A stretch of DNA of 32,000 bases from Candidatus Hermodarchaeota archaeon (GTDB taxonomy: Archaea > Asgardarchaeota > Heimdallarchaeia > Hodarchaeales > Hodarchaeaceae): NCBI GenBank assembly GCA_048886185.1, contig JBHLKY010000016.1, positions 30,001 to 62,000 on the forward strand, written 5' to 3'. The notes beneath the pieces are model-generated. The model saw only the letters and a program-made list of their open reading frames with translations, did no database searches and was not told where the DNA came from. Both the position numbers and the translations under genes were made by a program. This document shows, one piece after another, positions 1 through 32,000 of the stretch (its first letter is position 1; each line of letters opens with the position of its first letter).

Positions 1-1
1 C

Positions 2-1549
2 TTTTCCTTCTTCTGCCTTTAAGAATGAAGAAATGGTGTCAACTCGTGCTTTAAGCACGAGATACTTATCGTTAAGTTCGCGATTTCTTGTTTCTAATGA
101 GCTTATTTTTTCTTCAAGGTTGGATTTCTTTTGATCTATCTCTCCTACTTTTGATTTTGCTTCTTCAATTTGCTTATTATTTTCTTCTAAACTCTGGGTT
201 AATTCTTGAGATTTATTTTGTGAAGCTAAGATTTGTTCTTCCAACTCTTTCTGACGTTTTTCAAACTCATTAACGTTGTTTTGAAATGCAGTAACCATGT
301 TTTGAGAAACTTCAAAAGAAACCTGCGTTTTTGTCAATCTATCATTTTCTACTTTATGTCTACGTTCAGCATCATCGTATTCATTCTTTATGTCTTCATA
401 TTGCTGATTTTTTTGTTCTAATTCTGTTTCGATTCCTGTCCGTTGGTTTTGGGTTTCTTCGATTCTTGATTGTAGTTCTTTTTTTGATTCTTCTAATTTT
501 TCCCTCGTCTGAACTTCCTCTTCAGTTTTTCTTTCAATTTGATCAAGGCGTTCCTGAAGTTGTTTAATTCTTGTTTCATTGGATTTAATCGTTTTCTTGT
601 TATATTCTGTTTTTTCTTCTATCTTTGCTTTTTCAATATTCTTCTCTTCAGCTGAAGTCCGAATTTCAGATAGCGAAGTTTCTAACCGAATTGTATGATC
701 CTCTAAAGATCGTATCTTTTCCGTTACTTCCTCAATGTTCTCATCAATCCGTTGACGGTCATTGATCATAGTTTCTTGACTCGCTCGGATCTTTGCTATT
801 TCTTCGTCAAATTTATTAGCATTTTGCTGGTTATTGTGAAAAGCGTATGATATTAAAAGCGCTTTTAACTGTAAGATTTCATTATCAAGTTGAGTCCAGC
901 GTTCTGCATCCTCCTTTTCCTTACGTAACAATTCAACGCGCTTATGAACTTCATTCACCAATAATTGAAGTTCGTCCATTCTTCTTTGTGCTTCATCTAA
1001 CTCTACAAGAGCTGTGCTTTTTTTCTCATCAAATTGTCCCACCCCCGCTAGGTTTTCCATCAATTCTCGCCGTTGAATTGGATTCATCCCCACAATCTCC
1101 CCTACTTGCCCCTGAGCTATAATGTTGTATGAATTGACAACATCTATTCCAGCAATACGAAGTTTGTCTAGGATATCTGTACGAGTAGTACGTTTTCCAT
1201 TTAATCTGTAAGTTCCAGAACCATTCCTTTTTAATTCTCGGCTGACAATTACTTCTTCTTCTTTAAGAGGTATAGCGTAATCAGAATTATCAAAAACTAT
1301 CTCAACAATGGCCTTTTCAGCGGGTTTTTTTCCACCAATCCCATTATAAATAAGGCCAATCATTTTCTCTGCTCTCATTGACTTTTTAGATAACGCACCC
1401 AAACAAAAATTAACACCATCAATGCTATTTGATTTCCCACTACCATTAGGACCTACAATTACCGTAAATCCTTTAGCTAGGGGCATTCTAACGGTACCAG
1501 ATCCATAAGACTTCCACCCTGTCATCTTGATCTCCTTTATATGAACCAT
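2..1549 (-). CDS. smc: Chromosome segregation protein SMC, N-terminal ~516 aa (continues beyond left edge of window)
   Basis: Translated by hand from ATG at 1549: MVHIKEIKMTGWKSYG...VIVGPNGSGKSN (Walker A)...YRLNGK...YNIIAQGQV (Q-loop)...RRELMENLAGV, then a long coiled coil. The frame stays open to position 2. SD-like GAGGT lies upstream. Not in the supplied ORF track. Confidence 0.95.
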   Translation of the reverse strand, partial: MVHIKEIKMTGWKSYGSGTVRMPLAKGFTVIVGPNGSGKSNSIDGVNFCLGALSKKSMRAEKMIGLIYNGIGGKKPAEKAIVEIVFDNSDYAIPLKEEEVIVSRELKRNGSGTYRLNGKRTTRTDILDKLRIAGIDVVNSYNIIAQGQVGEIVGMNPIQRRELMENLAGVGQFDEKKSTALVELDEAQRRMDELQLLVNEVHKRVELLRKEKEDAERWTQLDNEILQLKALLISYAFHNNQQNANKFDEEIAKIRASQETMINDRQRIDENIEEVTEKIRSLEDHTIRLETSLSEIRTSAEEKNIEKAKIEEKTEYNKKTIKSNETRIKQLQERLDQIERKTEEEVQTREKLEESKKELQSRIEETQNQRTGIETELEQKNQQYEDIKNEYDDAERRHKVENDRLTKTQVSFEVSQNMVTAFQNNVNEFEKRQKELEEQILASQNKSQELTQSLEENNKQIEEAKSKVGEIDQKKSNLEEKISSLETRNRELNDKYLVLKARVDTISSFLKAEEGK

Positions 1550-1937
1550 TAATTGTACCTCGGTGTCGATTGGCAGTATTTGGATTAAAAAAGGCCTTAC
1601 AATAAGAATATGATTAGATGCAAGCCATGAAAACCATTATAATTTAATGTTTAAACAATTCTCCTAATAAGATTATGGAATTAGCATTACTACCTACATT
1701 ATAAATGTATTCAATCATTGTGGTTCAAAAGGAATAAACCTTCTTTTATAGAATACTTATCACTATTCTTTATTTTTCAACATTTTTTAAGGGAAATCCT
1801 CTTCTCCAAAAACGATTTTCAATGAATTACCAAAAACTATTGGGTGTGAATAGGTTTTTGAACTTCTCTAGGAATTACTGTTCCTTCCTGAAGACTAATT
1901 AATCCCTGATTAAGTATCTGACTTTGGTGTTAAACAG

Positions 1938-3395
1938 GTGAATGAGGTAACTCCCGCTAATACAAAGGAATATAACTTCCTCACAACCGAAGAATTGAGA
2001 GAATCAAGAACTTTAACTCAAAAGATTCGAAATGTGGTTGCTTTGGGAATTTTTGGGACAGCCAATGCCATTTTTATTGCCTTCATTATTGCTTATTTTA
2101 ATTACAGTTATTTACAGGGATTTTTAGAATTATCGGAAGATATGGCTGAAACTATTTTCAGCTATTCGATTGCTGCAGGATCAATTGGATTCTTAGGAAC
2201 TGTTATCATTGGAGGGGCATTTTCTGATGATTATCGATCTTCTTATGGATCACGTGCTCCTTATATTTTAGGAGGGAGCGTACTTGCAGGAATAATGCTC
2301 CTACTAACTCCTATCTTTGCAGGAACTGCAGATGAGGATTTAATGATAATCCTTTTTCCACTCTGCTTTTTTCTTGTATATATAGGTTTAGGATTAGCCT
2401 CTTCCCCTAATGGAGCCCTTTTATCAGAGTTATTCACTCAAGAACAGCGGGGATGGGTGGGATTGATTTTAGCTGGATTCACAATATTAGGTAGTTTAAT
2501 TGGCTTAGTTTTTTTTGATTTTTTTACAAACTTCCTATTAGACTTAGGTAATATCTTTCAACTTTCATTCTTAGCGGAGTTCAGCTTTTTTCTTCTGCCT
2601 GCGTTAATAATAATCCTGGGAGGATTTTTAGTATTCGTGTTAGTAGAAAAAGCAAATCCTCCATATCCCCCTATTGACTCTCCTATAACCGATATTTTGA
2701 ACACTCCACGTTATCTTTTAAATTTCTCTGGATCAGATTTTGGTAAAATGTTTTTTGTTCAATCTTTCTGGGGTTTTGCTAGTGAGGCTGTTGGCTTATA
2801 CTTAATTATTCATCTAGTATCAGTAGGACTTCAAGAGGCAGATGCTCCACTCGCTTTATTAATAACAGGATTGGTTTCAGCGGCTATGGCGATCCCTGCT
2901 GGATTATTCATTCAAAAATTCGGTAAAGTAAAAACTGCAATCGTTGGATCTTTAATCTATTCTATTTTCTGTTTTCTATTAGCAGGTATGGGAATTGGAA
3001 ACTATTATACTCTATTCCTAATCATTGCAGCTATTGGAGGATTTGGAGCTGTCTTTATCGAGTCTGTTCGTGCATCCTTACCTGCAGACCTCGTTCCAGA
3101 GGGAAAAGAAGCCCAATTTATGGGTATTAACAAATTCGGGTCACTCTGGACCCAACCTTTCGTAGCTATATTAGGTGGCTTTTTAGCTGCAGAAATGTTT
3201 GACCAGGAGTATTCCTTTACTGTTATTATGCTTTTATTAGCAGGAGTTGCTTCTATCATTGCAACTGTTCTTCTTTTCCTTATGACATATGAAAAGATGG
3301 TTCGTGATGAATATAAGAAATTCTATAAACGATATTTAGCCGCAAGAGGCTTTTTTGAGGAAAAAATCAATGGTATTTTGGATGCTATTTTGTAG
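1938..3395 (+). CDS. MFS transporter (GPH/MFS_2-like sugar-cation symporter)
   Basis: About 12 hydrophobic segments in two halves. Loop 2-3 motif GAFSDDYRSSYGSRAPY resembles GxxSDxxxxxxGRRxPf. Second-half motifs ASLPADLVPEGKEAQFMG. GTG start. Confidence 0.85.
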   Translation: MNEVTPANTKEYNFLTTEELRESRTLTQKIRNVVALGIFGTANAIFIAFIIAYFNYSYLQGFLELSEDMAETIFSYSIAAGSIGFLGTVIIGGAFSDDYRSSYGSRAPYILGGSVLAGIMLLLTPIFAGTADEDLMIILFPLCFFLVYIGLGLASSPNGALLSELFTQEQRGWVGLILAGFTILGSLIGLVFFDFFTNFLLDLGNIFQLSFLAEFSFFLLPALIIILGGFLVFVLVEKANPPYPPIDSPITDILNTPRYLLNFSGSDFGKMFFVQSFWGFASEAVGLYLIIHLVSVGLQEADAPLALLITGLVSAAMAIPAGLFIQKFGKVKTAIVGSLIYSIFCFLLAGMGIGNYYTLFLIIAAIGGFGAVFIESVRASLPADLVPEGKEAQFMGINKFGSLWTQPFVAILGGFLAAEMFDQEYSFTVIMLLLAGVASIIATVLLFLMTYEKMVRDEYKKFYKRYLAARGFFEEKINGILDAIL

Positions 3396-3437
3396 TTTCT
3401 TTTAATATCATCAGAATGGGATTGAAGCATTTTATAT

Positions 3438-3992
3438 TCAGTGTCTTCTTTTTTTACTTTCAACGATAAGGATTCCTAAGTGTGCGAAGGGTGATTCCAT
3501 TCCTTCACCTGATTTTGCAGAGCACAAATAATAGCCTGAAAGGTTATGTTTCTTAACAAATTTATTTGCAGATTCTGCTATTAAGTTTCTATTCTTTTCT
3601 GGTACCGTATCTAATTTATTCCCAAGTAAAACAATAGGAATATTTGGTTCATTATGTTCTCTAATCATCCTTAACCATTCAGGTAGCTCTGCAAGAGTTT
3701 GAATTCGGGAAGTGTCAAAAGCCACGAATGCTCCTGAAGAACCTTGGCAATAACCAGGAAACAAAGATCGAAATCGATCTTCCCCTGCATAATCCCAGTA
3801 AGCAATCCTTAATACTGTTTCTCCAACTTCTTGATCCATAACTAGAAAATTAATGCCAACAGTACTAACTGCTGGGATGAAATTATTTGTTTCATAACGT
3901 TTTAACAGTGTGGTTTTGCCCACTCCTCCAGGGCCTGCAACTACTACCTTAACTGTTAATGTACTTGGGTCGACAATGAATCTAGTTCCCAT
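3438..3992 (-). CDS. Ras-superfamily (Rab-like) small GTPase A
   Basis: G1 GPGGVGKT, G2 STVGINF, G3 WDYAGE, G4 NKLD, G5 CSAK. No C-terminal Cys; ends KKRRH. Confidence 0.93.
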   Translation of the reverse strand: MGTRFIVDPSTLTVKVVVAGPGGVGKTTLLKRYETNNFIPAVSTVGINFLVMDQEVGETVLRIAYWDYAGEDRFRSLFPGYCQGSSGAFVAFDTSRIQTLAELPEWLRMIREHNEPNIPIVLLGNKLDTVPEKNRNLIAESANKFVKKHNLSGYYLCSAKSGEGMESPFAHLGILIVESKKRRH

Positions 3993-3999
3993 AATGAAA

Positions 4000-4530
4000 T
4001 CATCCTTTTTGTCGTTGTTGTAGTATTATGATGGCCATTCTTTGAAATACTCGTTGTGTGTTTTCTCCCGTTACGGCACTTGTTTTAAAATATTCTGCGA
4101 TAGGATGTTTATTCCTAAATTCGTTAATTTTGAGAGGGGATGTAGAAATTCCCAAGTCAGCCTTTGTAGAAACTAGAAAATTAACACTCTCTTTCTTACG
4201 CTCTCTTTGATCATAAACTTTTATCCAATCATGTAGAGCGTCTAAAGTCTCCTCTCGCGAAGGATCAAATGCAAGAATTAAACCATCACTCTCAGATGCA
4301 TACTGAGGAAAAATCTTCTTAAAACGTGGCTCACCTCCAAAATCAAATAGATGGATTACAACTGTTGAGCCATCTGATAAAGTTAGGGTTTTGATTGTAA
4401 AGTCAAATCCCACGGTAGAATATAAACCTTTCAATGGAAATTGATTGTGAATAAACCTATGCACAAGGGTTGACTTACCAACATGTTTTTCTCCTGCAAT
4501 TACTACCTTGAGTGGTTTTTCCATTGTCAC
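4000..4530 (-). CDS. Ras-superfamily (Rab-like) small GTPase B, divergent G4/G5
   Basis: G1 GEKHVGKS, G2 STVGFDF, G3 FDFGGE, G4 TKAD, G5 TSAV. Stop is 7 nt from the start of GTPase A. The start may be the ATG at 4524 rather than the GTG at 4530. Confidence 0.9.
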   Translation of the reverse strand: MTMEKPLKVVIAGEKHVGKSTLVHRFIHNQFPLKGLYSTVGFDFTIKTLTLSDGSTVVIHLFDFGGEPRFKKIFPQYASESDGLILAFDPSREETLDALHDWIKVYDQRERKKESVNFLVSTKADLGISTSPLKINEFRNKHPIAEYFKTSAVTGENTQRVFQRMAIIILQQRQKG

Positions 4531-4548
4531 AGTTGTTTCACTTCAAAT

Positions 4549-4556
4549 ATTTATAA
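4549..4556 (-). promoter_or_regulatory. Putative TATA box for the tandem GTPase pair
   Basis: Minus strand TTATAAAT about 25 nt upstream of the ATG at 4524, inside a 119-nt intergenic gap. Confidence 0.45.
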
Positions 4557-4649
4557 CAGGAATTACTTCTAATTGAGTGGATCACTATATTGCTAATAAT
4601 CCCATCTTTTTTGTTATAACTACATTAATAATGGTAATTATTTAATAAT

Positions 4650-6047
4650 TCATTCCATATCTTCTCTCATAGGGTCTTTTGATGAAAATGTCTCATTTTT
4701 TGTTTCATGGGAGCTCTCATTATTATCAGAGGAAATCTTGTTCTTTGATGAGGAAGACCATGGTATTTGAATTTCAGAAGTTTTAATGAGATGAGCGAGT
4801 TCTTCAGCTTGAATTACGACCTTTGATAGCAAAGAAAATACCACTTCATATTTTTCATTAACCTTGCGATCAATTATAGCCAATATTTCATCTTGAAACT
4901 GTTCTAGTTGTTGTTGATACTTTTTTATGTTTGAATTTTGCTCCTCCATTATTATTTCATAATCTTGAACATTCTTCTGTAAGCCTTGTATCAAATCATC
5001 ACGAGTTTTTTGAGCCTCTGTTTTCAATTCACTAGCCAGATCAGCGATTGATTTTTGAAGTTCGCTTCCTATCTTTTTAGGCATAAAGCTAGCAGATACT
5101 TCATCGAGGATCTTTGTATCTGATTCTTTCAATGATTGTGCCGCGATAGTTAATTCAGTGCGGATATTTTCATTATAACTCTCGAGAATTCGTGAAAAAT
5201 TCTCAAAATGGGCTCTTTGATCCTCCTTAGAAAGACTCACTAATTCTTTCAGTTTTAGTTTACATTGGCTTAAGCTTTCCCGTTGTTTTTCTAAAAGAGT
5301 AGCGTGATTTTGATTATGTTGTTCAAGTTGAGTTAGTCCATCTCCAAGTAATTCAATAGTTTTCGCTAGTGTTTCAAAGTGAGCTTGAGTTTCTTCAATA
5401 TGATTCTTTAACTCTAACTGTATAGATTCTTGAGTTTGGCTCAAAGAACTTGTTTCCTTATTAATAATTTCAATTGCTTCATCCAATTCTGCTTTAAAAT
5501 CGTCTTTTTGAACTCGGTTCTGAATTTCGAGTTTTTGCTCATTAAGTACTTGTTGAATGGAAGAAATATTGTCTTTTTGGGCGTTTTGGACTACTTTAAT
5601 TTCATCAATATGGATTGAGAATTCTTCAAACCTTGTCTTAGTATTTTGTACTTCTTGATCAATACTTTCTTCTATGCCAGTTAATTGGGTCGAAGTATCC
5701 TTGAATCTTGTTGCTACATTCTGAGATTGTTGCTCAATATTATTCTTCAATTCAGTCATTTGGGTTGTGATATCCTCAAATTTTGATTTTAATTTCTGAG
5801 TTTGTTGTTCCACTTTCTCTTCTAACTTAGAGATTTGACTGTTTAATTCATTAAATCTTGTCTCTAAATTTGGTTCCAAATCTTGTAGGTGCTTTTCCCA
5901 TTTTTCAATTGCTTTGTTAGCTTGTATCAATTCGGTACTATTTTTTTTGATCATTAACTTGTTTTCTTCAACCAGTTTCGTCAAATCGATGATCTGTTGA
6001 GTAAGTTGAAGTTCAAGGTCATCTTCAGAATTAGAATTCTCGGTCAC
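4650..6047 (-). CDS. Long coiled-coil protein of unknown function
   Basis: 465 aa, E/Q/K/L-rich heptad pattern over almost the whole length, no TM segment, low-complexity S/E tail. GTG start overlaps the upstream gene. Confidence 0.85.
   Translation of the reverse strand: MTENSNSEDDLELQLTQQIIDLTKLVEENKLMIKKNSTELIQANKAIEKWEKHLQDLEPNLETRFNELNSQISKLEEKVEQQTQKLKSKFEDITTQMTELKNNIEQQSQNVATRFKDTSTQLTGIEESIDQEVQNTKTRFEEFSIHIDEIKVVQNAQKDNISSIQQVLNEQKLEIQNRVQKDDFKAELDEAIEIINKETSSLSQTQESIQLELKNHIEETQAHFETLAKTIELLGDGLTQLEQHNQNHATLLEKQRESLSQCKLKLKELVSLSKEDQRAHFENFSRILESYNENIRTELTIAAQSLKESDTKILDEVSASFMPKKIGSELQKSIADLASELKTEAQKTRDDLIQGLQKNVQDYEIIMEEQNSNIKKYQQQLEQFQDEILAIIDRKVNEKYEVVFSLLSKVVIQAEELAHLIKTSEIQIPWSSSSKNKISSDNNESSHETKNETFSSKDPMREDME
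5568..5867 (-). repeat. Four degenerate 25-aa (75-nt) tandem repeats in the coiled-coil protein
   Basis: LETRFNELNSQISKLEEKVEQQTQK / LKSKFEDITTQMTELKNNIEQQSQN / VATRFKDTSTQLTGIEESIDQEVQN / TKTRFEEFSIHIDEIK.. Confidence 0.75.
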
Positions 6048-6465
6048 TATTCATTTTCTCCTTCAAAATTACTGTTGTATCTTGGAGCGCTACTCGAATG
6101 TCTTCTAATCGGTTAACCAGTTTTGTTTCTATACTTTCTTGGCGAATAAATTCCTCTATTTCAATTTGTTTTTTCACTACGGGAAGGAATCGTTTCCAGT
6201 GGGCTGCTATCTCTTGGATATATTTAGGAGCAGCGACAATAACAATGTTTGTCTCATCATCAAGAGATTCTGTTAAAACACCCATAATATTATCATCAAT
6301 CTTTATCTCAGTAATACCAGCTTGAAGATTGGGGTGGCGTTTAACTATCAAAAGAGAGTCTGCTTTTTGTTGAATTATTGGAAAAGTTTCTTGAGGTGTT
6401 TGCAAAAAAATCCCTGTTACCGAGAAACCTTCCGCAAATTTCTCTAATATTAGGCGCAGACTCAT
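6031..6465 (-). CDS. Hypothetical alpha/beta protein with C-terminal coiled coil
   Basis: 144-aa ORF with natural composition. Its 3' end overlaps the start of the coiled-coil gene by 17 nt, suggesting translational coupling. Confidence 0.75.
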   Translation of the reverse strand: MSLRLILEKFAEGFSVTGIFLQTPQETFPIIQQKADSLLIVKRHPNLQAGITEIKIDDNIMGVLTESLDDETNIVIVAAPKYIQEIAAHWKRFLPVVKKQIEIEEFIRQESIETKLVNRLEDIRVALQDTTVILKEKMNSDREF

Positions 6466-6591
6466 TTTAAAATCCCTTGGTTAGATTGATAATAAACTTT
6501 AGAAGTATATCTAAAAGTAATGCTCTTAAAGCTTACATATTGAATGGTTCAGTAAAAAGTTCTAAAAGAATTCCCCTTAGGAAGGATTATT

Positions 6592-7299
6592 ATGAATGAA
6601 GTTACTCTAGCAGATCAACTAACAGTTATTATTCCCACATTAAATGAACAGAGTAATATCGATAGAATGATCACTCGATTACTATCACTATACCCTCAAA
6701 TCTCAATTATAATAGCCGATGATGGATCCGTGGATGGAACTACTGACATAGTTTTAAATTGGGGGACTAAAAACTCTAAAATTCGCCTTTTAGACCGAAA
6801 AAATGAAAAAATTAAAGGATTAACAATTTCGTTGGTTGATGGGCTGAAATTAACTTCAACAGAGTATTTTATGGTCATTGATTGTGATTTTCAACATCCC
6901 CCTGAAAAAATCCTAGAGGGCCTGAGGTTATTAGGAGAAGGAAAACAACTGGTAATTGGTACTCGTTCTAGTGTAGAGGGGTGGGGTTTTCGTCGTAAGC
7001 TTATTTCCTGGGGAGCAACCACACTCGGAAAAATCTCTTTATTAATGAGACGCCGACCTCGTCCAAAAGATATTATGAGCGGATTTTTTGGAGGAGAAAC
7101 GTCTTTTATAGTAGATTTAATTGACCAAAATCCCAAAACAATTTCACCAAAAGGTTACAAACTTCTTTTTGATCTTCTAAAAGTTATGCCACAGAAAGCT
7201 CAAATTGGTGAATTTCTATATGCTTTTCAAACTCGGGAAGCTGGTGAGTCAAAAATAAGTATGAAGCATATTTTGGTTTATTTCAGATCACTGTTTTAA
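6592..7299 (+). CDS. GT2 glycosyltransferase, DPM1-like (polyprenol-phosphate mannosyl/glucosyltransferase)
   Basis: IIPTLNEQSNI, DDGSVDGT, DCDFQHPP (DxD), GTR, DIMSGFF, R-x-AGESK: the motif order of the DPM1-like family. Confidence 0.9.
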   Translation: MNEVTLADQLTVIIPTLNEQSNIDRMITRLLSLYPQISIIIADDGSVDGTTDIVLNWGTKNSKIRLLDRKNEKIKGLTISLVDGLKLTSTEYFMVIDCDFQHPPEKILEGLRLLGEGKQLVIGTRSSVEGWGFRRKLISWGATTLGKISLLMRRRPRPKDIMSGFFGGETSFIVDLIDQNPKTISPKGYKLLFDLLKVMPQKAQIGEFLYAFQTREAGESKISMKHILVYFRSLF

Positions 7300-7324
7300 A
7301 AATGAGAAAAAAGAGAAGAGTTTG

Positions 7325-7957
7325 TTAATATTTCCTTGAATAGGATTGCTGAGCACGTTGTTGAGCTGCTGCACGCAAACGACTGGTAGCTTTACGACTA
7401 GTAGGGCGCTGTTTGTTGACAAATCTCATGATGTTTTCACCAAGGAGGGAAAAAGATCTTTGAATATTGACTCCAGTTTTAGCAGATGTTTCGATAAAGA
7501 AGCAATCAAAACCCTCGGGTTTAGTTAGTTTCGTAAGTCGTTCAGTGAAAATCCTCCCTTGTTCTGAAGAGACAGTATCATCAGATAATTCACGCATATC
7601 AATCTTATTAGCGACAACCACGATCGGTACTCTACCTCGGCCATTATTTGTCCACAATTCGTTTATCCATTTTGGTGTATTGAAGTAGGAATCTGGACGA
7701 GTCACGTCATAAACGAGTAAAGCTCCAACGCATCCTTTGTAATAGACTTCTCTCACGGCATCAAAGCGTTGTTGGCCTGCTAAGTCCCAAATTTGGTATC
7801 GGACGGGTTCCCCTCTGATTTCATCGTCCCGCATTGCGAAGTCTGCGCCAATGGTTAAAAGGTATTGTGCCTTAAAACCTTTCCCTAGATATCTCTCCCG
7901 AATAGCGGTTTTACCAACACCACCATCGCCAATTAATACGATTTTAAGAACTGTCAC
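7325..7957 (-). CDS. Rab-like small GTPase C with basic C-terminal extension
   Basis: G1 GDGGVGKT, TIGADF, YQIWDLAGQQRF, YYKGC, LVYDVT, NKID, ETSAK. All Rab-F-like motifs are recognisable. GTG start with GAGAG SD. Confidence 0.95.
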   Translation of the reverse strand: MTVLKIVLIGDGGVGKTAIRERYLGKGFKAQYLLTIGADFAMRDDEIRGEPVRYQIWDLAGQQRFDAVREVYYKGCVGALLVYDVTRPDSYFNTPKWINELWTNNGRGRVPIVVVANKIDMRELSDDTVSSEQGRIFTERLTKLTKPEGFDCFFIETSAKTGVNIQRSFSLLGENIMRFVNKQRPTSRKATSRLRAAAQQRAQQSYSRKY

Positions 7958-8185
7958 AAGCTATCTCTCATTTATGTTTGTTCGAGCTTCCATAGACAGG
8001 TAGTTTTATTGATGAATTTTAATATGCTTTACTCGAGAGTTTGTCCGAAGGTACCGAATTTGGTCTTTGAGAAAGTCTTAATTTTAATATCGTTTCTAAA
8101 TGAAAAAAGAATCCATCTATATCTTTTTCGACTTAAATTCATGATTTTAATCCAAAATTTTTACTTGCTTATAGTATATTAGTAT

Positions 8186-9538
8186 TCACATAAAAACCAT
8201 TTCGAAGAACCAAATGACATCTTTAAGTAAAGAATACCCAGCATTTATGCCTCTTATGGTTTTAGGGACTGTGATCTCAAATATTATCCTCTCTTTGGTA
8301 GGTTGATTTCTCACTATGACCTTTGTTCGACCTGTATCTGCAATCCGGTGCGCAATTCCAGTTCGATCAATTAATTTTTCCACAATATCCGGAGGACCAA
8401 AAACATCGATGTCTTTCCAAGCATTACTCCAGTCTATTGGTCGTGCTTCATTCTGAAAATTAATTTGGAGCTCAAATTCCTCTGATGGAGAAAGATCTGA
8501 AAAAGTTGTGAACGTTGCTTTTTCGTTTTCAGGAAAAGTGACAATAATTTCTTCCGAAGCTCTTGAATAAGTCACAATTCTTACTCGAGAGGGTTCAAAA
8601 TCAATGCTTTTGGCTTGATAATGAATGGAGCTAAAAAGTGATTGATATGGGCTCTCAATAGGTTTTTCCTGGAATTTGTAGGATTTTGCAACCTCTGCTG
8701 ATGTTTCAGGTAGAGGCTCCCAGCTAATAACAGGTTCTTGTGGAGGTGAGATGGACTCTTCAATGGTGTCAAGAACATTGGATTCTTCTTTAATATCAGA
8801 GACTTTAACTTTATCATAGTCTTCAACCACTTTTGTGGGAGTATATGACGGAATATGAATGATAGGTTTCCCACCCGTCCCTGCACTTCTCGTTAAATAA
8901 CCTTTATCGGAAAGTGCGCCAACGGTACCAAGAAGGATGTTAAAAGCTTGAATGAAGCTGTTTGTGTTCATCGTTTCCATTTCAACTTGAATGATAGGGC
9001 TTTTAGCAGATAACCACCTTATATGATAACCCTCTAAATCGAAACTCTTTTGGAGGAGATTTCCTAGATCACTTTGAGTCAATAATTGACGGGGGAAGTG
9101 TGAATCATCAGAAGAAATGATAAAACGATCATCCAAGCGGGGAATTCCAATTACAATATCGTGATTGTATTTTTGCCATCGAAATTGGGGATCTAATGAA
9201 AGGCTAACTGACTTTTCTCCATGGAATTTTTCAGGATTAACTTCTCCACGTAAAATTAGATCACGATCGCTCCTATCAGTAACTTTTTTTGTGACAACTT
9301 TGACTTCTATGAGCTTAAACGGGCCAGCATCACGAGACTGAATAATTGGGTCAGAAGCTAAGCCTCCATAATCAACTACAACAGTTTTGGGGTATCTACG
9401 ATTGAGATAGCGGTAAACATCAAGAGCAAAATTCTTCTCTTCTTTGATAGAGGAATAAATCAAAAAAAAAACGACATAAATGACACCGCATATGATCAAA
9501 CCAAAAAAAAGTGTTTCAAACATCAGAGTATCATCCAT
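8186..9538 (-). CDS. Membrane-anchored hypothetical protein, two alpha/beta domains joined by a Pro/acidic linker
   Basis: N-terminal hydrophobic helix (LFFGLIICGVIYVVFFLIY), 450-aa open frame, central P/E/S-rich linker. Confidence 0.8.
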   Translation of the reverse strand: MDDTLMFETLFFGLIICGVIYVVFFLIYSSIKEEKNFALDVYRYLNRRYPKTVVVDYGGLASDPIIQSRDAGPFKLIEVKVVTKKVTDRSDRDLILRGEVNPEKFHGEKSVSLSLDPQFRWQKYNHDIVIGIPRLDDRFIISSDDSHFPRQLLTQSDLGNLLQKSFDLEGYHIRWLSAKSPIIQVEMETMNTNSFIQAFNILLGTVGALSDKGYLTRSAGTGGKPIIHIPSYTPTKVVEDYDKVKVSDIKEESNVLDTIEESISPPQEPVISWEPLPETSAEVAKSYKFQEKPIESPYQSLFSSIHYQAKSIDFEPSRVRIVTYSRASEEIIVTFPENEKATFTTFSDLSPSEEFELQINFQNEARPIDWSNAWKDIDVFGPPDIVEKLIDRTGIAHRIADTGRTKVIVRNQPTKERIIFEITVPKTIRGINAGYSLLKDVIWFFEMVFM

Positions 9539-9731
9539 TAATAGGAAAGAAGTTCTTTTCTCTGATTTTCTTGATGTATTTGATTACTTTAAATAAATTT
9601 ATCATAATTTTTCAGAATAAAGTTCATTTTTCACCTATAGAATTAGAACATTCATTCAGGGATAATCTTAAAAGCAAGATTGGTGTTATAGAATTTCAGA
9701 GGTCAAGAATTTTGATCGAGTTTGATTAAGG

Positions 9732-10139
9732 ATGGAGAATCAATTAAATCACAGAGAAGAGTTAGAACAATCAAAATCACTTATAAAAACTACGAAAATT
9801 GGTTTAGTTCTATATTTACTACTTCCATACATTTTATTTTCCATTTGGTCACTACAAGATCCTTCTTTCCTTGTTGAATTAATAGATTGGCACATAAGTA
9901 ACTGGCTTGATCCAATTTACATTCTAAATGTCAATATGACTTTTTTCCTTTATTGGAGTCCGGTACTTTTTATAGTAGAAGGATTTAGTTATTTTTACCA
10001 AATGGCTAATATTTCAAGAATTCCTCCTACTAGTTCACTATATGATGCAATAATGTCACCTACCATTCAATATGGACCATTAAAGATTAATCTACCTGTC
10101 TTTGGTGAAGAAGAGCTTATTAAGGAAAATCAGGATTAA
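9732..10139 (+). CDS. Small membrane protein (about 2 TM), unknown function
   Basis: 135 aa with two hydrophobic segments and charged termini. Confidence 0.65.
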   Translation: MENQLNHREELEQSKSLIKTTKIGLVLYLLLPYILFSIWSLQDPSFLVELIDWHISNWLDPIYILNVNMTFFLYWSPVLFIVEGFSYFYQMANISRIPPTSSLYDAIMSPTIQYGPLKINLPVFGEEELIKENQD

Positions 10140-10175
10140 GTAAAGAAATTTAACTCCTCTTGGTAAGGATTAAAA

Positions 10176-10208
10176 GAGATGATTTTTGTTACGCCTACAA
10201 ATCATCTC
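10176..10208. terminator. 10-bp inverted repeat (hairpin/terminator or operator)
   Basis: GAGATGATTT (10176-10185) and AAATCATCTC (10199-10208) are perfect reverse complements with a 13-nt loop, 36 nt after the stop at 10139. Function not established. Confidence 0.4.
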
Positions 10209-10339
10209 ACTTGGTTGATATATCTGTGAAGAAAAATAATTTAGAAGGTTCCAAAATCAGCTATAATAGAGAAAATCCTTTTCTTTTAACATATATTGTT
10301 AGAACTTACCGCATTCCACAGAATAAGAGTTGAAAATTT

Positions 10340-10630
10340 ATGAAAACTCGTAGAGAAAAGATAATTGAGCTTCTATCAGAACATGAAGAAATGTCATTGT
10401 TAGAGCTAGCAGATTTAACAAATGTCCCAGTGAAAACAGTAGTCGATGACCTTAACTCGGTTAGAAAAACAATTCGTTCAGATTCAAAACGAATTGAGGT
10501 ACGACCTGCAGTTTGCATGAGATGCAATTACACTTTTTCAGGCAGATCTCGAATATCGGATCCTCACAAATGTCCTGAGTGCCATTCAGAAAGGATAACT
10601 CCGCAAAAATTTAGAATTATTACTTATTAG
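10340..10630 (+). CDS. Archaeal transcriptional regulator, HTH fused to Zn ribbon (COG3357-like)
   Basis: TRREKIIELL...ELA...DDLNSVRKTI wHTH followed by CMRC...CPECHSERI. Confidence 0.9.
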   Translation: MKTRREKIIELLSEHEEMSLLELADLTNVPVKTVVDDLNSVRKTIRSDSKRIEVRPAVCMRCNYTFSGRSRISDPHKCPECHSERITPQKFRIITY

Positions 10631-10671
10631 GTTTTGACGCAAACATTGTATCTGAATACTTATCAAAATAT

Positions 10672-11196
10672 CTATTGATTCATTGTCTCTTCTCGATTTG
10701 GCGTCGTCGTGGGTTGGTAGTTTCCTTGGTACACTGTATCATCATCAACAGCACTAATGAAAATCATTTGAGCGATCGCAACCGAGAGATGGATTTGGAA
10801 GGGGAGAGACGTTTGTAATAAAATACGTCCACGGTTATCACCAACTCCATGGAATCCTTTATCCCATATACCAGAGAATACCGTAGCCCCCATACGAATT
10901 AAAGTTGAGCGTGGTGCTACAAACCCAATAGCATCATTAGGGATAATTATTTCCTCTTTTACTTCCACGAGATAGGATCTTGGGTCTAAATGCCAAAAAT
11001 TATCTAGAGGTTTTAATTCATTTAACTTTGGATATTGGCGTTTATGCTTCTTGGAGGTCATTCTGACTGTTCCAGATAATTGAAACAACCGTCCGATTGA
11101 AATGTCAATTCCATTCGGTTGAACATCCCCTTGTGGAATATATTTCTGCATTTCTGAGCCTGGCCAAGCTGCTGGTCTTAAGTGTTTCCAACTCAT
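10672..11196 (-). CDS. dut: Trimeric dUTPase / dCTP deaminase family protein, more likely dUTPase
   Basis: QPNGIDI, PRSTLIRMG, WDKGFHG, IAQMIF, YQGNYQ. The Glu of the dCTP-deaminase LE(L/F)xN motif is missing (ILLQTS). ATG at 11196 preferred over TTG at 11208. Confidence 0.8.
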   Translation of the reverse strand: MSWKHLRPAAWPGSEMQKYIPQGDVQPNGIDISIGRLFQLSGTVRMTSKKHKRQYPKLNELKPLDNFWHLDPRSYLVEVKEEIIIPNDAIGFVAPRSTLIRMGATVFSGIWDKGFHGVGDNRGRILLQTSLPFQIHLSVAIAQMIFISAVDDDTVYQGNYQPTTTPNREETMNQ

Positions 11197-11339
11197 TATG
11201 TGTACCAATCCCTATTACAATAATAATCTTTTATGCATTAATAATTGAAAGGATCTTAAAGCAATTTTGGAAGCAAACAGAACTAAATTAAAGAGGGAGA
11301 TAAATGACTGAAAAAAAAATTCATGGATGACTCAGTGTA

Positions 11340-11993
11340 ATGGCAAATCGAAAATGGCATTTAATAACAGCAATAGTCACATTCATTCTCTATCTAGTGA
11401 TTTATTAGTTTCTTGATACGAATTACATACCAGATCTACCAGATATCTCACCATTATGGGCGATTTCTGCCTTTTTTATGACATTAATTGGAGCTGAAGC
11501 CCCAGATTGGGATCTACTACTAAATTGGATGCACCATCGGGATATAGTTACTCACAGTATATTTATTCCTCTATTCATCACCATTACATTTTTAATCCAG
11601 ATATTTCTGGCTATTCCTGACGATCAGAGTCTTATATTATCGTTAATTTTCTTACCATTTTTTCTAGGATTCATGTCACATTTATTACTAGATCTTTTTC
11701 CAAGCGTAGATCCAGAGAGGGAGGTAAAAGAAAGAGGAGTGACTCGAACTACCGCAATGTTAGTTGGTGGATTTGTGTCTGGATTAACAGGAGTGAAGAC
11801 AATTAAAGCACTACAAGGAACTTATCTGATCCACTTGCCAGTTAAAATGCCTGTGAAAAATGAGAAAGAAAGGGATATTTGGGAAATGAGGAGAACTCTG
11901 CCACTCCATGCGTCACGATGGTGGTTGTTCCTTAATGGGCTCATCACAGGAGTTTTGGGAATTTTTTTAGTCGGGCTGCTGATCTGGGAATGA
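11340..11993 (+). pseudogene. YdjM/DUF457-like membrane metal-dependent hydrolase interrupted by in-frame TAG at 11406-11408
   Basis: The frame of the 171-aa ORF extends upstream to ATG 11340: MANRKWHLITAIVTFILYLVIY*FLDTNYIPDLPDISPLWAISAFFMTLIGAEAPDWD...HHRDIVTHS...GFMSHLLLD. The family N-terminal His and first TM helix lie before the stop. Confidence 0.65.
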
Positions 11994-12022
11994 TTTGATA
12001 TAGATTCAGCCTCAGTGATGAT

Positions 12023-13222
12023 TTAGGAACTAAGAACTCTTTTAATGATAGCTAAAGCCCAATCCAATTGTTCTTTGGTGATAACAAGGGGAGGGGCGAA
12101 ACGAATAGCAAAATCATGGGTCTCCTTCGCTAAGATCCCTTCGTTGATAATCTGTTCAGTATAGGGGCGAGCTTTCTCGTGAAGTTCTACCGCAGTAAAC
12201 AATCCCTTACCACGAACCTCTTTAATCCGAGGATGTTCAATTTTACGCAATTCCCCCAAAAAATAAGCCCCTAATTCCGCTGATCGTTCTGCTAATTTTT
12301 CCTCGACAAGAACATCCAAAGCCGCATCACCAACAGCACAGGCGAGAGGAAAACCCCCAAAAGTAGATCCATGAGAACCTGGAGTGAAAACTTGCATGAT
12401 CTCTTTGCGAGACACAACTGCGGAAACAGGAAGTAAGCCACCCCCTAAGGCTTTACCCAAGGTCATCACATCAGGAACAATCCCTTCATGCTGATGACAG
12501 AACATTTTCCCAGTACGACAAAAACCCGTTTGGATCTCATCTAGCACCAGGAGAATATTATGTTTTGTACAGATTTCTCGAACTTTCTTAAGGTATCCTT
12601 CTGATGGTACAATAACACCTGCTTCTCCTTGAATTGGTTCAACTAAGAATGCAACGGTATTGGGATTGATAGCTGCTTCTAACGCTTCAGGATCATCGTA
12701 CGGGATGATAGTAAACCCAGGAGTGTAAGGACCATAATTTGTATTCGCCACCGGGTCAGTAGAGAAACCAACAATGGTTGTTGTTCGACCATGGAAATTA
12801 TTTTCACAGACAATTATCTCAGCTTTGTTTTGTTCAACCTTTTTAACCTCATAACCCCAACGACGAACCATTTTAATAGCAGTCTCAACAGCCTCCGCTC
12901 CAGTGTTCATAGGGAGGGCCATATCGAATCCGTCGCCGCAGACATCTAGGAGATGCTTCAAGAAAAGGCCCATACGATCATTATGGAAGGCGCGTGAAGT
13001 TAAAGCCACCCGATCAAGTTGGTTTTTCAGTGCTTGGACGATTTTTGGATGGAGGTGTCCTTGATTAACCGCCGAGTAGGCTGATAAACAATCTAAGTAC
13101 TTTTTCCCCTCAGGATCATACACAAAAACACCTTGGGCTTTTGCTACAACCACAGGAATGGGATGATAGTTATGAGCCCCATACTCATTGTCAATATTCA
13201 TGAATTCTTCTGAGCTAGTCAC
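12023..13222 (-). CDS. rocD: Ornithine--oxo-acid aminotransferase (class III PLP)
   Basis: YGAHNYHPIPVV, YSAVNQGHLHP, PMNTGAEAVETA, NFHGRT, EPIQGEAGV, DEIQTG, TLGKALGGG, HGSTFGG. GTG at 13222 follows a GAGGG SD. Confidence 0.95.
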   Translation of the reverse strand: MTSSEEFMNIDNEYGAHNYHPIPVVVAKAQGVFVYDPEGKKYLDCLSAYSAVNQGHLHPKIVQALKNQLDRVALTSRAFHNDRMGLFLKHLLDVCGDGFDMALPMNTGAEAVETAIKMVRRWGYEVKKVEQNKAEIIVCENNFHGRTTTIVGFSTDPVANTNYGPYTPGFTIIPYDDPEALEAAINPNTVAFLVEPIQGEAGVIVPSEGYLKKVREICTKHNILLVLDEIQTGFCRTGKMFCHQHEGIVPDVMTLGKALGGGLLPVSAVVSRKEIMQVFTPGSHGSTFGGFPLACAVGDAALDVLVEEKLAERSAELGAYFLGELRKIEHPRIKEVRGKGLFTAVELHEKARPYTEQIINEGILAKETHDFAIRFAPPLVITKEQLDWALAIIKRVLSS

Positions 13223-13484
13223 TTTATAAACCCTCAAAACTATTATTACAAAGTTAGATATTTTAGATTAATGAATTAACAAGTGTTCATAAACATTTGC
13301 TTTACAGAATCAAGTTAATATAAAATGATGGGTTATATTCATCAAGAATAATCTCTGTAAAAGGAGTACTAAAGCTGATTGATGATTACTAAAAAATCTC
13401 AATTAAAAAAGCAATATTACTTAAGAAAGCTAGGATTATTGAACTGGATTAAGTTAACCAATTTAGTCTGAATGGGATTTTTGA

Positions 13485-16400
13485 ATGAAACGAATCACAC
13501 TTCAATCGTTGATATTGTGTCTAGTACTGTTATTGTTTGTCCCAGAAGTCGTATTGGAAAGGAGAACAATATCATGGCTGCCACCTCCCTCAGAAAGACC
13601 CCCATTCCCCGATTATTCAAGAAAAAGAGCGTCTACACTCCAATATCAACCTCATTCCTCCATTAGCATTGATGGCAATGCTGATTTCACAGATCAGGCT
13701 ACAGCTGAAAATTGGCCCGGGAATGGGAGTGATTCAAATCCATTTATCATAACAAATTTATTAATAACGGGGACCCCTGGTGAAAGATTGATTGATATTC
13801 GGAATACCGATGTACACTTTAAGATCATTCACTGTTATTTAAGTCAAGGAGAGACAATCTTCCTACAGCAAGTGAGAAATGGGCATTTCTACTGGAATAT
13901 CATCACAAACAGTAGTGGAGAGGGAATCCTTCTTGAAGGCTCCAATTATTGTAGTCTTGCTCATAATACAGTCATAAATAGCCATCGGAGTGGAATTCGT
14001 CTAGAAGATTCGGGGAACAACCATTTGATCAATAACACGGTCAATAGTAATAGAGGCAACGGAATTGAAATTCGTTACTCTTATAATACCAATCTGTTTA
14101 ACAACACGATTTCCTACAACAGGAGGGGAATTTATCAGTATGAGTCGGATTATTGCGTTCTTGTGAACAATACGGCCACTACAAATCACGGCCAGGGAAT
14201 TTATCTCCGGTACTCTGAATATAATGAAATATCAGGTAACCTAATTACAAACAATTCTGAATATGGGCTTATTTTTGAGAGGTCTGGAAGCAATATTATT
14301 AGAGACAATGTTCTAAGAAACAATAGTTTTCTTATTGAAGGTCAGAGTCTTGAGGATTATTCTCAAATAGAAGTAGAGAATAACACAATTGACAAAAAAC
14401 CATTACTATTCTGGCAACAGATAACAGGGGGATCGATCTCAAGTGGTGTTGCTGGTGTAAATATTCTGGTTGATTGCCATTCTACTGAATTGATCAATCA
14501 AAATGTCACAGGCATCACAGCTGCTTTCTGTTCAAATTTATCTATTTGCAATAACACAATAATAAAGGAAGGGCTCCATATCGAAAATTCTCCTGCTAGT
14601 TTGATTTCTGATAACATTGTAGTCAACAGTAGTGATTATGGAATATTCCTTGATTTCTCTGAAAATAGCACTCTGGTGAATAATACTGTCACCAATTGTA
14701 CTCTGGAAGGAATAATCTTTCGCAATTCTGAGAATAGTCTTTTAACCAACAACACAGTCACCAAGAATGGACGAACTGGAATTTATCTTGATGATTCTTT
14801 CTCCAGTACTCTCTCTCACAATAATGTCACCAATAACGGGGGAGAGGGAATTCTTGTTTATTATTCTGACAGCTGTATCCTCTCCCATAATATAGTCTTC
14901 AATAATGAACAAACTGGCATTTTCATTTATCGTTCTGAAACAAGTACTCTCTCTCATAATTTACTTAATGATAACAGCGGAAGGGGACTTACTCTCAGGT
15001 GGTCAGGAGGGAGTAATATTTTAAATAATCATATTGCCCACAACACCCAGACTGGATTAGTACTTGATTACTCGGTAAACAATCGAATTAAAGACAATAC
15101 TTTTCAGGACAACAGTTTGGAGATCATTGGTAATGATCTCGGGGACTACCTTCAAGCAGAGGTGGATAACAATTCGGTTAACAACAAACCAATAATCTAC
15201 TGGCAACATGTTACGGGGGATTCAATTCCAAATGGAGTTGCTGGTTCAATTATTTTAGTGAACTGCCATTCAATTGAAGTCACTAATCAGAATGTAATGG
15301 GAATTATGGCTGCATTCTCTACCAACCTCTCCATTCAATTTAACATTATAAGGAACAGTAATTATGGCATTAGGCTTGATTCCTGTGAAGATATCATTAT
15401 CTCCTCGAATACTATCGCAAATAACACTTATGGTATCCAGATTGAACATTTTCAGAAAGTTCAGATCTTAAATAACATCATTGAGAATAATAAAGGAATC
15501 GGGGTCAAGACATATTATTCCCCCTTAAAAACACTCAGATATAATGGCCATGAATACCATTTACTCCCATTTGATAGAACCTGGGCTGATGCAAAAGCAG
15601 ATTGTGAAGCCCGAGGAGGCCATTTGGTAACGATCACCAGTCCTCAAGAGAACGCGATGGTAACTGAATTATTATCGGGCTACTCTGCTTGGATTGGTTT
15701 GACTGATGAAAACACTGAAAGGGAGTGGCAATGGGTGACTGGAGAAGCAGTAACCTATACCAATTGGGGGTGGGGGCAACCTGATGATTCTGATGGAGAA
15801 GATGGAGAAGATTATGCAGAAATATATGGGGATGGTGAATGGAATGATTTTCCTGGTTCAAGGTATCTGTATTATGTCTGTGAATGGGATATGATTCAAA
15901 CAACAGAACCTCACCCCTTTTCCTCCATTTCTGGAAATAAGATCATTAATAACTCCTGGGGGATCCATCTTCGTGAAAACTTCCAGATTCGACTCTCTGA
16001 CAATTTTTTAGAGAATAATTCATTAAGCGGTCTTAAACTTGATGATTCAGGCGAGTGTAACATTACGAATAATCAGCTGGTTAACAACGGGGGAGGAATT
16101 GAATTATGGGCATCTTTTTTAAATAATATCATTAATAACACGGTGACAACCACCTTAGGTAGTCAGGGTTTCCTGATGGATGGAGGGGATTCAGCATACT
16201 ATTTTCAAGCAGATGTACGCAATAATACTATTAATAAAAAGCCCTTAATTTTTTGGCAGCATACTGTAGGGGGCACTGTACAAAGTGGAGGGGGACAGAT
16301 CATTCTTGTCAATTGTAGTCATCTCACGGTGAAGAACCAGCAAGTGGCTAGCATCTCGGGATTCATTTGTACTAATCTGACTGTTCAGGGAAATATAGTT

Positions 16401-17924
16401 GTGAATGGGAGTGATGGTATACGATTAGGTTACTCTCAATCCAGTCTAATTTCTGATAATATTGTACTCAACTCAACTCATGGAATTGATCTTGTCTTTT
16501 CTGGAAATAGCACTTTAATTAACAATATGGTCATTAATACTAGTACTGAGGGAATTAGTCTCAGAAATTCAGGTAAGAGTAGGTTGATTGGGAATATGGT
16601 CTCCAATAGTGATAGTACTGGGATTGCAATTGGTGGGGATTCTATGTGGCACTGCTATTATTCAAATCCTTCTGATGACTGTATTCTGACGAATAACACG
16701 GTTAAAAACAATAATAGAGATGGAATCGCATTGGTGGGATCCAGTAGGTGTGGTCTCATGAACAACACGGTTACAGCTAATACTGGGTCAGGTATTGCTC
16801 TTGAATGTTCTTCCGAGAATTATATTTTCTTTAATACAGTAGCTTTTAATAATGGAACAGGGATTCATCTTAACGGTCTTAGGTCAAACACATTAGCTGG
16901 TAATACTATTTATAACAATCAGGCTTATGGGATCCAACTATATTGGGGTGATAATAATCGCATTCACAATAACTATTTAGGGAATAATAATAAGGGCGAA
17001 TCTCAAGCGTATGATGGTGGTGATAACAATCTCTTTGACTACAATTTTTGGGCTGATTGGCTCACTCCTGATGAAGATCATGATGGCATCGTAGATTATT
17101 CGTACTTAATTGAGGGCCCAGCAATCAATTCCGACCATTATCCATTGGTGACATCAAAACATCTTGTACTTGGTTTTATTATCAGTCCGAGGGAAGGTGA
17201 GACCATTCGTGGCATTTTTACCCTCGAATGGACAGCAATGGATTCACTTAACCATGATATCACTTACTTAGTCTCTTATTCCAATGATGAGAGCATGACT
17301 TGGACTTCAATTCAAACAGGATTAAAGACTCCTTCCTACAATTTGGATACCAGAACTGTATCAGATGGTTCCCCATATCTCATACAAGTTAATGCGAGCT
17401 GTAGCGAGGGACAATGGAGTATCCTGACTTCTAACTCCTTCACTATTGATAATTCTCGCCACTTTCAACCTTTCAATCTCCTTTCACCCACAGGAGGAGA
17501 GATATTCACTGGAGCAATCCTAATTCAATGGGCCCCTGCAGAAGACATCTTCAATCACAATGTGACTTACTCAATTTCATATTCCGCCGATAATGGCGTT
17601 TCTTGGGTACCTATCACCCTAAACCTCACTAAAACCACATATCTCTGGGACACTTTAACTGTCGCTGATGGTTTCTATTTTCTCCAAGTTAATGCGAGCT
17701 GTGAGGAGGGATCTTGGCAAATTGTTCTTTGCAACACTCCTTTTAAGATTGATAATGTGCCTTCTAGTAATTGGTCTTCATCAACTCCCCTGTCTAACTC
17801 TTCTGATCACTACTTCGATCCCTTGACTTTGCTTCCTTTCCTCCAGCTTCTGGGATTGGGGAGTACCTTGTTCTTTGTGGCGACTCTAGTGATTATTATC
17901 CGAAGAAGCCAGAAGGATTACTAA
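13485..17924 (+). CDS. Large type-I membrane surface protein: NosD/CASH right-handed beta-helix repeats, inserted C-type lectin domain, two Ig/FN3-like domains, C-terminal TM
   Basis: Signal-peptide-like N-terminus, many NNxI...GIxL repeats, CTLD at 15540-15890, duplicated ~100-aa beta-sandwich, C-terminal LLGLGSTLFFVATLVIIIRRSQKDY anchor. Confidence 0.9.
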   Translation: MKRITLQSLILCLVLLLFVPEVVLERRTISWLPPPSERPPFPDYSRKRASTLQYQPHSSISIDGNADFTDQATAENWPGNGSDSNPFIITNLLITGTPGERLIDIRNTDVHFKIIHCYLSQGETIFLQQVRNGHFYWNIITNSSGEGILLEGSNYCSLAHNTVINSHRSGIRLEDSGNNHLINNTVNSNRGNGIEIRYSYNTNLFNNTISYNRRGIYQYESDYCVLVNNTATTNHGQGIYLRYSEYNEISGNLITNNSEYGLIFERSGSNIIRDNVLRNNSFLIEGQSLEDYSQIEVENNTIDKKPLLFWQQITGGSISSGVAGVNILVDCHSTELINQNVTGITAAFCSNLSICNNTIIKEGLHIENSPASLISDNIVVNSSDYGIFLDFSENSTLVNNTVTNCTLEGIIFRNSENSLLTNNTVTKNGRTGIYLDDSFSSTLSHNNVTNNGGEGILVYYSDSCILSHNIVFNNEQTGIFIYRSETSTLSHNLLNDNSGRGLTLRWSGGSNILNNHIAHNTQTGLVLDYSVNNRIKDNTFQDNSLEIIGNDLGDYLQAEVDNNSVNNKPIIYWQHVTGDSIPNGVAGSIILVNCHSIEVTNQNVMGIMAAFSTNLSIQFNIIRNSNYGIRLDSCEDIIISSNTIANNTYGIQIEHFQKVQILNNIIENNKGIGVKTYYSPLKTLRYNGHEYHLLPFDRTWADAKADCEARGGHLVTITSPQENAMVTELLSGYSAWIGLTDENTEREWQWVTGEAVTYTNWGWGQPDDSDGEDGEDYAEIYGDGEWNDFPGSRYLYYVCEWDMIQTTEPHPFSSISGNKIINNSWGIHLRENFQIRLSDNFLENNSLSGLKLDDSGECNITNNQLVNNGGGIELWASFLNNIINNTVTTTLGSQGFLMDGGDSAYYFQADVRNNTINKKPLIFWQHTVGGTVQSGGGQIILVNCSHLTVKNQQVASISGFICTNLTVQGNIVVNGSDGIRLGYSQSSLISDNIVLNSTHGIDLVFSGNSTLINNMVINTSTEGISLRNSGKSRLIGNMVSNSDSTGIAIGGDSMWHCYYSNPSDDCILTNNTVKNNNRDGIALVGSSRCGLMNNTVTANTGSGIALECSSENYIFFNTVAFNNGTGIHLNGLRSNTLAGNTIYNNQAYGIQLYWGDNNRIHNNYLGNNNKGESQAYDGGDNNLFDYNFWADWLTPDEDHDGIVDYSYLIEGPAINSDHYPLVTSKHLVLGFIISPREGETIRGIFTLEWTAMDSLNHDITYLVSYSNDESMTWTSIQTGLKTPSYNLDTRTVSDGSPYLIQVNASCSEGQWSILTSNSFTIDNSRHFQPFNLLSPTGGEIFTGAILIQWAPAEDIFNHNVTYSISYSADNGVSWVPITLNLTKTTYLWDTLTVADGFYFLQVNASCEEGSWQIVLCNTPFKIDNVPSSNWSSSTPLSNSSDHYFDPLTLLPFLQLLGLGSTLFFVATLVIIIRRSQKDY
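15540..15890 (+). other. C-type lectin domain within the beta-helix protein
   Basis: YNGHEY..TWADAKADCEARGGHLVTITSPQEN..WIGLTD..EWQWVTGE..YTNW..GQPDD..WND..YVCEW: the canonical CTLD signatures. Confidence 0.92.
17184..17756 (+). repeat. Tandem duplication (~300 nt period) encoding two Ig/FN3-like domains
   Basis: SPREGE..W..YSND..W..DT.TV.DG..QVNASC..IDN occurs twice. The 18-nt CAAGTTAATGCGAGCTGT is identical at 17385 and 17685. Confidence 0.85.
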
Positions 17925-18025
17925 GTCTCACCCTATCAATTGTGATATTTGTAACTGAAGTGTAGATGCTAACTTATTTCAAGTAAACTATTATTTTTAA
18001 CTATCATCTTAAGGTGGTTGTACAT

Positions 18026-18721
18026 ATGGTTACTCCAATTGAAGAATTATCTACATTACCGATAGACAGAGATGAGATTGCTTTCATCTACTTTGGTTAT
18101 TCAGCAGTTATATTTCGAACACAGAACAAAACCATTGCCATTGATATGAGTAATATGAGTATTGATAGTGAAATTCAGATAAAAGCCTTAAAAGACCTTG
18201 ATCTACAATTTAATACTCATACTCATCGAGATCATTTTGATGTTGCAACAACAACGAAAATTTTCCAAGTTTCTAATGCTGAAATTATTGCTGATCTCCA
18301 GGTTGCGAAACAATTAGAGGGAAAGGTTCCTACTGATAAATTATATGCCCTGAAATCAGGTGAAACACAATTAATTAATAATTTGGAGATTGCAGCAGTG
18401 AGGGGAATCCATCCTGGAACAATCACTCTTTTTAGAATAAAGTGGCCTGATTTCAGTGTCTTTCATGGTGGGGATTCAGGATACTTTTCATTAACAAAGT
18501 ACTCTGCAGATCTAGCTTTTCTCCCCACAGGTGCCCCTTCTCCGAGTTGCTCTCCCGAGAATGCGCTTAAAATGGCCTTGGATATTAAACCAAAAGTGGT
18601 TGTGACGATGCATGGGAGCCAAGACCAAATGCAGAAGTTTAAGGCTATAGCCTTGAAAGAAATCCCCGATCTAAATGTAGTTATCCCCAAACTGAAGGAA
18701 CCAATCAAAATAACTATATAA
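18026..18721 (+). CDS. Metallo-beta-lactamase fold hydrolase (UlaG/Lactamase_B_3-like)
   Basis: YFGYSAV, THTHRDHFD (HxHxDH), VFHGGDSG, TMHG. ATG 18026 follows a GGTGG SD. Confidence 0.88.
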   Translation: MVTPIEELSTLPIDRDEIAFIYFGYSAVIFRTQNKTIAIDMSNMSIDSEIQIKALKDLDLQFNTHTHRDHFDVATTTKIFQVSNAEIIADLQVAKQLEGKVPTDKLYALKSGETQLINNLEIAAVRGIHPGTITLFRIKWPDFSVFHGGDSGYFSLTKYSADLAFLPTGAPSPSCSPENALKMALDIKPKVVVTMHGSQDQMQKFKAIALKEIPDLNVVIPKLKEPIKITI

Positions 18722-18750
18722 AGAAAAAAAAGAAGGAAGAATACTTTTTC

Positions 18751-19233
18751 TCATTTACTTGATTCTAGAATTAGTGCTTTCTCATGTTCAAATTCTTTAT
18801 CCGTGAGGACACCACTGTCTCGTAATGCAGCTAACCGTTCCAACCGAGACAATCGGTCTTTTCCTGAGCCTGAAAATGCTTTATCTACAATTCCTGCTAG
18901 CTCCTTATCAACAATAACTGCTCCTTTTCCAATCCCATATGTTATTGCTAGAAAGAAAAATCCAACCGCTAAGAGAATCAATCCTGTAATTAATAATATA
19001 AAAGAAGCAATTACTGGATCCGAAATAATAGTTTGATTACCAATTACCATGATTGGTACATCTACCAATATCTCTGGGTAGATCAATGGAATCCAAGATA
19101 AGGCTGTTACAAGGCCTCCTGCAAATCCAAGAGCAACTCCCACTATACCAAATACAAACAGAAAGAGTAAAACGAAGAATCCTGCTACTCCACGATAAGC
19201 AAGTTTTATTAGTCCACTACTTACATCACTCAT
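18751..19233 (-). CDS. Membrane protein with C-terminal SHOCT domain
   Basis: About three TM helices, then RLSRLERLAALRDSGVLTDKEFEHEKALIL, matching the SHOCT pattern LxxLxxLxxxGxITxEEFxxxKxxIL. Confidence 0.8.
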   Translation of the reverse strand: MSDVSSGLIKLAYRGVAGFFVLLFLFVFGIVGVALGFAGGLVTALSWIPLIYPEILVDVPIMVIGNQTIISDPVIASFILLITGLILLAVGFFFLAITYGIGKGAVIVDKELAGIVDKAFSGSGKDRLSRLERLAALRDSGVLTDKEFEHEKALILESSK

Positions 19234-19255
19234 TATTTTAACCTCTTTTGACTGA

Positions 19256-19263
19256 TATATAAA
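19256..19263 (-). promoter_or_regulatory. Putative TATA box of the SHOCT gene
   Basis: TTTATATA on the minus strand, 23 nt upstream of ATG 19233, with GAGG in between. Confidence 0.45.
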
Positions 19264-19363
19264 CGATCTTTATTACTTTTAAGGACTTTACTTTGTAGGT
19301 GTTAAATCAGTTTAGTAGTCAGTTTATTTTTTAATTGTTATTCATTCTTTTCTTATTATAACC

Positions 19364-19519
19364 CTATATCTGTACAGATTCTCCTTGATCACCATAACTC
19401 CCGTTTAAAAAAAAGTTTTGATGATTGTTTGAATTTTTACCTCGAACTTCCACATAAACCTCGAAATCTTGGTAAATAACGAAATAATAGGATCGTTTGC
19501 TCTCCCTTTCCCTATAAAT
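19364..19519 (-). CDS. Possible 51-aa small protein with ATT start (or decayed gene)
   Basis: Perfect GAGGTGA SD (19532-19526), 6-nt spacer, then ATT and an open frame IYRERESKRSYYFVIYQDFEVYVEVRGKNSNNHQNFFLNGSYGDQGESVQI*. Confidence 0.25.
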   Translation of the reverse strand: MYRERESKRSYYFVIYQDFEVYVEVRGKNSNNHQNFFLNGSYGDQGESVQI

Positions 19520-19553
19520 TAAACTTCACCTCAGGGTTTGATAAATTATAACT

Positions 19554-21356
19554 TTAGTACTTATCTAATTCATCCAGCAACATTTTCTTCAATTTATCAG
19601 AACCTTTCTTTTTCTCCTTCACTTGTGTTTCAGCGGGTGGAGGAGAGGGTGTAACTTCAGGTTTAGACGGAGGTGTGGGACCCCAACTCACTGATGGAGG
19701 AGGGGGAGGACTAGTTGGTGGGGGAATCGGGGATTCAGTTGTTTTTGGGGGAGGTGGGGCCTCGGTTATGGGAGGGAGAGGAGGAGCTTTTTTTGGTCCT
19801 TTGCTGACCCCCCAAAGTTTTTCTCGTGACGAAATAACGGTTATTACCATTGTTAGAATTGTTAGTGGTACACCTACAAGTATTAGGTCATTGTTTTGCT
19901 GAAATAGGCCAAAAATCGAAACACCAAGGTTAATTGTTGTCCAAGCTACCCACAAATATAGGAGAAGTGATTTAAATCTCTCAGAAATTGTATAAGTGGC
20001 AACCAGTAAGCAAAAAATAGCTAAAATACCAACTGCTATTCCGATCACATATGGTTCAATTCGCATGCTTTCTACAACAATTGTTTCGGTAAATAAATAG
20101 GTAACGGCAATACTGGTTAAAAGACCAGCTTGTGCGAGGAAAGCGAGGGTGATCGGGCCCCAATATGTTGTTGTTAGGCAATTCATTATTAATTTAAAAA
20201 ACAAATAAGCAACTAAGACAAGAAATAGTACTGTCAGAAAATTAGAAGTTTCCAGGAAGTTCTGGTACTCTCCTAAGATGAAGAAAGCAATATACGCCCC
20301 TGATAAAGCTACTAACAGATCGAAGTACCATAGTATCGCGTGTAGATTAAAATACGTTGAATTTTTAGTAATTTCTCTCTCCTTGGAGATTATTGAAGTT
20401 CCTAACTTAAAGAAAAAGATAATCTCACTAATGATGAATATCCCAAGTCCCCCTAAAAGAAGTGAGCTGATGTCAAGCGAATGGAATGTGATGAACAAGA
20501 ATCCACCTAATGACCAAATTGGAGTTGTTTGTAATAGATCAAAGGTGAATTCTAGTAATACCCATGTTTTTTCAGTATAGCTTGGAATGGGAAGACTAAA
20601 GTATTCCAAAGCGAGTAATGCTTCCATAACGGTTGCTAGAAGTATTAATCCTAATCCTAAAAGTCCATAAGACAATTGAAATGCCACTGTTCGGCCTTTT
20701 ATTGCAGTCTTTGGTAAAGAGCTTTCAAAAATACGGAATGGGATATAGATGAGAATAATAAATAAATCTAAGCGAAATTCAGGTGTGTTTTCAATAGGAA
20801 TAAAGACAAGTAACAGAAGCAAGAATATGATACCAGAGGATAGAGTTCCAAATATTCGGTGATAGAATTCGTCATTTTCCTTTTTCCAGAAATACAAAAA
20901 CTCTCCAGCAATAAAAAGTGCTATTGCAGAATAATATATGAGTCCAAAATCATTAGTAAAAATAATTATTATCCCAGAAAAAATAGTGACCACTGAGCTG
21001 AAAAGAATTGCAAATGTTAATTCCTCATGGGGTACACCAAGATAGATTGTTCGAAATGGCAAATAAATGACTAAAAATAGCACATCAATACGTGAACTTA
21101 TTAATTCAAGATCACCGATCAGGACAAAGGAGATTATAACGATTAGTAAGAATGAGGAAAGCAGACCAAAGGCGCGAGTATTCTTAATTTCACGTTCTAA
21201 CATGAACCAGAAGATAACTTCAGCTCCTAGTAGGAGAAACCACCCGCCAATCAGTTGTAGATCAATCCCCAATAATAAAGCAACAAGACCAGCTAATGAT
21301 GCAATTAAGGAGAGAAAATTTAGAAAGATGAAAATTACCACATGATCTGAAGACAT
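19554..21356 (-). CDS. Multi-pass membrane protein with internal 106-aa repeat and proline-rich C-terminal tail
   Basis: Roughly 14-16 hydrophobic segments, then KKAPPLPPITEAPPPPKTTESPIPPPTSPPPPPSVSWGPTPPSKPEVTPSPPPAE and terminal helix KLKKMLLDELDKY. GGTGG SD. Confidence 0.85.
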   Translation of the reverse strand: MSSDHVVIFIFLNFLSLIASLAGLVALLLGIDLQLIGGWFLLLGAEVIFWFMLEREIKNTRAFGLLSSFLLIVIISFVLIGDLELISSRIDVLFLVIYLPFRTIYLGVPHEELTFAILFSSVVTIFSGIIIIFTNDFGLIYYSAIALFIAGEFLYFWKKENDEFYHRIFGTLSSGIIFLLLLLVFIPIENTPEFRLDLFIILIYIPFRIFESSLPKTAIKGRTVAFQLSYGLLGLGLILLATVMEALLALEYFSLPIPSYTEKTWVLLEFTFDLLQTTPIWSLGGFLFITFHSLDISSLLLGGLGIFIISEIIFFFKLGTSIISKEREITKNSTYFNLHAILWYFDLLVALSGAYIAFFILGEYQNFLETSNFLTVLFLVLVAYLFFKLIMNCLTTTYWGPITLAFLAQAGLLTSIAVTYLFTETIVVESMRIEPYVIGIAVGILAIFCLLVATYTISERFKSLLLYLWVAWTTINLGVSIFGLFQQNNDLILVGVPLTILTMVITVISSREKLWGVSKGPKKAPPLPPITEAPPPPKTTESPIPPPTSPPPPPSVSWGPTPPSKPEVTPSPPPAETQVKEKKKGSDKLKKMLLDELDKY

Positions 21357-21464
21357 ATAACCACCAGAAAACAGGTAATGAACTGAGCTCTACTTCAAAA
21401 CTTATGTTATAGATGATTATATATAATGCTTTGGTTTCAAAAAGAGAGTACTCAAGGACTTTAA

Positions 21465-21929
21465 CTAGTTGTCAAAATTCAATATCTGATTCTGTTTAAT
21501 TTTCTTTAAAGTTATAGAAGTATAAGTTTTATTCACACCAGGAATTGTAGATATTTTTCTTTCGACAATGTTATGTAAATTGTCAATGTTCTGAGCATTA
21601 CCTAAACATAAAATGTCATGGATCCCTGTAGTAATTTTAATTACATGTATTTCTTCGATTTGTTCCAGTATTGCTAGTACATCATCCATTACACTAGCAT
21701 TTATATCTAATTCACAGATGAATTCGATTGGATAATTTACTTTCTCTGGATCTATTATTATTGAGAACTTTTTAATTATCTGTTTATTCCTTAATTTCTT
21801 CACACGGTCGGAAATAGTCTGTGCTGAAACACCACACTGATTAGCTATATTTTCATACGATTCTTTCCCATCATGGCTCAAATAACGAATAATTGTTAGG
21901 TCTATATCATCTAAATTTGTCGTAACCAT
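21465..21929 (-). CDS. Lrp/AsnC family transcriptional regulator
   Basis: LDDIDLTIIRYLSHDGKESYENIA..CGVSAQTISDRVKKL...TGIHDILC. ATG at 21929 follows a GGAG SD, so the ORF-track start at 21989 is probably too far upstream. Confidence 0.93.
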   Translation of the reverse strand: MVTTNLDDIDLTIIRYLSHDGKESYENIANQCGVSAQTISDRVKKLRNKQIIKKFSIIIDPEKVNYPIEFICELDINASVMDDVLAILEQIEEIHVIKITTGIHDILCLGNAQNIDNLHNIVERKISTIPGVNKTYTSITLKKIKQNQILNFDN

Positions 21930-21975
21930 GTTTAATACTCCATAAATATGAGTTGAAACCTTATTAAGTCTATTA

Positions 21976-22015
21976 AATTCAGAAAGCATTCCTGAATTAT
22001 ATCCTTTAATTCAGG
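21976..22015. promoter_or_regulatory. Three alternating AATTCAG/CTGAATT half-sites upstream of the Lrp/AsnC gene
   Basis: AATTCAG 21976-21982, CCTGAATTA 21991-21999, TAATTCAGG 22007-22015. The last two form a perfect 9-bp inverted repeat. Confidence 0.45.
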
Positions 22016-22023
22016 TATTTTTG

Positions 22024-22869
22024 TCATGTTGGTTGACGATTCAATCTCCAAAGAAGCCAATAACGATGGGCGATACTTGCAGGTAGGAGAGCTGGCAATA
22101 GAACTAGAAATCCCAGTACTATAAAAGAAGTGGTAATTTGATCAATATTTATTAATTGAAGAAAAATGTAAATTACGCCAGCAAATATTATATAAACCCC
22201 AATAAATACAATATAATCTGCTAAAGTTTCAAATGCTCCTTTTGCAAACCCAAATAATCCGTTTAATAATAATAGGCACAATTCAGCTATTCCTTGTAAC
22301 AAAAGAGAAATAAACTCAAAGAAACCTCGAAAGATCGCCATAACTGTTGCTGTTCCTCCTTTAATGACAGATCGTGCACCTGCTAGGATAGAATCAAGTC
22401 CAAGATAAGCTCCAGGAATTGCGATAAGAATTGCATAGAGGAATAAAAGAAATATTGCCATAAGTTCATTAAGTATTCCGAGTATGATTAATGCTCCAAT
22501 AAGAACTGCAAAAGGAACAATAAGAATCGAGAAACTGACTAATCCATCAATTCCTGGGTTCATTTCCTTTTTCTCTGGGTTACGAGAGAAAAACTGTACT
22601 GTGCGGTTAGCTTGAGTATAAGTCTTTGTAGGACGGGCACGACGAGTAAAATGAACGATTGATTCACCTTTGGGTTTCTTTGGTGCCTCTACGGTGACAT
22701 TAGTGATATCAAAATCTTTAAATTCATCCCTAGCAATTTTTCCTGCTTTTCTAAGTTCTCGATCTATGATATGACCAGCGTCAACCGCTTTTTTCCCCAA
22801 AAATCGTCCTAATTTCTTTGTTGTACTCTCTTTCTTTTCTTTTTCACTCATTGTAACTTTCATCCTCAT
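22024..22869 (-). CDS. Hypothetical membrane protein (basic soluble N-terminus, about 4 TM plus amphipathic helix)
   Basis: 281-aa ORF with K/R-rich N-terminal half and hydrophobic C-terminal half. Start may be the ATG of MSEKEKK. Confidence 0.75.
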   Translation of the reverse strand: MRMKVTMSEKEKKESTTKKLGRFLGKKAVDAGHIIDRELRKAGKIARDEFKDFDITNVTVEAPKKPKGESIVHFTRRARPTKTYTQANRTVQFFSRNPEKKEMNPGIDGLVSFSILIVPFAVLIGALIILGILNELMAIFLLFLYAILIAIPGAYLGLDSILAGARSVIKGGTATVMAIFRGFFEFISLLLQGIAELCLLLLNGLFGFAKGAFETLADYIVFIGVYIIFAGVIYIFLQLINIDQITTSFIVLGFLVLLPALLPASIAHRYWLLWRLNRQPT

Positions 22870-23281
22870 TTAATAGTAGAAAAAATAAAAAGAACAATCC
22901 TAGTTGGAAAAATTTTCATTTCACTTTAGAATATATAGAGAAATGAGATATTATTATAATTACTGTCAGAAAGAATGAATTGCCAAAAATCTCAATTATT
23001 GAAGAAAAAGAAGATTCTAACATGGTAAAATAATTACTTAAATATTTATATCCTTATTTCATAACTTTTTGAGTTATTTCTTTCTCCATACAACTAGTAA
23101 TCCTATTCCAACAAGAAAAAGAATGTGAAAGATAATGGTTTTTATTAACTCATTTCTGGAAATAATAATATTAAATTGAAATAATAGAAGAGCTCATCCG
23201 CATAGAACTAATTTTTGATAGATAAAACTCAGGTTGACAAGTTTAAAATAATCCTAAGTTCAATCTTTTCCCAAACATTAT

Positions 23282-23767
23282 TTGGTATTATTTTTGAATA
23301 AATTTATTAATGGTGATAGGGGACTGTTTTTCTGTTCACTCTGTACAGAGACAAAAAGTGGTATTACTGATCGTGTAAAATGCCCTGAATGTGCACGATT
23401 AATATGTAAAGAGTGTTTTGAAAGCCTCAGTTTAGTTGGCTTGGTTAATTGCCCATATTGCTCTTCTTCTCTCAATTTAGAGGAGATCAGTACAGAATCA
23501 TCAGAAGTCATTGATATTATAAAGGAAGGAACGAAAAAAATCGAGACTGGAGATTTATTCACTGCAGAAGTTTACTTTCAACAGGCCTTAAGGATCGACT
23601 CAAATTCAATTGCTGCTTGGAAAAAGCTCGAACAACTTTATTTTCAAATGAAAAACTGGGAGAAAACAAAATATTGTTTTTCAAAAGTTCTTCAAATGAA
23701 TCCAGAAGATCAAGAGGTAAAGAAAAACTATATTGAGGCTGACCATCGAATCAGAAGTTATTACTGA
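23282..23767 (+). CDS. 8-Cys zinc finger (RING- or FYVE-like) plus TPR repeats
   Basis: C-x2-C-x12-C-x2-C-x4-C-x2-C-x11-C-x2-C followed by two TPR-like units (..AEVYFQQALRIDSNSIAAWKKL..KYCFSKVLQMNPEDQEV). The TTG start is uncertain. Confidence 0.8.
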   Translation: MVLFLNKFINGDRGLFFCSLCTETKSGITDRVKCPECARLICKECFESLSLVGLVNCPYCSSSLNLEEISTESSEVIDIIKEGTKKIETGDLFTAEVYFQQALRIDSNSIAAWKKLEQLYFQMKNWEKTKYCFSKVLQMNPEDQEVKKNYIEADHRIRSYY

Positions 23768-23853
23768 AGTCTTTTCTGAATATAGAACTCAATCAATAAT
23801 ATGTTTCTCTATCTGAAAATCTAATAAATATAGGCGAATTTAAGCAGTATGAG

Positions 23854-24606
23854 ATGACTGAGCGTAAGAAGGGGAACATGGCTTCTAGGAAAAAACAGGT
23901 TTTTGGTGAAATTACCCGGAATGAACGCTTAATCCTTTTTGTCAAATTATTGATTGAATGGTTTCAATTAAATGGTCGTGATCTACCATGGCGACATACT
24001 CGTGATCCATATAAGATTCTTGTGAGCGAAATTATGCTTCAACAGACAAATGTAGAAATAGTCACTCCAATTTATAGAAAATTCTTGAAACGATTTCCAA
24101 CCATTCAAAGCTTGGCCCTATCTCCAATACAGGACGTCAAGAAAATTACTGATCAATTGGGATACAAACGTAGAGGTGAATATTTGCATGAAATTGCTAA
24201 ACAAATCGTTTTTGAGAAAAATGGAAAATTCCCCTCTACCTTAGATGATCTTTTAACTCTTAAAGGTATTGGCCGTTATACTGCCGGAGCGATTCTAAGT
24301 TTTGCTTTTGAAAAACCTGCTGCAATTGTCGATGTAAACGTTGAGAGAGTTTTTGAACGTATTTTCGGCTTATGGGAATGGGAAAAAAATGCTAAATTTG
24401 ATAAAGAAATATGGAAGCTTTCAAAAGCTATAATTGAAAATAAAACGGACATTTGGACAATAAATCAAGGGATATTAGATCTGGGGGCCATGGTTTGCAT
24501 TGCTCAGAAACCAAAATGTCCTTTATGCCCTATGGTTGAGATCTGTGAATATTATGCTATTATTATACCAAAAATCACTCCATTAGATTCATTCTTTAGT
24601 ATTTAA
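23854..24606 (+). CDS. mutY: Short MutY/MIG-like HhH-GPD DNA glycosylase with 4Fe-4S cluster
   Basis: RDLPWR, VSEIMLQQT (catalytic Glu), HhH LKGIGRYTAGAI, VDVNV (catalytic Asp), C-x6-C-x2-C-x5-C. Lacks the C-terminal NUDIX-like 8-oxoG domain of bacterial MutY. Confidence 0.85.
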   Translation: MTERKKGNMASRKKQVFGEITRNERLILFVKLLIEWFQLNGRDLPWRHTRDPYKILVSEIMLQQTNVEIVTPIYRKFLKRFPTIQSLALSPIQDVKKITDQLGYKRRGEYLHEIAKQIVFEKNGKFPSTLDDLLTLKGIGRYTAGAILSFAFEKPAAIVDVNVERVFERIFGLWEWEKNAKFDKEIWKLSKAIIENKTDIWTINQGILDLGAMVCIAQKPKCPLCPMVEICEYYAIIIPKITPLDSFFSI

Positions 24607-24647
24607 CACTGATAAAGGAATAAAAAACCACATGGAGATCCACAAGA

Positions 24648-27215
24648 ATGACTTCAATTGAAAAAATCGCACCTCAGTATTTTCTGGATTTTTTTAATTG
24701 TTTATATCCCTCGGTGGAAATTCAGCTGAAAAAAAATCTCATTCAAGGATCCCCTATTTGTAATAAGATTAACGCTGTTTTACATGAAATTTCGTGGAGT
24801 GAGTGGCAGGACAATTTGACAACGTTAGTAAAACCCTTGTCGACTATTTTGATCACCCTTTTTTATGATAAAACCCTTTTCACGTTACAAAGGCTAGGAA
24901 ATTCTGATGAGCTAGATCTTTTTCTAGATAATGTTAATATCTTAAATCAATCTCATATTATGGGAAAAATCACTTTTGATGAAGCTCATAACCAATTTAT
25001 TAATTTATTTAGGGATCTTTGGAAATTGACAAGCAAATCAGACCCTCGAATTCCAATTTTGGATGTTCAGGAATTTCCTCTTAATAAACTTATCGACCAA
25101 ATATTTATGGATTGGGAATCTTGCTTAAAATCAATTGATTTGATTCAAAACTTAAAAGCTGTTACTATAGAAAATAGTAAATTATTATTGCCATATATTT
25201 TTGAATTTGGAATTCCTGAGCAACGAAAACAATCACAAGGACAGGTCTTTACTCCATTACGTGTTATTGACTTCATTTGTAATCAAAATATTACAGAAAA
25301 AACCACAAGAGTTATCGATCCTGCATGTGGTACTGGGATATTTCTCTTAGGTGCGTTAAAAGTTTTATTTGAATCTAAAACACTTCTTTCTAAGCGAATT
25401 GAGCTAATTGGTATTGAAAAAGATCCATTATTAGCAAATATCGCTAAATGTGCTATTCATTATTTCCTTCAGGTAAATAAAATCTCTTCGGTTAAATGGG
25501 TAATATTCAATGATGATTTTTTCAATTATAGTAGAGAATCACCAATATTCTCTAGGAAGAGTTCAGGTACGACAACATTACTTATGAATCCCCCCTATAC
25601 ACGTCATGAGATATTATCATTAGGTTTTAAGGAATTTTTGAAGAGTAAAATAAAAGAGGATCTCCAAGAAATAACCCAAGCTATTAACTCTTCTGAAAAA
25701 GCATTCTCTGGGAGATCCGGACTATATGTTTATTTCTTGATTCATGCAACACTTTTCTTGGAAGAGGGAGATAATCTGGGCTTAATAATACCCAATTCTT
25801 GGTTAGACGTGGATTATGGCCTACAGCTTCAACAATTTCTTCTTAAGCACTATTTGATTGAATCAATTATAAATTGTACACAAAAAAAGATAATTCCTAA
25901 TGCAGATGTTAATGTAGCAATCTTGAATTTAATACGAAAGAAAATTACATCAATCCATGATTTCAATAATAATGAACTGGTTAATTTCATATCAATTCGC
26001 GATAAAAACGATCTTAAACTACTGATCAACAATAAACTCTCTACTTTACGTAATTTTTCATCAGAACTCCGAGTATTTACAATAAAACAAAAAAACCTTT
26101 ACAGAAAATCTAAGTGGGGAGTATATCTTCGTGCTCCAAAAGAATACTTCCTTTTAATGGAGAAATATAACGCGGCTCTAATCAGTCTTGGTGAAATTGC
26201 ACGAGTACGGAGAGGGTTTACTAGTGGTGCAAATGAGTTTTTTTATGTAGGAAAACCTGGAGAATCAAATAGATTCTTCATATCTAGTTGGAATCCAGAA
26301 ACAGGAGAATTGTTACTATATTTAAAGGATGAACTTATAATTAAGGAGTTTTTAGAGCAAGGATTTTATCTAAATGAGCCTATGTTCCTAATTGAAAAGG
26401 AATATTGGATGCATCGTGTTGATACCAACTTAGAAAACTCTTCTTGGGATTACTCTTTTAAAGATGCTGATGGATCAATCTGGGTACCAAATTACTTGGT
26501 AAAATCCCCTCGTAAACTCCCTACTTATGAAATACAGGAAAAAGACCTCATATATGTTGTGATATTGATTTCTCACCATTCTTCTAGTGATGGATTGAAA
26601 ACAGGGATACAAGAATACATTCGTTGGGGAGAACAATGGATCCCTACTATGGGAAAAAAATTCAACCAGCGACCAACTTGTAAGTCCCGAAAATATTGGT
26701 ATTCCTTACCATCAGATGAATATAAAGCATTTAATCTTTTATGTCTCATGACTATCAATGATCGGTTTCCTTTCTTCTATAATCCGCAGGAATTTTATTT
26801 TGATGCTCGTTTTTATGGTATTCAATTTCTCCACAACGAACTTCAGCAAAAAACTTACTTATTCGCCCATTATTTCTTGTATCTTAATTCTATTTATACC
26901 ACTTTACAATTAGAACTATTAGGACGTAGTAATTTGGGTGAAGGTGGTTTGGATATTAAAGTATACGAATATGAATTACTCAAGATACCTAGTTATGAGT
27001 TTTTAACCGATAATTTCTCAAAAAACGCAATAAATGTGTTTTTTCAAGTTTTAAACCAGTCCCCCTTTTCTGTCATACAAGAAGAACCATATACATTAAA
27101 ACAACTTACTGATGAATTTCTAGCTAATCTGTTTACACTTTCACAAATATCAATAGATAGGTTATTTAACAAGCTAAAGAATATCGTCCAAATGCGTGTT
27201 GAAAAAGCCAAGTAA
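24648..27215 (+). CDS. N6-adenine DNA methyltransferase 1 (Eco57I/TaqI/type IIG-like, NPPY)
   Basis: Motif X GQVFTP, motif I IDPACGTGIF (~25317), motif IV NPPY (~25587), C-terminal TRD-like region (WGVYLRAP, RRGFTSGANEFFY). The N-terminus is helical with no PD-(D/E)xK motif recognised. Confidence 0.9.
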   Translation: MTSIEKIAPQYFLDFFNCLYPSVEIQLKKNLIQGSPICNKINAVLHEISWSEWQDNLTTLVKPLSTILITLFYDKTLFTLQRLGNSDELDLFLDNVNILNQSHIMGKITFDEAHNQFINLFRDLWKLTSKSDPRIPILDVQEFPLNKLIDQIFMDWESCLKSIDLIQNLKAVTIENSKLLLPYIFEFGIPEQRKQSQGQVFTPLRVIDFICNQNITEKTTRVIDPACGTGIFLLGALKVLFESKTLLSKRIELIGIEKDPLLANIAKCAIHYFLQVNKISSVKWVIFNDDFFNYSRESPIFSRKSSGTTTLLMNPPYTRHEILSLGFKEFLKSKIKEDLQEITQAINSSEKAFSGRSGLYVYFLIHATLFLEEGDNLGLIIPNSWLDVDYGLQLQQFLLKHYLIESIINCTQKKIIPNADVNVAILNLIRKKITSIHDFNNNELVNFISIRDKNDLKLLINNKLSTLRNFSSELRVFTIKQKNLYRKSKWGVYLRAPKEYFLLMEKYNAALISLGEIARVRRGFTSGANEFFYVGKPGESNRFFISSWNPETGELLLYLKDELIIKEFLEQGFYLNEPMFLIEKEYWMHRVDTNLENSSWDYSFKDADGSIWVPNYLVKSPRKLPTYEIQEKDLIYVVILISHHSSSDGLKTGIQEYIRWGEQWIPTMGKKFNQRPTCKSRKYWYSLPSDEYKAFNLLCLMTINDRFPFFYNPQEFYFDARFYGIQFLHNELQQKTYLFAHYFLYLNSIYTTLQLELLGRSNLGEGGLDIKVYEYELLKIPSYEFLTDNFSKNAINVFFQVLNQSPFSVIQEEPYTLKQLTDEFLANLFTLSQISIDRLFNKLKNIVQMRVEKAK

Positions 27216-27236
27216 TGTTCTCATAACAGAAAATAG

Positions 27237-27251
27237 GAATTTCAAATGCTT
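27237..27251 (+). repeat. 15-bp direct repeat, left copy (GAATTTCAAATGCTT), contains the ATG of MTase 2
   Basis: Identical to 29529-29543. Confidence 0.9.
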
Positions 27252-29525
27252 TACAAAAACTCAATGATTGTCAAAAAAAAACAACATGGTCAATTCTTTA
27301 CTCATCCTGCAATTGCACGGCAGATTGTCCGTGAGGTTTGTGAACCAATAATTTCAGAGTGTTTTTGGAATCGTCTACAATCAACTACTGACTATTCAAC
27401 CATATCAGACTTACTTGACGATGTTTTAACATTACGTTTTGTAGACCCAGCAATGGGCGATGGTGTATTTTTAACTGAAGTTATCCATTTCTTTGTAGAT
27501 TATTTAAAGGAGCTATGGGAAAAAATTCATTCATCTTCTTATGTAAACCATTTCAATACTTATTTTCAAAAAAAACTAGCACTCGATTTTTCTTTGGTGG
27601 GAAAAAGAGACAATTTAACATTAGACGTTTGGAAACTTCATATTATCAGATCAATGATATATGGAGTAGATGTTGATCCCGAAATTGTGCAACAGGCACG
27701 AAATAAGGTCCTTGAAGAGATTTTCACACCGGAAATAATGAAATTAGCATGTATAGCTGTTCAATTCAATCTGAAAACAGGGAACTCCCTGATTTCTCCT
27801 ATTAGAATGAACATTGAAGCCAGAGATAAGATTTTTTCAGAGTATTCCTCGGAAATTAACCTTCTTCTTACTCAACGAAATCAGATACAAGAAACTCTTT
27901 GGAACGAATTAGATCGTGAAGAAATATTCGAAAATCGGAAAAAAAGTGAGCAGTTGCAGGTTGAGCTAGCAAGCAAAATCTTTGATCATATGATTCCAAT
28001 CCCTATATTCTCTTTAATGTCTGATATTAAAAATAAAGAATTTATGGCATTCTTGTGGGAAATTGAGTTTCCTGAAGTTTTCTTTGCAGATAGGTATGGA
28101 TTCAATGCTGTTGTCGGTAATCCTCCTTGGGATAAATGGAAGCTTTACGATCGTGAGTGGTTAGGCTCTACTGCGATTGGTAGAGGAAACCATGCCCAAA
28201 AAATTAACACTATTCGGATTAATGACACTGAATCCCATTCTAAGTATGTTAAGCTAAAAGAATTTTACAAAAAGACTACAGAGTATTTCAACAAGTATTT
28301 TAAGTGGCAACCTGGAGAAAAAAACTCATTTAAACTTTTTTTCGAACGATTCTATGATCTATGCATTTCTGATGGATTTATGGGCATCATCCTTCCTGGT
28401 GGACTTCTCGGAGAATATTATAGTCAGCCTCTACGACATGTAATGCTTACAAAAATGAATCTGCATTTAATTATTGAAATTATCTCAAATAGGGAGATGT
28501 TTCCTGACGCGGAATCTGGACTCAGTATTCTTATCATAATAGCTCAAAAAGGCGCTGCAGGGGAAGTATTCCCTTTTATTAAAGAAATTTCATCAACAGA
28601 TGAAGTTTCAAGAATAAGTGTGAAGAACCTCTCAGAAGCATCTGAGAACCTCATTTATTTTACGCAAAAGGACGTTCTTAATGCCTCACCTCAATGTATC
28701 GTTCCAGCTGTAAGAAATCAATACGAGTTGAAAATAATTCAAAAGATGACCAAATTTCCTACCCTTTCATCTGATTTATGGGGTTGTAAAACGTCACGAG
28801 GAATAGATATGACTAATGATCGTGATTTACTAGTCACAAATGTTACTCCTCATCCCCTTATAGAAGGACGTCATTTGGTGCGGTTAGGATTTGATACTAC
28901 TCATCCTCGATATTGGGTTCGATCATTTAAAGAATACCAGGGGAAAGTCTCGTTTTGGGATCAAACTATCATTGTATGGAAAAATTTTTCAGGGAATCAC
29001 CGACGCAGACGAATGCGGATTGCAATTCTTCCACCTAAATCTGTTATATCGAATAGTGTTATTTGCCTCTATAATCTTCCAAATATTAGTAGCGTGGAAT
29101 TCTATTTAGCCGGGATCATGTGTTCAATTCCATTTGAGTTTAGAATACGCCAGCTTTGCTATGGAATAAATATCAATCAGTATATAATGGATAATATGCC
29201 GATACCTTTGTTTAATCCTAATGAAGAACTCCACCAGAAAATGGTTTCTTTAGTCAAAAATTTTATTCCTCAAGGAAAAGACTGGGCAAGAAGAAAAATG
29301 GAGGTAACTTCCTCCATTTCGAAAGCTAGATTGGAAATTGATTACCAAGATTCAATCACAACTATAGATGCCCTTGCTGCATTAATCTTCAAGTTAACAA
29401 GAGATGAATTTTCTGTAACTTTAAAAGCTCATCCTCAGTTGGAACAAAGCTACCATAAAAAGGCTCTGGATTACTTTGACACATTAATTCCTAAATTTAA
29501 TAAGAAATTATTCCTTTCAGCATAA
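27246..29525 (+). CDS. N6-adenine DNA methyltransferase 2 (Eco57I-like, NPPW)
   Basis: GQFFTHP at residue ~14, VDPAMGDGVF (~27444), IYGVD, GNSL, WEIEFPEVF, GNPPW (~28119), C-terminal IDALAALIFKLTRDE. Confidence 0.9.
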   Translation: MLYKNSMIVKKKQHGQFFTHPAIARQIVREVCEPIISECFWNRLQSTTDYSTISDLLDDVLTLRFVDPAMGDGVFLTEVIHFFVDYLKELWEKIHSSSYVNHFNTYFQKKLALDFSLVGKRDNLTLDVWKLHIIRSMIYGVDVDPEIVQQARNKVLEEIFTPEIMKLACIAVQFNLKTGNSLISPIRMNIEARDKIFSEYSSEINLLLTQRNQIQETLWNELDREEIFENRKKSEQLQVELASKIFDHMIPIPIFSLMSDIKNKEFMAFLWEIEFPEVFFADRYGFNAVVGNPPWDKWKLYDREWLGSTAIGRGNHAQKINTIRINDTESHSKYVKLKEFYKKTTEYFNKYFKWQPGEKNSFKLFFERFYDLCISDGFMGIILPGGLLGEYYSQPLRHVMLTKMNLHLIIEIISNREMFPDAESGLSILIIIAQKGAAGEVFPFIKEISSTDEVSRISVKNLSEASENLIYFTQKDVLNASPQCIVPAVRNQYELKIIQKMTKFPTLSSDLWGCKTSRGIDMTNDRDLLVTNVTPHPLIEGRHLVRLGFDTTHPRYWVRSFKEYQGKVSFWDQTIIVWKNFSGNHRRRRMRIAILPPKSVISNSVICLYNLPNISSVEFYLAGIMCSIPFEFRIRQLCYGININQYIMDNMPIPLFNPNEELHQKMVSLVKNFIPQGKDWARRKMEVTSSISKARLEIDYQDSITTIDALAALIFKLTRDEFSVTLKAHPQLEQSYHKKALDYFDTLIPKFNKKLFLSA

Positions 29526-29528
29526 TGA

Positions 29529-29543
29529 GAATTTCAAATGCTT
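29529..29543 (+). repeat. 15-bp direct repeat, right copy (GAATTTCAAATGCTT)
   Basis: Begins 4 nt after the stop of MTase 2. Identical to 27237-27251. Confidence 0.9.
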
Positions 29544-29565
29544 ATTAATGTTATTAGAGAAAATT

Positions 29566-32000
29566 TCAGTTTGAAAACTCCATTATAAACTGTTTATCCT
29601 TTTGAGAAAGACCATAAATTCCAAAAATAAGATTATTCAGTCTTTCTTCCAATAAATTCTTTTCAATCTCGTCTTTACATTTTATAATCTTGGAAGTAAG
29701 CTTACACACGGATGTGTACTCTGTCGTATCAAACTTTGGTACAACTAGAGGAAAATCTTCGATTTGTTTCGGATAATATTCATAGAGTCCACCAAGGTCC
29801 TTAATAGAATTTAAAGCAAAGAATGTTAGGACTTTGGAATTTAGTAATGCGACTATAAAAAGAAGAAAATCTTTATCAGAGTATTTTTTCTTAGGAACTA
29901 TCCAAACAACATCCTTCGAGGAAAGACAACCATTCCAATCAATTGCAAAGGTATTTTTTGGAGCTTTATAGGGAGTAACAATCTTAGGGTTTTCCCACTT
30001 TATTGTCTTTCTTTCATCCCCCGATCGCCATAAGTAATATTTCAAAATTCGACTTCTGTTAAATAGTTGGTTTTTATTACGCTCAAGGTAACTCATGATC
30101 TTCTTGTTTGTGCTGATTTCATCGTTTCGATAGTTAGGAGCAAAAAGAACCTCTCTTTCCGTTCTCCAAAGTGAGAATTGCGTAATGTCTTTTCCTTTGA
30201 TCCAAGGTTTGACATGGGATTTGTTAATCTTTAAGACTCTGGAAAAATAGAATGGGTCTTTCGGTGCAAAAATATGATCACAACCAGTTTCAATTCCCTT
30301 GCTAATATTAGCTACGTCTTTAAGTGTCAGATTAGAATTTTCTCTAATTCTATAAAGGATATTAAGCTTAAGCCAATCAAGCAAAATCCATTTTTCTGGC
30401 TTTAGATTAAATTGATAGACTCTACAGGGTTTTCTTAAAACTTGAGAGCCATTTTTTTGGTACTTGTTATAGATAAAACTTTGATCAGCGGGAGTATGAG
30501 ACTTCTTCAAATGTATAATGATACTCTTAATATTTATATTCTGAAATAGTGTAAAATCTGTCAAGTCATGTATTTCTAGAATGCTTGCTGATTTAGAAAT
30601 ACATTTTCTGATTTTCCTTGCATATAGACTGTGTAATATATATTTTGGGAGAATGAAAGATAGAATTCCGTTGTTGGTATTTAAAGCTGACAATGCTCTC
30701 GTAATAAAAAAATAAGATAGATCATTATTCCCAGTATATATTTCTGGATATACTTTTTGTAACATTTTTCGTACAATCATCGGCATATCCGTTAATGCTA
30801 CAAATGGGGGATTGCCAATGATTAAATCAAACTTCGGGAAGTTAAAATCTGCCCAATGGAATTTTAATATTAAATTCCTTTTGCTTTCTAGATGATAAGC
30901 CAATGATTTATCTACAGATAGATCTATTGGGGATGAGAAAACAGCATAGAGTTTAAAATCAGATATTTGAGAACTTGAAATTGAGTATCGGATTTTCTTT
31001 AAAATTTTACTGTCAAGACTTTCCTTTTCACGATTCCAGACTGCCCTATCCCCTTCTAAAATGAAATATTGAAATCCTGGATACTTCAATAAGCTAGCAC
31101 AAGTATTGAAAAGCTGATTAATCTTTTGGTTCGTGGTCGAAGGAATCATGATTTCATATATATTGAATTGTTCGAAAAAATAATGATCATAATAAAGGTC
31201 TAGTAACGTTTTTCTCTTCTTTAACTCCATTTCGACAATTTTATTTTCACTGTATTCTAATGGTAATTTTTGAAAGCCAAAAAGGGCGTCTCCACTGTAA
31301 AGATTACATTTAAAACTGATTGGATCAGTTAAATTGAAACTCTTCTGATTATAAATCCACAACCAAAATTTCATTTGTGAAATTCTGATAGCTATCGGAT
31401 CTATATCTATTCCATAGAGGTTTCTTTTCAATATCAGAGATTTTATTTTCTCTATGGATAGAGTTGGGTTTAGAATCCTTAAAATCCGTATTAACAGATT
31501 TGCAGCTGCAAATAGAAACACACCAGTACCTAATGCAGGGTCACAAATTTTGATCGATTCCACTTTCCCCAGAATAATGTGTTTTGTTTTGAGATCTAAT
31601 TCATCTATCTGGCGTAGATCAGAAAAGGTATTACTAAATTCATGGAAATTGTTTCTTAACCAGTAAATAAAGCTTTCTTCTGCTATATAGGCTGCAAACT
31701 GATAAGGAGTATAAACATTTCCAGCAATTTTTTTTGAAGTGGAAAAATATTTTCTTAATTGAGTTACAAGAGTATCAAAGATTTCTAGGGTAATTAGACT
31801 TTCAGAATTGGTTTTACAATCAGAATAATCTCTAATCCATATAAATTTTTGTGAAAGATTATCAGCAATGGGCCCCCAGTCAATTGAATTTATCTTATTA
31901 TTCTGAAACTTTTTTTTGGCCTTTTTTCTAATAGGAAAAAGGATTTCTAGAGTTACTAAACTTGAAATGTTTTCTATTAAAAGAAATATATCTTTTGGGT
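29566..32000 (-). CDS. N6-adenine DNA methyltransferase 3 (Eco57I/TaqI_C-like, NPPF), 5' end outside the window
   Basis: The ORF-track 665-aa protein extends in frame without a stop to the window edge (hand translated), adding KKIAGNVYTPYQFA (motif X, 31705-31722). Also CDPALGTGVF, LYGIDID, GNPPF (30802-30813) and C-terminal LNNLIFGIYGLS. Confidence 0.9.
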   Translation of the reverse strand, partial: PKDIFLLIENISSLVTLEILFPIRKKAKKKFQNNKINSIDWGPIADNLSQKFIWIRDYSDCKTNSESLITLEIFDTLVTQLRKYFSTSKKIAGNVYTPYQFAAYIAEESFIYWLRNNFHEFSNTFSDLRQIDELDLKTKHIILGKVESIKICDPALGTGVFLFAAANLLIRILRILNPTLSIEKIKSLILKRNLYGIDIDPIAIRISQMKFWLWIYNQKSFNLTDPISFKCNLYSGDALFGFQKLPLEYSENKIVEMELKKRKTLLDLYYDHYFFEQFNIYEIMIPSTTNQKINQLFNTCASLLKYPGFQYFILEGDRAVWNREKESLDSKILKKIRYSISSSQISDFKLYAVFSSPIDLSVDKSLAYHLESKRNLILKFHWADFNFPKFDLIIGNPPFVALTDMPMIVRKMLQKVYPEIYTGNNDLSYFFITRALSALNTNNGILSFILPKYILHSLYARKIRKCISKSASILEIHDLTDFTLFQNINIKSIIIHLKKSHTPADQSFIYNKYQKNGSQVLRKPCRVYQFNLKPEKWILLDWLKLNILYRIRENSNLTLKDVANISKGIETGCDHIFAPKDPFYFSRVLKINKSHVKPWIKGKDITQFSLWRTEREVLFAPNYRNDEISTNKKIMSYLERNKNQLFNRSRILKYYLWRSGDERKTIKWENPKIVTPYKAPKNTFAIDWNGCLSSKDVVWIVPKKKYSDKDFLLFIVALLNSKVLTFFALNSIKDLGGLYEYYPKQIEDFPLVVPKFDTTEYTSVCKLTSKIIKCKDEIEKNLLEERLNNLIFGIYGLSQKDKQFIMEFSN

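Follow-up and report, generated by a model that had tools for sequence, protein, structure and literature searches.

Four intact, co-directional ORFs lie on the minus strand of the window (the whole 32,000-nt stretch of DNA that was analysed) in a Hodarchaeales genome, in the order RB, CC, GTPase A and GTPase B. RB is predicted to be a divergent roadblock-like protein, CC an acidic all-helical rod, and A and B are Rab-like GTPases. Gene context and predicted fold, together with analogy to known systems, suggest that RB and CC may act as a scaffold that positions or regulates A and B, a reading to which we give about an even chance. In this best explanation RB and CC would form an obligate, translationally coupled and Hodarchaeales-specific pair.

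Gene layout and linkage

RB (144 aa; 6031-6465, minus strand), recognised by its ORF, predicted fold and conservation, overlaps by 17 nt the gene of CC (465 aa, GTG start; 4650-6047, minus strand), which is defined by its ORF and secondary structure. A gap of 119 nt separates CC from GTPase A (176 aa, GTG start; 4000-4530, minus strand), and 7 nt separate A from GTPase B (184 aa; 3438-3992, minus strand). The ORFs thus confirm the layout given in an earlier note on this DNA, including its overlap and both spacings. The note had also cautioned, from a TATA-like box in the wider gap, that the GTPases might be transcribed separately. The box, TTATAAATA at 4556-4548, is indeed present and, with a purine-rich GAAGTGA leader at 4544-4538 (together 4538-4556, minus strand), precedes the start of A, but its position is not kept in 17 genus relatives, so that the caveat is weak. 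The leader motif just upstream of A's GTG is kept in the 17 genus relatives. A sigma-70 promoter scan, a model unsuited to archaea, gave hits at chance level.

All four genes keep their order in 17/17 genus relatives whose fetched locus spans the whole stretch; the cluster is therefore not a product of chance, and the gene-order check proposed in the note has come out in its favour. The overlap of RB and CC is found in 17 of 18 genus loci, and each of the 19 genus genomes that yielded both has CC directly after RB. CC has a single orthologue in 19 of the 21 genus genomes, as well as in the two genomes of a second family, and CC paralogues without RB are present in two genomes. RB, CC and A seem to be lost in one genus genome (G007), a reading that was rejected, as the 3' end of A adjoins B there and 300 N in the fetched region are read as a scaffold gap.

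Outside the genus, RB and CC are adjacent in the genomes G022 and G023, and likewise in all metagenomic loci that include downstream sequence, at identities down to about 20%. Of 9 distant loci, 6 (4/7 when near kin are merged) carry an orthologue of A or B no more than 4 kb from the pair, in three different arrangements, and in a seventh locus a different Rab-like GTPase overlaps the end of CC. In two distant loci, no GTPase was found in more than 6 kb downstream, the upstream flanks being cut. Compared with a background in which 1 of 82 non-adjacent pairs is kept (about 1%; adjacent same-strand pairs, 3/14), these counts are far higher and uphold the linkage of the GTPases in distant Hodarchaeales. 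All four (CC by its core) have one and the same range, limited to Hodarchaeales; this common range amounts to a single gain event and counts as weak evidence. One lone RB match outside the order carries three stops and was rejected.

That RB and CC are a functional pair, forming a structural rod or supporting some other component, and that the GTPases are merely old, perhaps co-regulated, drifting neighbours, is a possible though rather unlikely alternative. The pair might then be connected with the gene upstream of RB, a GT2 glycosyltransferase on the opposite strand (6592-7299, plus strand) with a DPM1/DPMS-like catalytic domain, identified by Pfam Glycos_transf_2 and by its best PDB match, a dolichol-phosphate mannose synthase (E 1.6e-27). 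GT2 is retained at this place in 6 distant loci, a frequency equal to that of the GTPases, and one locus (L061) has an MFS transporter too; the unit could therefore be a neighbourhood under common regulation or one that is slow to rearrange. This alternative would also agree with the gap between CC and A, which at 52-188 nt among genus loci is wider than the other gaps, with the more than 40 small GTPases of the host genome, with a genus neighbourhood that is syntenic as a whole, SMC-ScpA and a third GTPase included, and with the location of MK-D1 GTPase genes, which are generally outside roadblock operons (PMC10933270). Against it, the background for non-adjacent pairs at such distances is low, and the SMC and third GTPase genes are kept in no distant locus. 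Moreover, G022 and L048 have lost GT2 from the locus and kept B, and in G023 A directly follows CC with downstream neighbours that are all different.

The roadblock-like protein and the two GTPases

In the AlphaFold2 model (pLDDT 86), residues 1-101 of RB are arranged as a-b-b-a-b-b-b-a (H3-13, E, E, H35-42, E, E, E, H80-100), and residues 112-143 form an additional C-terminal amphipathic helix. The predicted model shows the roadblock/LC7 topology, in which a five-stranded sheet has one helix, following strand 2, on one side and a pair of N- and C-terminal helices on the other (PMC10933270). Its closest structural match is the C-terminal domain of LokiRagO (VIA Z 10.7, rmsd 2.2 over 96 residues), and LAMTOR2/3 (Z 9.4), MglC (Z 8.9) and MglB (Z 8.0) are matched as well. 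Roadblocks reach Z 8-10.7, with the GTPase-associated ones best and Rag C-terminal domains at the top, and longins and profilins score mostly lower (7-8.8). The model superimposes on roadblocks with an rmsd of 2.2-3.3 over 90-98 residues (best Foldseek E 1.8e-3), a looser fit than that of canonical roadblocks among themselves, which superimpose at 1.5-1.6 over about 110 residues (PMC10933270).

W90 and R92 are invariant across RB homologues in the conservation analysis, and a WKR face of RB might contact membrane lipids. The middle helix is short (8 residues); in MglB, the middle roadblock helix is the MglA-binding face. Profile searches with Robl_LC7 and MAPKK1_Int matched 0 of 41 RB homologues at E 0.1, no Pfam family reached its cut-off in these 41, RB had no sequence match in the PDB, and hhalign against a neighbouring Asgard roadblock gave a probability of 0.2%. 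A below-cut-off match to XopL_C was rejected. Judged by its predicted model, RB is a divergent roadblock-like fold, which gives a more definite shape to the small alpha/beta protein of the earlier note.

GTPases A and B both match Pfam Ras (E 4.7e-26 and 1e-31), and are further supported by their motifs and orthologues. Their best solved-structure matches are Rabs, and the top 60 PDB matches of their profiles are Rab/Ypt/Sec4 proteins. The motifs of A are GEKHVGKS (G1), DFGGE (G3, with Glu for the catalytic Gln) and TKAD (G4), and those of B are GPGGVGKT, DYAGE and NKLD, followed by a short basic tail. Only 3 of about 41 scorable paralogues have Glu in place of the catalytic Gln, A and B being two of these; a GTPase of the Gln type is encoded nearby at 7325-7957. 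The tails of both GTPases and of their orthologues contain no Cys for prenylation. With a single Ras-family domain, G1-G5, Rabs as nearest relatives and no C-terminal Cys, A and B fit the description of archaeal Rab-like GTPases (PMC4915359), and they depart from eukaryotic Rabs in having no geranylgeranylation cysteines and a Glu at the switch II Gln. For prokaryotic GTPases without this Gln, dependence on a GAP in trans has been proposed (PMC4316618). A and B have neither the catalytic Gln nor a lipid anchor, so that both their localisation and their GTP hydrolysis probably depend on a partner. Residues that might be contributed in trans are W90, R92 and Q32 of RB and R394, N397 and Q277 of CC. 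Counted by eye against the RabF1-F5 consensus, B matches at ~10/27 positions, A at ~9/27 and the neighbouring third GTPase at ~17/27.

GTPase B belongs to an order-wide orthologous clade (support 99/98) and is found at E 1e-40 in 23 of 24 Hodarchaeales genomes and in 0 of 59 other genomes of the class. Orthologues of A occur in G022, G023 and L050, and the idea that A is a genus-level addition was dropped because of those in G022 and G023. A and B both belong to one Glu-type group, and two trees recover them as sisters (96/83, starred, and 86/77, not starred); a mixture-model tree leaves the sisterhood undecided.

The earlier note had raised a Rag/Gtr-like heterodimer. In that reading, which we find improbable, A and B would pair with each other and RB would supply the roadblock in trans. 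The likeness to Ragulator-Rag and the Asgard Rag-like proteins is that RB matches Rag C-terminal roadblocks and LAMTOR2/3 at Z 9.3-10.7 (PDB 8yl2, 6ehr, 3cpt) and that two paralogous GTPase genes stand side by side, 7-35 nt apart in most genus loci. However, Rags dimerise through fused roadblock domains (PMC10933270), and A and B have none. They are Rab-like and not Rag by Pfam (Gtr1_RagA scores 13.2 bits for B, below the cut-off of 22, and does not match A), and no LAMTOR1-like anchor accompanies them. The tandem is also lost outside the genus: A and B are not adjacent in G022, G023, L048, L057 and L061. In G022, A is on another contig beside a Gln-type GTPase, and copy numbers are unequal in G023, with three B-like genes elsewhere and one A. 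The Rag-type proposal is thus not supported.

Another parallel in gene content is an Asgard operon of a roadblock, a Rab-like GTPase and DENN (10.1101/2020.10.19.343400), likewise a conserved cluster of roadblock-superfamily and Rab-like genes. In contrast, the third member here is a helical rod, RB is invisible to Pfam roadblock models, and the cluster was seen in Hodarchaeales only.

The helical rod

CC is predicted to be all-helical (H7-178, H183-320, H325-423). Alignment of homologues defines a conserved core of 195 aa (residues 230-425; 4773-5360, minus strand), which consists of two long helices with a break at 321-324 and is present in 24 of 26 aligned sequences at identities down to about 20%. 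The break might let CC fold back as a hairpin in place of an extended rod. The core contains the motifs IRTE (295) and IDRKVNEK (392), spaced 97 aa apart (68 in G023), and E298, I392, R394 and K399 are invariant in 50 CC sequences. The part N-terminal to it varies from 13 to 300 aa among homologues, being 13 aa in G022 and L048. In nearly all homologues the dominant hydrophobic period is 3.56 for this spacer and 3.58-3.64 for the core. The net charge ranges from -8 to -53.

The full CC model (pTM 0.20) was used for secondary structure only; Foldseek found no match for it in the PDB, and a structure atlas returned only generic long helices for the core (feature scores < 0.9). Pfam and NCBIfam matches to Apolipoprotein, Filament, SMC and Rad50 were far below cut-off and rejected as generic coiled-coil matches. 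Profile matches outside Hodarchaeales covered only the variable N-terminal part and were likewise rejected, and no homologue of the core was found outside the order.

A primordial golgin/EEA1-like membrane tether, with CC as effector of a membrane-bound A or B, was the other proposal of the earlier note and is in our view very improbable: a long rod (~410 helical residues at 1.5 A, by calculation roughly 60 nm if extended) with a variable spacer, a conserved end domain and Rab-like neighbours speaks for it, but CC has no homology to golgins or EEA1, no GRIP or FYVE domain by Pfam, no other anchor domain and no transmembrane segment (highest 19-residue hydropathy 1.26; homologues 0.37-1.88), its period of about 3.6 is not that of a heptad, its high negative charge and 13-aa spacers also speak against a tether, the GTPases are unprenylated, and these cells have no known vesicle system (PMC10933270).

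A working model and its implications

The analysis shows the ORFs with their predicted folds and motifs, their orthology, and how the genes are linked and distributed. From these we infer all physical contacts, a function as GAP or scaffold, any association with membranes and the task in the cell. In our preferred reading, RB would most likely bind the conserved core of CC, which would assemble into an oligomeric, nearly straight helical rod, with the N-terminal part as a spacer of free length. A complex prediction of RB with two CC cores (228-428) gave a score of 0.01 and a mark of 0.32, and argues neither for nor against such binding. The RB-CC pair would be a soluble scaffold and regulator of A and B, two Rab-like GTPases that may derive from an ancient duplication. 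A GTP-bound GTPase could dock on the rod or on RB and be held at its cell site, and partner-stimulated hydrolysis would then release it. In its fullest form, in which RB, as a remodelled roadblock, and a non-heptad rod make up a Hodarchaeales-specific complex and together dock, activate and fix in place two Gln-less GTPases that have no lipid anchors, we put this forward tentatively, and would sooner expect it to fail than to hold.

RabL2, IFT22 and IFT27 are not known to be prenylated. A functional analogy for Rab-like GTPases on a long coiled coil is their association with IFT81/74, of which a 70-residue coiled coil is a GAP for RabL2 (PMC10505919). Unlike IFT81/74, CC is encoded by one gene and has a non-heptad period, there is no cilium, and no sequence homology was found. 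The second working analogue, MglC/MglB-RomR-MglA of Myxococcus, likewise combines a roadblock fold, a helical scaffold and a Ras-superfamily GTPase (PMC12719032, PMC7949163, PMC4316618; PDB 7cy1, 6hjm, 3t12). The C-terminal helix of RomR binds the roadblock MglC at 2.6 nM (PMC12719032), and, as in the gene criterion for MglA-MglB, the roadblock-like gene lies within four genes of a small GTPase (PMC4316618). The differences are that there are two GTPases here, Rab-like and not of the MglA family, that the middle helix of RB is short and a further helix is added at its C-terminus, and that CC lacks a receiver domain and shows no detectable homology with RomR.

Asgard genomes contain dozens of Rab-like GTPases, and pairing them with regulators from gene layout has been called difficult, as roadblock and longin genes generally do not share an operon with them (PMC10933270). 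Across Hodarchaeales, two particular GTPase orthologous groups are linked to a specific roadblock-like protein and a rod, which makes RB and CC candidate partners for Asgard GTPases so far without known ones. We found no description of such a cluster in a literature search that covered mainly openly available papers. As no eukaryotic orthologue was detected, the cluster would be a lineage-specific solution and not a demonstrated ancestor of tethers. Hodarchaeales have been proposed as the sister order of eukaryotes and are now in culture (PMC13037920), and the four small soluble proteins offer a direct handle on the localisation and switching-off of Asgard GTPases that have neither prenylation nor the catalytic Gln. 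If the fullest form of the model is true, the lineage proposed as sister to eukaryotes would have a defined GTPase-effector/GAP module that is built on a long coiled coil.

Gene cluster and the proteins RB and CC

The cluster consists of four intact open reading frames on the minus strand, which encode the 144-aa roadblock-like protein RB (6031-6465), the 465-aa helical rod CC (4650-6047) and two Rab-like GTPases, A (4000-4530, 176 aa) and B (3438-3992, 184 aa). The folds, motifs, orthology and linkage of these proteins were computed in this study. That the four co-directional genes are separated by a 17-nt overlap and then by gaps of 119 and 7 nt, as described in an earlier note, is borne out by the coordinates of the reading frames. 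Named homologues belong to Hodarchaeales or Hodarchaeota, which suggests that the source genome is from Hodarchaeales. RB and CC are each found in one copy in the source genome, which encodes more than 40 small GTPases. A purine-rich leader motif before A is conserved in the relatives compared; the TATA-like box before A, which the note had offered as a caveat, is not.

Searches of Pfam, NCBIfam and PDB sequences with RB and its 41 homologues gave no significant match. The AlphaFold2 model of RB, built from 40 sequences, is confident (pLDDT 86) and has the order helix, two strands, short helix, three strands, helix, followed by a 32-residue C-terminal helix. The order of these elements is the roadblock topology by definition (PMC10933270). 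In a wide structural search, the first-ranked match was the C-terminal roadblock of Asgard LokiRagO (Z 10.7, rmsd 2.2, 96 residues), followed by a KICSTOR-related mouse protein, LAMTOR2/3, RagC and MglC, and longins and profilins ranked mostly below the roadblocks. Foldseek and Atlas point the same way with weak scores. The model thus suggests a roadblock fold for RB, which we call roadblock-like because its middle helix has only 8 residues and the structural fit is looser than that between canonical roadblocks. Invariant residues W90 and R92 are both located on the last core helix. Canonical roadblocks may carry a basic membrane-binding patch (PMC10933270), of which the W90/R92 site may be the counterpart. 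RB was found in all 21 genomes of the order with completeness of at least 80%, and no true match was found among 311 other Asgard genomes.

CC is acidic and predicted to form three long helices and a disordered tail, with no transmembrane segment and no known anchor domain. Its alignment comprises a spacer (13-300 residues) and a core (230-425). In 24 of the 26 aligned sequences, down to ∼20% identity, the core spans 195 residues; its hydrophobic period is 3.58-3.64, which does not match 3.5. In the sole short-core orthologue, from genome G023 of the order's second family, 29 residues are missing between two motifs, a single case that fits a 29/8 repeat. Searches outside Hodarchaeales gave no homologue of the core. 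Two CC paralogues without an upstream RB gene (L047:8761-9810 in G004 and L091:3630-4445 in G001) lie head to head with cheB, the former at the edge of a chemotaxis cluster; the source genome has no match to cheA or cheB. These paralogues hint that other machinery, too, could use the rod as a scaffold for positioning.

GTPases A and B

A and B are single-domain proteins whose nearest solved structures are Rabs. Neither has a C-terminal cysteine, and both fall outside the defining tests for eukaryotic Rabs. The position of the catalytic Gln is Glu in both, as in only 3 of ∼41 scorable paralogues, and the G4 motif of A is TKAD. Each forms a well-supported orthologous clade that extends into the order's second family (100/99 for A and 99/98 for B), and neither was detected, at the thresholds applied, in 59 further genomes of Heimdallarchaeia. 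Both fall in one Glu-type group, where sequence trees suggest that they may be sister clades (support 96/83 in one tree and 86/77 in another).

A third Rab-like GTPase (7325-7957, minus strand) is of the canonical Gln type and 85-91% identical across the genus. Its clade is a separate one that also includes two close paralogues from the source genome, and outside the genus no linkage to RB-CC was found.

Gene order and flanking genes

The order RB-CC-A-B is kept in 17 of 17 genus relatives with a complete locus. Since most surrounding genes, including SMC-ScpA, are likewise kept, this order by itself argues little for a module. Distant loci are more informative, and in them CC always directly follows RB. 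A directly follows CC in G023, where the rod is only 224 aa long, and in L050. In G022 and L048, B is located downstream at 2.6-3.8 kb; in L057 and L061 it is upstream at 1.0-1.8 kb. In L051, a non-orthologous Rab-like gene overlaps the end of CC. No GTPase gene was found in the 6 kb downstream in L054 and L060, whose upstream flanks are cut. In G022, A adjoins a Gln-type GTPase, and G023, which has a single A, carries three B-like genes away from the locus, one on each of three contigs (L084, L085, L086). The gene order whose conservation the earlier note proposed to check holds within the genus, and outside it A and B are not adjacent.

A or B is linked to RB-CC in six of nine distant loci, or four of seven once near kin are merged. 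By comparison, of the other gene pairs of the source genome, only 1 of 82 that are non-adjacent and 3 of 14 that are adjacent on one strand are still less than 5 kb apart in this distant material, a background drawn from a small sample with orthology by best hit. We infer that an ancestral RB-CC-A-B cluster, disrupted differently by lineage, is the simplest history.

The divergent DPM1/DPMS-like glycosyltransferase gene GT2 (6592-7299, plus strand) lies head to head with RB over most of the order, which suggests a common promoter region. In the related loci L057 (10058-11362) and L061 (9820-11094), the gene tail to tail with CC has a match to OST48_N that is weak or faint, so that two glycosylation-related genes flank RB-CC there. 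L061 also has weak Robl_LC7 and MAPKK1_Int matches (1232-1936, 2541-3029) less than 7 kb upstream of RB; their source-genome counterparts are on a different contig from RB. An SMC gene (minus strand, 1-1549) starts at 1549 and continues past the left edge of the window, followed by a kleisin/ScpA-like gene and, further on, a ScpB-like gene, all named from sequence features. SMC directly follows B in the same direction in several genus members and is not retained in distant loci. The gene at 8186-9538 (minus strand) encodes a protein of 450 aa that has a hydrophobic N-terminal segment and no match in Pfam or NCBIfam. Most genus members keep this gene in the vicinity, in some cases together with a distant second gene of comparable size. 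The DUF362 gene at L048:10162-12480 encodes 772 aa including an intein, and the related G022 copy (360 aa) is intein-free.

A possible scaffold for two GTPases

We give about even chances to RB and CC forming a roadblock-plus-rod scaffold that would dock A and B, keep them at one site and provide help with hydrolysis. Gln-less GTPases are thought to need such help (PMC4316618). All contacts and activities among the four proteins are conjectural. The linkage may instead reflect co-regulation or residual synteny, a live rival account, since six distant loci retain GT2 and one retains MFS, a transporter gene. That A and B are no more than neighbours of RB-CC is, in our judgement, less likely than the scaffold. 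The earlier note's Rag-like heterodimer is improbable and its golgin/EEA1-like tether slightly more so, as the module fails defining tests of both.

For the proposed scaffold, the closest working likeness would be bacterial roadblock-scaffold-GTPase modules. A similar logic may be seen in MglC, which is bound by the C-terminal helix of RomR (PMC12719032), and in the IFT81/74 coiled coil, a GAP for RabL2 (PMC10505919). RB-CC-A-B is not an MglA-MglB system, because its GTPases are Rab-like. Since Asgard clusters of roadblock and Rab-like genes with DENN as third member are on record (10.1101/2020.10.19.343400), the type of module is already known; no description of the RB family, the rod or their pairing with the A and B groups was found in the literature searched. 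RB-CC-A-B is a real module, specific to the order Hodarchaeales.
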